NCBI GenBank assembly: GCA_002009975.1
Contig: MTLP01000022.1
Span: 32,001-96,000, forward strand
DNA length: 64,000 bases
Origin: Thermococcus sp. JdFR-02
GTDB lineage: Archaea > Methanobacteriota_B > Thermococci > Thermococcales > Thermococcaceae
Reading direction: 5' to 3'
Shown: piece after piece, positions 1 to 64,000 of the stretch
Layout: each line of letters starts with the position of its first letter
How positions within the stretch are numbered: position 1 is the stretch's first letter
Translations under genes and position numbers: made by a program
Notes under the pieces: generated by a model
Database searches by the model: none
Seen by the model: only the letters and a program-made list of their open reading frames with translations
What the model was told of the DNA's origin: nothing

Positions 1-19
1 AAAAGATTGGTGGGAGGAG

Positions 20-865
20 ATGCACAGAGAGTATACTTATTTCCGTACATTAATACTCCTTCTGCTATTGATAGTTGTTCTTGCTGTGATTATAGGAGTT
101 ATACTCAAGCAATATCCTACTGCCGGAATTTATCTAAGTGCAACAGGTACCATAACAACAATATTAATGATCATATTCATAGCACTTCAAACTGAGGCTA
201 CTAGGAAATCTGTTGAGGAGATTAGAAAAGACAGGCTCATGCCCGTTATGAAAAAAGTAATTGGTGCTCTTGGCATAACTAAAAAATTAATTATAGAAAA
301 TAAGAATAATCTTAATGAGGGAAACTATTCTATTTATTTAATATCTCCTACGGTATCTACTACGGCACCAACCAAAATATTGAAGGATACCCTTCTCACA
401 ATGGGTGAGGATTATATTGCAACTGTTAAAGCAAATGATTTACTAAAAGAATACGGAGTGGATATAGATAATTATAATAGAGAGATTGTTAATTTGATGA
501 GTATTCTTAGAGAAATAGAATCGGTATTGTTAAGCGATAAAATTCTTCAGATCAAGTTACTGAAAATCCTCAAGAAATGGGAATTAAAAACAAACATTAC
601 GGCTCCAAAACTTGAGACAATAATTAATAATTTTAGCAAACATGACTTTAATAGGAAATGGACTAGTGGGACTCCATATGAAAAATATCTAGAGTTATGG
701 AGAGAATTAAAAGATTTCTTTAACAAGTACTCTGAAGAGAATGAAGAATTGAGAAAACTTCTTAAAAAACGACAAAAATATGTTGGAAGAATAATGGAGC
801 ATTCTGATGAACTCATTGAGAAAATAGGCAAGATAGTAGAGGATATAAGCCGTGATGTCTTGTAA
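20..865 (+). CDS. Hypothetical membrane-anchored protein (2 N-terminal TM helices, helical C-terminus), probable element cargo
   Basis: 281-aa ORF, GGGAGGAG RBS, convergent with the virion operon. Confidence 0.75.
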   Translation: MHREYTYFRTLILLLLLIVVLAVIIGVILKQYPTAGIYLSATGTITTILMIIFIALQTEATRKSVEEIRKDRLMPVMKKVIGALGITKKLIIENKNNLNEGNYSIYLISPTVSTTAPTKILKDTLLTMGEDYIATVKANDLLKEYGVDIDNYNREIVNLMSILREIESVLLSDKILQIKLLKILKKWELKTNITAPKLETIINNFSKHDFNRKWTSGTPYEKYLELWRELKDFFNKYSEENEELRKLLKKRQKYVGRIMEHSDELIEKIGKIVEDISRDVL

Positions 866-936
866 CAGATTATAATATCACCATTTTTCCCTTGTTTCAT
901 CTTTGAATCTTCTTTTGGATCATAACATCACCTCCA

Positions 937-3006
937 TCACGTTTCACGTGAGTAGTTATAGAATAGGTCCCACAGTGTCCAAGCTACTAAAAACACAAAG
1001 AGAACGAATGTTACTCCGCTGTTGGTTAGGTTTGGTTTTTCTCTGAGAATGCCAAGCCACATTGCTTGCATTATTAGTGCAGCACCAATGCCGGAGAGGG
1101 GATTTTGGGTTTGCCAGAGGACCACGATTGTTATCACGAAAATAAATCCTTGTGGGAGTATTAGCTTGATCATGCTGTCTGCTTTGATTGCGTTCACTAC
1201 AGTATCTCCAAAACTTCCGCCTGAGTCTAAAAATGCTTTTGCATATTCATTTATTGGTACTATTGCTTGTGAAAGGTTTTCTGGAATTGTGGGCTTGATT
1301 TCTGGAATTGTACTTGTTGTCTCATTTCCTTGCGGCTCAAGGTAAACGCTTATTGTTAAATCGCTTGTTAGTTCGATGTTTAGTGTTCTGTTTTCATAAT
1401 TTTCTTTTGAGAATGTGAGCGTATAATTTCCCTCAACTAATTGTAGACTTTCTCCAGAATTGAGATAGTTTGTTTCGTTGTTTACAGTGACGCTAACGTT
1501 GTTTAGCATGGTATTATTTGAGGCATCATAAAAATACAGTGTTATTAGTTTTACGTTGTCAAGCATTATATTAGTGAAATTCACTATTATCCCGTTTGCA
1601 TTAATGAGTTTCTGCAATGTAACGCTTTTGTAAAGCTCTTTTTCGAATCTAAAGACATACGTGCCATATTTAACTAAAGCACTATCACCGCTGTTAAAAG
1701 TTCCTAAGAGGGAATTATTCGCATAAACTGTAAAATTATTAATTAGCTGATTATTCACGTCATAAGCATAGAAATAAACCGTATAGCTTTGTCTATCTAA
1801 CGTTAGAGTTAGAGTAGTGTCGCTTTGAACGTCTAAAGTTTGCTGAGCATCAACATAATACTGCTTTTGAGCTAAAAACGTATGAGTGCCTGCAGGTATT
1901 ATAACACTATCACCGCTGTTAAAAGTTCCGTAAAAAGTATTATCTATGTAAACATCCACGCCATTGAGAGTATTCCCTAAATCGTCTTTGAAATCAAAAG
2001 TTACTGTAACAGGATTATTCACTTCTTCGGCTCCTATCGTAGTAGAGGGTTCTTGGTCGGTGTATTTGCGGACAAACACGTAATCCATTTGATAATGTTC
2101 TCCAAACTGGAAAAACGTTATCCTCCACCCTTGCACATTCACAGTTGTGGCGTATGAAGTTGTCCACGTTTGTCCACCATATGTTACTTTTCCAATCACT
2201 TCACTACTCTTTAACGTTGTTTCAATTGTGAAAATATCCCCATTTGCTGGTTGAAATGTTGATATTGTATTATAAATGGTATTATCAACTCTCACATTAA
2301 AATCCGCTGAAACTACCTTCTTGTTTGCTCCAATGTTGTATGTTTGATAGCTGTCAGGTGCCGCTCCTACAAAAATACTACCTGCATTAGGATAGTTTGA
2401 CACATGCTTAACTTTTGCTTTTATTATATAGCCATCCGTATTTGGAAATGTCCAGACACTTCTGAAATAATTCCAACCTGTTGAACTATCATAATCAATA
2501 TCCACCCAACTATTTGAGACAGTTGGAGCAGCATCAAGGTTGTACCATTCCCATTTCGTGTTATCAAACGTATTAAAATCATCAAAAAACTCAAAAACTG
2601 CATTCCCATCACTTGCATCTGTCGCTTGTGAGTTCCCATAGTAAAGATAAATTGTAGTGCTTCCTCCTGCTAGAATTGAGGGCACTTTAACCCAAATTAT
2701 AGCTTGTTGGTTTGTAGCATCCCAAGACTCTATATAATAGTTTAAGGGATTTCCTTGTGCGTCTGCAAATCTTATATCACTTCCATCAGCGTTTACTTTG
2801 TTCCAACTGTCAAAGTTTGTTGAATCTAGAGTTACCTTTACTTGAAAATCTGTTAAATCATACGCGTTATTATTTGTAATTGTTATCTCTCTCCTATAAA
2901 GCCAATTACTATAAACACTCGCCCAAGGATCGTTAGTGTTTGCTTGAATTAATGGGATTAAGCTTGATAACACTAAAAACAAGATAAGAAGTGAGAGCTT
3001 GCGCAT
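937..3006 (-). CDS. DUF2341-domain surface/virion protein with three PEGA-like repeats and C-terminal TM helices
   Basis: Signal peptide; WLYRREITI..DFQVKV..DGSDIRF..LNYYIESW..IWVKVP..TIYLYYGN pattern; ~75-aa repeats (GTFNSGDS, GTFNSGDS, YLNSGES); GAGGTGA RBS. Confidence 0.85.
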   Translation of the reverse strand: MRKLSLLILFLVLSSLIPLIQANTNDPWASVYSNWLYRREITITNNNAYDLTDFQVKVTLDSTNFDSWNKVNADGSDIRFADAQGNPLNYYIESWDATNQQAIIWVKVPSILAGGSTTIYLYYGNSQATDASDGNAVFEFFDDFNTFDNTKWEWYNLDAAPTVSNSWVDIDYDSSTGWNYFRSVWTFPNTDGYIIKAKVKHVSNYPNAGSIFVGAAPDSYQTYNIGANKKVVSADFNVRVDNTIYNTISTFQPANGDIFTIETTLKSSEVIGKVTYGGQTWTTSYATTVNVQGWRITFFQFGEHYQMDYVFVRKYTDQEPSTTIGAEEVNNPVTVTFDFKDDLGNTLNGVDVYIDNTFYGTFNSGDSVIIPAGTHTFLAQKQYYVDAQQTLDVQSDTTLTLTLDRQSYTVYFYAYDVNNQLINNFTVYANNSLLGTFNSGDSALVKYGTYVFRFEKELYKSVTLQKLINANGIIVNFTNIMLDNVKLITLYFYDASNNTMLNNVSVTVNNETNYLNSGESLQLVEGNYTLTFSKENYENRTLNIELTSDLTISVYLEPQGNETTSTIPEIKPTIPENLSQAIVPINEYAKAFLDSGGSFGDTVVNAIKADSMIKLILPQGFIFVITIVVLWQTQNPLSGIGAALIMQAMWLGILREKPNLTNSGVTFVLFVFLVAWTLWDLFYNYSRET
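1680..1929. repeat. Perfect 25-bp direct repeat (1680-1704, 1905-1929), period 225 bp
   Basis: CACTATCACCGCTGTTAAAAGTTCC occurs twice; encodes GTFNSGDS in adjacent domain repeats. Confidence 0.9.
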
Positions 3007-3012
3007 GAGTTA

Positions 3013-3168
3013 TCACCTCAGTACACCAATTTTTGTAAGAATTTTCTCTATTCTACTAACACTCTTCAAAATTTCTTCATTGTTATGTGCAAGTTTTTTG
3101 ATTCTTTTAAGCTCGAACTCGAGTGCAATTTTTTGAGTTTCGTCAATTCTCCTAACAATTGGTAGCAT
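3013..3168 (-). CDS. Small 51-aa coiled-coil protein (not in ORF track)
   Basis: MLPIVRRIDETQKIALEFELKRIKKLAHNNEEILKSVSRIEKILTKIGVLR; ATG abuts the upstream TAA and its end overlaps the next gene's RBS. Confidence 0.7.
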   Translation of the reverse strand: MLPIVRRIDETQKIALEFELKRIKKLAHNNEEILKSVSRIEKILTKIGVLR

Positions 3169-3516
3169 TTATAACAACCTCCCCCATGCTATTGAGATCA
3201 TTACAATTATGTAACTCAAGTATGTGATTACTCTAAGAGCCCAAGCCCATGTCTCATCTACTCCAAGAGCTCGCCAGAGGTGATAGTTACCTCCAATGAT
3301 ATTAGAGAGAAGTGTTTTTACAACATCATATGCTCCCCAAGGTGTGGGTGTGTCTGGATTGATATTCTCAATTTTCTCAAGTGTTTGTTGCAGCTCTGGT
3401 TGCTCGTTTAGGTTGATATAAGAAAAGTCTGGATATACTGATCCAACTATGGCAATTGCAATGTTTAATATAAATATAAAATACATGAAGTTTAATCCAG
3501 CATTTGTTAATCCCAT
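3169..3516 (-). CDS. Small membrane protein (2 TM), putative virion component
   Basis: 115 aa, hydrophobic N- and C-termini, GAGGTGA RBS. Confidence 0.75.
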   Translation of the reverse strand: MGLTNAGLNFMYFIFILNIAIAIVGSVYPDFSYINLNEQPELQQTLEKIENINPDTPTPWGAYDVVKTLLSNIIGGNYHLWRALGVDETWAWALRVITYLSYIIVMISIAWGRLL

Positions 3517-3520
3517 TTTC

Positions 3521-5515
3521 TCACCTCGATTCTCCTCTATATATTATCAAGCTAAGGATCGAAATTCCCATGAGGCTTGAGAGTAGCCATGCTGGAGTGT
3601 CAATTATTCCAGAAATCTTCCCAATTCCAAGAATAAACGTGGCGATAAGTGGAGAAATGAATTTAAATCGTGCTGGTGCTATTAAAAGTCCACCGATGCC
3701 AAAAATTCCTATAAGTGCAGCAACTGGAAATACGGTGTTAGAAGTTTTCGATGTTCCTAACGCTTCATTTACCCAAACTCCCCAAGTTTTCTCAAACCCA
3801 TTATCTCCTTTTATTTCAATGTATGCAAAATCAGCATCTTCTGGAGGGATAAATGAACCTATATAATATCTTGAGTATTCGGTAATGTTGTAAGTTGTAA
3901 TTGTTTGTCCTTGCCTTGAGAATGTTATTTTTAGATTAAAGTAGTTTGTTGCATTTAAATCGTCAACAAACTCAATTTTAACAACTTTTGATTCTGCATC
4001 CCACCAAGCATCAGCATAAAGCCCACCTCTTTCTTCTATGGATGAGCTTAGTAATATTGTGATACCTTCTCCACTAAAAGTGAACCATGCTGCTGCTCTT
4101 GTAATGTTGTTTGAATCTGTGAATTTAATGTAATATTTTCCTCCAAGGACACCAAGAACCGTATTTGTTGATTTTGCAGTATCAGCATAGACTATCTGTC
4201 CTTTAGTATTTTTGATTGTTAGAGTTCCTGCTTCAACTGGAATTATTGAAATGCTTTCAATTACTCCGCTTGCATCAGAGGAAAGAAATGCAATATCTGA
4301 TTCTAAAGCGTTAACAATGTAAATTGAGCTTACACCTCCAGCGCTTAAAACTACTTTATATGTACCATTAGGAGCATCGTAAATCTTGTTTGAGCCGTAC
4401 CAGTCATAGTAAGCTAGTAACGTATCATTTGCATCATAAAAGCTAACTGTCGTTGGAACTGGAAGGTGAGTTCCACCATCTGGATAGACCTTGTAGATAG
4501 TGCCATTTATGTTTATGCTGAAGCTTTCTGTTCCTTCAATGTTTAGGATGTAATCCTCACTTATGAATGAATTAAAAACAACCAATTCATCTATAATTGT
4601 ACCTGTTGTGTTTGAGATGTCTCCAATTTTTGAGAGTGTGAAGTTTCCTTGCCAGTTAAATCGTATGATGCTTTGATTTAGAATAATGTATCCATATCCT
4701 GCTTTCCATCCAAATGCTGCCTGAACATAAGCTCCAATTGTTGGTGTTATTCCGTCTAAAATGTATGTATTACCATTGCTATCCTGGACATAAAGATACC
4801 CATTTGAGTTTATTCCTAAGTTGTCAAGAATTCTAATGTCTTTTGTGCCATCCCACTTAAGCCAGAACTTTAAAGCTCCCTCTGTAAGATTGTATATTTG
4901 ATTCAAGTAAATCTCGGTTCTATTGAGGAGAAAGCCTTGGATAGTGTTATCAGCACCAGGTGGAATATATTTCAGCTCTGTAAGTTTTGATTTTATTCCA
5001 ACATTGTCATTGGTGAAGTAGATATACATTGCATCAAATGTTGTATAGAAGTCACCTTGAGCAAGTGTTCCTGATCTGTATGCTTCAATTGTAATTGTAA
5101 AGGAACTGCCATAAATATCGAATAATTGTTGGATATCCTCATGATATTCGGTGTATTGAGATCCTTCGTTTATTTGATCACTTACTCCGGTCCATACAAC
5201 ATTGCCGTTCACTTTGACTCTGATATTGTATGTTACTCCCTCAAGAGTTCCATCACTATCATCTACCAGATAAGCATGCCACTTTAATCTAAATCCTGCG
5301 AGATATTTCTGATCTCCCAAATCAACATATATTGTTTTCAAGACTTTCCAGGATCCACTTTCATCCACTGTATGTGTTATTGATATGGTTGTGTTATCAC
5401 TTGTAAGTGTGAAGCCTTCAAAGCTCAAATATTCAATCTGTTCTGCTCTAACTTTTTGTGTAATTAATGAGAGTGAAATGAGAAAAATGAAAAATAAAGA
5501 TAAAGATTTGTACAT
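3521..5515 (-). CDS. Large beta-rich surface/virion protein with concanavalin A/LamG-like domain and 3 C-terminal TM helices
   Basis: Start reassigned to MYKSLSL (GAGGTGA RBS, signal peptide); GALKFWLKW...GTIIDELVVFN LamG-like motifs; many N-x-S/T sequons. Confidence 0.8.
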   Translation of the reverse strand: MYKSLSLFFIFLISLSLITQKVRAEQIEYLSFEGFTLTSDNTTISITHTVDESGSWKVLKTIYVDLGDQKYLAGFRLKWHAYLVDDSDGTLEGVTYNIRVKVNGNVVWTGVSDQINEGSQYTEYHEDIQQLFDIYGSSFTITIEAYRSGTLAQGDFYTTFDAMYIYFTNDNVGIKSKLTELKYIPPGADNTIQGFLLNRTEIYLNQIYNLTEGALKFWLKWDGTKDIRILDNLGINSNGYLYVQDSNGNTYILDGITPTIGAYVQAAFGWKAGYGYIILNQSIIRFNWQGNFTLSKIGDISNTTGTIIDELVVFNSFISEDYILNIEGTESFSININGTIYKVYPDGGTHLPVPTTVSFYDANDTLLAYYDWYGSNKIYDAPNGTYKVVLSAGGVSSIYIVNALESDIAFLSSDASGVIESISIIPVEAGTLTIKNTKGQIVYADTAKSTNTVLGVLGGKYYIKFTDSNNITRAAAWFTFSGEGITILLSSSIEERGGLYADAWWDAESKVVKIEFVDDLNATNYFNLKITFSRQGQTITTYNITEYSRYYIGSFIPPEDADFAYIEIKGDNGFEKTWGVWVNEALGTSKTSNTVFPVAALIGIFGIGGLLIAPARFKFISPLIATFILGIGKISGIIDTPAWLLSSLMGISILSLIIYRGESR

Positions 5516-5525
5516 TGTTCTCACC

Positions 5526-5786
5526 TCACATGACTTTTCTTTGTTGACTCTCTGCATAGAATGCTGCTACCAATATTGCAATGAATGTTCCGAAAATCAG
5601 CACTAAAGGTGTCTGGTGCCAGAGAGTGAGAAAATAGCTAACTAAAGGAGCTGTCAATGGATTAGCCATTGCAACATCAATGATTGGAATCTTAATTAAC
5701 CCAAGAACTACTGAGAGCACTGAAAATACAAAGATTATTATAAAGATAAAGATCAAACCAAGAAATGATTCTCTAAAATAGCCCAC
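5526..5786 (-). CDS. 86-aa two-helix hydrophobic protein (minor capsid-like)
   Basis: GTG start after GGAGGGG RBS; two long hydrophobic segments. Confidence 0.7.
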   Translation of the reverse strand: MGYFRESFLGLIFIFIIIFVFSVLSVVLGLIKIPIIDVAMANPLTAPLVSYFLTLWHQTPLVLIFGTFIAILVAAFYAESQQRKVM

Positions 5787-7701
5787 GCTTACCCCTCCTG
5801 CTTTTTTTAGGAGAAGGTAAAATTGTTGATGGCTTAAACTTTGGAAGAACAAAGATTTTATTCTTGTTTAGTCGCTTGGACTTCTTCCACCATGCTGAAT
5901 CATAAAAACCTAAAATAGCAACCTCTCCTTTTGGAAATCTTGGCTTTCTACGTACTCTTGTTTTAGCGAGTCTTGTTAATAAAACACTTGCAGAAGCTAT
6001 TAGCGCTACTTTTTGTGAAATTAGTTCCTTTTTCATACTTTGCTTTGATAAAATCATTTGAGGTATATTTGTTTCTTGAATTGTTCTTGTTTTCTCAATT
6101 ATTTCTTGCTCTTGTTTTATTCTTTGCTCTGGTTTGTTTATGAGAATTTTTTCCTTTTTAGATGATAACTTAAACATATTTTTATTGATTTCATATATGC
6201 TTGGCTCAACTTTGTATGTGGATCTTATTTGCTCTTTGCCTTGTCTGCCTTGTATAATGCTACTAGTCACTTCTTGCTCTTGTATATCCTTAATTTCAGG
6301 AATAATTCCAATTATCAAATTATCTTCATCTTCTTTGAAGCGTATTCTTTGAAACATTGGAGAAAGAGTAGCTCCAGCACCAATCACAGCAGTAGAGATG
6401 CTAATTTTTTGAACACCCCTTTTCATGAGCTGAGTTGCGACGTTTATATCTTGTTTTGCTTTTTCTACAAGAATTGTTTGTGGGATAATTGCAGCACCTC
6501 TACGGATTTTGAAAAAGCTTAGTTTACCTGTTGCATCTCTTGCATACCATCCAGAATGAACAACTTTATCTCCCTCTTTTAGCAACCATTCTGTTATCCC
6601 ACCTTTACTGTAAACTTCAATTGATTTTGTACCTTTTTGGATAAGCATGTATCCTTTTTGTGGGTCAATAATTAGCTTTTGTGTTGGTTCTGGACCAGAG
6701 AACACTTTCTCCCAAGGAGGAAGTCTTGGTCCTCCTTTGTTAATATTCACGTTTTTCGCTTGTATCACATTGTTTACTCTAGAGCTGCTTATGAGTGCTG
6801 AGAATGCTCCACCAGCCAATAATCCACCAGCTACTTCACCAAAAAGCTCTCCACTATAAAAGCTTTGTATGAATCCTTCTTTTATTGCTTTTCTGTTTAT
6901 CCAAATCTTTGGTGCTTGTGTTAAGAGTATTGGAATTTCTATAGGCAACATAAAGAATCCTATTGCACCTTGAACGATGTCTTTTCCGGTTTCTTTCACA
7001 GCCCAAGTAGCTCTAGAATCACCTGTATATGGTGTGTTCTCTATTCCAAAACTCTCAATAACGAACTGTGTTGGTGAGAATATCCAGTTCTCTGCTTGCT
7101 TGTTTCTCTGTAACTCTTCAAATGACATTGTTTGTGTTCCAATTAAGAAATCTGACTTATTCTGCTCAAACAAGCTTTGGTCATTGTTAAGCCCTAAAAA
7201 CTCTCTAGTTTTGTATATTCCTCTGTAGTATGCATCCATTCCTCTAAATAACTGCTCTTCTTTTGTTTTGTCGCCGAGTGAATGAGATTTTCCTGAAAGG
7301 TCATCTTCTTCTTGAACATTAGTATTTTTCTCACTTTTTACAGGAACCCTTTTATTGACTGCCACAAAACCGGTATCACTAACAAATCTATCTCTCTTTT
7401 GAGTTTCTATAAGCAACTTAGCTTTAAATAATGCCTCATTTGCTTGTTTTTCAACATATTGGTTAGATCTTTTTTCAAGCTGTATCTCATAGTGATCTCC
7501 CCTATCTATTGCACCTTTAAAAATAGCTATATCTCTCTTATACTTTTCCACAATCTCCTCTCTTGGTGGTTCTGCTTGTGCATAATCGTAATTCTCGATT
7601 GGGTGAGATAAATTAACTGTTATGTTGTATTCTGGATTATAATAAACATATCTTGTTTGTCCGTTTTTTGTTTTTGTAGTTCCAACAAAGATCAGTGCCA
7701 T
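5773..7701 (-). CDS. 642-aa hypothetical viral protein with central Gly-rich hydrophobic segments and basic C-terminus
   Basis: Long ORF; TAATG coupling to the ATPase gene. Confidence 0.8.
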   Translation of the reverse strand: MALIFVGTTKTKNGQTRYVYYNPEYNITVNLSHPIENYDYAQAEPPREEIVEKYKRDIAIFKGAIDRGDHYEIQLEKRSNQYVEKQANEALFKAKLLIETQKRDRFVSDTGFVAVNKRVPVKSEKNTNVQEEDDLSGKSHSLGDKTKEEQLFRGMDAYYRGIYKTREFLGLNNDQSLFEQNKSDFLIGTQTMSFEELQRNKQAENWIFSPTQFVIESFGIENTPYTGDSRATWAVKETGKDIVQGAIGFFMLPIEIPILLTQAPKIWINRKAIKEGFIQSFYSGELFGEVAGGLLAGGAFSALISSSRVNNVIQAKNVNINKGGPRLPPWEKVFSGPEPTQKLIIDPQKGYMLIQKGTKSIEVYSKGGITEWLLKEGDKVVHSGWYARDATGKLSFFKIRRGAAIIPQTILVEKAKQDINVATQLMKRGVQKISISTAVIGAGATLSPMFQRIRFKEDEDNLIIGIIPEIKDIQEQEVTSSIIQGRQGKEQIRSTYKVEPSIYEINKNMFKLSSKKEKILINKPEQRIKQEQEIIEKTRTIQETNIPQMILSKQSMKKELISQKVALIASASVLLTRLAKTRVRRKPRFPKGEVAILGFYDSAWWKKSKRLNKNKIFVLPKFKPSTILPSPKKSRRGKRGLF

Positions 7702-8465
7702 TATCTCACCACCTGTTCAAGGAGTAGATCTAAGTCAATACCGTCGATCTTCTCGCTTATTTCATCAAATGCGTTTGCAATGCCAAGCTTTTTGATGATT
7801 TTTTCTCCTATATGACCTGCAAATGCCCTTACATGTGCGTTCTTTAGCCTTCTATATTCTTCTTCATCATTTGGAGCTGAAAACTTGAAATTCATTGTTG
7901 GAACAATGCCGCTTCTTGCGATTATCTGAGAAAAGCTTACTATTTTTCCAGATTTCTTCAGTTGTGTTGTTGCTTTTAGCAAAGCCCAAAGTCTTGGAGG
8001 AATCCATGCTCCTGCATACCCTCTACGGTAAACGTGAACTAAAATATCTGTACGTCTGTGGAGAACATCTAATTCCCAAAATGCAGGAGTACAAAATATA
8101 AAGACTTGTTTTAGTGCTCCAATTGACTTTAGAGCTTCATCAAAGAGTATGTTTTGTGAGCTCATTGCTCTTCTATGATGTAAAACGTTCTGAGCCTCGT
8201 CAATGATATGAACAGTTCCTGCTGGCGTTTGTTTTTGACTCTTTAAGCGCCTAAACATTATTGCAACGTCTGCAACTGTAAAGTAGACATTGTTTTCAAG
8301 CTCAAATCTCGCTCCATAGCTGTCTCTTAGATAATAAGCAATAGCCCTTGCGAGTGCAGATTTTCCAGTTCTTTCTCTCCCATCAACTAGAATGACAAGA
8401 TCCTCTTGTTCCTTCATTGCAACTTTAAATGCTCTACCTATCATCTCGAAGAACTTATTCGCCAT
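7701..8465 (-). CDS. P-loop ATPase (putative genome packaging/extrusion ATPase)
   Basis: Walker A GRERTGKS, Walker B HIIDEAQ; start set at MANKFF. Confidence 0.85.
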   Translation of the reverse strand: MANKFFEMIGRAFKVAMKEQEDLVILVDGRERTGKSALARAIAYYLRDSYGARFELENNVYFTVADVAIMFRRLKSQKQTPAGTVHIIDEAQNVLHHRRAMSSQNILFDEALKSIGALKQVFIFCTPAFWELDVLHRRTDILVHVYRRGYAGAWIPPRLWALLKATTQLKKSGKIVSFSQIIARSGIVPTMNFKFSAPNDEEEYRRLKNAHVRAFAGHIGEKIIKKLGIANAFDEISEKIDGIDLDLLLEQVVR

Positions 8466-8910
8466 TTTCTTCTTCCTCCACTGAGAGGGTTTGTGGGATT
8501 TCAAGCTGCATTATGTCTAATAGTCCATGTTTAACTGCAAACTTAACAAGAGCCTCAGCGACAATAATGAGGACATTTGCTTTGACATCCAAGGATATCT
8601 GCTCAGGCTTGAGTTCGAAACTCTTGAGGTGCTTGTAAATCTCGAACGCCTTTTTTTCCTTCTTATTTAATTCATCTGATTTTATCTTTGGCTCAATGAG
8701 TGTAAAAACCTCATCAATACTTGTTTGAAGATTTTGGAAGAGTTTAATATCAAATTTCCCATTAATATATTTTGATCTAAACTGAGCTAAAGAGGAATTT
8801 AAATCTAAAAGAGAAAAAGTCATGTAGAGGCGAAAAGCCTCATGGGGTCTTGCCATATCTTTTTTTATTGCTTGAGCTTCGTATTCAAAGAAGACATCTA
8901 ATTTTGTCAT
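8455..8910 (-). CDS. Hypothetical helical protein (151 aa)
   Basis: ATGA overlap with upstream gene. Confidence 0.75.
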   Translation of the reverse strand: MTKLDVFFEYEAQAIKKDMARPHEAFRLYMTFSLLDLNSSLAQFRSKYINGKFDIKLFQNLQTSIDEVFTLIEPKIKSDELNKKEKKAFEIYKHLKSFELKPEQISLDVKANVLIIVAEALVKFAVKHGLLDIMQLEIPQTLSVEEEENGE

Positions 8911-9803
8911 ATCTTGACCACCTTTGTGGTGTTTTGTATTGTTTGATCGGCTAAGTGTCTAAGCAGTTCTGGAGAGATTTCAACATTCACTTGCGGTGGT
9001 TTTCCAAAACTCTTTAACATCATTATTGCAAATGCAAGACCAACAAGAACCAAGAATACCGCAAATGCGAATTTTACAATGTCGCTCTTGAGGACTGAGC
9101 TCATTTGTAGTGCGTATAAGTCCATATTTCCAGTAACTTTTGGAGCGCTTGCTCCATGTGAGTACTCTCCTATTAGGTTTAGATCAAGTTGTCTGACAAC
9201 AAGAACTTGTCTGTTAGTCTTGAGCTCCTCAAGTTGCATATTTTCCTTTACTTCAACTACTTGTGCATTCTTGTCAACAAAAGCCCTCATTTCCTGTTCT
9301 GTCCGCTTTAACTCATCATTAAGTGCTTTTAATGTTGCTTCAGCTTCTTTGAGTTTCTTTTCGTCCTGTATCTTACTCATTGAGTTTAACAACTTATTGT
9401 AGTCGTAGTTCAGCTCAAGATACTTTTTAATCAAATCATCTCTTCCAAGCTCTTTGAGAGCTGTTAAAATTGCCCACATGCTTGGATGTATTGAAGTACC
9501 ATATTCAACACTTAGTATGTAGAGTGGTTTACCCCAAAGGTATGTCTTGTGAGCAGGATTAACAATGAAATTGAGCTTTGATTTTCCAACCTTTATCCTT
9601 AGAATGTTTCCAATAATATCTTTAGTATAGCCAAATTTTGTTATTGCACCGTGCAGGATGTAAAAACTACCTGGTCCTGGAATCCTTCCTTTAATGACAG
9701 TTCCACCAAGAGCAAGAGCAATTATTGAGACTGTTGTTAGTACTGAAATTGTCATTATCATCATTATAAGGAATGTTGAACTGACAACAACAGGTACGCC
9801 CAT
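8907..9803 (-). CDS. Membrane protein with central coiled coil (298 aa)
   Basis: N- and C-terminal TM segments; KKLKEAEATLKALNDELKRTEQEM coiled coil. Confidence 0.8.
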   Translation of the reverse strand: MGVPVVVSSTFLIMMIMTISVLTTVSIIALALGGTVIKGRIPGPGSFYILHGAITKFGYTKDIIGNILRIKVGKSKLNFIVNPAHKTYLWGKPLYILSVEYGTSIHPSMWAILTALKELGRDDLIKKYLELNYDYNKLLNSMSKIQDEKKLKEAEATLKALNDELKRTEQEMRAFVDKNAQVVEVKENMQLEELKTNRQVLVVRQLDLNLIGEYSHGASAPKVTGNMDLYALQMSSVLKSDIVKFAFAVFLVLVGLAFAIMMLKSFGKPPQVNVEISPELLRHLADQTIQNTTKVVKI

Positions 9804-10276
9804 TAGTACTCACCCCCAAATGGGAAAAACTTTCTTCTCCTTGGTAATTGAGGGATATTTGCCTGATAACTAATGACTTTCGAGATTTGACTTATTTTAT
9901 CCAATAGATGTCCGCTCTTTGCTCTTGAGAGATGAGCATTAACATAAATCTTAAGCATCTCAAAGTCTTCAATCGTCGCTTTTAGTTCATCTCCCATAAA
10001 TTTTGGAATTTGGAACAGCTCAATGAGTTCTAACTTTGCGAGTGATGCCCTAACCATGCTAATTTCTTTCTCAGAAAAGTTAGCAAGACTTAAACTTGGA
10101 TCCTTTAGCGTTATAAGTTTCTCCAAGCGACTTGGGAAATATCTTTCACTGTCTCTGATCGCATTAATAATAACGTCATTAGTTTCAAAACTTGGTGTTG
10201 CTTTAATTTCAGTTCTAAATTCCTTTAGAACGTCATCCAATGGATTTAATTGTGGATATTCATTAAATTCATTCAC
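9803..10276 (-). CDS. Hypothetical protein (157 aa)
   Basis: GAGGTGA RBS; TAATG coupling. Confidence 0.75.
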   Translation of the reverse strand: MNEFNEYPQLNPLDDVLKEFRTEIKATPSFETNDVIINAIRDSERYFPSRLEKLITLKDPSLSLANFSEKEISMVRASLAKLELIELFQIPKFMGDELKATIEDFEMLKIYVNAHLSRAKSGHLLDKISQISKVISYQANIPQLPRRRKFFPFGGEY

Positions 10277-10583
10277 CTCTACCCCTCCTGAAAGTGTTTA
10301 CCCAATTTTGATCTAAGAAAACTCCAACCGTGTAAACAAGTCCAGCTATGAATGCACCCCACCACATAAATGCCAGTCCCCATTCATTTCCTTCAAGCTG
10401 AAGAACACTTCCAGAATCCGTTATTACGTTTAAATCAAAGCTATAAATTCCAGCAATTAAAAAAAGTGCACTCCCCACTGCAATTAGGAGTGGATTATCA
10501 CCATTCGCTCCAGCAATATACATTGCTGCTGCAATTACGAGTACTACTAAGTATATTTCCAACAGCATAGTATCCCACCTCAA
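10269..10583 (-). CDS. Small 3-TM membrane protein
   Basis: Three hydrophobic segments; directly follows the capsid-like gene. Confidence 0.75.
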   Translation of the reverse strand: MRWDTMLLEIYLVVLVIAAAMYIAGANGDNPLLIAVGSALFLIAGIYSFDLNVITDSGSVLQLEGNEWGLAFMWWGAFIAGLVYTVGVFLDQNWVNTFRRGRGE

Positions 10584-10604
10584 AAATAAATTGAAGAAAA
10601 AGGA

Positions 10605-11015
10605 TCAGCCTCTACCTATAAAAGCGTAAACTGCACCTATGAGCATTCCAAATACTGATACTAATATTGTCAGACCCCATGCCTCGAAACCTTGTCCTGT
10701 ATAGCTAAGGAAATTTTGATACGGTGTATAGAAAGTGCTATTTGCTGAAATCTTTGCAGAAACTGTTGGTTCGACTTGTGCTACAACCATAATTGCAATG
10801 AAAGCTGTAATAAAAACTGCTGCTAATGCTGCACCAACTCTTGGATCTAATGAACCTCTTCTCCTTGCGAAATTTATTTCCCAAGGCATGATGACTGGTG
10901 TTCTTTGCTTTTCAAGTTTCTCAAGCCTACTTAGTGCCTTTGCCTGTGCCTTCTCTAACCCTACTACCACAAAACTCAAAACAAGCAAAATTGGCGTCGG
11001 TAGTTTAAACTTCAC
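10605..11015 (-). CDS. Putative major capsid protein precursor (spindle-virus-type two hydrophobic helices)
   Basis: First gene of operon, strong GAGGAGGTGG RBS, U-rich tract after stop; RRRG followed by helix - loop with N-S-T sequon - helix, as in SSV1 VP1-like proteins. Confidence 0.65.
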   Translation of the reverse strand: MKFKLPTPILLVLSFVVVGLEKAQAKALSRLEKLEKQRTPVIMPWEINFARRRGSLDPRVGAALAAVFITAFIAIMVVAQVEPTVSAKISANSTFYTPYQNFLSYTGQGFEAWGLTILVSVFGMLIGAVYAFIGRG

Positions 11016-11051
11016 ATGCCCACCTCCTCAAATAGGATTCCAACAGAAAAA

Positions 11052-11236
11052 TTAGCCCCAAATCTTTAAATAACTTAGTCAAACGCTTTCTTTGGGCTAA
11101 AGAAGTCATAACAATGCTTATTATGTTTGTCAAACTTTCTAAATTAAGGCATATAATATAATCTAATTAATATGGTTGGAAAATCTTGCTCACTATGACA
11201 AACAAAAAAGAAAGTGTGTGAGAAAGTTAGACAAGC
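11052..11236 (-). promoter_or_regulatory. Virion-operon promoter region with repeated 11-bp palindrome GTTTGWCAAAC
   Basis: TATA-like element near 11063-11073; copies at 11074-84, 11125-35 (perfect), 11193-203, 11226-36; TTAGCCC...GGGCTAA inverted repeat brackets the TATA. Confidence 0.5.
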
Positions 11237-11514
11237 TCTTCGATTGCCTTGAGTAGAGACTTCTTCGAGTCACTTCTTGTTCTCATCTTCAAAAGAGGAG
11301 CAAGTTTCTCTGGAGGTATCCTAAGTGAAAGAGATAAAACAGCAAGTTCATAGACCTTTGCTCTGTTACTAAGCTCGTATTTTTCCTGTAATCTTTCAAC
11401 TATTTTTCTCAATGTTTCGTTCTCTCTAATATATGTGTAATCGTCTTTTTTCTCTTTGAAATATTTCAGCAATATTATCTTTTGTGCTTGTTCTAACTCT
11501 AACACTTCAGCCAT
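11227..11514 (-). CDS. Small basic protein, possible ribbon-helix-helix regulator
   Basis: YTYIR strand followed by two helices (TLRKIVERLQEKY-ELSNRAKVYELAV); GGTGA RBS. Confidence 0.6.
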   Translation of the reverse strand: MAEVLELEQAQKIILLKYFKEKKDDYTYIRENETLRKIVERLQEKYELSNRAKVYELAVLSLSLRIPPEKLAPLLKMRTRSDSKKSLLKAIEELV

Positions 11515-11525
11515 AATTCTTCACC

Positions 11526-11630
11526 TTATTTTCTTGCCTTTTTCTTTATTGTCCTTCCAAGCCTCAAACCAAGTAGCATTGAAACAATTCCCAATCCAGA
11601 TAAAACTACCATCCAAAAAACCCAACTCAT
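11526..11630 (-). CDS. 34-aa single-TM peptide with basic tail (not in ORF track)
   Basis: MSWVFWMVVLSGLGIVSMLLGLRLGRTIKKKARK; ATGA overlap and GGAGGTGA RBS. Confidence 0.65.
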   Translation of the reverse strand: MSWVFWMVVLSGLGIVSMLLGLRLGRTIKKKARK

Positions 11631-12055
11631 TTTTTCACCTCCTTTGCAGGCTGGAAGCTTCGCCGTTCACGGCGAGGAGGAAAGCTCGTAAAGTTTATCT
11701 TCAGGAGATCCCATCCCAACGAGATCATGCCAACGAGGATTGTTAATAGTCCTATACTAGTGAGTCCAAAACCAACTTTTTCATCCCAACTCATCGGTGG
11801 ACCCTCATCAGAAGCCCAACAACACGTAGGAAATTCCTTATCAGTGAAATTGTGGGCTTCTAAGTACCTATCGACTGCATACATGCAAGTGCCTCCACAA
11901 GCAACCCTTATTCCAAGCTCTTTTTCAGCCCATTCAATTGCCTTGTATGTATTTTGAACACAGAGAGGAGGTTCCGCATGCTCTAGGATAACCCACCCTA
12001 CTACGAATAACAAAATCCCTATGCCGAGGACTACGAGATCCTCTTTGTATGTCAT
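11627..12055 (-). CDS. 2-TM protein with Cys-rich loop
   Basis: 5 Cys (C..CGGTC..CCW) between two TM helices; ATGA overlap with integrase stop. Confidence 0.7.
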   Translation of the reverse strand: MTYKEDLVVLGIGILLFVVGWVILEHAEPPLCVQNTYKAIEWAEKELGIRVACGGTCMYAVDRYLEAHNFTDKEFPTCCWASDEGPPMSWDEKVGFGLTSIGLLTILVGMISLGWDLLKINFTSFPPRRERRSFQPAKEVKK

Positions 12056-12885
12056 TCCTCCAACACCTCTTTTAGCTTATCAACAACGCGAGAATAAGCC
12101 GTATCGGCTTTTTTCATCAAATCGAGATAGTGCTTCTCAAGAACAGAGCGTGAAACTCTGCTATGAATAAAGTTCACAAGATATCCGTCAATATAATCAA
12201 TGAGAAAATTAGTGTGCCATTTCCTTATCGTTGAGGGATTAACGCGCCCATAGTGGAGCTTCTTGTTAATCGTATCGTACTTCACATTTACTTGGCTTAA
12301 CTCATGTACAAGCTCCGCTGGAAAGTATACGAAAAAGGCTGCTTTCGTGCCTTTTCTCCCCATGAGTGGATACTTCGCCGCTTTGCCAAAAACAATGACT
12401 TTTGAAGCATCGTAGTTTGTGAGCATGTCATGAACAGCTGAGAGCCTCGCTCCGCTATAAACAAGAAGCTTGAAGAAAAGCAAAGTATCTACATCTGCAT
12501 GCTTCTTGAAGTACTCATAAGCCTCTCTGAGCTCTTCAATTGAGATGTAGATTTCTCTTTTACCAGTTTGCTTGATTTTGATAATCTCTTTCAACTGCTC
12601 GTGCTCTTCCCTTGTAATCACGTTTATCTCTTTCAAGAAGTGTATGAAATTTCTAAGTGCCTTGCAGAGGTTACGCTTGTAGTTTTCCTTGATTAATGCT
12701 TTTTGCAAGTCTTCATAGCTGTGTACCTTGTACTTAGCAAAAAATCTCTCAAGTGCTCTTAAGTAGTCTTTCGCTGTCTTTGCGGCTACTTTTTGTGAGA
12801 GCCATTCGCCAAATTGCTCCTTATATTTATTCCACCACTCCTGCCACGCCGCGGGCCCGGGTTCAAATCCCGGCCACCGCACCAC
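12052..12885 (-). CDS. int: SSV-type tyrosine integrase, C-terminal fragment Int(C)
   Basis: First residues VRWPGFEPGPAAWQ are the reverse complement of the tRNA att; catalytic motifs YSGAR, IRKWH, FIHSR, KHY. Confidence 0.92.
   Translation of the reverse strand: MVRWPGFEPGPAAWQEWWNKYKEQFGEWLSQKVAAKTAKDYLRALERFFAKYKVHSYEDLQKALIKENYKRNLCKALRNFIHFLKEINVITREEHEQLKEIIKIKQTGKREIYISIEELREAYEYFKKHADVDTLLFFKLLVYSGARLSAVHDMLTNYDASKVIVFGKAAKYPLMGRKGTKAAFFVYFPAELVHELSQVNVKYDTINKKLHYGRVNPSTIRKWHTNFLIDYIDGYLVNFIHSRVSRSVLEKHYLDLMKKADTAYSRVVDKLKEVLEE
12840..12884 (+). repeat. attR: 3' half of tRNA-Gly(GCC), anticodon loop through CCA
   Basis: CCTGCCACGCCGCGGGCCCGGGTTCAAATCCCGGCCACCGCACCA; no 5' half upstream. 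Confidence 0.92.
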
Positions 12886-13247
12886 AACTCATTCTTAGAA
12901 GCTTCTTCAATCTCTTCTTGGGATAAGTGCTCTTTTAGAAATCTGTTGGTCAATCTGAATAAGCTGTACTCTTTGTTGAGAACCTTTTCTACATCAACAT
13001 TTTTGAAATTGTTAGTAGAGCCCTATACTTCCTTTTCAAAGATCTTTAAGAGTTTTCCACACTTAAACTAGATATATCAGCCAATGATTGAGATTAAACT
13101 CCAATCGTTGGAATGTCAAGTTCAAGCCTCTAATTCCGAAGTTGAAGCCTACTATAAACGAGAAGAAGTATAAGATCAAACTATCCTAAACGATATAAAT
13201 GACAAAATCTAACATTTAACTAAGAATCACTTGGAGGGTATTAACAA

Positions 13248-13661
13248 ATGACCATTTTTGCCCCTTCCATTGCAAAGATATTATCTAAAATCTCCACCAA
13301 TGTATGGAACAAAATTGTTATGGATGAGCTAGAATTCAAACTCAGAGATCAACTTAAAAGATATGGATTTGGCAAGTTTGCCACTCTAATGATTGCTATA
13401 GGTTTAAACGATTATCAGTTTAAAGAACCGGCGGAAAGGGTCTATTGGTCCGAGATACATGAAATAATAAAAAACAAATCTGTTCCTAAAACTACAAAAG
13501 AATTAGAAGAGTTATTAGCTCCTTTCTACGAGAATAAACGATTACACAGGATCAAAATCAAGAGATTACAAAAATTTCTCAATAGTTGTATAACATATAT
13601 TTCTGGAATTCAAGTCCATCCGAAGTTAGTAGAAACTTTAGGTTATGATACAATACCATAA
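13248..13661 (+). pseudogene. C-terminally truncated AGOG-like N-glycosylase/DNA lyase
   Basis: IGLNDYQ..AE..YW...NKRL..IKIKRL..FL resembles the AGOG N-terminal half; HhH/catalytic half absent; GGAGGG RBS. Confidence 0.55.
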
Positions 13662-13673
13662 GGAGAGTTGTAA

Positions 13674-14654
13674 ATGGGCTTAAAGAGTCTTCATGCCAAT
13701 TTGCAAAATGAACTTGTTAAAATAGGTAATAAATTTGGATTCTTAGCTACAAAAGAGTATCATCTAAAAAATCTTTATCCAAGATACTCACCAATAGTCG
13801 ATGTAGTCTGGTTCTATCAACTCTCAGAAGAACAGTCATTAGCAATAAGCAAAGTATATGATTTATGGCGTTATTGGAAAGGTTCAAGAGCATTGTATCC
13901 ATATGTAGCCTTTGAAATTACATCTTTAGATGCCACCTCAAAGACAATCATGAGTGAAATCTGGAATCTAAAGCTTGCTGGGTTCAGATATTCTTTTAAT
14001 GTTGTTCCTAGTAAAAATCCAAAACATCCAGATTACATGCACAAAGAGAGAGCTGAAAGAATAGCTAGGACATTAAAACATTTTTCTGGAGTGAGTGATG
14101 CTTTTGTTGTTTCAATAGAAGAGCTTAAAGAAGCCATTTATAATATGAAAAGTTCTCCTATCAAGGTATTATCTACAAGGAAACCAACATTATTCAAAAT
14201 TCCACATTTGAGAGATAATCTCCACAATAACATAATACACAAGTTAGCAGAATTCGGAAAAAAACATGGTTTCATCCCTATGGTTGAGTACACTCCAAGC
14301 TGGCTCAAAAAGTTTGAGAAGAGAGCAACTTTTATTCGGCATGATGTTGTATGGCTCCTAGAATTGCCTGTTGATACTGAGATTCAGTTTAAGGAGTTCT
14401 TAAGATTTCTGGGGATTAATCCAGTTAGAGACGTTAATCCTATTGAAGTACTAGCTTTTGAAGTTGAATTAGGAGCTTTTAATAAGCACAGCATCGGCAG
14501 TGTTCTCAATCTTGCCAGAATATCCAGAAGAGGTGTTTTAGTAATAGAGAATAAAAAGCCCAATCTTACGGAGACTGTAAGGCTTATCTCATCCAACAGA
14601 GTAGATGTAAAGAGTGTTACTGAATTTAAAGAGCTGTTTAAGAATCTAAAGTAA
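13674..14654 (+). CDS. Protein with two tandem restriction-endonuclease-like (PD-(D/E)xK) domains
   Basis: Internal duplication: LH..L...G.K.GF....EY...DVVW...AFE(IT/VE)...NL occurs twice. Confidence 0.65.
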   Translation: MGLKSLHANLQNELVKIGNKFGFLATKEYHLKNLYPRYSPIVDVVWFYQLSEEQSLAISKVYDLWRYWKGSRALYPYVAFEITSLDATSKTIMSEIWNLKLAGFRYSFNVVPSKNPKHPDYMHKERAERIARTLKHFSGVSDAFVVSIEELKEAIYNMKSSPIKVLSTRKPTLFKIPHLRDNLHNNIIHKLAEFGKKHGFIPMVEYTPSWLKKFEKRATFIRHDVVWLLELPVDTEIQFKEFLRFLGINPVRDVNPIEVLAFEVELGAFNKHSIGSVLNLARISRRGVLVIENKKPNLTETVRLISSNRVDVKSVTEFKELFKNLK

Positions 14655-14997
14655 CAATCATAAAGTTTTTTACCAAGTTTAAAAATTAAAAGAAGAGAAA
14701 ACATTCCTAACTCCACTATTTTAAGAGTTTTTAATGTCATCAATTATCTTCTGAGTAAGTTCTATCTGCCTGTACTTCAAGATCATAGATAGTACTATTC
14801 CAATGTTACCTTAAGTAAAATGTTCCGAACTCAAGTAGAGCTATGATTGCATTAACCAAACTCTCATATATACTCAATAACCTAGCCTAGTAAACTCATG
14901 ATTTTAAACCATTTAACAATTAGGAGATTCTGTCCACCATTTTCGAATCAATCTGTTAAAAACATCCTTAAAACAGAAAAGGAAAAATCAAAAGTAA

Positions 14998-15801
14998 CTA
15001 ATCCCCAGTAGCTCCCTTTAATGCATCTTTACAGCCACACCTTCTCTCCCTTGGAATGTATTCAATAGCCTTCATTAATAACAGTTTTATCTCCTCGCTT
15101 TTTTTCGCCATTAGCTCAACAACCTCTGTATGGGTGAGCTTTGTTGGACTTATTCCAGCTGCAAAGTTGGTAACTATCGCAACGCTTGAATAGCACATTT
15201 CAAGCTCTCTTGCCAATATAGCCTCTGGTACTTGGGTCATTCCAACCACATCTGCTCCTAGAATCTTGAGCATTCTAATCTCCGCTTTAGTTTCAAACCT
15301 AGGTCCTTCCATACAAGCATAAGTCCCCTTTGGATGATAGGGGAATCTAAGCTCTTTTGCTGCTCTTATTATTGCATTCCTAAGCTCTGGACAATAAGGT
15401 TCTGTAAAGTCAACATGGGCAACAAATTTCCTATCATGTGGACTCTCCTCACCATCATAGAAGGTATAAACTCTATTCTTTGTAAAATCGATGAGCTGAT
15501 CCAAAACAACAAAATCTCCGGGTTTCATATTTTCATTTAGAGAGCCGACTGCGGAAGTTGCTAAAATCCTCTCAACCCCTAACTCATATAACCCCCAAAT
15601 GTTTGCTCTGTAGTTTATTTTATGGGGCGGAACGCTGTGTTTTTCACCGTGCCTTGGCATAAATACGATCTCTTCCCCTTTGTATTCTCCAATTTTAACC
15701 TTAACTTCCCCATAAGGAGTTCTTATTATCTCTTCTCTTATATTTTCCAAAAGTCTTGGATCATAAACTCCACTACCACCAATAATAGCTATTCTTGGCA
15801 T
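14998..15801 (-). CDS. mtnP: S-methyl-5'-thioadenosine phosphorylase
   Basis: IIGGSG, RHG..H.VPPH.INYRAN, EGPRFET.AE, GADVVGMT. Confidence 0.92.
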   Translation of the reverse strand: MPRIAIIGGSGVYDPRLLENIREEIIRTPYGEVKVKIGEYKGEEIVFMPRHGEKHSVPPHKINYRANIWGLYELGVERILATSAVGSLNENMKPGDFVVLDQLIDFTKNRVYTFYDGEESPHDRKFVAHVDFTEPYCPELRNAIIRAAKELRFPYHPKGTYACMEGPRFETKAEIRMLKILGADVVGMTQVPEAILARELEMCYSSVAIVTNFAAGISPTKLTHTEVVELMAKKSEEIKLLLMKAIEYIPRERRCGCKDALKGATGD

Positions 15802-15926
15802 CTGCATCACCTAAGAATACTTGGAAATAAGGCTTAAAATGTTGTTGATAATTGCTGCTCTATTTTTTAATCATAAAATATTAAAAACAGACGTAAGTAG
15901 TTACGACAGAAAACGAAAAAATAAAA

Positions 15927-16136
15927 TCAACTTAATTCGTCATAGACTACTCCAACCACTTCACCATCATCTAATGAAACAAAACTTATTTTTAACTTTT
16001 TACCTGTTTTTGGATCAACAACAACAAAATCAGGCTTTTTTAAATATTCACTCCTAGGCAGATGCCAAACATCGCCGTAATGTTTTTTTAGGCTTTCAAA
16101 AAATTTCTTGACATCCTTTCTAACAACCGTTGTCAT
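15927..16136 (-). CDS. Small hypothetical protein
   Basis: GGTGA RBS, typical codon usage. Confidence 0.7.
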   Translation of the reverse strand: MTTVVRKDVKKFFESLKKHYGDVWHLPRSEYLKKPDFVVVDPKTGKKLKISFVSLDDGEVVGVVYDELS

Positions 16137-16247
16137 AGATATCACCAATATATTATACTACTTTTGAATATAAAAGACTTTCTAATCGCTATTCGTTAAA
16201 ATTAATATCGACAATTGCCTTAATGTTTAAAAATAGAGAAAGTAACA

Positions 16248-17105
16248 TCACTTAGATTTTTTGCATAGCATAGAACCTTGAGGAACTTTCAATTCTCTTG
16301 CAATCGGTTTACATTTGGCTTTGAGTAGATAAAAGATCTTATCCTCCTTTATTTCGTTAAGGGTTTCAAAATTCCCCTGTCCTTTTGCAATTATTACATC
16401 TGCCCTTTCAAAGAGTTCTTTAAATTCCTTACTAACCCTATCAAATGGAGCTCCCACAATCCTTGTTCCTGTTGAGATTATCTCAGCAATTTCATCAAAT
16501 TTGGCATTTTTTAAATCCTCAATCGTTGCATCATTAATTATTGCCCCCTCTTTCCCAGCAACATAAATATCCAAATGCGGAAACTCTTCCTTGAGTTTTT
16601 CTAAAAAGAGCTTATCAAAGTAAATTTCACCACAATTATCAGTCAAATAAAGAAGAACTTTGCTTTTTCCCAGCTTTTCAAAGAGTTCATCGCTCTCATC
16701 TACATAAAGCTCTTCGCTGAGCATTGTTAAGATGTCTTCCTCTATCCTTTTTAGCTCATAGCCAACGGCAAAATCTATTACGTTTCCAGCTATTGCCAAC
16801 TTTAGGGCTGTTTTCAAATCTATGGAAATTTTTCTCTTTAAATCCTCAACAACCTTCTCTGCTAACCTATTTGACACTTCCTTATACTTTCTAAAGGGAT
16901 CATCCTCATCGAGGAACTCATAAAGCTCAAGAAATATCTCACTTCCAGTTGTCGCTGGTATTGAATCTTCATTAAAGTACTTTTCAACCAGCTTTGCTGT
17001 AAAAATCATAGCTTCCTTTCTTTTTATTAAATCATCAGTGCTGAACTCCACTATCTTTTGAGCTTGATTTATCATGCATGAGAGGCATTCATAATGCACT
17101 TTCAT
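16248..17105 (-). CDS. DUF89/ARMT1-like damage-control phosphatase
   Basis: EC.SC, AIAGN.IDF, DNCGE, KGQGNFE, KC motifs. Confidence 0.9.
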   Translation of the reverse strand: MKVHYECLSCMINQAQKIVEFSTDDLIKRKEAMIFTAKLVEKYFNEDSIPATTGSEIFLELYEFLDEDDPFRKYKEVSNRLAEKVVEDLKRKISIDLKTALKLAIAGNVIDFAVGYELKRIEEDILTMLSEELYVDESDELFEKLGKSKVLLYLTDNCGEIYFDKLFLEKLKEEFPHLDIYVAGKEGAIINDATIEDLKNAKFDEIAEIISTGTRIVGAPFDRVSKEFKELFERADVIIAKGQGNFETLNEIKEDKIFYLLKAKCKPIARELKVPQGSMLCKKSK

Positions 17106-17180
17106 TTTATCACCCTACAATTAATGCCCCAAAGATCATATAAAAGTGCCTATTCTTAGGAAAAGTTTTAAATGTATAAA

Positions 17181-17198
17181 ACCGAACATTTGTTCGGT
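17181..17198 (+). promoter_or_regulatory. Perfect palindrome ACCGAACA-TT-TGTTCGGT between TATA and RBS of the MFS gene
   Basis: 8-bp arms; right arm overlaps the GGTGGTG RBS. Confidence 0.55.
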
Positions 17199-17205
17199 GG
17201 TGCGT

Positions 17206-18489
17206 ATGGAGACCATTGAGAAGGCTAAATTCGGAAAGTTTCACTATAATCTGTTAGCAGTTTTGGGAACAATCTGGGCGTTTATAGCAATAAATACTAT
17301 AGCTGCAAGTTTTTTAATTCCTCTACTAAAAAAAGAACCTGCGTTTCAAGGGAGCTTGGCTAAATTAGGTTCCCTCGGTTCAGCTGCTTTATTTGGAATG
17401 CTTTTTGGAGCTTGGCTTTTTGGAAGCTTAGCCGATTATATAGGAAGAAAAAAGAGCTTAGCGATTGCAGTGACAACTTTTGGGCTTGGCTCAATAATAA
17501 GTGCCTTTTCTCAAAGCTTAGATCAGCTTATAGCTTTGCGTTTTGTAGTTGGTTTAGGCTTAGGTGGTTCATTGCCAGTGGCAAGTTCATATTTTGCCGA
17601 GTTCATGCCTCAACGAATCAGAGGAGCTATGATATCAATATTGGAAAGTTTCTGGGCGATAGGAACGATAATTATTGGAATAGTCGCTTTGGCAATCGGA
17701 ACGAGCTGGAGAAACCTTTTATTCTTTGGCGGTACAGTATTGCTAATCTTACCTATACTATTAGCCCTTCCAGAGTCTCCAAGGTTTTTGCTTGTTAAGG
17801 GTAGAGTTGAAGAAGCCGAAAGAATTATAGAAAAGATTTTTGGAGTCAAAGTAAAGCTCAAAAAGCTTGAAGAGAAGCATGAAAAAGTTACAATAGCGGA
17901 ACTTTGGGAAAAATTTGCAAAAACAACATTAATGCTGACAGTTGCATGGTTCAGCATTGCTTTTGCATACTACGGCTTTTTCATCTGGCTACCAAAGTTC
18001 CTAGCTTCAACTCTAAGCATTACCGTCTTTAAGAGCTTTCAATATTTCATTATAACAGCTATAGCTCAACTTCCCGGTTATTACAGTGCAGCCTATTTAA
18101 TTGAAAAGATTGGAAGGAAAAAGACATTGTCAAGTTATCTCCTAATCTCAGGTTTAGCTGGTATTATGTTCTATAAATTTGCAAGTTCAGGCAATGTAAA
18201 TTTAATAATGCTCAGTGCGATACTCTTCAGCTTTTTCAACTTAGGTGCTTGGGGAGCTATTTACGCCTACACACCAGAGCTATATCCGACTAACGTTAGG
18301 GGTACTGGAACAGGATGGGCTGGAGCAATGGCAAGAATAGGAGGTGGTTTAGCTCCAATAATAGCTGGAAAATTAATGGAAAGTTACACCGTTGGAGTTG
18401 CTGTTCTCGTTATTGCAATAGTCTCAATAGTTGGTGCAGTGGATGTTTTGCTCTTAGGTGAAGAGACAAAAGGAAAAGCCTTAGCTTGA
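17206..18489 (+). CDS. MFS transporter (SV2/sugar-porter-like)
   Basis: GSLADYIGRK, PESPRFL, ELYPT.VRG motifs; ~12 TM. Confidence 0.92.
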   Translation: METIEKAKFGKFHYNLLAVLGTIWAFIAINTIAASFLIPLLKKEPAFQGSLAKLGSLGSAALFGMLFGAWLFGSLADYIGRKKSLAIAVTTFGLGSIISAFSQSLDQLIALRFVVGLGLGGSLPVASSYFAEFMPQRIRGAMISILESFWAIGTIIIGIVALAIGTSWRNLLFFGGTVLLILPILLALPESPRFLLVKGRVEEAERIIEKIFGVKVKLKKLEEKHEKVTIAELWEKFAKTTLMLTVAWFSIAFAYYGFFIWLPKFLASTLSITVFKSFQYFIITAIAQLPGYYSAAYLIEKIGRKKTLSSYLLISGLAGIMFYKFASSGNVNLIMLSAILFSFFNLGAWGAIYAYTPELYPTNVRGTGTGWAGAMARIGGGLAPIIAGKLMESYTVGVAVLVIAIVSIVGAVDVLLLGEETKGKALA

Positions 18490-18550
18490 TTTTTTATTTT
18501 TATCGAAAAATAGTTTAAGGAAGAGTTGCAATATTCTTTGGGCGATATTT

Positions 18551-19129
18551 ATGGCCGAAGAAAAGTTGCCAAAAGGAATTTTAGAAAATCTATTCCCAAA
18601 TGAGGAAGTTCTCTACACCGTGAAAAAGAAGTTTAGCCTTGAAGCAAAGCCCAAATGGCTTGTTGTGACAAATATGCGCATCCTATATATTGACGAGAAG
18701 CTCTTAGGAAGATACGATCTAATAGCGGTTCCCTATGAAAAACTTGAGTTTGTGTATTTTAAAGCTACCAAAGTCTCATCAGAGTTCGTTATTAAAAAAG
18801 AAGATGGAGAAGAGCTTTCTCTTTCAAGACTTGACAAAAATGAAGCTATGAAAGCAATAGAAGCAGTTAGAGATGCTTTAAATGCGATAGCAGTTGAACC
18901 AGTGACAATCCAAAGAAAGAAGAAATTGATGAGTGAGGAATGGATTATTCATAAACCAAAAGAAACTGTAAGCAGGGCAATAAGAGTACAGCGCTCAGTT
19001 CCAACTCTTGTTAAAGAAAAGGAGGACCCAATTGAAAAGCTAAAAAAGCTTAAGGAGCTTTATGACATGGGCATTATAACTCAGGAAGAATACGAAGAAA
19101 AAAGAAGAAAACTTCTTGAAAAAATATAG
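18551..19129 (+). CDS. Bacterial PH-domain protein with C-terminal SHOCT domain
   Basis: LVVTN.RILY; KLKKLKELYDMGIITQEEYEEKRRKLL. Confidence 0.85.
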   Translation: MAEEKLPKGILENLFPNEEVLYTVKKKFSLEAKPKWLVVTNMRILYIDEKLLGRYDLIAVPYEKLEFVYFKATKVSSEFVIKKEDGEELSLSRLDKNEAMKAIEAVRDALNAIAVEPVTIQRKKKLMSEEWIIHKPKETVSRAIRVQRSVPTLVKEKEDPIEKLKKLKELYDMGIITQEEYEEKRRKLLEKI

Positions 19130-19147
19130 CGCCTCTTCATTACATCT

Positions 19148-19348
19148 TTACCATATCCAAAGTTTAGGGTCTGCTTCCTCCCTGCCTTGAAGGGTGAGGA
19201 GTCCTGTTGGAGGCTTATAGTCAGCCGCTAAGGAGTAACCCAAAAGAAAACCCCAGAGAATACTAAAAGGGACAATATAAGGAACATCACTCTTATCTGG
19301 CTTTTCATAGAGGGTCACCTTCTCATTAATGTTATTATTTGTCTGCAC
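19148..19348 (-). pseudogene. Truncated membrane-protein gene running into an IS-end scar
   Basis: Starts immediately after the upstream stop; one TM helix, then reads through the hairpin scar. Confidence 0.4.
19171..19204 (-). mobile_element. IS200/IS605(tnpB)-family end-like hairpin remnant
   Basis: Minus strand GGACTCCTCACCCTTCAAGGCAGGGAGGAAGCAG resembles the archaeal tnpB right-end pattern CCCCGCCCTTCAGGGCGGGGAGGA..CAG. Confidence 0.55.
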
Positions 19349-19349
19349 T

Positions 19350-19721
19350 TCACAACCTCAACGAAGTAGGCATAGTAAAATCCTGATAGAGAACTATTAG
19401 AGAGAGCACCAACATGAACAAAGCAAATCCAGCTATCACTACCCGTTTAATGTAAGATGCATCTTTGAGAAATTTTAAATTCTCCAATATAACAATCGAG
19501 ACAAATACTGCAAATGTCATTGCATCTGAAGCCATTAGATTCAATGGGATTCTCCGATTAATCTTGAGCATAATAACTAAAAGTAGGTATGGAAATGTAA
19601 CAATTCCCGCTTTTTGGAAGCTCTCGAGTGAGATATCCCCAAACTTTTTGTAGTTAAGCAATATGAATGAGAACAAAGAAATAAAGAGGACAGGATAATA
19701 CGTTGGGTTCATTAAGCTCAC
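19350..19721 (-). CDS. 4-TM small membrane protein, candidate immunity protein 2
   Basis: Directly follows precursor 2; hydrophobic. Confidence 0.7.
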   Translation of the reverse strand: MSLMNPTYYPVLFISLFSFILLNYKKFGDISLESFQKAGIVTFPYLLLVIMLKINRRIPLNLMASDAMTFAVFVSIVILENLKFLKDASYIKRVVIAGFALFMLVLSLIVLYQDFTMPTSLRL

Positions 19722-19724
19722 CTC

Positions 19725-20081
19725 TCATGCTGTGAGTCCACCACCGATTGTTGCAAGGGCTCCTCCGAATACTGCACCTAAACCACCACTAGCTATAGCA
19801 ATGCCAACTCCCCCAACAACAAGTGAAACACCAACTCCAATCATGGAATTTGCATCCGATAACTCCAGAGCATATCGTCCAGCCCTTGCATGGTAGTATT
19901 CTGCCATAGTTTTGTCTCCTCTAAGAAGAGCTCTTTCGTATTAATCCATATAGTAATTGTACATCTTTTTAGCAAAATGCCTTTTAATTGCTCCTATCTC
20001 AGCTTTTTCAGCAACTGCTCCATCAATTACCATTCCCACAGCCATCAACACCAGTCCCAACACCAAAGCTTTTCTCCACAT
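19725..20081 (-). pseudogene. Peptide precursor 2 with in-frame TAA at 19941-19943
   Basis: MWRKALVLGLVLMAVGMVIDGAVAEK... is in frame with the 60-aa Gly-rich ORF 19725-19907; GGGGTGA RBS. Confidence 0.8.
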
Positions 20082-20086
20082 TTTAA

Positions 20087-20650
20087 TCACCCCAAACTTT
20101 CGGCAATTTTAAGTGTTATTGTACTCTCAATCAGAGCAGCAATGAAGATTAAAATCATCGAGATAGCAACAAGCTTGAAGAATTCCTTAGCATCCTCCTC
20201 ACTAATCATCTCCTCCTTCTTGCCCAAAGCAAATCTTAAGGCTTCGTAAGGAATCTTGAAGCCAGCTGCTCCGGCTATAATTAAAGCGGGGATTTCGAAA
20301 ATGCCGTGGGGGAAGATTAGGAGAAAGAATGTTTTAACTTCGCCTAAGCTTAAGGAAGACTGGAATAATACTCCCAAGTTAATTCCATTCATGATTAAGT
20401 TTAGAAAAGTCAAACCCCCAAAAGTCAAAACACCGCCAAATGAAAGGAGAAGAATAACTTTGAAATTGTTTGCGAAGATATAAGAAAAACTTAGCTTTTC
20501 TTCACTAAACTCTCTTTCTAAAAATGGGGCAATATTGACATTTTCATGTTCATGAATTTTATAATGGGTTGAGAGTGAAATCCCAAGGAGAAACCCAATA
20601 AAAAATAGTAGAGATGAAAGGAAAATAGGCCTGTTGAGCTTCTCCTTCAA
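20087..20650 (-). CDS. SpoIIM/DUF95-family membrane protein
   Basis: IF.NN..V, NG..LG, PHGIFEIPA, IAALIES motifs. Confidence 0.92.
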   Translation of the reverse strand: MKEKLNRPIFLSSLLFFIGFLLGISLSTHYKIHEHENVNIAPFLEREFSEEKLSFSYIFANNFKVILLLSFGGVLTFGGLTFLNLIMNGINLGVLFQSSLSLGEVKTFFLLIFPHGIFEIPALIIAGAAGFKIPYEALRFALGKKEEMISEEDAKEFFKLVAISMILIFIAALIESTITLKIAESLG

Positions 20651-20865
20651 TTTTGAGCCTCCTTTGCCATTGGTAGGAGGAATTCTATGGCATATCCAAG
20701 CTCTGCGTATATTATTGTAAAGGCTAGCATTGCCCCAAGGAAGTCTGTCACTGATTTAATGGGAAGGAAGTCGTTAAAGAGTAACGCTATGCTCACAGTT
20801 GTTCCAAAAGCCATTATGAACCCAACGACAAGTAAGCCAATGTACTTTCTAATAGATCCCTTCAT
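20647..20865 (-). CDS. 72-aa 2-TM protein, candidate immunity protein 1
   Basis: MKGSIRKYIGLLVVGF...; GGGGG RBS; TTGA overlap with the SpoIIM gene. Confidence 0.75.
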   Translation of the reverse strand: MKGSIRKYIGLLVVGFIMAFGTTVSIALLFNDFLPIKSVTDFLGAMLAFTIIYAELGYAIEFLLPMAKEAQN

Positions 20866-20876
20866 ATAACGTCCCC

Positions 20877-21143
20877 CTAGGCCCACACCGCAAGACCAAC
20901 ATAGGGTATTGCCTTTGCTACAGTTTTTAAACCAAACTTTAGAGCAAATTTTGTGGCTACTGCAGCGCTTCCTAATGCTGCAGTGCCTGCCTTTACCCCA
21001 CCCATAGCTTGTCGCCAATCTCCTGTTTTGTGCCACCTATAAATCCCATATGCTATATCAAATTTCCCTTTTTCAACTGCTCCACCCACTACCATTCCTA
21101 CAGTCATCAACACTAGCCCTAACACTAAAGCCTTCCTCCACAT
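20877..21143 (-). CDS. 88-aa peptide precursor 1 (cationic, Gly/Ala-rich, bacteriocin-like)
   Basis: MWRKALVLGLVLMTVGMVVGGAVEK leader; core ends ...KAIPYVGLAVWA; GGTGG RBS; BRE-TATA GAAAAC-TTTAAATA near 21179-21192. Confidence 0.8.
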   Translation of the reverse strand: MWRKALVLGLVLMTVGMVVGGAVEKGKFDIAYGIYRWHKTGDWRQAMGGVKAGTAALGSAAVATKFALKFGLKTVAKAIPYVGLAVWA

Positions 21144-21523
21144 TTGAAAACCACCAATCGAGTTCGTGTTCTTAATACTATTTAAAGTTTTCTTTATAAT
21201 TCCATAATTACTATTGACATTTTTATGATGATTGAACAGAATATATAACAATCACAAATAGTAAGTTGTGGTTCCCATTAAGTCATTGAAAATTTGTAAG
21301 TACGTGAGTTTTTGAGCAAAGCAATGCAATGGAAGATCAAAAATCAGATTGCTAATCTGACTGAAAGAAAGTTTTGCAAGTACTTGTCCGATTTCCACAG
21401 GAGAATTGATCTGACTCTCAATCTAAATAGATTGTACAACTTCACAGGGGGTAGAAACTAAAGTTCATATCATTAACCTAAGGGTTATAAACTTAATCTA
21501 CATCTCTTATTTTGGTGGTGAAA

Positions 21524-22876
21524 GTGGCTTTAGAAAATTTGGGAAAAGCCTTAAATAACGCCCTAAAAAAGCTTGCTCGTGCTAGAACTGTTGATGAAGC
21601 TGTAATAAAAGAAGTTGTGAGAGATATTCAAAGAGCTTTAATCATGAGTGATGTTAATGTTAGATTAGTCCTTGAATTGACGAAAAAAATCGAAAAGAGA
21701 GCGTTAGAAGAAAAATTACCCCCTGGAATTTCAAGAAAGGAGCACATAATCAAAATAGTTTATGAAGAGCTGACAAACTTCTTGGGAAAAGAAGCCAAGC
21801 CAATTGAGATTAGAGGAAAACCTACTGTTCTCTTAATGGTTGGTATTCAAGGTTCAGGTAAAACCACAAGTGTTGGAAAATTGGCGAGATATCTGCAAAA
21901 GAGGGGTTATAGAGTGGGATTAGTTTGTGCAGATACTTGGAGACCCGGAGCATATCATCAACTAAAGCAACTCGCTGAACCCTTTGGAATTGAAGTTTTC
22001 GGGAATCCAGAGGAAAAAGATGCGGTGAAATTAGCTAAAGAAGGTGTAGACTATTTTAGGCAAAAAGGAGTTGATGTGATTATCGTTGATTCTGCTGGAC
22101 GACATAAAGAGGAGAAGGGACTAATTGAAGAGATGAAACAGATAAGCAGTGCAATAAAACCCCATGAAGTTATTTTAGTAATTGATGGAACAATCGGGCA
22201 GCAAGCATATAACCAAGCCTTAGCCTTTAAAGAAGCGACTCCAATCGGTTCAATAATAGTAACAAAGCTCGATGGGAGTGCAAAGGGAGGAGGAGCATTA
22301 TCTGCAGTTGTTGCCACGGGAGCACCAATTAAATTTATTGGCGTTGGTGAGAAAATTGATGATTTAGAACCCTTTGATCCAAAGCGCTTTGTCTCAAGAT
22401 TGCTTGGTTTAGGAGATATTCAAGGACTCTTGGAAAAGTTTGAAGAAGCGAGCAAAGAAGTAAAAATTGAACAGGATATTGAGAAATTCATACGTGGGAA
22501 GTTTAACTTGAGAGATATGTATACTCAATTAGAAGCTATGCAAAAGATGGGACCTCTAAAGCAAATATTACAGATGATACCCGGGCTAGGGTATGAATTG
22601 CCAGATGATATGGTTAGGATGAGTGAAGAAAGGCTTAAAAAGTTTAAAGTCATTATGGACTCAATGACGAAAGAGGAACTTGAGAATCCTTCCATAATCA
22701 ATTACTCAAGAATTAAAAGAATTGCAAGAGGTTCTGGGACTTCTGTTAGAGATGTGAGGGAGCTATTAGAGCAATATAATCAGATGAAAAAATTCTTTAA
22801 GAGTATGAATAGGAGAAAATTGGCAAAGATGGCAAGAAAATTAGGTGGAATGAATTTTGGAGGGTTTGGAATATGA
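21524..22876 (+). CDS. srp54: Signal recognition particle 54-kDa protein
   Basis: [27 protein letters not shown]-domain [11 protein letters not shown]. Confidence 0.97.
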
Positions 22877-23112
22877 TGGAGGCATTTGTTTTGGTTATAG
22901 TAAAACCCGGAAATGAGGAGAAAGTGTATAACAAATTAAAGGAATGTCCCAAAGTTAAAGAGATATACAGGGTCTACGGAGAATATGACATAGTATTAAG
23001 GGTGGAAGTTGATAACATCAAGGCTTTAGATGAGTTTCATGACACCATTTTGAGAAAGATTAGAGAGATTGAAATGACTGAAACGCTAATAGCAAGTTCA
23101 TATCGAGTTTAG
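22873..23112 (+). CDS. Stand-alone Lrp/AsnC ligand-binding (RAM) domain protein
   Basis: VYGEYDIV..V; TETLI. Confidence 0.85.
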
Positions 23113-23122
23113 AGGTGGGGAG

Positions 23123-23635
23123 ATGAAAAAACTAGTCGCGATAATTCATTTAGACACTTTAAAAGTTGATTACGACCCCTCTTTTAAATTTAGATGTTTG
23201 GAAAACTGTGCAAAGTGTTGTGCTGAACTCGATATACCCTTAAGAGACGAGGATATAATGAGGATCGAAGATCTCGGCTTCAATGCTTGGGAATTTGTAG
23301 ACTACAACAAGATGTTCTATAGAGGAGACAAATTCATTGGCTATGCTTTGAAAAAGAGACCTTTCGATGGTTTATGTCCCTTTTTAGACGAAAACAGCAG
23401 ATGCAAGATATATCCGAGCAGACCTTTAGCTTGCAAGCTCTATCCTTTCATGCTGGTAAAACAAGGAAACATAATTGAGGTATATGTCAAAGATCCCAAC
23501 TGTCCGGGAGTAGGGGATAGAGATGGAAAACCAGTAAATTTTGAATTTGTTATGGAGTACTTTGGGGAAGTTATTGAAGAATATAGAAGGAAATTAAACT
23601 ATACTCGAGTTCCAAAAGCTGCTGGAACGCCATGA
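23123..23635 (+). CDS. YkgJ-family cysteine-cluster protein
   Basis: C...CAKCC, CPFL...CKIY..RP.AC..YPF. Confidence 0.88.
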   Translation: MKKLVAIIHLDTLKVDYDPSFKFRCLENCAKCCAELDIPLRDEDIMRIEDLGFNAWEFVDYNKMFYRGDKFIGYALKKRPFDGLCPFLDENSRCKIYPSRPLACKLYPFMLVKQGNIIEVYVKDPNCPGVGDRDGKPVNFEFVMEYFGEVIEEYRRKLNYTRVPKAAGTP

Positions 23636-23734
23636 ATTATAAACGCACAACATTGTATTGCGATGAGATTTTGATATAACCGAAACCTATTTATACATTT
23701 TTTTGTCAATCATGAATCCAAGAGAGGTGATAAT

Positions 23735-24448
23735 ATGAGTCAAATAGAAGCAGTTAAAGAAAAGCTTAGAGTAGTTAGGATTCTTAAGCTCTTAAAAAAG
23801 ACGTATACGTACGATGATCTGTCAAAAATAACTGGTTTGCCAATAACTGTGCTTAATCGTTACGTTAGAGGAAAAGTCCTACCAAGCACAGATAGAGCAA
23901 AAGAGCTTTTGCAAATGCTTTCACCATACATAAATATTGAAGAAGAAGTTAGGAGAAGAATAGAGTTCGATGAGCACGGACTCTTTGACAATATGAAAAT
24001 ACTAAGCGATACCGCTTTAATGAGCCTAATTGCTGAAGAGATAGCTTCAAAATACATGGGAAAGGATGTTTCAAAGGTTTTAACAGCAGCAACAGATGGA
24101 ATTCCTTTAGCGGTTCATATAGCAGACGAATTAAACGTTGATGTAGTTTATGCTAAAAAGAAAAAAGAAGTTGGAGTAGAGAAGTTTTATGAAGTCAACT
24201 ATGTTCCAAGTGCTTCTGGAAGTGTCATGACGCTTTATCTACCCCAATGGGCATTGAAGAAGGGTGATAATGTTCTCATAGTTGATGATGTTATAAGGAG
24301 CGGTGAAACTCAAAGAGCATTAATTGACATGTGCAAACAAGCTGGAGCTGTTCCAATTGGGATGTTTTTCCTAATTAGTGTTGGAGACTTTGTCGATAAG
24401 CTCAGGGAGGAGTATAATATTCCCGTAGATGTGCTGGTGAGATTATGA
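23735..24448 (+). CDS. HTH-phosphoribosyltransferase family protein
   Basis: N-terminal HTH; VLIVDDVIRSGET PRPP motif. Confidence 0.88.
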   Translation: MSQIEAVKEKLRVVRILKLLKKTYTYDDLSKITGLPITVLNRYVRGKVLPSTDRAKELLQMLSPYINIEEEVRRRIEFDEHGLFDNMKILSDTALMSLIAEEIASKYMGKDVSKVLTAATDGIPLAVHIADELNVDVVYAKKKKEVGVEKFYEVNYVPSASGSVMTLYLPQWALKKGDNVLIVDDVIRSGETQRALIDMCKQAGAVPIGMFFLISVGDFVDKLREEYNIPVDVLVRL

Positions 24449-25629
24449 TAAATACTGAAATAAGAATGCTCAATAGCATACTAAGAGGAGGGATTAGAGA
24501 AGGGAACAGCATAATGTTTTCCGGTTCTTTTAATGATGATCACAGGATTTTGATGCATCAATTTATTTTTGCCCTTCTCAAACAAGATTACAAAGTATTG
24601 CTCGTAGAGTTCAAGCAGAGCCCAAAGAGTCTGCTAAAATGGCTTGAAGAGTATAAAATCGATTACGATAAGTTCATAGAAAAAGAGCAGCTCAAGATTA
24701 TAGATGGACACACAAATTTATATGCAAAAACACAGGTGGTTGGAAAAGATGTACTTTCAAACCCAATGGATTTGCCCATAACAACGGCTATCCTGAGGAG
24801 AGAATTAACTTCAAAGGGATACAACTTTTTAGTTATAGATGATCTCTCAATTCTTTACGCCGTCCTTCCAAGCAAAGATGAGTTCTTTAAAATAACGGTT
24901 AGATTCATAAACTCCCTTCTCTTAGAAGGAATTGTAACCGTAACCTCATTCATTGAAAAGCTTGCATCTCCCACAGAGTTCTCTCTCCTAACTTTGCCTT
25001 TTGGATACGTGATCTCCATTGAAGATGATAAGGTGAGGATAAAGAAAGCTCCACATCCAATCGGACCCGTGGATTACTTCAAATACATAAAGACAGATGA
25101 AGGAATAAAATCCTATGAAGAGCACTATGAAAGCTTGGAGAAGATAAAGGAATCTCTCTATTTAGACGATGAGGGAATTTTATGGAGCGGAAACCAAAGG
25201 GTTCAAGTAATAGACGAGGAGAGCGAGGCAAAGTTAATAGAAAGTCTATTCGAGTATTACGGCAGTCAATCTGCCAAGAAATTCATGTACTTCTGGGGAA
25301 GGGAGGAGTTTTTAGGGCGTGGAAAGCTGTATTTGCAGATTTATAGAAGCTTGGATAAAGTTTTGAAAAGAATAATTCACGATACAAAGGTGACTGGTGG
25401 GGGAACACTTGAAATAGGACACATGGAGGAAGATATAATCATAATAAGAGCTAAAAACCTATTCCCAAGGATTCCAAACTTTGGAGAACAAATTCACCTC
25501 CATGATGTTGGAGGATTAACACAAATAATAGAAGAAGTTATTGGTGGAAAATGGGAAGGGGATGAAGTTAAGTGTGAAGCAAAAGGTGACAGTTATTGTG
25601 AATTCATTATAAAGAGGGTTAGCAAATGA
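24445..25629 (+). CDS. Degenerate KaiC/RecA-like domain fused to V4R domain
   Basis: LNSILRGGIREG..IM.SG with eroded Walker A; C-terminal EVKCEAKGDSYCEF. Confidence 0.75.
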   Translation: MINTEIRMLNSILRGGIREGNSIMFSGSFNDDHRILMHQFIFALLKQDYKVLLVEFKQSPKSLLKWLEEYKIDYDKFIEKEQLKIIDGHTNLYAKTQVVGKDVLSNPMDLPITTAILRRELTSKGYNFLVIDDLSILYAVLPSKDEFFKITVRFINSLLLEGIVTVTSFIEKLASPTEFSLLTLPFGYVISIEDDKVRIKKAPHPIGPVDYFKYIKTDEGIKSYEEHYESLEKIKESLYLDDEGILWSGNQRVQVIDEESEAKLIESLFEYYGSQSAKKFMYFWGREEFLGRGKLYLQIYRSLDKVLKRIIHDTKVTGGGTLEIGHMEEDIIIIRAKNLFPRIPNFGEQIHLHDVGGLTQIIEEVIGGKWEGDEVKCEAKGDSYCEFIIKRVSK

Positions 25630-26081
25630 AATGTCCGATTTGTGGAGTTGAGATGGAAAATATTGAGGAGCATTTAAAGGGTCATATAAACTTTGAAAGA
25701 AAGCTTCTAAAGGAGGAACTTGATTCTCTGAAGAACATGGATCGTTTTATGCTTTATAACGTGATGGGGAAGACTATAGTAGTTAATACAAAAATCGATA
25801 AGCCTTTTACTTTCCACTGCTCAGCAGAGAATTGTGGCATAGACATAAAATTGGAAGGAACGATCAAGGTAACTGACTTTAAAGATTACATTGTCACAAA
25901 GGCAATAGCCCTTTCAAAAATCGAGAGCTTTAAAGAGCTTTTAAAAAGTTCCTTAGATGACAAGCCCTTAGTTTTTGAAGGGTATGTAAATGGGAAAAAA
26001 GTCAAGCTTCCTGCAGAGAGCACAGAGGATTTTTCAAGAAGATTTCTCTCAATGAAAGACTCGTATTACATACTTCGTTAA
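25626..26081 (+). CDS. Hypothetical protein with N-terminal C2H2-like zinc finger
   Basis: CPICG....EEHLKGH. Confidence 0.7.
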   Translation: MKCPICGVEMENIEEHLKGHINFERKLLKEELDSLKNMDRFMLYNVMGKTIVVNTKIDKPFTFHCSAENCGIDIKLEGTIKVTDFKDYIVTKAIALSKIESFKELLKSSLDDKPLVFEGYVNGKKVKLPAESTEDFSRRFLSMKDSYYILR

Positions 26082-26527
26082 GGCTTTAAGTTCATATCCT
26101 CCTTTACGATTTCCATTGCAACATGGGTAGTCGTTTTTTCAACTCCGTCAATAGACAGTACACTCTTTACGAATTTGTTCATATCTTCCCTTCCTCTGAA
26201 CTTTGCCACAACGATTATGTCAAATTCCCCAGTTACGTCATAAACGCACATCACATGATCATCCTTAGCTATCTCCTTTTCTATCTCTATTATCCTTTTT
26301 CCTTGAGCTCTAACACCAATTATAGCTGTAAGACCATAACCGAGCTTTTCATAATCTAATTTTGGGTAGAAGCCTTTTATCACACCTTCCTCTTCAAGTC
26401 TCTTAATTCTATTATACACAGTGCCAACTGCAATCCCTAACTCTTTAGCGATTTCTCTATAAGATAGACGAGCATCTTTTTGTAAGAGCGTTAATATTTG
26501 CCTATCCAAGTCATCTATCACTATCAT
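26078..26527 (-). CDS. Lrp/AsnC transcriptional regulator
   Basis: DARLSYREIAKELG..VGTV..RIKRLE; VTGEFD. Confidence 0.92.
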   Translation of the reverse strand: MIVIDDLDRQILTLLQKDARLSYREIAKELGIAVGTVYNRIKRLEEEGVIKGFYPKLDYEKLGYGLTAIIGVRAQGKRIIEIEKEIAKDDHVMCVYDVTGEFDIIVVAKFRGREDMNKFVKSVLSIDGVEKTTTHVAMEIVKEDMNLKP

Positions 26528-26591
26528 CCCCCTTTCCATAATTTACCGTAAAGTTTAAATATTCTTCCCTTTTCAATCCTTCTTGGACTGA

Positions 26592-26669
26592 GGACCGGTA
26601 GCCTAGCCAGGATAGGGCAGCGGCCTCCTAAGCCGCAGGTCCGGGGTTCGAATCCCCGCCGGTCCGCCA
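26592..26669 (+). tRNA. tRNA-Arg(CCT)
   Basis: Cloverleaf, anticodon arm GCGGC-CT-CCT-AA-GCCGC, CCA encoded. Confidence 0.96.
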
Positions 26670-26736
26670 AAACAAAAATCTAGCCTTTTTATAATTTTCT
26701 TCCAAATTAAAAATAGAAGAGTACAAACTAGTGAAG

Positions 26737-27879
26737 CTACCACTTTGATAGGAGGTAATCCTTCTCCTTCAAAAATATCTCTGCTCTTCTTTCAATGATC
26801 CTCTCAGCTTCTAATGTACTCATGTCTTTAGTTTTTTCAACGAAATCTGCTGTCTTTGCAAAGTAAAGCGGAACTAGTGGTTCCGGCTTTTCTAATATTC
26901 CATTCTTGTAAGCAACAGCAGCATCGTATAAAACATGGCTCCAAAGAATGTCATCGAAGTCAAATGTTTTTAGAGCTTTTTCAACACTTCCAAATGTTTC
27001 CTCTGAAAGAACTTTCTTCAAAATATCTCTATTCTCCTCAAATCCTTCTTTTGCCTTAATTTTTAGTTTCTCAAGGTTAATTTTAACTTCTTCTGGTTCT
27101 GCTTTTTCGACCTTTCCTACTAGAGGTACCTCCGTAATCTCCCTCACATTTTTCCAAACATTTTCATATTTCTTCATCAGCATAAATAGGGTCCCAACAA
27201 CTTGATTGAACATTGGGCCTAGACTCTCTGCTGGGTCCTTTGGGTTATGAATCTTTAAACCTAACGCCGTTTGAATAACTTTAAACCCTTCTGCAATTGC
27301 TGTAGTTGTTAAAAAGATGTCAACTCCAAATCTTGCAACGTCAGTCTTCCAAACTTCTCCATTTTTTAAATAGACATCAAAGAGCCTTGAACTTACTCCA
27401 AAATCTCCTCCAATTGGCTGTCTGACTTTAAATCCATACAAAGCGGTTGTCATTGGAAAGGCGATGTTGTTCGTTATAGTTCCATCGTATTTATGCCTAA
27501 TATAATATGGAACAACAAAATCGTAGCCATCAACAATAGGCTTTGCAAATTTATAAATCCACTCTGGAGTTATGCTCCTCAAATCACTATCAACAAAGAT
27601 CAAAATTTCTGCACCTTTTTCTCTTGCAAGTTCCATTAGCTCCTTCATAGCACTCCCTTTTCCGGGAATAGGCCATTTATAAACAAAGCTTAAAACTTCA
27701 ATTCCTTCTGGGACTTTTGTGCTTAAAACAACGTCTCTTGTGCCATCTTTACTTCCGCCATCAGCGTTTACTATTATTCCTCCCCCAAAATACTTTTTTA
27801 AGCCTTCTGCAACCTGTTTAACGACAAAGCCAATTGTGTCAGCGTTATTATAGCTCGGGATTCCAACCATAATTTTCAT
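26737..27879 (-). CDS. GT-A glycosyltransferase, glucosyl/mannosyl-glycerate-synthase-like
   Basis: GIPSYNN, PGKGSA, DSDL, DGTITN, RQPIGGDF, FGVDI. Confidence 0.8.
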   Translation of the reverse strand: MKIMVGIPSYNNADTIGFVVKQVAEGLKKYFGGGIIVNADGGSKDGTRDVVLSTKVPEGIEVLSFVYKWPIPGKGSAMKELMELAREKGAEILIFVDSDLRSITPEWIYKFAKPIVDGYDFVVPYYIRHKYDGTITNNIAFPMTTALYGFKVRQPIGGDFGVSSRLFDVYLKNGEVWKTDVARFGVDIFLTTTAIAEGFKVIQTALGLKIHNPKDPAESLGPMFNQVVGTLFMLMKKYENVWKNVREITEVPLVGKVEKAEPEEVKINLEKLKIKAKEGFEENRDILKKVLSEETFGSVEKALKTFDFDDILWSHVLYDAAVAYKNGILEKPEPLVPLYFAKTADFVEKTKDMSTLEAERIIERRAEIFLKEKDYLLSKW

Positions 27880-27894
27880 CCTTTCATCCCTCCA

Positions 27895-27918
27895 AAAATA
27901 CAACCATCCAAAGTGGTT
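27895..27918. promoter_or_regulatory. Candidate operator copy 1 (AACCA-N7-TGGTT)
   Basis: 20/24 identical to 30037-30060; in a divergent promoter. Confidence 0.6.
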
Positions 27919-27975
27919 TATATTGGGGAAAGCATTATATACTTTTTGTTTTTAGAACAACCTTGAGGGATATAT

Positions 27976-29004
27976 ATGGCAGAAAGGAAACTCCGAGTAG
28001 GAGTCATAGGATGTGGCAACATTTTTAATTTAGCGCACAGAAATGCCCTAAAAAAGCTGGAAAACATCAAAGTTGTTGCTTTTATGGACATTAAAGTGGA
28101 AAAAGCAAAACAAGCAGCGAAAGAGTTTAATGCAAGCTATTATAGAAATCTAGATGAGTTTCTTGATTTAGATTTAGACGTTGTTGAAATTCTAACTCCA
28201 ACCTACACACATGCAGACTTGGCTATTAAAGCATTAAAGAGTGGAAAACATGTTATCGTTGAAAAACCAATAGCCTTAACCTCTGAAGAAGCTGAAAGAA
28301 TGATAAAAACTGCTGAAAAAGAAGATTTAAAGCTCTTTGTAGGACATGTAAGACGTTTTGACAAAAGATGGATGCAGATAAAAGAGATACTCAAAAAAAG
28401 AAACATTTTACCGATGCATATAAAGAAATCAGAAGTTCAAAGATTGCCTTTTCCAGAGACTTACTGGTATTGGAAGAACAACAAAAGCGGAGGAGTTGCA
28501 ATAGACTTAGGGGTTCACGTTACAGACTTCTTGAGATGGTACTTTGAGAGCGAGCCTGTTGAAGTGTTTGCTCTTGGTAAAATGATAAAAAAAGAAGCAA
28601 TAGCAAATAACACTTACGATCATTTTGTCATGATGATTAAGTTTAATGGAGGAAAAACAGGAATAGCTGAAGTGAGCTGGGCTTATCCATATCCAGCGCG
28701 CTATGGAGTTTTCTATCATCATCTAGATATCATCGGCAAAAATGGAAGAATCAGGTATACCCCAATGGATACCCCAGTAGTTGGAGTCGCGAAAAGGCAC
28801 TTTGAAATGCCACGCTTTTCCCCATTGTTATCAACATTCCCAGATGCCTTTGAGAGGGAATTAAGACACTTTATAGAATGCATATCCAGAAACAAAGAAC
28901 CTGTTGTGACAGCACATGATGCAAAGATAGCCCTAGAGATAGCAGAAAAAGCCCTTGAATCCGCTAAAAGAGGAGAAGCGGTTAGAATGGAGGTGAGAGA
29001 ATGA
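27976..29004 (+). CDS. Gfo/Idh/MocA oxidoreductase
   Basis: GVIGCG, HVIVEKP, GG...DLGVH. Confidence 0.92.
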   Translation: MAERKLRVGVIGCGNIFNLAHRNALKKLENIKVVAFMDIKVEKAKQAAKEFNASYYRNLDEFLDLDLDVVEILTPTYTHADLAIKALKSGKHVIVEKPIALTSEEAERMIKTAEKEDLKLFVGHVRRFDKRWMQIKEILKKRNILPMHIKKSEVQRLPFPETYWYWKNNKSGGVAIDLGVHVTDFLRWYFESEPVEVFALGKMIKKEAIANNTYDHFVMMIKFNGGKTGIAEVSWAYPYPARYGVFYHHLDIIGKNGRIRYTPMDTPVVGVAKRHFEMPRFSPLLSTFPDAFERELRHFIECISRNKEPVVTAHDAKIALEIAEKALESAKRGEAVRMEVRE

Positions 29005-30023
29005 TTAGGTTTGGAATCATAAGTTATGCTCATCCTCATGCCATAAGATATGCTGAAACCATAGTAAATAATCCAAAGGCTAAGCTCTATGCAATTTCCG
29101 GTGACGGTGCAAACAGTGATGTTGCAAAAAGGGAAGCACAAAGATTTACAGTCAAAGGTTCTATAGTAAGATTTTACGAAAATTATGAACAGCTTTTGAA
29201 AGATAAAAAGGTTGATGCTGTTTATATTGCAATTGAAACTTACAGACACAAAGAAGTTGCAATTAGGGCTGCAGAAGAGGGGAAGCACATACTTTTAGAA
29301 AAACCAATAGCATTAAATCTTAAAGATGCTGAGGAGATTATTAAAACTGCAAAAAAGAATGATGTTAAGTTAATGGTTCCATTCAATCCACGTTTTACAA
29401 CCCCATTAATGAAAGCCAAGGAAATGATAGAAAGGGGAGAGATAGGCAAGCTAGAGTATATAAATGCAATTTCAGAATATGTAAAACCTCCAATCTTCTT
29501 AGAGGGGCTGGATTTGAGCTGGTTCTTAGATAGCAAAAAATCTGGTGGCGGTGGCTTTATGGACACAGCACCACATGGAATCGATTCCCTTCTATGGCTA
29601 GTAAAAAGCGAACCTAAGAAGGTTTATGCCGATATAGGCTCAAAGATCTACGGATTTCCAGTGGATGATATTGGAACAGCAGTTTTAGAGTTTAAAAATG
29701 GCGTTATAGCAGTTTTAAGTGCTGGATGGGGCAATCCAAAAGGTTACTCATACAACCTTGAACTTAAGTATTACTTGGTTGGAAAAGAAGGATTCTTGGA
29801 TGTAAGAACAGTTTACCCAGATTTTACAGTGTATCAAGATAGAGCTGAGAAGATCTATTGGGAAAGAGTGGATGTTGAAAACATTGTTAAAAGCTTCGTA
29901 AATTCAATAATCTACGATAAGGATCCTCCAATTACTGGAGAAGACGCCAAGAAGAACCTTGCAATAATTTTAGCCGCTTATGAATCTTCTAAGACTGGAA
30001 AGGTTATTAAACTTTCCCTGTAA
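29001..30023 (+). CDS. Gfo/Idh/MocA oxidoreductase
   Basis: HILLEKP, GGG..D...H. Confidence 0.9.
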   Translation: MIRFGIISYAHPHAIRYAETIVNNPKAKLYAISGDGANSDVAKREAQRFTVKGSIVRFYENYEQLLKDKKVDAVYIAIETYRHKEVAIRAAEEGKHILLEKPIALNLKDAEEIIKTAKKNDVKLMVPFNPRFTTPLMKAKEMIERGEIGKLEYINAISEYVKPPIFLEGLDLSWFLDSKKSGGGGFMDTAPHGIDSLLWLVKSEPKKVYADIGSKIYGFPVDDIGTAVLEFKNGVIAVLSAGWGNPKGYSYNLELKYYLVGKEGFLDVRTVYPDFTVYQDRAEKIYWERVDVENIVKSFVNSIIYDKDPPITGEDAKKNLAIILAAYESSKTGKVIKLSL

Positions 30024-30036
30024 CTTTACTTTTTTC

Positions 30037-30060
30037 AAAATACAACAACTGAAAGTGGTT
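30037..30060. promoter_or_regulatory. Candidate operator copy 2
   Basis: AAAATACAACAACTGAAAGTGGTT, 12 bp upstream of TTATATA. Confidence 0.6.
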
Positions 30061-30124
30061 CTATCATAACGCTTATATATCCTATGTTGCATAATTTTAG
30101 TGACATGTACCGAGGTGGTGTCTA

Positions 30125-31447
30125 ATGAAAAAGGCAGTACTTAGCCTATTTTTGATTGGAGTTTTAGCCTTTGCTGTTGTAGCAAGTGGATGTGTAAGTA
30201 AGGAAGAAACAACGCCCACAACTTCAGAACAACCAAAAGAAACTACGCCTGCAAAACTTATATGGGTTTCAACCCAACTTAATCCACCCGAAGAGAGAGC
30301 ATTTGTCCAAGAGGTTCTTCTAAGCGAATTTAAGAAGGAGACAGGAATTGATGTTGAGTTTATTGCCATATCCTATACAGACTTGGCAACAAGACTTGAA
30401 GCTGAAGAAACAACTGGCAAGGTTACAATTGATGTAATTGGTGAATTACACGGAGGATTGGATTACTTTAACTCAAAAGGCTGGCTAATGGACCTAAGCA
30501 ACATGCCAGCCTTAAGTGGAAGAACTTTCATCTCAACCTTTGAAAAGTATGCAACAATTGGTGGAAAGAAGGTTTATGTTCCATGGATGAGCGCTACCTA
30601 CGTAATGGTAATTAACAAGAAAGCTTTTGACTATCTCCCAGATGGACTAACAAAGGATGATGTTATGAAAGGAACCGAGAAGTGGACTTATGACGCATTC
30701 TTAGCTTGGGCTAAGAAGCTTAAAGAAGCAACTGGTTCACCACAAGTTGGATTCCCAGCAGGTCCAAAAGGATTATTCGTAAGATTCTTGCACGGTTACA
30801 TATACCCTGCATATACTGGATATCAAGCAAAAGCCTTTGATTCACCAGAAGCTGTAACAATGTGGAACTACCTTAAGAGCCTCTGGCCATACGTGCACCC
30901 AGCAAGTACAACATGGGATGCTATGTCAGATCCACTCCTTAAGGGAGAAGTCCTAATCGCTTGGGATCACACTGCAAGAATTAAGAATGCTATTGAAACA
31001 AGACCAGATGACTTTGTAGTTGTTCCAGTTCCAAGAGGACCAAAGGGAAGAGGATTCATCCTAGTCGTCGCTGGATTAGCCATTCCACAAAACGCTCCAA
31101 ATCCAGATGCAGCTTGGAAATTAATTGACTACCTTACAAAGCCAGAAACACAAGTTAAGGTTCTCGAAAAGGTTGGATTCTTCCCAACAGTTAAAGAGGC
31201 AAGCGGCGCTCTACCAGCAGGACCACTTAAGATCTTAGCTGAGGGTGTTGCTGCTCAGTCATCAACACCAGATGCAGTAGTTGCTATGATTCCAAACTTG
31301 GGTGCAAAGGGTGGTGAATTCAAAGCTATTTACAAGGAAGCATTTACAAGGATTGTCTTAAACAACGAAGATCCAGCAACAGTTACAAAAGAACTTGGTC
31401 CAAAGCTTAAGGGATTGTTCGAGGAAGTAGGAATAGAAGTTCCATGA
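30125..31447 (+). CDS. Carbohydrate ABC transporter substrate-binding lipoprotein
   Basis: VASGC lipobox, Thr/Pro linker. Confidence 0.9.
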   Translation: MKKAVLSLFLIGVLAFAVVASGCVSKEETTPTTSEQPKETTPAKLIWVSTQLNPPEERAFVQEVLLSEFKKETGIDVEFIAISYTDLATRLEAEETTGKVTIDVIGELHGGLDYFNSKGWLMDLSNMPALSGRTFISTFEKYATIGGKKVYVPWMSATYVMVINKKAFDYLPDGLTKDDVMKGTEKWTYDAFLAWAKKLKEATGSPQVGFPAGPKGLFVRFLHGYIYPAYTGYQAKAFDSPEAVTMWNYLKSLWPYVHPASTTWDAMSDPLLKGEVLIAWDHTARIKNAIETRPDDFVVVPVPRGPKGRGFILVVAGLAIPQNAPNPDAAWKLIDYLTKPETQVKVLEKVGFFPTVKEASGALPAGPLKILAEGVAAQSSTPDAVVAMIPNLGAKGGEFKAIYKEAFTRIVLNNEDPATVTKELGPKLKGLFEEVGIEVP

Positions 31448-31460
31448 GGGAGGAGGAAGA

Positions 31461-32315
31461 ATGAAGATTAAATCTGAATTCCTTCCCTACCTTTTAATTT
31501 TACCTGCCTTTGCGTATTTAATGTTCTTTGTTGGTTATCCTCTAGCTCAGGCATTGTATTTAGCCTTTACTCAGAATGGTGCGTTTTCTTTAGCCACAGT
31601 TCGTAGAGCGATTAGCGATTATTATTTTTGGACTGCTTTAAAATATACCCTCGGTTTAGCTGCTATAATAGTTCCAACCCAAGTTATTTTAGCATTGGTT
31701 TTAGCATTGGTTATGAATAAGAGTTTTAAGGGTAGAGATTTGAGTATATACGCTCTTGTGATTCCCTTAACAATAAGTGATGTTGCTGCTGGTCTTATCT
31801 GGTACTCAATGCTTTCACCCTACGGGTTTTTAAATAAGCTCCTAATGAATATTGGGATTCTTGATAACCCAATCTACTTTTTTGGATATCAATTTAGGCA
31901 TATGGAATTCTTGGCAATAGTTTTGGCTGAGCTTTGGAGGGCTACCGCTATAGTTTTTGTTATAATCTTAGCAGGTCTCCAGATGATAAGTAACGAATAT
32001 CTTGAAGCTGCTGAAGTTTTTGGTGCAACCTACTGGATAAAGCTCAGGCGTATTGTTATTCCCCTCCTAAAGCCAAGCATTCAAAGTGCTTTAATCATAA
32101 GAACTCTCTTTGCAATGCAGGTCTTCGGTATAGTATGGATATTGGCAGGAAGAGACATTCCAATCTTGGCTGGAGAAGGATTCTACCAGTTAACAGAGAT
32201 CAAGGACTATGGAGTTGCATCAATCTATGCATTGGTTATAGCAGGTCTATCAATCCTCCTTGGAGCGCTGTACATTAAGTTCATGAAAGCTGAGTATTTG
32301 GAGGTGAAAAGATGA
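31461..32315 (+). CDS. Carbohydrate ABC permease (MalF-like)
   Basis: EAAEVFGA EAA motif. Confidence 0.92.
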   Translation: MKIKSEFLPYLLILPAFAYLMFFVGYPLAQALYLAFTQNGAFSLATVRRAISDYYFWTALKYTLGLAAIIVPTQVILALVLALVMNKSFKGRDLSIYALVIPLTISDVAAGLIWYSMLSPYGFLNKLLMNIGILDNPIYFFGYQFRHMEFLAIVLAELWRATAIVFVIILAGLQMISNEYLEAAEVFGATYWIKLRRIVIPLLKPSIQSALIIRTLFAMQVFGIVWILAGRDIPILAGEGFYQLTEIKDYGVASIYALVIAGLSILLGALYIKFMKAEYLEVKR

Positions 32316-33145
32316 ACGATGAAACAAAATATATGCTAAAACAACTTGCCTTTTACACCTTTATCTTTGTTGTTGTGGCGTGGATAGTTGTTCCCTTAAT
32401 AGTTGCAACGCTCTATGCGTTTGCAGCCCCAAAAGACTATTATGATCCAAATAAGGTCATACCACTACATTTTACAGCTAAATACGTAAAAACGATACTC
32501 ATTCATCTTGGTGCATGGGAGGCAATAAAAAACAGTGTAGTTGTAGCCCTACTTACAATAGCCATAAGTTTTACCTTGGGAATACCAGCTGGATACGCTA
32601 TAGCAAAGTTCATCTTCCCTGCAAAAGACACTATAAAGCTCTCCATAGTTGCATTGAGAATGTTCCCAATTCCTGTAATGGCAATTCCCTTAGTAATCCT
32701 CTATATAAGGCTCAATTTAATTGACACTCGTTTAGGTGTCGCTTTAGCACACACTGCAATGGCTTTGCCCTTTGTGGTTTTAATAACTTCAAGTATTTTC
32801 GCTGGAGTAGCAACTGAATTAGAAGAAGCAGGTATGGTATTTGGACTTACAAGGCTTGGCTCATTCCTAAAAATAACCTTACCATTAGCTTTACCGGGTT
32901 TAGCTGCTGCAGCAATGTTTACATTCGTTATGTCTTGGAATGAGGTATTTGTAGCCTCAGTATTAACCCTATCCCATAGAACTTTACCAGCGCAAATCCT
33001 TTCAATAATGGCTGGCTCAAGTGGAGGAGCTGCTCCAGATTATTACAAATTCGCTGCAGCATTTATAATGACATTACCTGCTATGCTCTTTGTATTCTTC
33101 GCAAGGAAGTATCTGATCACGATGTGGGGAATATCACTCAAGTGA
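32312..33145 (+). CDS. Carbohydrate ABC permease (MalG-like)
   Basis: ELEEAG..FG; SWNE. Confidence 0.92.
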   Translation: MNDETKYMLKQLAFYTFIFVVVAWIVVPLIVATLYAFAAPKDYYDPNKVIPLHFTAKYVKTILIHLGAWEAIKNSVVVALLTIAISFTLGIPAGYAIAKFIFPAKDTIKLSIVALRMFPIPVMAIPLVILYIRLNLIDTRLGVALAHTAMALPFVVLITSSIFAGVATELEEAGMVFGLTRLGSFLKITLPLALPGLAAAAMFTFVMSWNEVFVASVLTLSHRTLPAQILSIMAGSSGGAAPDYYKFAAAFIMTLPAMLFVFFARKYLITMWGISLK

Positions 33146-33154
33146 GGTGTTCAT

Positions 33155-34267
33155 ATGGTGGAAGTTAGGCTTGAAAACTTAAAGAAATACTTTGACAAGG
33201 GAAGGGTAAAGGCTGTTGATGGAATTGACTTGACGATCAAAGATGGTGAGTTTTTAGTGCTTTTGGGTCCAAGTGGATGTGGAAAAACTACGACCTTGAG
33301 AATGATCTCCGGTTTAGAGTTGCCAACAGATGGTAAAATTTACTTTGGAGATAAAGATGTCACTTATTTGCCTCCAAAAGATAGAAACATTTCAATGGTT
33401 TTCCAGAGCTATGCTGTTTGGCCCCACATGAAAGTCTATGACAACATAGCCTTTCCATTGAAAATCAAAAAATATCCAAAAGATGAGATAGATAAACGCG
33501 TGAAGTGGGTAGCAGAACTTCTGCAAATTGAAGAGCTCTTGGATCGTTATCCCGCTCAATTGAGTGGTGGGCAAAGGCAAAGAGTTGCAGTTGCAAGAGC
33601 AATAGTTGTTGAGCCAGATGTTTTGCTTATGGATGAGCCTCTTTCAAACTTAGATGCAAAGCTTAGAGTTATGATGCGTGCTGAGATTAAGAAATTGCAA
33701 ACAAAGCTAAAAGTCACGACCGTTTATGTTACTCACGACCAAGTTGAAGCAATGACAATGGGTGACAGAATAGCAGTGATGAAGCAAGGAAAACTACTTC
33801 AAGTTGGACCACCTGCTGAAGTTTATTTAAAACCAAACTCAATCTTCGTTGCAACTTTCATAGGAGCACCAGAAATGAATTTGCTTGATGTTACAGTTAA
33901 AGAAGATGAAAAAGGGCTAATTTTGGAAGGAGAGAGCTTTGAGATTCCACTTCCAGAGGATTTCACACCTTTACTGAAGGATTATGTTAATAAAACAGTG
34001 ATCATGGGAATAAGACCAGAGCATTTAATCGTTGAAGGAATTTCAGAAATTCTTCATGTAAAGAGAAGGGCAAAGATTGAAGGGGTGGTAGATTTCGTTG
34101 AAGCCTTGGGAACAGATACAATTGTTCACGCTAAGGTTGGGGAAAAGATCATTAAGATTAAACTTGCAGGAAATGTAAATGTCCCAATCAGGGAGAAAAT
34201 TAAAATAATAGTTGATCTTGACACTATGCATATTTTCGATAAACAAAATGAAAAGGCAATAATATGA
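33155..34267 (+). CDS. Carbohydrate ABC ATPase (MalK-like)
   Basis: GPSGCGKTT, LSGGQRQRVA, DEPLSNLDA. Confidence 0.95.
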   Translation: MVEVRLENLKKYFDKGRVKAVDGIDLTIKDGEFLVLLGPSGCGKTTTLRMISGLELPTDGKIYFGDKDVTYLPPKDRNISMVFQSYAVWPHMKVYDNIAFPLKIKKYPKDEIDKRVKWVAELLQIEELLDRYPAQLSGGQRQRVAVARAIVVEPDVLLMDEPLSNLDAKLRVMMRAEIKKLQTKLKVTTVYVTHDQVEAMTMGDRIAVMKQGKLLQVGPPAEVYLKPNSIFVATFIGAPEMNLLDVTVKEDEKGLILEGESFEIPLPEDFTPLLKDYVNKTVIMGIRPEHLIVEGISEILHVKRRAKIEGVVDFVEALGTDTIVHAKVGEKIIKIKLAGNVNVPIREKIKIIVDLDTMHIFDKQNEKAII

Positions 34268-34276
34268 GGGACTATA

Positions 34277-35302
34277 ATGGAGGAGAAGGAACTTAAGGGA
34301 TTGCTAAAGGAAGTTGGGTTAAATGAATACGAAGTTAATGCCTATTTAGCCCTAATTAGGGAAGGAGCTTTAACGGCTAGTGAGCTAGCCACACTTTCAA
34401 AAGTCCCTCAACCAAGAATCTATGACGTCATAAGAACGTTAATGACCAAAGGCTTCGTAATCGTCAGCGGTGGAAGACCAAAAACAATTATTCCTATTGA
34501 TCCAGAGAAAGTTTTAAACGAAATCGAAAAGGCTTACACCTCAAAAATTGAAAGAGCGAAAGAGAAGCTTAAAGAACTCTATAAACCACACGAAGAGCTA
34601 ATTGGGAATGTTATAGTCGTCAAAAGCAAGGTAACCTTTGAAAAATATACAAAAAAAGCCATAGGAGATGCACAGAGGCATGTATCAATCGCTCTCCCAA
34701 TGTCTTTTCTAAAACGCATTCAAGAGGACATAAGGGAGAAAAAGCAGGAAGGAGTGCAAATTAATCTCTTTGTTTATGGAAAGGGTAAGGTTCCTCCAAT
34801 CGCCCAAAAGATAAAGATCAGAGAAGTCCCCGATCCATTTATATTAATTCAAGATAAAGAAATAGGAATTTATGCTCCTCCAGAAGCAGTGACAACAAAG
34901 AGCTCTACCCTACATGGATATGCAATGATAATTAGAGATGAAAATCTACTCTTTATGTTTGACCGTTATTTCTATCATGCTTTGTGGCCCACAGGAAAGA
35001 CAGTTTATGAGGAAGAAAGAAAGCTGAGGCTTCCCAAGAGATACATCCACATAAGAGAACTCGTCAGCGATATTAGGCAATTCAACTTGCTTGGAGCTAA
35101 AGTTGAAGTTGCCGGAAAATTTGTTAAGAGTAAAAATCCCGTGTATGTAACGGGTAAAATCATTGACTTTTTTGAAAGTGAAGGTAGAGTCATATCTAAT
35201 ATAACCATAGAAACAGAAGACGGAGAAAGGTACGTTGTTGGAGGTTGGAACTCCTCCCTCGAGGATATTGAGGCAGATTCAATAATCCTAAAGGAGAAGT
35301 GA
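34277..35302 (+). CDS. TrmB-family transcriptional regulator
   Basis: GLNEYE..AY..L; VPQPRIYD; VGGW..LED. Confidence 0.9.
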   Translation: MEEKELKGLLKEVGLNEYEVNAYLALIREGALTASELATLSKVPQPRIYDVIRTLMTKGFVIVSGGRPKTIIPIDPEKVLNEIEKAYTSKIERAKEKLKELYKPHEELIGNVIVVKSKVTFEKYTKKAIGDAQRHVSIALPMSFLKRIQEDIREKKQEGVQINLFVYGKGKVPPIAQKIKIREVPDPFILIQDKEIGIYAPPEAVTTKSSTLHGYAMIIRDENLLFMFDRYFYHALWPTGKTVYEEERKLRLPKRYIHIRELVSDIRQFNLLGAKVEVAGKFVKSKNPVYVTGKIIDFFESEGRVISNITIETEDGERYVVGGWNSSLEDIEADSIILKEK

Positions 35303-35306
35303 TAAA

Positions 35307-37805
35307 ATGAAGGTTTTTCTCATTCCTCATTTTCATTATGATACTGAGTGGGTAATGACAAAAGAGGAGTATGCAAAAGTAGCATCTCAGAACATAAAGC
35401 GCTTGCTGGAAATTATGAGAAAAAACAAGGATTTTAAATTTGTTTTGGATCAATATCTGCTCTTAGAACAGTTCAGCAAATTCTATCCATCTCTTTGGGG
35501 AGAGTTAATTAAGAGAATCAAAGAAGGGAGGATAGAGTTAGTATGTGGAATGTATGTGATGCCAGATGCTTTACTACCAGGGGTGGAGAGTGAAATAAGG
35601 CAAATCCTTTACGCAAAGCCTCTTTTTGAAAAAGTAGGAGGAGAAGTGAAAGTTGGATGGATGATCGATGCCTTTGGTCAGCACTCTCAAACTCCTCAGC
35701 TATTCAAAAAAGCTGGATATAAGTATTATACATTCAAGCGTGGCTATAGGGGAGAACCAACTATGGATTTTATTTGGAAAGGATTGGATGGCAGTGAAAT
35801 TCTAGTGCACTATCTCCTTTTCAGTTATGATGCTCTATGGCTTCCAGAAGATGTTGAGTTGGGAGCAAAGCTTCTCCTCAATGCTATAGAAAGGGCTAAA
35901 CCTCATGCAATACATGGACACTTAATGGTCTTAACTGGTTCTGACTTTTCAAAACCAAACCCTAAGCTTCCAGAAATCGTTAAAAGAGCAAGGGAAATCA
36001 GTGGATTAGACATTAGAATAGCTACTCCAATAGAGTTTCTAAGAGAAATTGAAAAGTTCAAGGATGAACTGCCAATAGTGGAAGATGAAATGATATTCGG
36101 AAGGTATCATAGAGTATTACCCGGCTGCTATAGTTCCAGAATAAATGTAAAACAAAAGTATCGTGAAGTGGAGTTTCTTTTGCAGGGTGTGGAAACACTT
36201 TCCACCTTTGCTTATATCCTTGGGAAAAGCTATCCAAAAGCAAGATTAAAGAAAGCTTGGAAGCTATTACTTGAAAATGCATTTCATGATGTGATCTGTG
36301 GATGTGGGATAGATGAAATCTATGAGAGTGCAGAAAAGAGATTCGAGGAAAGCAAATCCCTAGCTTTTGAATTATTAGAGAGGGGCATGAAGTTTATAGC
36401 AAAATGCGTTAATACGAGAGGAGATGGAATTCCATTAATACTCTTCAATCCCCTCCCATGGGAAAGAGAAGAAGTTGCTGAATTCTCCATCGATTTAACA
36501 GCTTTAGAGTCCAAAGGCTTTGAGATAGTAAGTCATGAAGGAGAAGAAATCCCCTATGAAGCCCTAAACTTCGAGTTAGACGAAGAAGGAAAAATAACTC
36601 AGGTTAGAGTTCTAGGCAAAGTTAAATTACCACCCTTAGGATATAAGCTGTTCTATGTAAAGCCAAGCAATGAAATCAAGGTTCAAGAAAAAACGGAAGA
36701 ATTAAAGATTGAAAATGAATTCTTTAAGGTTGTTTTTAAGCCAGAGATGGGCACTATTGACATATACTCCAATGGAGAGCTAATCATCGAAAACGGAAAC
36801 GATCTGGAGATATCAACGGATGTTGGAGATTTGTACTACTCCATCGAACCCAAAGGAGGTTATAAAGTAAAGCTAAGTGAAGCCTTAACAAAGCCCGAAT
36901 ACCTAAGAGACATTGCAGATATAAAATACGATATTGTTGAGATGTTTAAATCCTCCTCTGAACTAAGAGAGAGCATAAGATACACTGTTAAGGCTATTTG
37001 GAGAGAAGAAACACTGTTTGAAGCTAAAGTTATAGTTTCATTGTACAAAGGAATGCCAAGAATTGACTTTAAGCTTGATATTGACTTTAACTATCCGCAC
37101 ACCATTCTTAGAGTTTTGTTCCCAACAAAAATTGAGAGCGAAAGCTTTTACTCAGAGATTCCTGGAGGAGTTGTTAAAAGGGAAAAAGTTGTTGAGAGTA
37201 AGGGATGGGTAGAGGAGCATCCCTCAACTTATCCAGTCCAGAACTGGATAGCCTATGAAGATAATGAAAAAGGAGTTGCTTTGATAAATGCAGGTCTTCC
37301 AGAGCACAAAATTGAAGATAACACAATAAAGCTCACACTGCTTAGGAGCGTTGATGTAGTCTCTTGGGGAAACGCTGGACCAAGATTCTACACACCAAAA
37401 GCCTTAATGATAGGTAAGCACACTTTTAGATACTCATTAGTTCCTTACAAAGGCTCATGGAAAGAAAACAAGATCCATAAAATAGCGTATTCCTTTAATG
37501 CACCCATCTTTGTCCATCAAACTTACAAACATGAGGGTTCATTACCAAAGGAACTTTCAGCTTTAGAAATTAACGATAACTTAGTACTGACAGCATTCAA
37601 GAAGGGTGAAAGAGATGAAGATATAGTAGTCAGATTCTTTGAAACGGAAGGTAAAGAAAGTAATGTAGAACTAAATCTTGGCTTTGAATACCTAAAAGTC
37701 GAAGAATCTGATTTGCTCGAAAATCCGATAAAAGAGTGGAATTTCAAAGTAAAGCCCTTTGAGATAACCACGCTAAAAATAAAACATAAAAAAGCTAAAT
37801 CTTAA
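35307..37805 (+). CDS. GH38 alpha-mannosidase (mannosylglycerate-hydrolase-like)
   Basis: H.HYD.EW, W.ID.FG, FHDVICG, LTLLRS. Confidence 0.9.
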   Translation: MKVFLIPHFHYDTEWVMTKEEYAKVASQNIKRLLEIMRKNKDFKFVLDQYLLLEQFSKFYPSLWGELIKRIKEGRIELVCGMYVMPDALLPGVESEIRQILYAKPLFEKVGGEVKVGWMIDAFGQHSQTPQLFKKAGYKYYTFKRGYRGEPTMDFIWKGLDGSEILVHYLLFSYDALWLPEDVELGAKLLLNAIERAKPHAIHGHLMVLTGSDFSKPNPKLPEIVKRAREISGLDIRIATPIEFLREIEKFKDELPIVEDEMIFGRYHRVLPGCYSSRINVKQKYREVEFLLQGVETLSTFAYILGKSYPKARLKKAWKLLLENAFHDVICGCGIDEIYESAEKRFEESKSLAFELLERGMKFIAKCVNTRGDGIPLILFNPLPWEREEVAEFSIDLTALESKGFEIVSHEGEEIPYEALNFELDEEGKITQVRVLGKVKLPPLGYKLFYVKPSNEIKVQEKTEELKIENEFFKVVFKPEMGTIDIYSNGELIIENGNDLEISTDVGDLYYSIEPKGGYKVKLSEALTKPEYLRDIADIKYDIVEMFKSSSELRESIRYTVKAIWREETLFEAKVIVSLYKGMPRIDFKLDIDFNYPHTILRVLFPTKIESESFYSEIPGGVVKREKVVESKGWVEEHPSTYPVQNWIAYEDNEKGVALINAGLPEHKIEDNTIKLTLLRSVDVVSWGNAGPRFYTPKALMIGKHTFRYSLVPYKGSWKENKIHKIAYSFNAPIFVHQTYKHEGSLPKELSALEINDNLVLTAFKKGERDEDIVVRFFETEGKESNVELNLGFEYLKVEESDLLENPIKEWNFKVKPFEITTLKIKHKKAKS

Positions 37806-39285
37806 GAATCTCTTTAACCTCTTCTTTTTCTGCCAAGTTTATTGCTTTAATTCCCCAAAGTTTTGCAATGAATCTTAACTCCTCTCTATAATCCCCTGGA
37901 ACTGCTGAAAGATGATTAGCTCCCATTATTTGTAGGAAAGTGTTTTTGTCAAGAGGGTTCTTTATAGCAGTATGGGGCCATTGCTTACCCCATTTAAGTT
38001 TTTGTTCTATCTCTTCGCCTATTTCAACACCTTCCCCAAGGAAGTATAAGAGATAATATTCTCCATCGATTCTAATTAACCTTGTTATCGTCAAAGTTGT
38101 CTTTGGCGTTCTGTAGGTTAATGCTCCTCCGCTTTTCCCTTGGCACTGTCCCTGAATTGTTGTATACCTTAAATTCTCCTCAGGATTTTCGCTAAGCCTT
38201 GCATAGTAAAGGGATGAAGCTCCACAGTTCGCTATTAATATAAGTTCGTCGTCAACGTATTTTATATCCCCAAAGAGGGGTGGTTTTCCGCTTAAGTAGT
38301 AGAGCAAGATCGAACTTATAGTGCCTTTAATGTCACCCTCACAAGTTGCTGGAATGACCTCTTTTTCACCTTTAACATCCAAGTTAAATGGGAACAATGC
38401 CGGGATTAGACAAGCCGTTACTCCGTAAACTTCAGAAAGTTCTGGTTGACATTTAATTGAAACTCCAACAACTTCGCTCTTATATTCTTCATAAATCTCC
38501 TTTGCTGCTAGATATATCGCAATCTGTCTTCTTAATGCCTCTTGAGTTAGCATCACATTATCATACTTTACTTTAGCCTTCTTATTTAACCAATCAACAA
38601 ACTCTTCAACTTTAACTCTTTTCTTTTCATCGCTGAGCATGCTATCGGCTTTCCTTACGATCAAATATTGGTCCAAAAGAAGTAAGTCTCCAATAAAGCG
38701 CTTTAATCTTGGTAGATCATCCATTAAATGTTCCATCCCCAATGTATACGGTGCTCCCCAAACGAGCAAAGATTTCTTTGATAGCTTGGCTATAGCCTCA
38801 ACTGCCCTTCCCCATGCTTTTAGCTTTTCTAAATCACCCTTAAGCCTAACATGATGTAGAGCATAAAAGTTAACTGCACTTTCCCAAAGTGAAGCTCCAA
38901 CTGATGTAACACAAGTTGTTCCTGCCCAAGAGATATCATCGTCTGCATAAAGTAATAGTGGCTTGTTTGTCTCTTTAGCTAAAAGTGTAACTAAATTACT
39001 TTCTGTCCAGTGCCATAAGCCAAGAATAATGCCCGAAACTTCGTTAGAATTTATAAACTTTGATGCTTCAAACACCTCATCTTTCTCATCTATTCCAAAG
39101 TTCTGACCTTTTTCAAAGGCTTCATATTTTTTGAGCTCTTTGTTAACATCCAAGACTTCAAAGCCCTCTTTTTTAAGCTCATTAATCAAGTTTTGATGCT
39201 TCTCCATCAATGCCCTTTCCCTTTCAATTGATAGGGAAGTTTTTCTTGGATCTGTAAAAGTTGCTATGGCTAACATTTTAAACAC
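37795..39285 (-). CDS. L-fucose/arabinose-isomerase-like protein
   Basis: SIKCQPELS, CEGD..G, WPH, ANH motifs. Confidence 0.8.
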   Translation of the reverse strand: MFKMLAIATFTDPRKTSLSIERERALMEKHQNLINELKKEGFEVLDVNKELKKYEAFEKGQNFGIDEKDEVFEASKFINSNEVSGIILGLWHWTESNLVTLLAKETNKPLLLYADDDISWAGTTCVTSVGASLWESAVNFYALHHVRLKGDLEKLKAWGRAVEAIAKLSKKSLLVWGAPYTLGMEHLMDDLPRLKRFIGDLLLLDQYLIVRKADSMLSDEKKRVKVEEFVDWLNKKAKVKYDNVMLTQEALRRQIAIYLAAKEIYEEYKSEVVGVSIKCQPELSEVYGVTACLIPALFPFNLDVKGEKEVIPATCEGDIKGTISSILLYYLSGKPPLFGDIKYVDDELILIANCGASSLYYARLSENPEENLRYTTIQGQCQGKSGGALTYRTPKTTLTITRLIRIDGEYYLLYFLGEGVEIGEEIEQKLKWGKQWPHTAIKNPLDKNTFLQIMGANHLSAVPGDYREELRFIAKLWGIKAINLAEKEEVKEILKI

Positions 39286-39288
39286 CCC

Positions 39289-40308
39289 CTACTCTATAAG
39301 TGATAGTTTAATTTTTGTACACTCATAATCCTCTAAAACAGCAAACATTCCCCCAATCTTTACGATTCCAGTCTCTGTTTCAACATCGAAGTTATCAATA
39401 CCCTCTTCGAAGGCAATAGTGTAGCCAATAATCCTTCCTTCAATTTTCTCAATCTCACCGGTCTCTAAGTTTTTAGCTATAAGCTCAGCGTATATGTTGT
39501 TGTTTTTTAAATGCCTTTTAATAAAGTCAGCTGCATGGAACGTTGTAAAAAACCTTATATCGTTTTTTCTCCTTATGCTTTCCATAGTTAAGCTTGATTC
39601 CTTAAACGCTTCTCTAATAAAGCTGTATTGAGCAAAAATTATTTCTGGATATGTTGCCTTGAAGCTAGGGGGATTCCTTGGTCTAAAACCAATGTTTTGA
39701 ATATCTATAACTTCCTTTCCATCGGTCATTCCTATAAAGTGATTTAGCTTGTGAAATTTCCTTACAAATAAGTTTCCAATACCAATCAGCTCGGATAAAT
39801 CGATTCTATCTTCTGTGTAGAGGGAAACGGTTACACCGTTTTTAAGAGCAATTCTTATGCTATCCTCTATACTTCCAAGAAACTTTTCGGGAGCTACTAG
39901 AATCACCTCATATTCAGCGTTTCTTAAGGATTCATTTGTCATTTCAACAGCTTCATCCAAAGAGGTTGTTCTCCAAATACCCGGTCTTTCTTCATCAACC
40001 TTAACTTTTCTAAGCGCGCTTTCCAGTTTTTGTTTAATCTCGTCAAGCTCTTTTTTAAATCTCAAAAAAGCAACGCTTGGACTAAATGCAACATAAACTG
40101 TTGGTGACCCCTCAATTTCACTAACAAATCCTCTCATCTTTAATGAAGCAATAGTATCGTAAACCCTATTATATGGAATTCCACTTCTCTTTGAGATATC
40201 CTTAGCAGTGCTTGGTCCATAAACTAAGAGGGTCCAATAGGCTAAAGCTTCATATTTTGTAAAGCCAAGTTTTGTAAATGCCGATAATATCTCCCCGGTT
40301 ATCTCCAC
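39289..40308 (-). CDS. trmB: TrmB sugar-sensing transcriptional repressor
   Basis: [20 protein letters not shown]; IGGMFA.LEDY; adjacent to treT. Confidence 0.85.
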
Positions 40309-40350
40309 TTCATTCCCCCTCTTAAAAAATGGGTTTCAAAAATATAAAAA

Positions 40351-41586
40351 TTAACCCAAAGAATTGAGCAGGTCTAAGTATCTTTCCAAGTGTTTTGTTA
40401 TGAGGAAGTTCTCCTTGACCCTCTCTTTTGCTTTCTCCCCCATCTTTTTGCCAATCTCTGGATGTTTTAGTAAATAAAGAGTTTTTTCCACAGCTTCATT
40501 TACGTCCTTAACTAAAAAGCCGCTTTCCCCATCAACTATTTGAAGCCTTATACCTCCAACTGCTCTTCCTATTACTGGGTTTTCTTTCCACATAGCTTCG
40601 CTAACCGTTAAGCCAAATCCTTCTCTAATTGACATTTGCAGAACAACATCGCTTGCCCTCTGGAATGCATTCACTTCCTTAGCATGAACTCCAATCAAGT
40701 TGGTTAGAACATGTACATCGTAATCTTCGCCAATCTTTCTCAAAGTTTTTTCAAAGTAAACCCATCCTTCTGGATCGTCGTGAGCCATTACACCTACAAG
40801 CAAAAGCTGGACATCTGGAATCTTTTCCTTTACTTTGCGATAAACGTCTATAACATCAAATATGCCTTTCCAAGGATCAAAGCGTGAAACTTGTGTAATT
40901 ATTGGCTTTTCAGGATCAATATCAAAGCGCTCTAACGTTTTTAATATTTCAGTTTCACTAAGTTCAAAGTTCTTTTCACTCAATGGATCAATTGAAGGAG
41001 GCATTACAACTACTCTATTCCCCTCCAAATCGTTTTGGACATATTCCGCCATATGGAAAATATAGCGATCATATCTTTCCACAAACTGCCTCAAAAACTT
41101 CCAAAATTCTAAATTAGGATCGCTTAAATCAATATGACATCTCCATACCCAAGGAACCCTCTTTTCATAGAAGTCTATTAATGCTGCTGGTTGAGGGTCA
41201 TGAATTATCACAAAATCTTGGCTTAAATCAAGGTTTTCTGCGTTTTTCTTGTTAACTCTTAGGTATATATCTTTCATCTCTTGGGTCAGCTTTAATTCTT
41301 TATTTCCTTGAAGTGCATTGTGGAATGTTTTTGTAACATTAAAGAACTCATCGCTACCTTCAATCACAAACCATTTTGCATCGATTCCAAGATTCCTCAT
41401 TAAAGGTATCAAATTGTGAAGTATCTCTGCAACCCCTCCTCCATATGCTGTAGAGTTTACATGAGAGACACTTTTCCCAGCTAATTTTTCTGCTTTCACT
41501 TTTATTTTCTCTATATTTTCTTTTCCAATAATCTCTGAGTAGTCTTCAATTTTCTTGTCTCCTCCAGCGAACTTTTTAACCTCCAT
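40351..41586 (-). CDS. treT: Trehalose glycosyltransferring synthase
   Basis: HVNST..GGGVAEIL, HDPQP, WRCHID, SRFDPWKG, EGFGLTV.EAMWK. Confidence 0.93.
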   Translation of the reverse strand: MEVKKFAGGDKKIEDYSEIIGKENIEKIKVKAEKLAGKSVSHVNSTAYGGGVAEILHNLIPLMRNLGIDAKWFVIEGSDEFFNVTKTFHNALQGNKELKLTQEMKDIYLRVNKKNAENLDLSQDFVIIHDPQPAALIDFYEKRVPWVWRCHIDLSDPNLEFWKFLRQFVERYDRYIFHMAEYVQNDLEGNRVVVMPPSIDPLSEKNFELSETEILKTLERFDIDPEKPIITQVSRFDPWKGIFDVIDVYRKVKEKIPDVQLLLVGVMAHDDPEGWVYFEKTLRKIGEDYDVHVLTNLIGVHAKEVNAFQRASDVVLQMSIREGFGLTVSEAMWKENPVIGRAVGGIRLQIVDGESGFLVKDVNEAVEKTLYLLKHPEIGKKMGEKAKERVKENFLITKHLERYLDLLNSLG

Positions 41587-41601
41587 GTAATCACCATCCT
41601 A

Positions 41602-41616
41602 TATACTGTTAGTATA
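41602..41616. promoter_or_regulatory. TrmB-type operator TATACT-GTT-AGTATA upstream of treT
   Basis: Contains TACTNNNAGTA, the known TrmB trehalose/maltose operator. Confidence 0.7.
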
Positions 41617-41805
41617 CATAAAAACATTCAATTTATACTCGTCGCATTCACTATATAAAATTATCTCAACATACTTATTTTTGACAGGATAACCAAAAAT
41701 GTGTTTGATATTAATTAAATTTTTAAACTAAAATTAATTGCGTTATTCCAATAAATTCTTTATAAATATCATGGAAGTTTTTCATTCGGCACCAAAAACT
41801 ATAAA

Positions 41806-41824
41806 TATATACAAAAAGTATATA
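41806..41824. promoter_or_regulatory. Second TrmB-type operator TATATAC-AAAAA-GTATATA abutting the TATA box of the ABC operon
   Basis: Same TATAC-N5-GTATA symmetry as 41602-41616. Confidence 0.6.
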
Positions 41825-41854
41825 ATGACGAAAATTGTACTGGGGTGACTAATA

Positions 41855-43159
41855 GTGACAAGCTTGTTTAAGAAAGTTGCTTTGTTGATGACTATTGTGC
41901 TTTTAGGAGCTGTTGTAGCTGGATGTATCTCCCAAAAGGAGCAAACACCAACCCCAACAGAAACCGAAACAAAAGCTGAAGTAGTTGAAGTAGTTGTTTA
42001 TGGACAATGGGGTGGGAGTGAAGGAGAGGCTTTCATGAAAGCCTTACAAGAATATGATAATGCCCATCCAGAAGTGAAAATTAAATACGTTCAACAATCA
42101 AAGCTTAGAGATGCTGTTCTTAGTGAACTAGCTGCTGGCTCACCAAACTTTGATATTGCAATCCTACCATGGCCAGCTCTTATAAAAGAGCTTGGTCAAA
42201 AAGGTCAATTAGAAGACTTAACACCAATTGTAAACAAATATTCTGGACAAATTATGCAAAACCTTCTTGATCCAGTTAATCTTAATGGTGTTTACTATGG
42301 AATTCCAATTAAAGCATGGGCAAAGCCAGGTATTTGGTATAATGTTCATGTATTCAAAGACAACAATTTAGAACCACCAAAGACATTAGATGAACTAAAG
42401 CAAGTTTGTGATGTCTTAAAAGCTAAAGGTATTCAGCCAATGGCAAGTGGTGCTGCTGATAAATGGCCACTAAGTGATGTGTTTGAGGCTGTTCTTCTTA
42501 AAGTTGGAGGTCCAGAGCTTCACCAAAAATTAATGAAGCATGAAGTTGCATGGACAGACCCACAAGTTGTTGAAGCCTTCAAGGTCTTAAGTGATCTATT
42601 GAAACAAGGTTGCTATGGTGATCCTAAGGTTGCCATCGGTGAGAAATGGGAAGCTCAAGTAGCTCGCTTAGGAAACGGAGAAGTTGCAATGTACTTCATG
42701 GGTAACTGGATGAACTTAATGCTGCAAAGCCAAGGATTTAAACCAGGTGACGATTACAACTTAATACCATTCCCAACAATCAAAGAAGGAGTTAAGCCAG
42801 CTATAGTAGCTGGTGGAGATTGGGTTATCGTTCCAAAGGGTGCTCCACACAAAGATGCCGCACTAAAGCTTGCAGAGTGGCTTGCAGGTCCAGAGTACCA
42901 AGAAATAATGGTAAGGCAAAAAGGTTATTTGGCACCTAACTTAAAGGTTCCAAAAGAGGCTTATGATCCAGTTGATGGAAAGATTGTTTATGAGATCATG
43001 GCTAACTCAGTAGTGGTACCAGACTTAGACGATAACGTCCCAAGTGGATTCCAACCAGTAATTTGGGACAAACTCTTTGAGCTTTGGGCAAACCCAGACA
43101 ACTACCAACAAATTGCTGAAGAATTAGAAAAAGCAGCAAAGGATTACTACTCAAGTTAA
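41855..43159 (+). CDS. Carbohydrate ABC substrate-binding lipoprotein
   Basis: VVAGC lipobox; IWYN; AMYFMGNW. Confidence 0.9.
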   Translation: MTSLFKKVALLMTIVLLGAVVAGCISQKEQTPTPTETETKAEVVEVVVYGQWGGSEGEAFMKALQEYDNAHPEVKIKYVQQSKLRDAVLSELAAGSPNFDIAILPWPALIKELGQKGQLEDLTPIVNKYSGQIMQNLLDPVNLNGVYYGIPIKAWAKPGIWYNVHVFKDNNLEPPKTLDELKQVCDVLKAKGIQPMASGAADKWPLSDVFEAVLLKVGGPELHQKLMKHEVAWTDPQVVEAFKVLSDLLKQGCYGDPKVAIGEKWEAQVARLGNGEVAMYFMGNWMNLMLQSQGFKPGDDYNLIPFPTIKEGVKPAIVAGGDWVIVPKGAPHKDAALKLAEWLAGPEYQEIMVRQKGYLAPNLKVPKEAYDPVDGKIVYEIMANSVVVPDLDDNVPSGFQPVIWDKLFELWANPDNYQQIAEELEKAAKDYYSS

Positions 43160-43170
43160 AGGTGATGTAA

Positions 43171-44055
43171 ATGGGCGGAAGGAGGAAATATAACCTCAAT
43201 AAAGATTTCTTTTTCCTGATGACGCCCGCATTTACTTTACTTTTTATTTTTATAATCTACCCAATTTTAAATACCTTTTATCTAGGTTTCTTTAAATGGG
43301 ATGGATTTACTCCCCCAGAATTTGTTGGATTACAAAACTATGCTAAAATGCTTGACTATAGCTTATTTTGGACTTCAATAAAAAATAATCTGTTTATATT
43401 CATGATCTTCCTTCCATTGGTCACGCTATTGGGGCTTGGTTTTGCCATATTATTGCACAATAAGGAAGTTGTGGGTAGGAACGTATTGAGAGGTATAGTG
43501 ATGCTTGGAATGGTCATGCCTCTAACAGTTGTAGGTATTGTTTGGATGCTCTTATTAGATCCACGCTCTGGAATAATTAATAGGGTTCTTGAGTTACTTG
43601 GAGGCTCTCCAAGAGCCTGGATACAAGATCCATCCACTGCAATTTATTTCGTTATTATAGGTTCTTTATGGGCATGGGGTGGTTTCTCAACAACAGTATT
43701 TTTAGCTGGTCTTGAAGGTATTGATAAAGAAATTTTAGAGGCTTCTTTAATTGATGGGGCAAACCCATGGCAAAAGTTTAGATATGTCATTCTCCCCCTC
43801 TTAAAGCCCGCTTTAATAGTCGTAGTCACAATGAGTTCAATCTACATATTAAAGGTGTTCGATTTAATATTCGTTCTTTCAGCAGAGTCTCCACCACTTT
43901 ATCTATCAGTCTTAGCGTATTTAGTGTACTATGAAGCGTTCTTTAGGTATAGGTGGGGCTTTGCAGCCGCTGTAGCGACTTTCCTAACTATATCAGTCTT
44001 TGTATTCTCAATTGGAATGCTGAAGAGGATGATAGAAGAAAGGAGGGGATACTAG
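43171..44055 (+). CDS. Carbohydrate ABC permease
   Basis: EAS.IDGA. Confidence 0.92.
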   Translation: MGGRRKYNLNKDFFFLMTPAFTLLFIFIIYPILNTFYLGFFKWDGFTPPEFVGLQNYAKMLDYSLFWTSIKNNLFIFMIFLPLVTLLGLGFAILLHNKEVVGRNVLRGIVMLGMVMPLTVVGIVWMLLLDPRSGIINRVLELLGGSPRAWIQDPSTAIYFVIIGSLWAWGGFSTTVFLAGLEGIDKEILEASLIDGANPWQKFRYVILPLLKPALIVVVTMSSIYILKVFDLIFVLSAESPPLYLSVLAYLVYYEAFFRYRWGFAAAVATFLTISVFVFSIGMLKRMIEERRGY

Positions 44056-44879
44056 TGGTCAAGGTTACTATGAAGTACAAAATCACAATAAATCTAGTAG
44101 CTTGGATTATTGGAGCTCTGCTCTTAATACCTCTTTTAGCTTTAGTAATGGCTTCAATCAGACCTTTTAGTGAAGTTGTTACTGGATGGTGGAAACTAAG
44201 CAATGCCCATTTTACTTTAGAGAACTATATTGATGTTATAGGCAGGGGATTTTCAAGGCATGTTTTGAACTCTATAATAATTGCCGTTTTTGCGACTGTT
44301 CTACCTTTGCTAATTGCAGGAATGGCAGCTTATGGTTTCACATCGTTTAGTTTTCCAATAAAAACAATGATATTCCTCACATTGGTTGCTATTCAAGTTG
44401 TGCCACAACAAGCAGTTATTATACCTCTCTTAAAGCTTTTTAGAGATTTAGGATTCTATAATCACTTTTACGGAATAATACTAGTTCACTCAGCCTTTGC
44501 ATTGCCTTGGACAATATTCTTCCTAAGAAGCTTTTTCATGACAATACCAAAAGATTATGAAGAGGCTGCTAAAATAGATGGACTTAGTGATACAATGATT
44601 TACTTTAAAATTATACTTCCGATAGCACTACCAGCTATTATCAGCGTTGCAGTTGTTCAATTCATCTTCGTTTGGCAAGACTTATTCTTTGCAATTACTC
44701 TCTTAAGACCAGAAAATTGGCCAGCGTCTGCTGGAATAACAAGGTTTGTTAGTAGATACAATCCAAATTGGGGACAGTTAACAGCTGCAGGTGTACTAAC
44801 TATCCTTGTTCCAATAGTAGTTTACATAGCATTGCAGAAGTACTACATGAAAGGTGTCTCTGGCGGAATAAAAGGCTGA
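44055..44879 (+). CDS. Carbohydrate ABC permease
   Basis: EEAAKIDG; start reassigned to GTG after AGGAGGGG. Confidence 0.9.
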   Translation: MVKVTMKYKITINLVAWIIGALLLIPLLALVMASIRPFSEVVTGWWKLSNAHFTLENYIDVIGRGFSRHVLNSIIIAVFATVLPLLIAGMAAYGFTSFSFPIKTMIFLTLVAIQVVPQQAVIIPLLKLFRDLGFYNHFYGIILVHSAFALPWTIFFLRSFFMTIPKDYEEAAKIDGLSDTMIYFKIILPIALPAIISVAVVQFIFVWQDLFFAITLLRPENWPASAGITRFVSRYNPNWGQLTAAGVLTILVPIVVYIALQKYYMKGVSGGIKG

Positions 44880-44918
44880 ATACTTCTTTTCTTTTAAACA
44901 ACATTAGGGGGGTAGGAG

Positions 44919-46109
44919 ATGGAGTTTATCTTAGGTGTTAATTACTGGCCAAGAAAGAAAGCTATGTTCTGGTGGAAAGACTTTGATCAAAAAGAAGTTG
45001 AAGATGAATTTCAGATAATCAAGGAGCTAAATCTCGATGTTGTTAGGATCTTCCTCCTTTGGGAGGACTTTCAACCAAAAATTGATAAGATTGATGAGAA
45101 AAGCGTTAAAAATCTTGGAAAAGTTTTGGATATTGCCAATGATCTTGATTTAAAAGTTATTCCAACTTTCTTCATAGGACATATGAGCGGCATAAACTGG
45201 CTTCCAGAATGGGCTTTAGACAATAAACCACATGAAAGATTCTCAACTTATTCAAATGGAAAAATCCTCGATTTAAGGGCTAAAGACATCTATGAGGATG
45301 AAGAAATGTTGAAAGCTGAAAAGCTTTTAATTAATTCAATAACAGCCGAATTCAGGGATTCTCCAGTTATTTTTGCCTGGGACATCTCAAACGAAATTGA
45401 TAACGTTAGAGTTCCAAAAACTCCTGAAGCTGGAAAAAGGTGGGTGAAGCTCATTTATGAGACCATAAAAGAGAATGACAACAGACCAGTAACCTTTGGA
45501 ATTCATCAAGAAGACATCGATAGGGACAAGCATTTTAGAGTTCAAGACGTTGCACAGTTTAATGATTTCTTATGTATGCATGCATATTCAGTTTATGCTG
45601 ATTGGGCAGAGAATCCCTTAGATCCATATGTAGTTCCCTTTGCCTGTCTCTTGACTAAAGCCTTAGGTAAAAAAGAAGTTTTAATGGAAGAGTTTGGAAT
45701 GCCAATTGTCAAAGGAGAAACAAAAAGAGTGGAGTCTTATACTGGAAAAGAAAAAGCTTGGCACTACCTAATCAATGAGGAAGAGGCAGCAAAGTGGCTT
45801 GAAGAAACTCTAAAGTTGTTATATGAATTCGGAGTTTTGGGAGCTTTGTACTGGAACTTTTCCGACTATCATGAAAGCCTTTGGGATAAACCACCCTTTG
45901 ACAAAGAGATACATGAAAGGTTCTTTGGACTTTTGAGGAGTGATGGAAGTTTTAAACCAACTGCATTGGTAATTAAGAACTTCAAAGAGAAAATGAAAAA
46001 TCTAAAAAGAAGAGAAGTTTTTATAGAAGTTCCAGAGAATTATTATGAAAATCCAAAGGAAAATCTTGTAAAGCTTTATAGGAAGTTTCTCAAAAACATG
46101 AGAGGGTGA
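44919..46109 (+). CDS. GH5-family glycoside hydrolase (beta-mannosidase/mannanase-like)
   Basis: GVNYWP, WEDFQP, AWDISNE (acid/base), MEEFG (nucleophile). Confidence 0.85.
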   Translation: MEFILGVNYWPRKKAMFWWKDFDQKEVEDEFQIIKELNLDVVRIFLLWEDFQPKIDKIDEKSVKNLGKVLDIANDLDLKVIPTFFIGHMSGINWLPEWALDNKPHERFSTYSNGKILDLRAKDIYEDEEMLKAEKLLINSITAEFRDSPVIFAWDISNEIDNVRVPKTPEAGKRWVKLIYETIKENDNRPVTFGIHQEDIDRDKHFRVQDVAQFNDFLCMHAYSVYADWAENPLDPYVVPFACLLTKALGKKEVLMEEFGMPIVKGETKRVESYTGKEKAWHYLINEEEAAKWLEETLKLLYEFGVLGALYWNFSDYHESLWDKPPFDKEIHERFFGLLRSDGSFKPTALVIKNFKEKMKNLKRREVFIEVPENYYENPKENLVKLYRKFLKNMRG

Positions 46110-46113
46110 AAGC

Positions 46114-47064
46114 ATGATCTTTGCAATTGGCGAAATATTAATTGATTTCATTGCAAAAGAAGAAGGGGCTCTAAAGGATGTTAAAGCCTTTGAGAAGTTT
46201 CCGGGCGGAGCACCAGCAAACGTTGTTGTTGGACTTTCACGCCTAAATGTCCCCTCAGCATTAATAAGTAAAGTAGGAAAAGATCCATTTGGTGAATTCT
46301 TAGTTGAAAAATTGAAAGCTGAGAATGTTGAAACTAAATATATTGCCTTTGATGAAGAAAAGCACACGGGGATTGTATTTGTTCAGTTAATTGGTGCAAA
46401 GCCTGAATTTATACTTTATGATGGTGTTGCTTACTTCAATTTAAAGCTTGATGACATTGACTTCTCGTTCATTGAAAATGCAAGTGTCCTACATTTTGGG
46501 AGCGTGTTCTTTGCAAGAGAACCAAGCAGAACTACAACCTTTGAAACTCTAAAGAAAGTTAAAGGGAAGATACCCATAAGCTATGATGTCAATATTCGTC
46601 TTGATCTATGGCGTGGTAGAAAGGAAGAGATGCTAAAAGACATTGAAAAAGGGCTGAAGTTAGCAGACATTGTGAAAATTGGTGAAGAGGAGTTAGAATT
46701 TCTTAAGAATAATGGGATAGACTTAGAAAGCTTTGAGTTTAAACTCTTAGCAATAACAAAGGGCTCTAAAGGGAGTGAGCTTATACATAAGAGCGAAAAA
46801 GTTGAAGTTCCAGCTTATAAGGTTAGCCCAATTGACACAACTGGAGCAGGCGATGCTTACATGGCATCTCTCCTAGCTTCACTATATGCATTAGATAAAC
46901 TTGAGAGCTTAGAGATTAGCGGCGAAGAACTTAAACTCATTGGCAAATTTGCCAATATAGTCGCTGCAATTTCAACATTAAAGAGAGGAGCTTGGAGCGT
47001 TCCAAAACTGGAAGAGTTGAGAGAAGTTAGTGAAATTAGTGGTATCATAAAAAATCTACTATAG
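46114..47064 (+). CDS. PfkB-family carbohydrate kinase
   Basis: PGGAPANV, DTTGAGDA. Confidence 0.92.
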   Translation: MIFAIGEILIDFIAKEEGALKDVKAFEKFPGGAPANVVVGLSRLNVPSALISKVGKDPFGEFLVEKLKAENVETKYIAFDEEKHTGIVFVQLIGAKPEFILYDGVAYFNLKLDDIDFSFIENASVLHFGSVFFAREPSRTTTFETLKKVKGKIPISYDVNIRLDLWRGRKEEMLKDIEKGLKLADIVKIGEEELEFLKNNGIDLESFEFKLLAITKGSKGSELIHKSEKVEVPAYKVSPIDTTGAGDAYMASLLASLYALDKLESLEISGEELKLIGKFANIVAAISTLKRGAWSVPKLEELREVSEISGIIKNLL

Positions 47065-47186
47065 GCATCCTACAGGGAAGAAATCTAGCACAATATTTGT
47101 TTTATCTTTATTTTACCCAAATATTTACGTATTTGGCTTTTTCAGTTTTTACAGGAATGTTTATATAGTTTGAAGACTAGTTATAT

Positions 47187-47359
47187 GGTGAGGGGTATTG
47201 TATAAGGTAAAACTTCAAGCGAAAGCTTGACCCGATACAAGGTAATTATTTCAAACATTAATTCTGCAACGCTTTGTTGTGGAATTTAATGTTTAGAGAG
47301 ATGGCTTTGCCTCGAGGAAAACTTCCACTTGGGGCTTGCCCTGTATGATATCCCTCATT
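47187..47359 (+). ncRNA. Candidate structured non-coding RNA (~173 nt)
   Basis: TTTATATA ~20 nt upstream; ~23-bp closing stem with many G-U pairs; CAAGC-GAAA-GCTTG hairpin; two further hairpins; T-tract at end. Confidence 0.5.
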
Positions 47360-47547
47360 TTAATTCTTAAACACCGCTTTTTGAGTTATTAATGAGCCAA
47401 TCCATCTTTTAAAGCACAGATATAATTAAAAATGCCTAGAATGGATAGGAAATCGCCTGAACGCTTTTCTCCCTTGATTTTATTCGAAATATTTAAATAG
47501 ATGATTTTAGTAATATTATGTTAGAAAAAGTGGAGAGGTGAGAAACG

Positions 47548-48303
47548 ATGAGGTATGTAGCGGTTCTAGCGAACATAAACGGCAATTTTCCAGCATTAGT
47601 TAAAGCCTTAGGCAAGATTGAAGAACTTAAAGAAGAAGGATATAACATTGAAAAATACTATATTCTTGGCAATATCGTAGGATTGTTCCCATATCCAAGA
47701 GAGGTTCTTGATATCCTTGATGATATGATCAAGAACAGCAATGTTAAAGTTATTCGTGGTGAATTTGATCAAATAATTGCAGAAAGCGATCCTCACGCAG
47801 AAGGATGTGATTATATCGATAAGCTTGACATTCCCGACCATGTGAAGAAAGCTCTACAATACACTTGGGAGAAATTAGGTCATGAAGGAAGGGAGTTTAT
47901 AAGGGATTTACCAATTTATTTAGTGGATAAAATAGGAAAGAACGAGATTTTTGGTGTTTATGGTAGCCCACTAAACCCCTTTAAGGGGATTGTATTACCT
48001 GAGCAACCTACATCCTATTATGAAGCAATCATGAGACCAGTCAAAGACTATGAGCTTCTATTTGTTGCCTCACCAAAGATGCCAGTAAATGCAATGACAA
48101 GGTATGGAAGGATTGTTTGCCCTGGAAGCATAGGATTTCCACCAGGAAAAGACCATAAAGCAACATTTGCCCTCGTTGATGTTGATACATTACATGTAAA
48201 GTTTATTGAAGTTGATTATGACAAAAGGCTCATTGAGGACAAAATAAAGCAAGAAGGGCTGCCAGAACAGTTAACTAAAACCCTCTACTACGGAAAGATT
48301 TAA
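47548..48303 (+). CDS. Metallophosphoesterase-fold protein with degenerate metal ligands
   Basis: NINGN, LGNIVG, RGEFD, PGS.G.P in place of DxHxN/GD/GNHD. Confidence 0.85.
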   Translation: MRYVAVLANINGNFPALVKALGKIEELKEEGYNIEKYYILGNIVGLFPYPREVLDILDDMIKNSNVKVIRGEFDQIIAESDPHAEGCDYIDKLDIPDHVKKALQYTWEKLGHEGREFIRDLPIYLVDKIGKNEIFGVYGSPLNPFKGIVLPEQPTSYYEAIMRPVKDYELLFVASPKMPVNAMTRYGRIVCPGSIGFPPGKDHKATFALVDVDTLHVKFIEVDYDKRLIEDKIKQEGLPEQLTKTLYYGKI

Positions 48304-49597
48304 ACATCTCCATCATTTCTCCTATCTCCTTTCTCATAAAAAAGATGTAAACTAACAAACCTAAGGAAAGGACAGATTTTGAGACAAAAATAAGCATTTG
48401 TAAAGGTAAGGCATAAAGTAGGGGCTTATAACTCGCCATGGAAACACCAAGATACCTTTTGGCAAAATATATGACTCCAATAAAAATTGCTGAGTAGCCG
48501 AATATTAAACCAAGCATAGCTCCTTGCTCTCCAAACTTTGGAACTAAAAAGCTTAGGAAAAACAGAGAAATCATTGCACCTATAACGGAAATTACAGTTC
48601 CTTTTTTAACGTATTTCGTTGAGTTTAATGCTATTATGCTGGGATTATATGCTATGTAAATCTCCACCGCAATCACTGCTAAATAAAACTCACTTCCAAG
48701 GCTAAAATCGAAAAGAAGTGAAAGAATCTCCCTACCAAATAGAAAAAGAGCAAAAACACAGAAAGCTATTACTAATGAAAGAACCCTTGTAGTATTCTCA
48801 GCTAAGGATGTAACATAATCCATCTCATTTTTACCATATTTATACGAATAGAGGGGCATTATTGCAGATTGAAGAACTTGAGGGAGGTAAGTTAGCAAAA
48901 ATGCTGCTGAAAGAGAAGCCGAAACCTTCCCTGCTATTAGAGAACTTCCAAATTTTTCACTTAAAAAGTAGGGTCCCTGAACCAAAAACACCCCTGCCAA
49001 TGTTCCAAGAAATGCAAAAGCGGAGTAATTTATTAAAAGCCTTAAATCCTCAAATCTTGGCACTCCAAAGAATCTTTCTTTGAAGATATAAACCTTTGAA
49101 AATAGAACTATTGAGAAAAGCATTGCAATATAGGGCAAATATGGATCTTCAAAAGCAAAGCTTGCTAAAAAGATAATAAAACTGAAGATGATAGCATAAG
49201 CATATGCTTCCCCCCTATGAAGCCCATAAACAAAGCTCCTAAAAGTAAGCTGAAATGCTCTTAAAGTTGCTAAAATAGATATGTATACATTGAAAGGGAG
49301 CAAGAGAAGACCTAAAACTGGAAAAGAGAATGAAATTGTTGAAATAGATTTTATTCTCTCAAACTCTCCCCTACCCAAAAATTCGGAGGTATATTTGCCA
49401 AGAGCTATTGCAAAAAAGCTCAGAGGAATTGCAAGTAAAAAGGCTTGGGAAATCAGAGAATTGACACTTCCTAACGTTTCTAATCCAAATTTTCTAGAAA
49501 TCACAACACTATATAAAAATCTGCTTAGCCCAAATAAAGCTAAAGCTACTATACTTGCCAATGAATGCTTCAATATAATCTTTTGCTCATAGCTCAT
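48275..49597 (-). CDS. Polysaccharide flippase-like (MOP superfamily) membrane protein
   Basis: ~12 TM, typical layout. Confidence 0.75.
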   Translation of the reverse strand: MSYEQKIILKHSLASIVALALFGLSRFLYSVVISRKFGLETLGSVNSLISQAFLLAIPLSFFAIALGKYTSEFLGRGEFERIKSISTISFSFPVLGLLLLPFNVYISILATLRAFQLTFRSFVYGLHRGEAYAYAIIFSFIIFLASFAFEDPYLPYIAMLFSIVLFSKVYIFKERFFGVPRFEDLRLLINYSAFAFLGTLAGVFLVQGPYFLSEKFGSSLIAGKVSASLSAAFLLTYLPQVLQSAIMPLYSYKYGKNEMDYVTSLAENTTRVLSLVIAFCVFALFLFGREILSLLFDFSLGSEFYLAVIAVEIYIAYNPSIIALNSTKYVKKGTVISVIGAMISLFFLSFLVPKFGEQGAMLGLIFGYSAIFIGVIYFAKRYLGVSMASYKPLLYALPLQMLIFVSKSVLSLGLLVYIFFMRKEIGEMMEMFKSFRSRGF

Positions 49598-49622
49598 AGA
49601 ATAAAAGAGAAACAAAGTGGAT

Positions 49623-49922
49623 TTAACCTTTATGGAATCCTAGGTAGAAACCAACAACAAATGCTCCTCCACCGGGCAATATGCCTATAACTTTATCGGC
49701 TAATCCTAAGGTTTGTTGAGCTGTGCTCTCCGTTAAATTGAAAAGTTTGTCAGTATTTATCGTTATAACACCCTTCTGCTGAAGCCAGAAGAGACTTAAA
49801 ACATAAGCTCCTATTAGGGCTAAAACTAATTTTATGAACTTTTTTAGAGCGTATCCCGTCATGAATCCTACGACGCCACCAACACCAATATCGCCGACCA
49901 TGTTGTTTATGTCCAACTCCAT
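49623..49922 (-). CDS. FUN14-family membrane protein
   Basis: GG.VGF.TGYALKK; GVI.IN. Confidence 0.88.
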   Translation of the reverse strand: MELDINNMVGDIGVGGVVGFMTGYALKKFIKLVLALIGAYVLSLFWLQQKGVITINTDKLFNLTESTAQQTLGLADKVIGILPGGGAFVVGFYLGFHKG

Positions 49923-50124
49923 ACTGCCTCACCATTAAATCATTCTACTCTTTTCTAATAAATAGTTTTCTTAACACAAAATCGTGCTCAAAGAGGAAAA
50001 AGCACCCTCATTTGATCGAATGGATTTTATCGCTGTAAAATGTTTAAATAGTATAAACGAAAAAGTATTTATAGTCTATGAAAGTTTTCCAGGTATATAG
50101 CATATATCATTATAGGTGATACAC

Positions 50125-50451
50125 ATGGTAAGTCCAATGGAAAGACTTGAGGAAAAAATGACTAAGGAAGTTTTGTGGCTGTACATTTTAAGCTTACTAA
50201 AAGACAGACCAATGTACGCTTATGAGTTAAAGAACAGAATTAAAGAGAGGTTTGGATTTGAACCAGCCACAGTTAGCAGCTATGTTGTTCTCTACAAGCT
50301 TGAAAAAGGCGGATATGTGACATCAAAATGGCATGAAAGTGAAACAGGAAAACCCTCAAGGAAATATTATGAGCTTACAGAAAAAGGTAAAAAACTTTTA
50401 GAAGAAGGAATAAGCTTTATAGAAGACATGCTTCAAAAGTTAAGGGTCTAA
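50125..50451 (+). CDS. PadR-family regulator
   Basis: RPMY.YEL; [10 protein letters not shown]. Confidence 0.9.
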
Positions 50452-50606
50452 CGACCGGCTCCTCCTCTTGGTTCTTTTGCCTTTGGTCTTAGTCCTTTGT
50501 ATCCACACTTTCTACACTTGTCAGCTTTCCATGGATTTGTAGCACCGCATCTCATACAGATATATTTTTTAAACAATCTTGCTTCAGCTTCTGGAAACCT
50601 CGCCAT
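50448..50606 (-). CDS. rpl40e: 50S ribosomal protein L40e (not in ORF track)
   Basis: [52 protein letters not shown]. Confidence 0.96.
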
Positions 50607-50763
50607 GATAATCCCTCCATGATCTTGAACCTATGCACTTTTTAGTGCGTCTATTTTTAAACTTTACTGAAATTTGATTTTAGAAAGTAGAAATCTTTAT
50701 CATCTCCTTGTTTATCCCTCACCGAAAGGTTTTTAATAGTATTCCTTCATTGTTATCTTGAGC

Positions 50764-50851
50764 GCGGGGGTGCCCGAGCCTGGCCAAAGGGGACGGACTT
50801 AAGATCCGTTGCCGGAGGGCTGCGCGGGTTCAAATCCCGTCCCCCGCACCA
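50764..50851 (+). tRNA. tRNA-Leu(TAA)
   Basis: ACGGA-CT-TAA-GA-TCCGT, long variable arm, CCA. Confidence 0.96.
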
Positions 50852-50935
50852 ACAATTCTAAAAGTTTTGTTAAAGCATCTAGCTTTCTAAACAAAACAAC
50901 ATAGATTCACTAAAATGTAAAAACCAAAAAGGACA

Positions 50936-51769
50936 CTAAAGCCTTCTCAAGCTTGGAAACCAATACTTTTTACGCTTCTTTTCTTTCTCTTCGTCCCACT
51001 CATGAAGGATTTTAACAGCTTCGTTTGCCACCATTGCCGCTTCCTTTTCTCCCATTTTTCCAAATTCATTTGTTATCCTATTAGCAAAAACGGCACAAAC
51101 ACATCCAGCTCTTAACCCATAGATATTCGCTAGAGTAAATAGCGTTGCCGCTTCCATTTCAAAGTTTGTAACCTTAGCTTGCCTTAGATCATCAATTAAA
51201 TGTTTCGCAAAGCTTGGGAAATAACCGTTTAATCCTGGTCTCGCCTGACCTACATAAAAGCTATCTGTTGATGCAGTGATTCCAACATGATAACGAACTC
51301 CCAAAGCTTCTGCTGCTTCAATTAAAGCTAAAGTCACTTCATAATCTGCACTTGCAGGATATTCAACCCTTACATATTGTTTTGATGTTCCTTCTAATCT
51401 AACAGCAGCTTTTGCAATAATTAAATCTCCGATCTCTATACCGGGTTGAATTGCACCCGTTGAGCCAACTCTAATAAAAGTATCAGCTCCAATGGCAGCT
51501 AACTCTTCAATCGCTATTGCTGTTGAAGGTGCCCCAATTCCAGTTGAAGTACAGCTTATTGGAACTCCTTTATACTTGCCTGTGTGAGTTTTATATTCCC
51601 TATGAAAAGCTATTTCCTTAATTTCATCCCAAAGAGAGCTTATCTTTGGAACTCTCTCTGGATCACCTGGTAAAAGAACATAGCGAGCAACATCACCGGG
51701 CTTACAAGCTATATGATACTGGTACCCTTCTTTAGTTTGCGGTCTATCAGCAGGCATGAACTTTTTCAT
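50936..51769 (-). CDS. udp: Uridine phosphorylase
   Basis: LLPGDPER, STGIG.PS, RVGSTG, NFEME. Confidence 0.9.
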   Translation of the reverse strand: MKKFMPADRPQTKEGYQYHIACKPGDVARYVLLPGDPERVPKISSLWDEIKEIAFHREYKTHTGKYKGVPISCTSTGIGAPSTAIAIEELAAIGADTFIRVGSTGAIQPGIEIGDLIIAKAAVRLEGTSKQYVRVEYPASADYEVTLALIEAAEALGVRYHVGITASTDSFYVGQARPGLNGYFPSFAKHLIDDLRQAKVTNFEMEAATLFTLANIYGLRAGCVCAVFANRITNEFGKMGEKEAAMVANEAVKILHEWDEEKEKKRKKYWFPSLRRL

Positions 51770-51877
51770 TATTCCACCTCCTCAAGAGATTTTCCTGTAT
51801 AAAACTTTATCAAAGAGAATAAAAGTCTTTTCTAAGAAAATGGGGTGCAACATTATAAGAAAAGATTTGATAAAAGA

Positions 51878-51952
51878 TGGAGCCGGGAGGGGGATTTGAA
51901 CCCCCGTATAGCGGATCTGCAGTCCGCCGCCTCACCTCTAGGCTATCCCGGC
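51878..51952 (-). tRNA. tRNA-Cys(GCA)
   Basis: GCGGA-CT-GCA-GA-TCCGC on minus strand, CCA. Confidence 0.95.
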
Positions 51953-51971
51953 AGTAACCCCAAAGAATTTC

Positions 51972-52058
51972 TGGCGCCGCGGAGGGGATTTGAACCCCTG
52001 TGGGACAACGCCCACCGGCTTAGCAGGCCGGCGCCCTACCAGGCTAGGCTACCGCGGC
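51972..52058 (-). tRNA. tRNA-Ser(GCT)
   Basis: CCGGC-CT-GCT-AA-GCCGG, long variable arm, CCA. Confidence 0.95.
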
Positions 52059-52156
52059 ATCCTTCATTTCATTGAAAAGCCGAGTTGGGTATTTAAGCTT
52101 TTCGTAGAAGGCAATTTTAAGGAAGGTATAAATACTCTTTATCCTTAATAACAACC

Positions 52157-53401
52157 ATGAAGCTTTTTGATTCGAAACTATGTGCAATCTGTAAAGGAAG
52201 AAAGCTCTTATGTGGTAGACCTACCTGTCCAATTCTTGAGCGCTTTAGGGTAGTTAGGAGTGTTGAGAAGATTGTAAACAAGAGAGAAATCTTTGGTTCT
52301 TCTCCTCCAAGCATTTTTGTCGGTGAGTTTGGATATCCAAAAGTTAGAATTGGCCCTTTAGTTCCTCCAATTGAAGGAGATACATCTTATCTTGATAATC
52401 CTTTGAAATGGGAAAAGGCTCAAATCGGGGATATCTTGAAGTATCGCTCTCTTTTAGTCATGGGAGAGACAAAAGCAGATATAAATGTTAGGAAAAGCCA
52501 AAGAATTTTAGGTGAAATCCAAGAGCTGGCAATGTCAATTAAACCCGTTGATAGCGAGATTTTACTTAAGAGAAAGCCAATTTTAAAAGTCCTACCCTCT
52601 GAATTTGCTCCCCCCATAGGGCCAAAAGCTGAACTTTTAGCGTTTGAATTAACTGAAAATCCCAAAATTCCAAGGAAAAGCGATTATGTTGTTAGCGATG
52701 AGCTAAAAGCCGAAAAGGCAATAATGACCCTTTACAACTCAGGCTTTGATGAATACTACATAATTAGACTTTTATCTGCTGGACTTTTGGGAATAAATAA
52801 AAAGCTCGTTCCAACAAGATGGAGCATAACTGCTGTTCAAGACACGATTGGAAGGCATTTAAAAAGAGAGATTCTCCACTATGACACAATTAATGATTTT
52901 GAGCTTTACTTTTACGAATTCTTAGGAAATAGATATGCCGTCTTGCTGATGCCTGAAAGCTATTCCTTTGAACTTTTGGAAGTTTGGCTCAAAGGATCTC
53001 TCTTTGGTGCTGAAGAGCCAGAAGTAATTCACGATTGGGAAGATTGGCGCGGTATTAAAGGATATGCCAATCAAACCCTTGGTGCTTACTATGCAGCTCG
53101 CTTAAGCGTTTTAGAGCATTTGAGGAAGAGACGGAGGCAAGCGAAGATTTTAGTATTTAGAGAGGTTACTCCAAAGTACTATGCTCCAGTTGGAGTTTGG
53201 CAAATCCGCTTAGGAGTTAAGAAAGCTTTTGAAAACCCAATTGGAAAGTTTAACACACTTGAAGAAGCTTTAAATGGAGTAAGAAAGCTCTTAGAACTTC
53301 CGCTTGAAAAGTATCTAATAAAAAGCACCGTTCTAAAAGTTAGAGAGAAGCAGAAAACTTTGGATGGCTATCTCAAAAAGTTTTTCAACAAGAGCGTATA
53401 G
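52157..53401 (+). CDS. nreA: Nre-family PCNA-associated DNA repair protein
   Basis: C..CKG..LCG..CP, GSSPPS.FVG, LVPTRWSITA, PVGVWQIR, PIP box QKTLDGYL. Confidence 0.9.
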   Translation: MKLFDSKLCAICKGRKLLCGRPTCPILERFRVVRSVEKIVNKREIFGSSPPSIFVGEFGYPKVRIGPLVPPIEGDTSYLDNPLKWEKAQIGDILKYRSLLVMGETKADINVRKSQRILGEIQELAMSIKPVDSEILLKRKPILKVLPSEFAPPIGPKAELLAFELTENPKIPRKSDYVVSDELKAEKAIMTLYNSGFDEYYIIRLLSAGLLGINKKLVPTRWSITAVQDTIGRHLKREILHYDTINDFELYFYEFLGNRYAVLLMPESYSFELLEVWLKGSLFGAEEPEVIHDWEDWRGIKGYANQTLGAYYAARLSVLEHLRKRRRQAKILVFREVTPKYYAPVGVWQIRLGVKKAFENPIGKFNTLEEALNGVRKLLELPLEKYLIKSTVLKVREKQKTLDGYLKKFFNKSV

Positions 53402-53407
53402 GAAGTT

Positions 53408-53462
53408 TGAATGATGAAGTTCGCTAGGTCTGAATGGTGATGACTGCACGTCAGGCTGACTT
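53408..53462 (+). ncRNA. Box C/D methylation-guide sRNA
   Basis: C ATGATGA 53411-17, D' CTGA 53430-33, C' GTGATGA 53437-43, D CTGA 53456-59; two 12-nt guides. Confidence 0.9.
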
Positions 53463-53475
53463 AAGTGGTGGTGTC

Positions 53476-54597
53476 ATGAAATTAGCATTAATAAGCCTCG
53501 ATGGAAATGGAGTTTACAACTTAAAACATATGCCTTTCCTTCAAAGCTTAGCTAAGGAGGGTCTCTTTGGGATAGTTGATTCCATTTTCCCAACCCTTAC
53601 AGATTTAGTCCACACAAGCGTAATGACAGGCGTTTATCCAAACGTTCACGGAATTGTAGAAAATGGCTATTATGATAGACTGACTGACCAAAAAATAAAT
53701 TTCTATGACTATGAAGTTGCATTCAATCCCCACAAGGTCATAAAGGCTAAAACAATAATCGATATCTTGCGTGAAAAAGGGATTAGAAGTGCAAGTGTTA
53801 GCGGTTATACAATGCCTCCATTTAGTGGAACCAATGTTAGAATTTTTCCTCCCTTTTTTAGCGATGATAAGCTTTACAAAAAGCATGGAAGAGACTGGAG
53901 GAAAGACGTTTGGGTTGCTCAGTCTGCTCTATATCTTTATGAGGAATGTAAGCCAGATTTGCTCTTGGTTCATTTTTGCTCAATAGATGGGATGCAACAT
54001 GACTATGGCGTTGAAAGCGAAGAAACTTTAAAAGCTGTAAAAACAGTCGATGAAATGCTCAAGCTCTTGTGGAAAAGGCTTAAGGACGAGTATAAGTTCA
54101 TAATTTTCGCCGATCATGGGCAGGAAAATGTTCACACTTGGGTCAACTTAAGAGTTTATCTCAAAAAACATGGCATTGAGACGCTTAGAGTGTCATCGGG
54201 TGGAGGAGTTCACGTCTATTTGAAAGATCCAAACCAAGCTGAAGAAGCTTATTTAGTTTTGAAAAAAGCTCCCGGAGTTAAGCAGGTTTTCTTTAGAGAG
54301 GATTTACCCTACTTAAACACTCCCAACAGCGGCGAGCTAATAGTAGCAGCTAAAGAAGGCTACTGGTTCTGCTCATTCTGTAAGGGTAAAAGCGGAGTAA
54401 GTTATTGGACTAGAGGAATGCACGGCTCAATAAACGAAAGCGTCATGAAAGTTCCCTTAATTCTTTGGGGTTTTGGGAAAGGAAGATTAAAAGCATCACT
54501 TTTGGATATAGCTCCAACAGTTTTAGACCTCTTCGGGATTGAAAAGCCAAAAGAGATGGTTGGGAAGAGTTTAATTAACAATAACTTAAAGCTCTAA
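53476..54597 (+). CDS. Alkaline phosphatase superfamily (nucleotide pyrophosphatase/phosphodiesterase) protein
   Basis: ISLDG, SIFPTLT, HGIV.N, D..QH, ADHG, GMHG. Confidence 0.88.
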   Translation: MKLALISLDGNGVYNLKHMPFLQSLAKEGLFGIVDSIFPTLTDLVHTSVMTGVYPNVHGIVENGYYDRLTDQKINFYDYEVAFNPHKVIKAKTIIDILREKGIRSASVSGYTMPPFSGTNVRIFPPFFSDDKLYKKHGRDWRKDVWVAQSALYLYEECKPDLLLVHFCSIDGMQHDYGVESEETLKAVKTVDEMLKLLWKRLKDEYKFIIFADHGQENVHTWVNLRVYLKKHGIETLRVSSGGGVHVYLKDPNQAEEAYLVLKKAPGVKQVFFREDLPYLNTPNSGELIVAAKEGYWFCSFCKGKSGVSYWTRGMHGSINESVMKVPLILWGFGKGRLKASLLDIAPTVLDLFGIEKPKEMVGKSLINNNLKL

Positions 54598-55371
54598 AAT
54601 GTTCTTTAGAGCATCAAAATCAACCCTTGCAGTCATGTCAATACTTATTGGAGTTAAGCTAACTTTTCTTTCAATTTTAATCGCATACATATCAGTTCCA
54701 GGCTCAAGAACCTCTTTAGGACATTGAGTTCCAACAATCCAATAGTAGGGAGTCCCTTTTGGGTCAATCCTTTCTTCCACTGATGGATTGTACATCCTTC
54801 TTGCCAAGCGAGTGATTTCTATTGGGGTTTCTTTTGTAGCATCACTTGGAACATTGAGGTTTAGCATATCTACTCCTGCAGGCAAGCCATTTTTAAGAAC
54901 CGCGCTAGCTATTTTTCTCAAAAAGTATTTTGCAACACTGAAATCAATTTCTTCTCCACTTCCAAATTTGTGCTTCTCCCTATTAACTTCCAAACTTATT
55001 GCAATGCTTGGAATTTTATGAGTTGCCGCTTCAATTGCAGCACTTGCAGTTCCTGAGACAGTTATCTCTGTGCTTAAGTTTTCCCCAAGATTGATCCCGC
55101 TTATTGCCAAATCAAAGCTTTCAAAACGAGCTAAGGCAAAGATAATACAATCAACGGGCATTCCATCTAAAGCGTAAGCACCTTTTGTTCCTTCAATATT
55201 AACACGCTTTGCCCTTAAAGGTTTGTGTAAAGTCATTGCCCTTCCGCTTGCACTTCTTTGAAACATAGGTGCAATTACATAAATATCACCTAAACCTTGA
55301 AGAGCTTCTACAGCCGCTTTAATCCCCCTTGAGTAGATTCCATCATCATTCGTTATGAGTATCTTTGGCAT
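54586..55371 (-). CDS. surE: 5'/3'-nucleotidase SurE
   Basis: ILITNDDG, SGIN.G.N, SGT. Confidence 0.95.
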   Translation of the reverse strand: MPKILITNDDGIYSRGIKAAVEALQGLGDIYVIAPMFQRSASGRAMTLHKPLRAKRVNIEGTKGAYALDGMPVDCIIFALARFESFDLAISGINLGENLSTEITVSGTASAAIEAATHKIPSIAISLEVNREKHKFGSGEEIDFSVAKYFLRKIASAVLKNGLPAGVDMLNLNVPSDATKETPIEITRLARRMYNPSVEERIDPKGTPYYWIVGTQCPKEVLEPGTDMYAIKIERKVSLTPISIDMTARVDFDALKNILEL

Positions 55372-55464
55372 GATATAGCATTTTGCTGAAAGGTTAATAA
55401 AGTTTAGGCAACTTTAAAAAGCAAAATATTCAATCCAAAATAGACCACAATTGAGGTGATAACT

Positions 55465-56433
55465 TTGAGTTATTGGATTAGCGAAGACAACGTTGCAGGA
55501 AAAAAAGGAATTACGCTCTACATAATATTGCCTACAATTGGCTGCTATCGTTATAGAATTGGTAAAGCTTGTTATATGTGTGCCTACCCTGCTTCAGCTC
55601 CTAAGCAACCCTGGGAGCAAGGGAGATTTGTCGATTATGTTAAAGAAGCGTTAGAAAAGATTAAAAACAAAAACAGAGTTGCTGTTAAAATTTTTACCTC
55701 TGGAAGCTTTTTAGATGATGCTGAAGTAAGACCTGAGATAAGGAGGCAAATTTTTGAGTTAATTGCTCCATTGGAAAATGTTAAAGAAGTTGTTGTTGAA
55801 AGCAGAGCTGAATTGGTGAGACTTGATGACGTTAGAGAGCTAAGTGAGATTGTGAAAGACAAATATTTTGAGATAGGTATTGGATTAGAAACTCAAAATG
55901 ATGCTTTGCGAGACGTTGCGATAAACAAAGGAAATACCTTTGAAGAGTTCATTAAGGCAAGTGAAATTATCCACAAAGCAAATGCCCACGTTAAAGCTTA
56001 TCTCCTTTTAAAAAGCGCCTTTTTAAGTGAGAGAGAAGCAATTGAAGATGCTAAAGCAAGTATAGAGAAGATAATTCCCTATGTTGATAGCATATCCCTA
56101 AACCTAACCAACATTCAAAAGGGAACCATTGTTGAAAGGCTCTGGGAAAGGAAAGAATACCGCTCTCCTTGGCTTTGGAGTGCAGTTGAAGTTTTGAAAT
56201 GGGCAAAAGAAAAGTTTCCGGAGAAGAGAATTCTTTGCGATCCGGTAGGTGCTGGTTCCCAAAGAGGTCCGCATAACTGTGGAAAATGCGACAAAAAGGT
56301 TGCCAATGCGATTAGAGAATTCTCAAACACGCAAGAACTTAAATATTTAGAAAATCTTGACTATGAGTGTCAAAAGGAATGGAAATACATCGTAGAGCAG
56401 GGTTTAATGGATTGGCAGTTAATAACTTGGTAG
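55465..56433 (+). CDS. Archaeosine biosynthesis radical SAM protein RaSEA
   Basis: GC......C..C, KIFTSGSF.D, IGLET, GPHNC..CD. Confidence 0.88.
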   Translation: MSYWISEDNVAGKKGITLYIILPTIGCYRYRIGKACYMCAYPASAPKQPWEQGRFVDYVKEALEKIKNKNRVAVKIFTSGSFLDDAEVRPEIRRQIFELIAPLENVKEVVVESRAELVRLDDVRELSEIVKDKYFEIGIGLETQNDALRDVAINKGNTFEEFIKASEIIHKANAHVKAYLLLKSAFLSEREAIEDAKASIEKIIPYVDSISLNLTNIQKGTIVERLWERKEYRSPWLWSAVEVLKWAKEKFPEKRILCDPVGAGSQRGPHNCGKCDKKVANAIREFSNTQELKYLENLDYECQKEWKYIVEQGLMDWQLITW

Positions 56434-56638
56434 CTTTACATTTATCAATTTTATTGCTACAAAATATATGAAAAGATGTTCATTCTCTTTTCATACAGCT
56501 TAAGAGAAGGAAGCATAAAGCTTCAAATTCTTTGTAAAGGCTTAGATAAATAAAATTTTTCCTGAATGACCATTTAAGGGCAGAACCGAAACATTTAAAT
56601 CATTTACAAACGTAAAAGCGAACGATGGGGTGAATATT

Positions 56639-56890
56639 ATGGCGGAAGTTGATGAGAGTAATGTGATTGTAATTGGGAAAACTCAAAACGTCGAAATAAG
56701 CGTCGATAAGACCCTCTGCAAAGGCTGTGGAATTTGTTTAGAACTTTGCCCGAGAAAAGTTTTCCATTGGAGCAAAGAGCTAAGTGAAAAGGGTGTTCAT
56801 TACCCGATTCCGCTTGATGCTGAAAAGTGCGTAAAGTGTAAGCTTTGTGAACTTCTATGCCCAGACTTTGCAATAGCTGTTATCTGGTGA
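56639..56890 (+). CDS. korD: 2-oxoacid:ferredoxin oxidoreductase delta subunit
   Basis: Two CxxCxxCxxxCP motifs. Confidence 0.88.
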   Translation: MAEVDESNVIVIGKTQNVEISVDKTLCKGCGICLELCPRKVFHWSKELSEKGVHYPIPLDAEKCVKCKLCELLCPDFAIAVIW

Positions 56891-56895
56891 GAGCT

Positions 56896-58083
56896 ATGAT
56901 AATCAAAGGTGATGAGGTAGAAACGAAGAAGATTCTAAGAAAGCTTTATCCCAAAGGCAACTATTTTATGCAGGGTGATGAAGCAATTGCTTATGGTGCC
57001 ATTTTTGCTGGTTGTCGTTTTTATGCAGGTTACCCAATTACACCCGCTAGTGAAATAGCGGAAACAATGGCAAGAGAATTACCAAAAGTTAGGGGTTATT
57101 ACATCCAAATGGAGGATGAGATTGGAAGTATTGCCGCAATAATTGGAGCCTCTTGGACTGGTTTAAAATCTATGACAGCAACAGCTGGTCCCGGCTTTTC
57201 TTTAATGCAAGAGAATTTGGGTTATGCTATAATGACTGAAACACCTATTGTGATTGTTGACGTCCAGAGGAGCGGACCATCAACAGGTCAAGCTACCAAA
57301 GGTGCTCAAGGAGATTTCTTCCAAGCACGATGGGGAACTCATGGAGATCATCCGATGATCGCTATTTCTCCGATAAGTGTTGAAGACTCTTTTTGGGAAA
57401 CTATTAGAGCTTTTAACATAAGTGAAAAGCTTAGAACTCCCGTAATCCTCCTGACAGATGGTGTTATTGGTCACACAAGAGAGCAAATTAGAATCCCAGA
57501 CCCAGAAGAAGTTGAAATTCTTTATCGTAAGTTGCCTCAAAGTGATGAAGAGGCTAAATTCCCATTTGGCGACATTCACGGCGATCTAATCCCCCCAATG
57601 CCTCTATTTGGTAAGGGTTATTACACCCACGTTACAGGTTCAACACATAAGGAGAGCGGTTTAAGAGATGTTTACACTCCAGAAGTTCATGACAAGCTTG
57701 TGAGGAGAATTCACAAGAAGATTGAAGCTCATAAGGATGAAATTCAAAAGTGGGAAGAGTACTATACAGATGATGCGGAGATTTTAGTTATAAGCTGGGG
57801 AGTGAGTGCAAGACCTTCTTTAGGCGCAGTTCTAAAGGCTAGAGAAGAAGGAATAAAAGTTGGATTAATGGTTATTAAAACAGTTCACCCATTCCCAGGC
57901 GAGAGGGTTAAAGAGTTAAGCAAAAAGGTTAGAGCGATTTTAGTGCCAGAGATGAACTTGGGGCAGCTGATTCTTGAGGTTCAAAGATTTGTAAATGATG
58001 ACGTCATTTTGAAAGGTGTGAACAAGATAGGTGGAGTTCCCTTGACAGTTGAAGAAATTTTGAGAGAGATTAGAGGTGTTTAA
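56896..58083 (+). CDS. korA: 2-oxoacid:ferredoxin oxidoreductase alpha subunit 1
   Basis: YAGYPITP, QMEDEI, EMNLGQ. Confidence 0.9.
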   Translation: MIIKGDEVETKKILRKLYPKGNYFMQGDEAIAYGAIFAGCRFYAGYPITPASEIAETMARELPKVRGYYIQMEDEIGSIAAIIGASWTGLKSMTATAGPGFSLMQENLGYAIMTETPIVIVDVQRSGPSTGQATKGAQGDFFQARWGTHGDHPMIAISPISVEDSFWETIRAFNISEKLRTPVILLTDGVIGHTREQIRIPDPEEVEILYRKLPQSDEEAKFPFGDIHGDLIPPMPLFGKGYYTHVTGSTHKESGLRDVYTPEVHDKLVRRIHKKIEAHKDEIQKWEEYYTDDAEILVISWGVSARPSLGAVLKAREEGIKVGLMVIKTVHPFPGERVKELSKKVRAILVPEMNLGQLILEVQRFVNDDVILKGVNKIGGVPLTVEEILREIRGV

Positions 58084-58084
58084 G

Positions 58085-58942
58085 ATGGCTAAGCAAATTT
58101 ACACCAAATATAAGATGGCTAAGTACTTGAGGGTTGAAGCTTTGCCAACAGCTTTATGTCCCGGCTGTGGTGGAGGAACTGTTTTAAACGCTTTTGCAAA
58201 TGCTATTGACCAATTAAAGATTGATCCTAAGGATTTGGTTCTCGTAAGCGGTATTGGATGTTCAGCTTGGATTGCATCACCCTATTTCTTAGCCGACACT
58301 TTGCACACTACACATGGAAGGGCTATAGCCTTTGCAACAGGCGTTAAGGTTGGATTACCAGATAAAAAAGTCGTTGTGATTAGTGGAGATGGGGATTTAG
58401 CCGGAATTGGAGGGAATCACCTAATTCATGCGGCAAGGCGAAATATAGATATGACGGTCATCTTGGTTAACAACTTCATCTATGGAATGACAGGTGGACA
58501 AGTCGCTCCAACAACACCTTTTGGAGCCAAAACAACCACAACACCCTATAGAAACATAGAACACCCCATAGACATTGCCGAAACTATTGCAACTGCCGGT
58601 GCTTCTTATGTGGCAAGATGGACGACTGCTCATGTTTACCAACTCATAGACAGTATAAAGAAGGCTTTAACAACTAAGGGATTTGCATTGGTTGAAGTTA
58701 TTTCCCAATGCCCAGTGCAGTTTGGAAGGAGAAATAGAATGAAGGATCCAGCAGAAATGCTTAGATGGTTCCTAAAGAACAGCATTCCAATAAGCAAAGC
58801 AAAGAAAATGAGTAAAGAAGAGCTTGAAGGAAAGTTTATCGTTGGAGAGTTCATAAAGAGGGAGAGACCAGAGTTCACAGAAGAGCTAAACAAATTGATA
58901 AATGAAGTTTGGGAGCATTTTGGAATAGGTGAGGAGTTATGA
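58085..58942 (+). CDS. korB: 2-oxoacid:ferredoxin oxidoreductase beta subunit 1
   Basis: CPGCG, SGIGC, GDGD TPP motif, YGMTGGQ. Confidence 0.9.
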   Translation: MAKQIYTKYKMAKYLRVEALPTALCPGCGGGTVLNAFANAIDQLKIDPKDLVLVSGIGCSAWIASPYFLADTLHTTHGRAIAFATGVKVGLPDKKVVVISGDGDLAGIGGNHLIHAARRNIDMTVILVNNFIYGMTGGQVAPTTPFGAKTTTTPYRNIEHPIDIAETIATAGASYVARWTTAHVYQLIDSIKKALTTKGFALVEVISQCPVQFGRRNRMKDPAEMLRWFLKNSIPISKAKKMSKEELEGKFIVGEFIKRERPEFTEELNKLINEVWEHFGIGEEL

Positions 58943-59457
58943 TTAGCCAAATTAGGTTTGCTGGAATTGGTGGACAAGGTGTAATTCTAGCTGGGCTTAT
59001 TTTAGGAGAAGCAGCTGCAATTGAAGGCTTAAACGTCATTCAAACTCAAGATTATGGTTCTCAAAGCAGGGGAGGTCACTCAATAGCCGATGTTATCATT
59101 GGAGATGAGCCGATTTATAACTTAATCGTTACAAAAGCGGACATTCTTGTAGCTTTAGCCCAATTGGGATATAAAGCAACAAAGCATGAATTAAAGAAAG
59201 ATGGACTTTTGATAGTTGATACTGACTTGGTCAAGCCAGATAGGGAATTTATTGGTGCCCCATTTACAAAATTAGCAGAAGAGAAAGTTGGATTAGCTTT
59301 AACAGTCAATATGGTAGCTTTAGGCTATTTAGTTGCTAAAACGGGAATCGTCAAAAAAGAGAGTGTTGAAGAGGCGATTAGAAGGAGAGTTCCTAAGGGA
59401 ACCGAGGAGATTAACTTGAAAGCTTTTAACGTTGGTTATGAGGAGGGAGCAAAATGA
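58939..59457 (+). CDS. korC: 2-oxoacid:ferredoxin oxidoreductase gamma subunit 1
   Basis: G.GGQG, YG..SRGG. Confidence 0.88.
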   Translation: MISQIRFAGIGGQGVILAGLILGEAAAIEGLNVIQTQDYGSQSRGGHSIADVIIGDEPIYNLIVTKADILVALAQLGYKATKHELKKDGLLIVDTDLVKPDREFIGAPFTKLAEEKVGLALTVNMVALGYLVAKTGIVKKESVEEAIRRRVPKGTEEINLKAFNVGYEEGAK

Positions 59458-60608
59458 AGTATCCTTTTCCAGTTGGGACAAATGACTTCATTCAAGGTGA
59501 TGAAGCGATAGCGAGAGCTGCAATCTTAGCCGGTTGTCGTTTTTATGCGGGTTACCCCATAACACCAGCAAGCGAGATATTTGAAGCCATGTCTCTATAC
59601 ATGCCTTTAGTGGATGGTGTTTCAATTCAAATGGAGGATGAGATTGCAAGTATTGCCGCGATAATTGGAGCATCTTGGACTGGAGTAAAAGCTATGACGG
59701 CTACAAGCGGTCCTGGATTTAGCTTAATGATGGAAAACTTAGGCTATGCTATAATGACTGAGACACCGATTGTGATTGTTGACGTTCAAAGAAGCGGACC
59801 ATCAACAGGTCAACCAACTTTAGCGGCACAAGGTGATGTTATGCAGGCAATATGGGGAACCCATGGAGATCATAGCTTAATAGTTCTATCACCAGCAACT
59901 GTTCAAGAAGCTTTTGACATGACCATAAAGGCATTTAACTTAGCAGAGAAATACAGAACTCCTGTAGTTCTTCTAACCGATGCAGAAGTTGGACATATGA
60001 GAGAAAAAGTTAACATTCCAAATCCCGATGAGATTGAACTCCTCTATCGTAAGTTGCCTCAAAGTGATGAAGAGGCTAAATTCCCATTTGGCGACATTCA
60101 CGGCGATCTAATCCCCCCAATGCCGATCTTTGGTAAGGGATATAGGACATACGTTACTGGGTTAACTCACGATGAGAGAGGAAAACCAAAAACAGTTGAA
60201 TCTGAAATTCACGAAAAGCTCATCAAAAGAATTGTTGCCAAGATAGAGAACAACAAAAAGGATATCATAGAGTATGAAACCTACGACCTAGATGATGCTG
60301 AAATTGTCATAATTAGCTATGGAATAGTTGCGAGATCAGCGGAAAGGGCTGTGAAAATATTGAGGAAGGAAGGAATTAAAGCCGGCTTGCTAAAACTTAA
60401 CGTTCTATGGCCTTTTGACTTTGAGCTAATTGAGGAAATTGCTGAGCAAGCTAAGAAGATTTACGTTGCAGAGATGAACTTAGGACAAGTATATCACATG
60501 GTTAAAGAAGGAGCTAACGGAAAAACTGAAGTTGAGCTGATTTCCAAGATTGGTGGGGAAATACACACACCTTACGACATAATTGGCGAGATTAAGAGGG
60601 GGTTGTGA
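59454..60608 (+). CDS. korA: 2-oxoacid:ferredoxin oxidoreductase alpha subunit 2
   Basis: YAGYPITP, QMEDEI. Confidence 0.9.
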   Translation: MKYPFPVGTNDFIQGDEAIARAAILAGCRFYAGYPITPASEIFEAMSLYMPLVDGVSIQMEDEIASIAAIIGASWTGVKAMTATSGPGFSLMMENLGYAIMTETPIVIVDVQRSGPSTGQPTLAAQGDVMQAIWGTHGDHSLIVLSPATVQEAFDMTIKAFNLAEKYRTPVVLLTDAEVGHMREKVNIPNPDEIELLYRKLPQSDEEAKFPFGDIHGDLIPPMPIFGKGYRTYVTGLTHDERGKPKTVESEIHEKLIKRIVAKIENNKKDIIEYETYDLDDAEIVIISYGIVARSAERAVKILRKEGIKAGLLKLNVLWPFDFELIEEIAEQAKKIYVAEMNLGQVYHMVKEGANGKTEVELISKIGGEIHTPYDIIGEIKRGL

Positions 60609-60610
60609 GG

Positions 60611-61465
60611 ATGTATCTTAAGTCAAGCTACGAAATTAGGGATAAGTATCTAAGAAAGGACATGCTTCCAACGATATTCTGTCCTGGTTGTGGTATTGGG
60701 AGCGTTTTACAATTTACGTTAAGAGCTATTGATGAGCTGGGATGGAGCCAAGATGAGGTAGTATGGGTTAGTGGAATTGGATGTTCATCAAGAGTTCCGG
60801 GTTACGTTGATTTTGATGGATTACACACAACTCATGGAAGGGCTTTAGCCTTTGCAACTGGAATTAAGATGGCTAACCCAGATTTGAAAGTCATAGTCTT
60901 TGCTGGTGATGGAGATATAGCGGCTATAGGAGGCAACCACTTCATCCATGCAGTGAGGAGAAATCTTGACGTTACTGTAATTCTAATTAACAACTTCACC
61001 TATGGAATGACTGGAGGACAAGTTGCTCCAACAACATTGAAAGGTCTTAGAGGAACAACTGCACCCTATGGAAGCTTTGAAAACCCCTTTGACATTGCTC
61101 AATTAGCAGTAGCCTCTGGCGCAAATTATGTTGCAAGATGGACGGTCTTTAACTACGTTCAAGGGATCAAAAGCGTTAAGAAAGCACTTCAAAAGAAAGG
61201 CTTTACATTAGTCGAATTTCTATCACCGTGCCCAATCAGCTTTGGAAGGAGGAACAGAATGAAAACTGCCCCAGAGCTAATAAAGTGGTACCAACAAATC
61301 ACAATACCAATCAGCAAAGCAAAGAACATGCCTCCAGAAGAGCTGGAGGGTAAAATTGTAATCGGGGAATTCGTTGATAGGGATAGGCCAAGCTTAGAAG
61401 AAGAGTATGAGAGGCTGAAGAAGAGGGCAAAGCAAATGATGGGCTTTGAGGAGGGAGAAGAATGA
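60611..61465 (+). CDS. korB: 2-oxoacid:ferredoxin oxidoreductase beta subunit 2
   Basis: CPGCG, GDGD, YGMTGGQ. Confidence 0.9.
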   Translation: MYLKSSYEIRDKYLRKDMLPTIFCPGCGIGSVLQFTLRAIDELGWSQDEVVWVSGIGCSSRVPGYVDFDGLHTTHGRALAFATGIKMANPDLKVIVFAGDGDIAAIGGNHFIHAVRRNLDVTVILINNFTYGMTGGQVAPTTLKGLRGTTAPYGSFENPFDIAQLAVASGANYVARWTVFNYVQGIKSVKKALQKKGFTLVEFLSPCPISFGRRNRMKTAPELIKWYQQITIPISKAKNMPPEELEGKIVIGEFVDRDRPSLEEEYERLKKRAKQMMGFEEGEE

Positions 61466-62022
61466 GAAAGGAAGTTCTAATAGGAGGCTTTGGTGGACAG
61501 GGAGTAATCCTAGCAAGTGTCATTCTTGGAAGAGCAATTGCAGTTTATGAAGGTCTCTATGCAGTTCAAACTCAAGCCTATGGTCCAGAGTCAAGAGGTG
61601 GAGCAAGTAGATCAGAGGTCGTAATAAGCGATGAGCCCATTGACTATCCAAAGGCATTAGCCCCAGATTATGCAATCCTCCTATCTCAAGAAGCTTACAA
61701 CAAGTATCTGCCCTTGGTTAAAGAAGGCGGGATTATAATACTTGAAAAAGACCTAATTCCTCACAGAAATTCTGAGCTTGAGAAGAAACTTAAAGTTTAT
61801 GCTCTACCCTTCACGGAGATTGCAGAGGAAGAGGTTGGATTAAGCTTAACGATGAACATTCTTGTTTTAGGATTCTTTGCAAAAGTTAGCGGCATAGTCA
61901 GTGAAGAATCAATAAAGAAGGCTGTTTTGGACAGTGTTCCAAGGGGAACCGAAGCCATTAATACAAGAGCCTTAGAAAAAGGCTTTGAGTTGGGCGAAAA
62001 AGCATTAAAAGGACAAATTTAA
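61462..62022 (+). CDS. korC: 2-oxoacid:ferredoxin oxidoreductase gamma subunit 2
   Basis: GFGGQG, YGPESRGG. Confidence 0.88.
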   Translation: MRKEVLIGGFGGQGVILASVILGRAIAVYEGLYAVQTQAYGPESRGGASRSEVVISDEPIDYPKALAPDYAILLSQEAYNKYLPLVKEGGIIILEKDLIPHRNSELEKKLKVYALPFTEIAEEEVGLSLTMNILVLGFFAKVSGIVSEESIKKAVLDSVPRGTEAINTRALEKGFELGEKALKGQI

Positions 62023-62056
62023 TAACCTTCCTTCATCTATTTTTATTGGTGAAATC

Positions 62057-62714
62057 ATGGAGTTCATAGGCATTGCTAATGTAGGCAATACATTTGACAA
62101 TAGGCTCATTTTCAAAGTGTACAGCAAGGTTAATGATTATCTTCGTGAAAATGGGCTTAAAAACATCAGGCTTCTTCTTTTAAAAAAGATCAATCTCAGC
62201 CCGGCATATTTGATAACTATAGACACACAAGATGGAAAAATGAAGGGCTATTCTCTGGAAGCTCTAATTGATTTGCTCTATGCTCATCTCCTCGAAGAAA
62301 GGGAAAAAATCCTAATGGATAGAGAATACAACCTTTTAATTAAAAAAGAGCTTCATCCCGAGCTTAAACTTGAAGATGAGATTAATAAGCTACGTTTTGA
62401 TAAAATTTTGGGAATAGTCAACTTTCCCTTGGTCTCAAGAAATCCCTATTTTGATTTCTATGAAAAATTCCTGGGAATACACAAAAAGGTTGGGGACAAA
62501 AAGATAATGGTTCTCTCAATAAAACCCTTTTACAGCGAAGAGGAAGAACTCTTTGTTGAGAGGGTTGCAAAAGGAGTTTTGCATGAAATTGGACACAGCT
62601 TTGGTTTAGAACACTGTAAAAACGCGTGCATAATGAGACAGCCAAAAACCCTAAGAGAATGGGATTTGACAAAACCGAGATTTTGTGGAGATTGTTTTGT
62701 GAGGTTAGTCAAAA

Positions 62715-62728
<14 letters not shown>
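62057..62728 (+). CDS. Archaemetzincin (peptidase M54) family protein
   Basis: HEIGHSFGLEHC...CIM...FC..C. Confidence 0.88.

Positions 62729-64000
<1,272 letters not shown>

Follow-up and report, generated by a model that had tools for sequence, protein, structure and literature searches.

A probable TPV1-type provirus at tRNA-Gly(GCC) in an uncultured Thermococcus-family archaeon

Results

A split integrase gene and a repeated tRNA segment

The window, a 64,000-nucleotide stretch of DNA from Thermococcus sp. JdFR-02 (MTLP01000022.1:32001-96000), begins with a run of genes that ends at position 12,885 in a copy of part of a tRNA gene. This copy, attR (12840..12885, plus strand), is 46 bp long and exactly repeats the 3' part of tRNA-Gly(GCC), with 45 nt that run from 3 nt before the anticodon to the tRNA 3' end and 1 further nt. 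Starting inside attR is Int(C) (12052..12885, minus strand), the 277-aa C-terminal fragment of an SSV-type "suicidal" tyrosine integrase, which matches Pfam Phage_integr_3 (PF16795) at 1.8e-40. The exact 46-bp repeat and the Pfam match support the preliminary description of this DNA, in which an SSV-type integrase C-fragment was seen to read through the 3' half of tRNA-Gly. A second att copy in an intact tRNA-Gly(GCC), an Int(N) fragment and replication genes had been predicted to lie to the left, and the same contig carries all of these, with an MCM helicase among the upstream genes. attL (L010 5147-5192, which is contig C7:21147-21192) is outside the window, 23,693 bp upstream, within the intact tRNA-Gly(GCC) gene, and is identical to attR at 46 of 46 positions. 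Beside this tRNA is Int(N) (C7:21100-21399, minus strand), a 99-aa fragment with an RHH/CcdA-like N-terminus that ends in attL.

Int(N) and Int(C) have in common the tRNA-encoded peptide VRWPGFEPGPAAWQ, and joining the two fragments in silico gave an open 346-aa reading frame that is 42% identical over 290 aa to the integrase of TPV1. In the alignment with SSV1 and TPV1, the R, K, R and Y positions, presumably the catalytic residues, coincide. With a catalytic domain and an att site inside an int reading frame that is split by direct repeats, the enzyme belongs with the SSV-type suicidal integrases of the Int(pT26-2) group. In genome G015, tRNA-Arg, tRNA-Gly(GCC) and MTAP are directly adjacent, which represents the empty site. 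Also, the approximately 16 nt downstream of the tRNA in four relatives resemble the flank of attR and not that of attL.

The virion and assembly operon

Downstream of Int(C), the genes are all on the minus strand and are tightly packed or overlapping. The first encodes a 142-aa membrane protein (11627..12055) without a relative in TPV1, PAV1, pT26-2 or SSV1. It is followed by a 95-aa soluble helical protein (11227..11514), which matches an unannotated TPV1 frame (53%) and a sister provirus in genome G045 (58%). The next gene (10605..11015; 136 aa as listed) encodes a homologue of TPV1 gp15, which we take to be the capsid protein of that virus, with 50-62% identity. Alignment and hydropathy show a variable N-terminus, an invariant RRGSLDPRVG and then two long hydrophobic helices, placed at residues 58-88 and 96-134 in an AF2 model of modest confidence (mean pLDDT 63.6). 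On the basis of the gp15 homology and this predicted hydrophobic hairpin, as in a TPV1-type capsid protein, the 136-aa protein is a candidate major capsid protein. Profile comparison of the candidate with PAV1 ORF121 and SSV1 VP3 gave nothing; hhalign of its alignment against SSV1 VP3 gave a probability of 0.1%, although with a shallow alignment of five sequences a remote relationship may have been missed, and fold searches with the model gave no significant match.

The operon continues with homologues of TPV1 gp16 to gp20. These are a 104-aa membrane protein with three hydrophobic segments (gp16; 10269..10583), a 157-aa protein (gp17, 60%; 9803..10276), a 298-aa membrane protein with a hydrophobic helix at each end and a charged coiled-coil-like center (gp18, 63-65%; 8907..9803), a 151-aa protein (gp19, 73%; 8455..8910) and a 267-aa AAA+ ATPase of the P-loop, Walker type (gp20, 75.7%; 7701..8504). 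The true start of the ATPase is likely the ATG located 13 codons inside the listed TTG. A remote resemblance of this protein to the fusellovirus B251/DnaA-like ATPase was also seen (PHROG 5484 at 1.5e-7; pairwise E 0.037). The gene in the gp21 position of the TPV1 map encodes a 642-aa orphan protein (5773..7701) that shows no detectable similarity to gp21; 24% identity to a 198-aa stretch of PAV1 ORF898 is the one relationship found for it.

Two large adhesins and two small proteins complete the operon. A 108-aa two-helix membrane protein (5526..5852; 67% to an unannotated TPV1 frame) precedes the 678-aa "ConA1"-type adhesin (3521..5557), a homologue of TPV1 gp22 (42-51% identity) and PAV1 ORF676. 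ConA1 consists of a signal/anchor helix, a chain of beta-sandwich or jelly-roll domains and three C-terminal membrane helices. In its AF2 model (pLDDT 75.7) the protein has a membrane anchor and a multidomain ectodomain made up entirely of beta structure. Foldseek matched the model to tail-tip proteins of phages and to receptor-binding domains of the lectin-like type, at E 1e-8 to 1e-5. After a 115-aa membrane protein (3169..3516; 68% to an unannotated TPV1 frame) comes the 689-aa "ConA2"-type adhesin (937..3006), with a signal peptide, a Pfam DUF2341 domain (2.1e-32), PEGA-like repeats and a C-terminal membrane anchor. The resemblance to TPV1 gp23 (48% identity) is confined to the last ~210 aa of ConA2. 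Every item listed in the preliminary description, from the tRNA half and Int(C) through the operon order to both adhesins, was found in its place.

The left half

The same description had the element begin at position 937, which is too far to the right. It extends leftward through a 281-aa protein gene (20..865, plus strand), whose product has a helical tail behind two membrane helices at its N-terminus, and through another 10.9 kb outside the window. The 281-aa gene is the last of an accessory cassette that also encodes a 256-aa distant paralogue of the 281-aa protein, a 156-aa protein and an SDH-type Clp-fold serine protease; none of these four genes was found in TPV1. Besides the cassette, the left half encodes a 929-aa MCM helicase that is extended at its N-terminus, a pair of AbrB regulators, a zinc-finger protein and two nucleases, one RecB-like and the other resolvase-like.

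Relationship to TPV1 and other elements

By tblastn, TPV1 (NC_016899) matches 20 of the 30 provirus genes and has no match for the other 10; the order of the matching genes is collinear with the genome map of TPV1 if this is opened at int. In the module from Int(C) to ConA2 the count is 11 of 13 genes, including the collinear homologues of gp15-gp20, gp22 and gp23. The nuclease is 58-62% identical to that of TPV1, and the virion genes match PHROG families at 1e-59 to 1e-158. The two genomes are also close in size (21.6 kb for TPV1, 23.7 kb for the provirus) and both encode a RecB-like nuclease, a zinc-finger protein, AbrB, an MCM-type helicase and an SSV-type integrase. They differ in several respects. 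In TPV1 the att site resembles tRNA-Gly(CCC) and is translated in a different frame, whereas the site used here is tRNA-Gly(GCC), and the integrase of the provirus has an additional RHH-like N-terminus. MCM is a single gene in the provirus but is divided into gp01 and gp02 in TPV1. The unrelated 642-aa protein replaces gp21, DUF2341 and PEGA domains replace the N-terminal two-thirds of ConA2, and the accessory cassette with the SDH-type protease occupies the place of gp24/gp25.

The sister provirus in G045 (contig C10:294472-319616; 25.1 kb) occupies tRNA-Gly(TCC) in a different genus. It has the same order of Int(N), replication half, accessory genes, virion operon and Int(C), and its SDH-type protease (73%), ATPase (74%) and integrase (56%) are similar to those described above. 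The MCM had no match in the G045 provirus stretch, and the 642-aa gene and the 256-, 156- and 281-aa accessory genes had no homologue there at E<=1e-5.

PAV1 (NC_009597) and SSV1 are more distant. PAV1 matches only 2 of the 30 genes: ORF676 is homologous to ConA1 (24% over 462 aa) and ORF898 shares the 198-aa stretch with the 642-aa protein. PAV1 is described as episomal and without an integrase (PMC3603647). SSV1 (Fuselloviridae) has the same integration mechanism, with att inside int and a tRNA target whose T-arm is likewise read as PGFEPG, yet the integrase is its sole tblastn match (1 of 30 genes), and the capsid candidate has no detectable sequence similarity to VP3. The results of tblastn and of the profile comparison do not support placement in Fuselloviridae in the strict sense, which have a VP1/VP3-type capsid protein and a set of core genes.

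Discussion

The genes at the left of the window very probably belong to a complete TPV1-type provirus of 23.7 kb, of which they make up the right-hand 12.9 kb; it is integrated in tRNA-Gly(GCC) of an uncultured Thermococcus-family archaeon. The provirus is a close relative of TPV1, of the temperate spindle-shaped virus type of Thermococcales that forms the candidate family "Sethviridae." This family was defined around TPV1, and given that name, in a 2026 preprint (PMC12934983), which lists two membrane-anchored lectin-domain proteins, a conserved ConA1 and a variable ConA2, as a feature. The same pattern was seen in our comparison with gp22 and gp23 and in the ConA1 model. Integrated viruses of the TPV1 type with such integrases were cataloged in 2020; Badel et al. 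(PMC7253208) describe integrated Thermococcales "fuselloviruses," 8 of 47 elements, with suicidal integrases of the Int(pT26-2) type, and the present provirus may be among these. They were defined as viral by a TPV1-type capsid gene and, like the provirus, have split SSV-type integrases and tRNA targets, tRNA-Gly included (PMC7253208). The "possibly new" provirus of the preliminary description was therefore an overstatement (PMC7253208; PMC12934983). The element is a well-preserved further member of a virus group already described, rather than a novel type of element.

The provirus is laid out as a virion/assembly operon and a replication/regulation half, with the gene set and order of TPV1. 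Recombination between the att site within int and the 3' 45 nt of the tRNA placed Int(N) beside the intact tRNA and Int(C) at 12052-12885, and left the exact direct repeats of 46 bp. The rest of a life cycle can be proposed from the biology of TPV1 and SSV1. On excision, the two integrase fragments would be reunited in a circular episome, and the MCM of the provirus would replicate this episome. Since the int gene is broken while integrated, excision would depend either on integrase provided in trans or on an episome that had persisted. At the membrane, the hydrophobic hairpin protein would form a spindle-shaped shell. Glycans on the host surface would be bound by the two lectin-fold proteins, and virions would exit without lysis.

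Judging from its sequence, the provirus looks competent, since all the conserved genes are intact. The alternative that survives best is that a TPV1-type provirus is locked in place, cryptic or domesticated, and unable to excise or to produce virions; we regard this as unlikely, though it deserves serious weight. The splitting of the integrase gene by integration is a known "suicidal" design (PMC7253208), and an unrelated orphan gene sits at the gp21 position. In addition, contig depths in the public run X1 were equal for the provirus (86.9) and the flank (85.6), giving no sign of extra episomal copies, and TPV1, by contrast, is reported to be a circular DNA of high copy number (PMC8371274). 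Opposing this are the identical att repeats, the open rejoined integrase with its aligned catalytic positions kept, and the fact that every gene homologous to TPV1 is full length without stops. Also, four runs, each from a different study, have contigs that are at least 99% identical to this sequence.

Another alternative, which we consider very improbable, is an assembly artifact in which a free episome was threaded into the chromosome through the 46 bp shared by attP and the tRNA gene. The genome is a 44-contig metagenome assembly, and the integrated state consequently rests on contig C7. The contigs from public runs, built with k=31, all break at the 46-bp repeat, where the graph is identical for the integrated and free forms, and neither an excision junction nor a circle junction was visible in them. 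However, C7 reads through both junctions into host genes on either side, and the sister provirus has the same split-integrase configuration inside a 598-kb contig. In run X1 the 46-bp att unitig has a depth of 164.4, about twice that of the provirus and flank contigs, whose near-equal depths would be a coincidence for an episome. The X1 depths are weak evidence because they come from contigs.

The core genes of the pT26-2 plasmid family include the large membrane proteins t26-5p and t26-6p, ATPases and others. An integrated plasmid of this family would have the same type of integrase, integration in a tRNA gene, and large membrane proteins with an ATPase, and Int(C) is equally close to the pT26-2 integrase t26-1p (42.4%) and the TPV1 integrase (42.9%). 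Five more genes have matches in pT26-2. The resolvase-like nuclease corresponds to the t26-28p region, a 105-aa protein to the t26-29p region and both AbrB regulators to the t26-20p region; in the DUF2341 protein, the match is of a 76-aa repeat domain and lies within t26-5p. This reading is nevertheless hardly credible and already largely refuted, because pT26-2 matches 6 of the 30 genes as against the 20 that match TPV1 in TPV1 order; the virion module has no pT26-2 match except the one repeat domain, and nothing in the entire plasmid collection, pT26-2, pGE2 and pTN3 included, matches the ATPase or ConA1. Whether the core genes match pT26-2 rather than a virus had been set as a test of the viral assignment, which the matches to TPV1, both overall and in the virion module, uphold. 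The other test set in advance, for a second att copy upstream, was passed as well. Membership in the pT26-2 family itself is rejected on the same counts; within t26-5p only the 76-aa repeat domain matches.

A broader proposal, in which the TPV1-type provirus is an intact, inducible virus of an uncultured, single-species Thermococcaceae genus without a known virus, and in which stepping between isoacceptors and host-range swaps have both occurred, is possible but is offered tentatively, as it is doubtful that all of its parts hold together. If it is true, then with TPV1 (CCC-like) and the G045 provirus (TCC) one lineage would have stepped across all three glycine isoacceptor genes, through small changes of the att segment inside the virus's own integrase gene. 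The protein at the gp21 position and the outer part of the second adhesin would have been swapped, and these would be the host-range parts.

The provirus also contains a 66-nt fragment of a dispersed, high-GC Thermococcaceae repeat (11625..11690, minus strand). This fragment is antisense to part of the HgcC/sot0042-type repeats of Rfam and is 94% identical to a host copy (C2:102018-102081). It ends with a Shine-Dalgarno sequence and with an ATG that starts an ORF of <40 aa.

Integration at tRNA-Gly(GCC)

The provirus is bounded by a single exact 46-bp repeat, which was found by script at window 12840-12885 and at positions 5147-5192 of L010, the locus left of the window on the same contig (C7:21147-21192). 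The two copies delimit a unit of 23,693 bp. The upstream copy is contained in an intact tRNA-Gly(GCC) gene (L010 5114-5191), and the repeat spans from 3 nt 5' of the anticodon to the 3' end of the tRNA, plus one base. At attR, minus-strand positions 12885-12840 are the reverse complement of the 3' part of this tRNA. The intact tRNA and the N-terminal integrase fragment, Int(N), which the preliminary description had predicted upstream, were thus both located on C7, with the 46-bp repeat shared.

Int(N) is a 99-aa ORF (L010 5100-5399, minus strand) that adjoins the intact tRNA and contains an RHH/CcdA-like segment, one of the differences from TPV1. Int(C) is a 277-aa ORF (window 12052-12885, minus strand) that starts within the repeat, confirming that an integrase C-fragment reads through the 3' half of the tRNA; it matches Pfam Phage_integr_3 (1.8e-40) and PHROG 5127 'integrase' (1.2e-47). 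The tRNA-encoded peptide VRWPGFEPGPAAWQ closes Int(N) and opens Int(C). When the ends of the provirus were joined by script, one open frame of 346 aa was obtained, with 42% identity over 290 aa to the 318-aa TPV1 integrase (E 2e-70). Arg, Lys, Arg and Tyr positions, which we take to be those that are catalytic in the SSV1 integrase, are kept when the frame is aligned with the integrases of TPV1 and SSV1.

The window corresponds to C7:32001-96000; its assembly is 2.36 Mb in 44 contigs, 99.99% complete with 1.76% contamination, and the G+C content of the provirus is 37.2%, compared to 38.1% for the genome. In the order-level search, the source genome is the sole member of its genus, and its family takes 96 of the 98 other genomes of the order. 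In genome G015, tRNA-Arg(GCG), tRNA-Gly(GCC) and MTAP follow each other without interruption, with a gap of ~150 nt between tRNA-Gly(GCC) and MTAP. In the source genome, the provirus and a 2.1-kb segment of low G+C lie between these two genes. The ~16 nt 3' of the tRNA in four relatives are like the attR flank and unlike the attL flank.

The segment from attR to MTAP (window 12886-14997; 2.1 kb, 33% G+C) is missing at the matching G015 site and may be what is left of an earlier insertion at this tRNA. It encodes a 137-aa protein, whose match to AGOG N-glycosylase is confined to the N-terminal third of that enzyme, and a protein of 326 aa in which the two halves resemble each other. The gene for the latter has 82% DNA identity to a copy in G012, a genome of another genus, and a 72% identical paralogue in another integrated element of the source genome (C9:88916-89138). 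A 55-aa frame right of attR that matches TPV1 integrase residues 23-53 was considered as an Int(N) remnant and rejected, since the match is the tRNA-derived segment, read in another frame in TPV1.

Four further SSV-type integrase matches were seen in the source genome, at C14:17931-26540, C9:79975-94859, C19:1709-2194 and C11:39203-39691. Two of them lie in elements with tRNA-derived direct repeats, one of ~8.5 kb at tRNA-Tyr(GTA) on C14 and the other of ~14.8 kb at tRNA-Gly(TCC) on C9. TPV1-type capsid and ATPase genes are absent from these four loci, and each has one match in the genome.

Gene content and order

Thirty ORFs were counted as provirus genes, and a match was accepted at E<=1e-3. 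By this measure, 20 of the 30 genes match TPV1, six pT26-2, two PAV1 and one SSV1; three of the 20 TPV1 matches lie in frames that are unannotated in the TPV1 record. The core genes match those of a virus, as the preliminary description had proposed. When the TPV1 map is opened at its integrase, the matches come in the same order. The right part runs Int(C), the capsid candidate (gp15), gp16, gp17, gp18, gp19, the ATPase (gp20), a large gene at the gp21 position, ConA1 (gp22) and ConA2 (gp23). The accessory region comes next, followed on the other strand by a nuclease (gp26), a zinc finger protein (gp27) and AbrB (gp28), and then by an MCM helicase (gp02), gp05, a resolvase-like nuclease (gp06), a winged-helix protein and Int(N). 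The minus-strand genes after Int(C) overlap or are closely spaced, and the operon gene properties first read from the sequence are all present.

Replication genes had been expected left of the window, and the MCM helicase was found there. It has 929 aa, with all four of the four MCM Pfam domains after ~235 extra N-terminal residues (NCBIfam MCM, 2.4e-210). An N-terminal extension of ~200 aa is described for Thermococcales viral MCMs in the available text of a 2026 preprint (PMC12934983).

It is very improbable that the element is an integrated plasmid of the pT26-2 family rather than a virus. Its six pT26-2 matches are the integrase, the resolvase-like nuclease, a 105-aa protein, two AbrB proteins and a 76-aa repeat domain common to the DUF2341 protein and t26-5p. 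However, nothing was found for the ATPase and ConA1 in the plasmid collection, which is known to hold pT26-2, pGE2 and pTN3 because Int(C) finds them there (42%, 34% and 24% identity, respectively). In a tblastn search of the phage collection, these two genes matched only TPV1 (75.7% and 51.3%) and, weakly, PAV1. Thus the part that is shared and exchangeable is the integrase, as is likewise stated for the integrase group of pT26-2 in the accessible text of Badel et al. (PMC7253208).

Capsid candidate, adhesins and 642-aa protein

The 136-aa protein was aligned with TPV1 gp15, a homologue in the G045 provirus and two metagenomic proteins. Across these sequences the N-terminus varies, RRGSLDPRVG is unchanged throughout, and a hydrophobic stretch of 80 residues at the C-terminus is conserved. 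Hydropathy places helices at ~60-78 and ~115-133, and the AF2 model (mean pLDDT 63.6) at 58-88 and 96-134. Spindle-shaped viruses of Thermococcales have alpha-helical hairpin capsid proteins, according to the available text of PMC12934983, and the predicted structure of this candidate capsid protein fits the type. Similarity to PAV1 ORF121 and SSV1 VP3 was not found with hhalign, a PDB sequence search returned nothing meaningful, and the model had no Foldseek hit in PDB or BFVD at E<=0.001. Relatives of the TPV1 capsid gene are very rare in public protein data: a profile search of 1.84 billion representatives found five proteins at E<=1e-3, and three of these (clusters) lie at E<1e-30.

For ConA1 (678 aa, window 3521-5557, minus strand), 10 relatives were found at E<=1e-5, including one on a Thermococcus prieurii contig of 558 kb. 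In the ConA1 model (pLDDT 75.7), an N-terminal helix is followed by ~550 residues of beta-sandwich domains and, at the C-terminus, by three helices. Foldseek matched it to tail-tip proteins of phages lambda and T1 and to lectin-like receptor-binding domains of unrelated proteins (E 1e-8 to 1e-5, low global TM). This goes no further than a fold-level likeness of the kind typical for receptor-binding proteins. ConA2 (689 aa, window 937-3006, minus strand) contains DUF2341 and PEGA domains, and its likeness to TPV1 gp23 is limited to the last ~210 residues. Judged by sequence, the two adhesins show the same pattern of conserved ConA1 and variable ConA2 that is described in the accessible part of PMC12934983.

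The 642-aa protein (window 5773-7701, minus strand) was its own only match in a search of 5.8 billion proteins. BLASTP against TPV1 gp21 was not significant, Pfam, NCBIfam and PADLOC families gave no match, and nothing above 0.79 was found in the protein atlas, where its own model has a pLDDT of 0.42. It is 24% identical to PAV1 ORF898 across 198 aa. A PDB sequence search with the ATPase was also without a hit.

Accessory region

The accessory region (C7:29173-32865), where the provirus differs from TPV1, encodes membrane proteins of 256 aa and 281 aa (34% identity over 70 aa), a 156-aa protein and an SDH-type Clp-fold serine protease (L010 14513-15424, C7:30513-31424, minus strand; Pfam 3.4e-20, NCBIfam 2.3e-23). 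For the protease, identity is 73% to the copy in the G045 provirus and 34-40% to accessory genes in temperate phages of Gordonia, Shewanella and Porphyromonas. The provirus and the G045 element have this gene, whereas TPV1 does not. Capsid-protein processing, exclusion and defence are possible roles. PADLOC matched none of 10 proteins from the accessory and flank genes, and it gave no match for the protease.

Relatives and integration targets

The G045 provirus (C10:294472-319616; 25.1 kb), a sister element in a genome of another genus, has a split integrase and the same overall layout. It occupies tRNA-Gly(TCC), in contrast to the tRNA-Gly(GCC) used here, and TPV1 att is 95.6% identical over 45 nt to tRNA-Gly(CCC) of the source genome. 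ATPase homologues of at least 74% identity were found in two of the order's 98 other genomes: G045, and G098, whose copy lies on a short contig and has two stops. At E<=1e-10, the ATPase was found in seven of 99 genomes, the source genome included. A search for loci related to the ATPase found TPV1 alone among viral contigs and two MAG contigs among genome contigs.

To our knowledge, PAV1 and TPV1 are the only isolated Thermococcales viruses. Since isolates are few and capsid and ATPase relatives are rare, a complete provirus with both junctions is valuable: it is a clean reference genome for the group, it supplies a defined attP/attB pair at tRNA-Gly(GCC), and it permits a three-way comparison (GCC, CCC and TCC) of how suicidal integrases change targets. 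The provirus is real, but the type of virus has already been described. In its available text, Badel et al. 2020 (PMC7253208) reports 47 MGEs with this integrase type, eight of them virus-type, names tRNA-Gly targets and describes target changes between related tRNA genes. The accessible text of PMC12934983 covers 620 Thermococcales viral genomes in 19 candidate families and places TPV1 in 'Sethviridae'. The type of element, the way it integrates and its modular variation (extended MCM, variable ConA2) match what these texts contain, leaving the known picture unchanged.

State of the provirus

From its sequence, the provirus is complete, well preserved and apparently undamaged. It is present, stored as contigs, in four public runs, of which two may be the source. 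In run X1, depth was 86.9 for the contig over window 1-11678, 85.6 for the flank contig and 164.4 for the 46-bp att unitig. These depths, which are for contigs only, agree with a single integrated copy and are compatible with rare excision too. No joint was reported in the Logan contigs of the public runs and none of these bridges the 46-bp repeat, at which they break. X1 also contains a 2455-nt contig at a depth of 9.2 (genome ~86) that leads from the att core (window 12856-12894) into sequence resembling the provirus on its Int(N) side. Either the attL of a related but rarer strain or a junction of attP type could account for it.

CRISPR arrays are present on C5, C7 (109195-112180), C8, C10 and C13 of the source genome, and the largest, with 45 repeats, is on the same contig as the provirus. 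The five arrays yielded 82 spacers, none with a match to the provirus, the G045 element, TPV1 or PAV1; exact identity extends over 15 nt at most.

A 66-nt repeat

A 66-nt GC-rich hairpin lies at window 11625-11690 (minus strand) and ends in GGAGGTGA followed by ATG. With a covariance model, the element was detected in 70 of the order's 99 genomes, and as many as 23 copies occur in a single genome. Among 34 copies, 92.7% of cells are paired, six pairs show double changes and none of 500 shuffles reached the covariation score. It was rejected as a new RNA motif and is part of a known dispersed repeat, because in other genomes it overlaps HgcC/sot0042-type repeats of Rfam on the opposite strand. 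The element is placed regularly right before start codons, with anti-SD/SD pairing, for which an explanation was not found. A 94% identical host copy lies between the fumarase alpha and beta genes (C2:102008-102073, minus strand).

What the first reader, a model, noticed from the sequence alone, without database searches (positions are those of the whole stretch)
19350..21190. Modular archaeal bacteriocin-like locus: shared leader, swappable cores, cognate membrane proteins and SpoIIM/DUF95
Seen: promoter, then precursor 1 (88 aa), 72-aa 2-TM gene, SpoIIM/DUF95, precursor 2 (118 codons) and a 123-aa 4-TM gene, all tightly spaced. Both precursors begin MWRKALVLGLVLM(T/A)VGMV..GAV(A)EK, then diverge completely into a cationic Ala/Gly-rich core (...AKAIPYVGLAVWA) or a Gly-zipper core (...GGALATIGGGLTA). 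The ORF track hides this. Known: DUF95/SpoIIM proteins mark circular bacteriocin clusters such as AS-48 and circularin, and SpoIIM-linked peptide loci have been predicted computationally in archaea. Inference: a polymorphic toxin-immunity cassette system making membrane-active, possibly head-to-tail cyclised, thermostable peptides.
Basis: partly seen in the sequence, partly recalled or inferred. Interest (0 to 1): 0.85.

Follow-up and report, generated by a model that had tools for sequence, protein, structure and literature searches.

The report
Archaeal leader-peptide and SpoIIM gene cassettes
This heat-loving archaeon carries small gene cassettes in which one conserved leader is joined to many different short peptides, each beside its own small membrane protein and a SpoIIM-type membrane protein, an arrangement that looks like bacterial antimicrobial-peptide loci but has not been tested.

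Summary
The locus is real, on the minus strand. It reads: promoter-like box, an 88-aa precursor (P1), a 72-aa two-helix gene, SpoIIM (PF01944, E 1.9e-32), a second leader-bearing gene (P2), a 123-aa membrane gene and a 66-aa ORF, with gaps of 1 to 11 nt or a 4-nt overlap.

One correction: P2 is not an intact 118-codon ORF. It has an in-frame TAA at 19941-19943, also present in a contig from an independent run. Intact relatives read K or L there, so P2 is most likely a decayed copy.

- The 21-aa leader recurs in 21 of 97 Thermococcaceae genomes and in 0 of 36 genomes from other families of the phylum.
- It heads at least 15 core classes, and 24 clusters among 1.84 billion representative proteins.
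- 34 of 40 leader ORFs have a SpoIIM gene downstream.
- The gene after the core co-varies with the core.
- Only the promoter, leader and SpoIIM 3' half are conserved.

Archaeoglobales carry the same cassette with a different leader and some shared cores.

No precursor matches a known bacteriocin family, there is no ABC ATPase, and the folds were of low confidence. Killing, immunity, leader cleavage and ring closure are all inferred. My verdict is a new variant of bacteriocin-like precursor-plus-DUF95 loci, function untested.

The parts
21144..21264 (-). Conserved upstream region with a BRE/TATA-like GAAAAC-TTTAAATA at 21192-21179 and a GGTGG ribosome-binding-like site before the ATG.
   Evidence: It is 75-79% identical in DNA to the upstream regions of the two paralogous loci of the same genome, together with the leader. 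That the motif matches the archaeal promoter consensus is recalled, not tested.
20877..21143 (-). Precursor P1, 88 aa. It has a conserved 21-aa hydrophobic leader (21081-21143) and a 67-aa cationic core rich in Ala and Gly (20880-21080; net charge +7, pI 10.1, no membrane-spanning segment).
   Evidence: Close homologues are 72-86% identical with no Pfam match and no source name. There is no Pfam or NCBIfam match.
20647..20865 (-). 72-aa protein with two membrane helices; candidate immunity or SpoIIM-partner protein.
   Evidence: Homologues lie next to cassette SpoIIM genes in L046 (92% identical), L043, L014, L041, L042, L050 and L054. There is no Pfam match above cut-off.
20087..20650 (-). 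Cassette-type SpoIIM/DUF95 membrane protein, 187 aa. The N-half is variable and the C-half strongly conserved (LPHGxFEIP...AGAAGFKIPYE...).
   Evidence: PF01944 at E 1.9e-32. Among 10 cassette copies the N-half is 38% identical and the C-half 77%.
19725..20081 (-). P2: a second leader-bearing gene interrupted by an in-frame TAA at 19941-19943. It is most likely a nonsense-mutated copy. The downstream 60-aa Gly-zipper ORF starts at 19907.
   Evidence: Read with X at the stop, it aligns across that position to P0017 (which has K there; E 2e-22) and to the paralogue on contig C15 of the window's genome (L there; E 1e-21). The stop is present in contigs of runs X1 and X3.
19350..19721 (-). 123-aa membrane protein with about four hydrophobic segments, downstream of P2. 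It is an orphan in the genome set.
   Evidence: No homologue was found in the other 96 family genomes. There is no Pfam match.
19148..19348 (-). 66-aa ORF. It may be a remnant of the first helix of a lost second SpoIIM gene; the evidence is weak.
   Evidence: hhalign against the SpoIIM profile gives 17 columns at 53% identity at helix 1, E 0.007 but probability only 5%.

Best explanation
The locus holds two units of a modular peptide cassette specific to hyperthermophilic archaea. A full unit has three parts:
1. A small pre-peptide whose conserved hydrophobic N-terminal leader is joined to one of many unrelated cores of 50-90 aa.
2. In most units, a small membrane protein specific to that core.
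3. A dedicated SpoIIM/DUF95 paralogue.

I read it as a bacteriocin-like (archaeocin) production and self-protection system. In this reading the leader takes the pre-peptide to the membrane, where the conserved half of SpoIIM recognises it. SpoIIM removes the leader, exports the core, or both. The released cationic or glycine-zipper peptide attacks the membranes of competitors, and the small membrane protein, perhaps with the variable half of SpoIIM, protects the producer.

The conserved flanks are the promoter plus leader on one side and the SpoIIM 3' half on the other. They allow the middle part (core, small membrane gene, SpoIIM 5' half) to be exchanged by recombination.

In this window the first unit (P1, 72-aa gene, SpoIIM) is intact. 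The second (P2, 123-aa gene, 66-aa ORF) is decayed.

Shown here: the architecture, its recurrence, the linkage, the co-variation, and purifying selection on the leader. Inferred: secretion, leader cleavage, killing, immunity, and the role of SpoIIM.
For: - Leader recurrence. It occurs in 21 of 97 Thermococcaceae genomes at E<=0.001, counting this genome, and in 0 of 36 genomes of five other families of the phylum. Copies are often tandem, for example five units in 10 kb in G086.
- SpoIIM linkage. 34 of 40 leader ORFs have a SpoIIM gene downstream on the same strand. The six misses are two contig ends, one decayed copy, and three second precursors placed directly after a SpoIIM gene. In this genome, 3 of 4 SpoIIM paralogues follow a leader ORF.
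- Core diversity. The 32 intact precursors fall into 15 core classes. The leader profile finds 24 clusters among 1.84 billion representatives, all 56-110 aa with the leader at the N-terminus.
- Selection on the leader. Over 496 pairs, leader codons 2-21 give pS 0.59 and pN 0.13. This points to long-term selection on the peptide sequence, not recent gene conversion.
- Co-variation. The gene after the core co-varies with the core: 23 of 43 same-core pairs, against 2.5 in shuffles, with 0 of 10000 shuffles reaching the observed value. Orphan small membrane genes without a precursor also occur.
- Conserved flanks. Only the flanks are alignable between the three paralogous loci of this genome. The SpoIIM C-half is 77% identical and the N-half 38%.
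- A second order. Archaeoglobales show the same architecture with a different leader. 12 of 14 assessable SpoIIM genes have a leader ORF upstream. Three core classes are shared across the two orders (z = 16, 11 and 5.5; 0 of 2000 shuffles each), and one downstream gene is shared at E 4.7e-8.
- Link to bacterial systems. SpoIIM genes on B. thuringiensis plasmids sit in annotated circular-bacteriocin clusters, one of them directly after the precursor. One of those precursors has a signal-like leader. They share the LPHGxxEIPALIIAGAxGFK motif with the cassette type.
- Peptide properties. The P1 core has net charge +7, pI 10.1 and no membrane-spanning segment. 29 of 32 intact precursors have no charged residue in the last ten.
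Against: - No precursor class matches any Pfam or NCBIfam family. The two Bacillus controls do hit PF09221.
- The P1 profile finds no solved structure and does not align to a Bacillus circular-bacteriocin precursor.
- The window locus has no ABC ATPase and no large membrane protein, both of which published definitions of circular-bacteriocin clusters require.
- Both AlphaFold models are of low confidence, pLDDT 55.6 and 54.0, so the fold is unknown.
- The co-variation could simply reflect inheritance of linked genes, because related genomes are not independent.
- The role of DUF95 is unsettled even in bacteria. One study found that the mature circular peptide accumulates inside cells without it, which suggests export (passage in PMC7132975). 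A 2026 paper proposes cleavage plus ligation (passages in PMC13463998).
- There are no expression or peptide data.
Confidence: 0.55

Rival explanations
1. The products are not weapons. They are a fast-evolving family of small membrane or envelope proteins, for example in membrane remodelling or vesicle formation, which a dedicated SpoIIM paralogue inserts or assembles. The small membrane genes would be partner subunits.
For: Makarova et al. 2015 proposed a role in membrane remodelling or vesicle formation for archaeal SpoIIM (arCOG01994) and noted several paralogues per genome (passages in PMC5898192). Most cores end in a hydrophobic Gly/Ala-rich stretch that could stay in the producer's membrane. 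There is no homology to any toxin.
Against: Several features are typical of conflict systems and unusual for housekeeping membrane proteins:
- patchy distribution, for example 3 of 62 genomes in one genus against 11 of 14 in another;
- tandem arrays, many decayed copies and orphan small genes;
- no shared flanking genes between genomes;
- exchange of cores between two archaeal orders.

In addition, the P1 core is cationic with no membrane-spanning segment.
Confidence: 0.22
2. The peptides are ordinary Sec-secreted linear bacteriocin-like peptides cut by signal peptidase. SpoIIM serves only as an immunity or export helper and has no role in maturation.
For: The leader has the layout of a signal peptide: basic MWRK, a 15-residue hydrophobic run, then small residues GGA. 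In leucocyclicin Q, the DUF95 protein was needed for secretion rather than ring closure (passage in PMC7132975).
Against: A generic signal peptide is not expected to be held at 78% mean identity while the mature parts become unalignable. It would also not be expected to be tied so tightly to one SpoIIM subfamily whose conserved half tracks it. No signal-peptide predictor was available, so cleavage by signal peptidase is neither shown nor excluded.
Confidence: 0.15
3. The cassettes are intracellular toxin-antitoxin or antiviral abortive-infection modules. The small hydrophobic peptide would damage the producer's own membrane, and the membrane partners would hold it in check.
For: The evidence is small hydrophobic peptides with adjacent small membrane proteins, patchy distribution, arrays and decay. 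An AAA_14/DUF4143 ATPase gene often follows the cassette in one genus.
Against: There are 0 hits to PADLOC defence models or PHROGs for all six window proteins. Only three distant SpoIIM relatives, 28-30% identical, occur in viral contigs. The signal-like leader points to export.
Confidence: 0.06
4. The proteins are pilin-like subunits of a surface fibre, whose N-terminus is cut by a prepilin peptidase after MWRKA.
For: The start K-A-L followed by a hydrophobic run resembles a class III signal peptide. The motif is recalled; no predictor was run.
Against: The products are only 50-90 aa, helical in the low-confidence models, and Gly/Ala-rich, with a second hydrophobic end instead of a globular domain. 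No pilus-assembly genes lie nearby. The Archaeoglobales leaders carry a 10- to 25-residue acidic extension in front of the hydrophobic run.
Confidence: 0.02

Closest known systems
Head-to-tail cyclised (circular) bacteriocin gene clusters of Bacillota (uberolysin/carnocyclin/circularin A type, PF09221). Examples seen here: B. thuringiensis plasmids pYGD30 and pSCG61.
   Same: A small precursor gene sits next to a SpoIIM/DUF95 gene. One Bacillus precursor has a signal-like hydrophobic leader of about 38 residues ahead of a 61-aa Gly/Ala-rich cationic core. P1 has a 21-aa leader and a 67-aa cationic core. A small hydrophobic gene is present, as for immunity proteins. The two kinds of SpoIIM share the motif LPHGxxEIPALIIAGAxGFK.
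   Different: - There is no sequence match of any archaeal precursor to PF09221 or other bacteriocin families.
- There is no ABC ATPase, large membrane protein or Yip1 gene.
- The cassette has only 2-4 genes.
- One conserved leader heads many unrelated cores, whereas the leaders of circular bacteriocins are described as highly variable (passage in PMC13463998).
- Ring closure is not shown.
Polymorphic toxin systems (conserved N-terminal part, variable C-terminal toxin, cognate immunity gene downstream)
   Same: The constant N-terminus with variable C-terminal parts, a co-varying downstream gene, orphan downstream genes, arrays, and exchange between lineages are all shared.
   Different: The variable parts are 50-90-aa peptides of simple composition with no enzymatic toxin domain. 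The constant part is only a 21-aa leader, not a delivery domain. A SpoIIM gene is part of each unit.
Sec-dependent linear class II bacteriocins with adjacent immunity genes
   Same: They share a signal-like leader, a short cationic or glycine-rich membrane-active-looking peptide, and a small membrane protein gene directly downstream.
   Different: The leader sequence is conserved far beyond what a general signal peptide needs. There is an obligate SpoIIM partner. The comparison rests on recalled properties of that class, not on a test.
Housekeeping archaeal SpoIIM (arCOG01994)
   Same: Same Pfam family. This genome has one such copy on contig C6 with no leader ORF beside it.
   Different: It is only 31-34% identical to the cassette copies and lacks the AGAAGFKIPYE...KKEE..EEDAKEFF block. 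In the literature it is described as mostly stand-alone or linked to arCOG02177 (passages in PMC5898192).
SpoIIM-plus-small-peptide pairs noted earlier in this scan in Asgard archaea and a Gemmatimonadota genome
   Same: A small hydrophobic peptide gene travels with a SpoIIM-type gene. The earlier agents also read these as resembling circular-bacteriocin loci.
   Different: They are in other lineages and I did not check them here. No shared leader with multiple cores was reported in those notes.

Membership tests
Pfam PF01944 SpoIIM/DUF95 (for the 187-aa protein) | Match to the family model above the curated cut-off | tested here: met
   112.9 bits against a cut-off of 26.9, E 1.9e-32, covering profile positions 2-162 of 163.
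Circular bacteriocin gene cluster | A small precursor gene adjacent to a DUF95/SpoIIM gene | tested here: met
   P1 lies 227 nt upstream of SpoIIM with only the 72-aa gene between them. 34 of 40 leader ORFs have a SpoIIM gene downstream.
Circular bacteriocin gene cluster | The precursor belongs to a known circular-bacteriocin sequence family (for example PF09221 or PF16942) | tested here: not met
   There is no Pfam hit for P1, P2, 10 other Thermococcaceae core classes or 7 Archaeoglobales precursors. The two Bacillus controls hit PF09221 above cut-off. The Atlas lists a 'putative cyclic bacteriocin' cluster only at rank 29 with score 0.78, which is within the chance range.
Circular bacteriocin gene cluster | An ATP-binding protein gene in the cluster, required together with the precursor and DUF95 in the definition used in PMC8534725 (passages) | tested here: not met
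   There is none between the flanking bPH/SHOCT gene (18551-19129) and the SRP54 gene (21512-22876). In one genus an AAA_14/DUF4143 ATPase, which is not an ABC type, often follows the cassette.
Circular bacteriocin gene cluster | A compact bundle of four or five helices with the two ends adjacent | tested here: inconclusive
   AlphaFold2 models of P1 (16-row alignment) and of its core (17 rows) have mean pLDDT 55.6 and 54.0. They are helical but not reliable, so I ran no fold search.
Circular bacteriocin gene cluster | Leader removal and a peptide bond between the first and last core residues | not testable with these tools
   This needs mass spectrometry. The only indirect hints are that 31 of 32 intact precursors end in an uncharged residue and 29 of 32 have no charge in the last ten.
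Polymorphic toxin-immunity systems | A constant N-terminal part with variable C-terminal parts and a co-varying downstream gene | tested here: met
   Mean leader identity is 78%, with 15 core classes among 32 precursors. 23 of 43 same-core pairs share the downstream gene class, against 2.5 in shuffles. Related genomes are not independent.
Polymorphic toxin-immunity systems | The variable part is a recognisable toxin domain carried on a large delivery protein | tested here: not met
   All proteins are 56-124 aa, and no Pfam domain is found in any core.
Known antiviral defence systems (PADLOC) | Match of any component to a defence model | tested here: not met
   0 hits for six window proteins at E<=0.1.

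The most novel reading that the evidence does not exclude
These cassettes are a minimal pathway, with no ATPase, in which the SpoIIM/DUF95 protein alone recognises a conserved membrane-embedded leader, cuts it off and joins the ends of the core. The products would be ring-closed, extremely heat-stable archaeocins. Their cores and immunity genes would be traded as modules between Thermococcales and Archaeoglobales at hydrothermal vents. If so, this would be the simplest natural system in which to settle what DUF95 proteins do.
Probability: 0.2. Interest if true: 0.9.

Novelty: new variant of a known kind. Interest (0 to 1): 0.7.

Why it matters
- Few antimicrobial peptides are known from archaea. 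In what I read, a 2026 survey preprint names subtilosin A homologues as its Thermococcus candidates (passages).
- In the held library I found no paper that links SpoIIM to peptide genes in Thermococcales or Archaeoglobales.
- A two- or three-gene unit with one fixed leader and dozens of natural cores would be a compact system for two questions. One is the long-open question of what DUF95 proteins do in peptide maturation. The other is whether there is peptide-based competition among hyperthermophiles.
- The fixed leader also gives a simple search handle for annotating these genes, which currently carry no Pfam family or source name.

Tried and rejected
- Complex prediction of SpoIIM with P1: no verdict, score 0.00, controls not run. 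It counts neither for nor against binding.
- AlphaFold2 of P1 and of its core: too uncertain to compare with known folds, so I ran no fold search.
- Profile search of P1 against solved structures, and of SpoIIM against solved structures: 0 hits each.
- hhalign of the P1 family against a Bacillus circular-bacteriocin precursor: nothing.
- ESM Atlas search on the P1 core: best score 0.89 to unnamed clusters, within the chance range.
- Thermococcaceae leader profile against Archaeoglobales ORFs: precursors scored E 0.12-4.6 among 3267 ORFs. This is not significant, so I do not claim that the two leaders are homologous.
- Sequencing runs: no RNA holder is listed, so nothing can be said about expression.
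- Synteny: the window's flanking genes are not next to cassettes in the other fetched loci.
- Viral contigs: only three distant SpoIIM relatives.
- Programmed read-through of the P2 stop: considered and rejected, because nothing supports it and intact relatives have a sense codon there.
- A SpoIIM family tree to test whether the cassette type derives from bacterial bacteriocin loci: not attempted. I had only three groups and no outgroup.
- Makarova et al. 2019 mBio could not be opened. Supplementary tables of Makarova et al. 2015, which list arCOG01994 neighbourhoods, are closed. Either may already mention this linkage.
- Earlier scan notes for this window and this sequence: nothing.
Full report
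WHAT IS IN THE WINDOW

All genes of the finding lie on the minus strand. Reading downstream:

| Feature | Coordinates | Notes |
|---|---|---|
| BRE/TATA-like box | 21192-21179 | GAAAAC-TTTAAATA, about 40 nt before the first ATG |
| P1 | 20877-21143 | 88 aa |
| 72-aa gene | 20647-20865 | two hydrophobic helices; starts 11 nt after the P1 stop |
| SpoIIM | 20087-20650 | 187 aa; TTG start overlaps the preceding stop by 4 nt |
| P2 | starts at 20081 | second leader-bearing gene; starts 5 nt after the SpoIIM stop |
| 123-aa gene | 19350-19721 | about four hydrophobic segments; starts 3 nt after the P2 stop |
| 66-aa ORF | 19148-19348 | starts 1 nt after the 123-aa stop |

SpoIIM matches PF01944 at 112.9 bits against a cut-off of 26.9. 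No other protein of the locus reaches a Pfam, NCBIfam, PADLOC or PHROGs threshold. The locus sits between a bPH/SHOCT gene and the SRP54 gene.

P2 is not an open 118-codon frame. Codon 47 is TAA (19941-19943). The stop is present without any difference in a contig of run X1, which may be the source of this DNA, and in a 719-nt contig of an independent run, X3. Read with X at the stop, P2 aligns straight across that position. It aligns to an intact relative from the protein library (K at that site, E 2e-22) and to the paralogue on contig C15 of the window's genome (L at that site, E 1e-21). So P2 descends from a single ORF and now carries a nonsense mutation.

Its core and the 123-aa gene have no relative in the other 96 genomes of the family. 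The 66-aa ORF resembles the first helix of SpoIIM over 17 columns (E 0.007, probability 5%). That is a weak hint that the second unit once had its own SpoIIM gene. I read the second unit as decayed.

DOES THE LEADER RECUR WITH VARIABLE CORES?

Yes. In the window's own genome the leader occurs at two further loci, on contigs C3 and C15. Each is followed by a SpoIIM paralogue. A fourth SpoIIM, 31-34% identical, stands alone.

A profile of the four precursors finds matches in 21 of 97 Thermococcaceae genomes at E<=0.001, counting the window's genome. It finds none in 36 genomes of five other families of the phylum. At E<=0.01 the count is 25 of 97, but four of those are weak hits inside proteins of 321-382 aa, which I discount. 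The distribution is patchy: 11 of 14 genomes in one genus, 5 of 9 in another, 3 of 62 in the largest.

In the loci I fetched:
- 34 of 40 leader ORFs have a SpoIIM gene downstream on the same strand.
- The six exceptions are two contig ends, one decayed copy, and three cases, including P2 here, where a second precursor follows a SpoIIM gene directly.
- One genome has five units in 10 kb.
- Split SpoIIM genes and truncated precursors are common.

The 32 intact precursors fall into 15 core classes. A leader-only profile searched against 1.84 billion representative proteins finds 24 clusters. All are 56-110 aa, with the leader at the N-terminus. None of ten further core classes has a Pfam match.

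IS THE LEADER MORE THAN A GENERIC SIGNAL PEPTIDE?

Mean pairwise identity of the first 21 residues is 78%, while the cores cannot be aligned between classes. Over 496 pairs, leader codons 2-21 differ at 59% of synonymous sites but only 13% of non-synonymous sites. The peptide sequence itself has therefore been kept by selection for a long time. Recent gene conversion would not leave that pattern.

Between the three paralogous loci of this genome, only two DNA blocks can be aligned:
- about 120 nt of upstream sequence plus the leader, at 75-79% identity;
- the last 385 nt or so of SpoIIM, at 76% identity.

Everything between them cannot be aligned: most of the core, the small membrane gene and the 5' part of SpoIIM.

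At the protein level, ten cassette SpoIIM copies are 77% identical in the C-half and 38% in the N-half. A conserved leader thus travels with a conserved half of SpoIIM, and a variable core travels with a variable half. That fits direct recognition of the leader by SpoIIM, but I could not show it. The complex prediction gave no verdict.

THE SMALL MEMBRANE GENES

The gene directly after the core goes with the core class. 23 of 43 same-core pairs share it, against 2.5 in label shuffles, and none of 10000 shuffles reached the observed value. Because related genomes inherit linked genes together, this shows a unit, not proof of a functional pair.

The 72-aa family of this window follows P1-type cores in three other genomes. 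In one locus it lies beside the same SpoIIM N-half type but behind a different core that brings its own downstream gene. That looks like a recombinant. It leaves open whether the 72-aa protein pairs with the core or with SpoIIM. Small membrane genes without any precursor also occur.

A SECOND ORDER OF ARCHAEA HAS THE SAME SYSTEM

The nearest SpoIIM relatives outside Thermococcaceae are from Archaeoglobales, at 43-48% identity. That is closer than the genome's own stand-alone paralogue. In 43 Archaeoglobales loci, 12 of 14 assessable SpoIIM genes have, just upstream, a gene of 80-120 aa with a conserved leader of a different sequence. A small membrane gene lies between them.

The two leaders are alike in kind but not demonstrably homologous. 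Three core classes, however, are shared between the orders (z = 16, 11 and 5.5 against shuffles; 0 of 2000 each). One downstream gene is shared too (E 4.7e-8). Cores with their partner genes have therefore moved between lineages that use different leaders. This is the strongest evidence for modularity.

RELATION TO KNOWN SYSTEMS

A translated search of plasmids with the window's SpoIIM finds Bacillus thuringiensis plasmids where the homologue lies in annotated circular-bacteriocin clusters. The match is 38% identical over the C-half. In one cluster it directly follows the precursor. One of those precursors has a signal-like hydrophobic leader ahead of a 61-aa core. The Bacillus protein shares the motif LPHGxxEIPALIIAGAxGFK with the cassette type.

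The P1 core has 67 residues, net charge +7 and pI 10.1, is 34% Gly plus Ala, and has no membrane-spanning segment. 31 of 32 intact precursors end in an uncharged residue, and 29 of 32 have no charge in the last ten.

These are resemblances, and membership fails on tested points:
- No precursor matches PF09221 or any other family, while both Bacillus controls do.
- The locus has no ATP-binding gene, which a published definition requires (passages in PMC8534725).
- Both structure models are unreliable.
- Ring closure cannot be tested here.

What DUF95 proteins do is also unsettled. One study reported that the mature circular peptide piles up inside cells when the DUF95 gene is removed (passage in PMC7132975). 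A 2026 paper proposes that DUF95 both cuts and ligates (passages in PMC13463998).

LITERATURE

I read passages only, found through searches.
- Makarova et al. 2015 describe archaeal SpoIIM (arCOG01994) as having several paralogues. They describe it as mostly stand-alone or linked to arCOG02177, with a proposed role in membrane remodelling (PMC5898192).
- A 2026 preprint on bacteriocins in archaea does not mention SpoIIM, DUF95 or circular peptides.
- Searches for SpoIIM with Thermococc-, for arCOG01994, and for 'circular bacteriocin' with archaea and Thermococcus found nothing on this system.
- Makarova et al. 2019 (mBio) is not held, and supplements are closed. Prior description there cannot be excluded.
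- Earlier notes of this scan report SpoIIM-plus-peptide pairs in Asgard archaea and a Gemmatimonadota genome. I did not check them.

VERDICT

The functional part (secreted membrane-active peptides with immunity, possibly ring-closed) is the best-fitting inference but remains untested. I give the antagonistic-peptide reading 0.55 and ring closure about 0.2.

Noticed in passing
L107 (Methanomethylovorans hollandica plasmid pMETHO01) 2158-3806: Two nearly identical 66-aa very hydrophobic ORFs lie just upstream of a SpoIIM gene. A YIP1-family gene and a regulator are beside them. YIP1 genes also occur in the Bacillus circular-bacteriocin clusters seen here. This is a possible further archaeal peptide-plus-SpoIIM locus.
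   Followed up: partly
L040 9487-10758 and 12311-13600; L043 1269-2540 and 4218-5507; L056 6457-7746; L057 4744-6033; L058 6363-7652: In one Thermococcaceae genus, a 423-429-aa AAA_14 ATPase (one of the two scanned also carries DUF4143) repeatedly lies directly downstream of the cassette SpoIIM gene. It is not an ABC ATPase, and its relation to the cassette is unknown.
   Followed up: partly
window 21193-21264 (minus strand), and the matching parts of L002 and L035: Beyond the BRE/TATA-like box, about 70 nt further upstream are also conserved between the three paralogous loci. This suggests a shared operator for a regulator.
   Followed up: no
L035 1840-2040; L013 and L046/L047 equivalents: The 65-66-aa single-helix gene after P2-type precursors carries the same helical motif as the middle of its own precursor (KYHxYMELYRxAL...YKSYAEEY). 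The leader/core profile picks it up at E 7.7e-5 to 5e-3. It could be a mimic that pairs with the core.
   Followed up: no
L079, L080, L082, L106: Short contigs carrying the Archaeoglobales-type cassette are filed under bacterial bins (Desulfurellaceae, Arcobacter, Bacteroidales, Thermotogaceae). Mis-binning is the likeliest reason; gene transfer is not excluded.
   Followed up: no
window 20229-20287: Metagenome contigs of three runs break, or switch to variant sequence, inside the conserved 3' part of SpoIIM. This is as expected where paralogous copies confuse assembly.
   Followed up: no
L002 1830-2810 (contig C3 of the window's genome): At the paralogous locus on contig C3, an ABC-2 family permease gene is transcribed divergently from the precursor. 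No such gene is at the window locus.
   Followed up: no
window 18551-19129: The convergent neighbour encodes a bacterial-PH (bPH_3) plus SHOCT domain protein. It has no evident link to the cassette.
   Followed up: no
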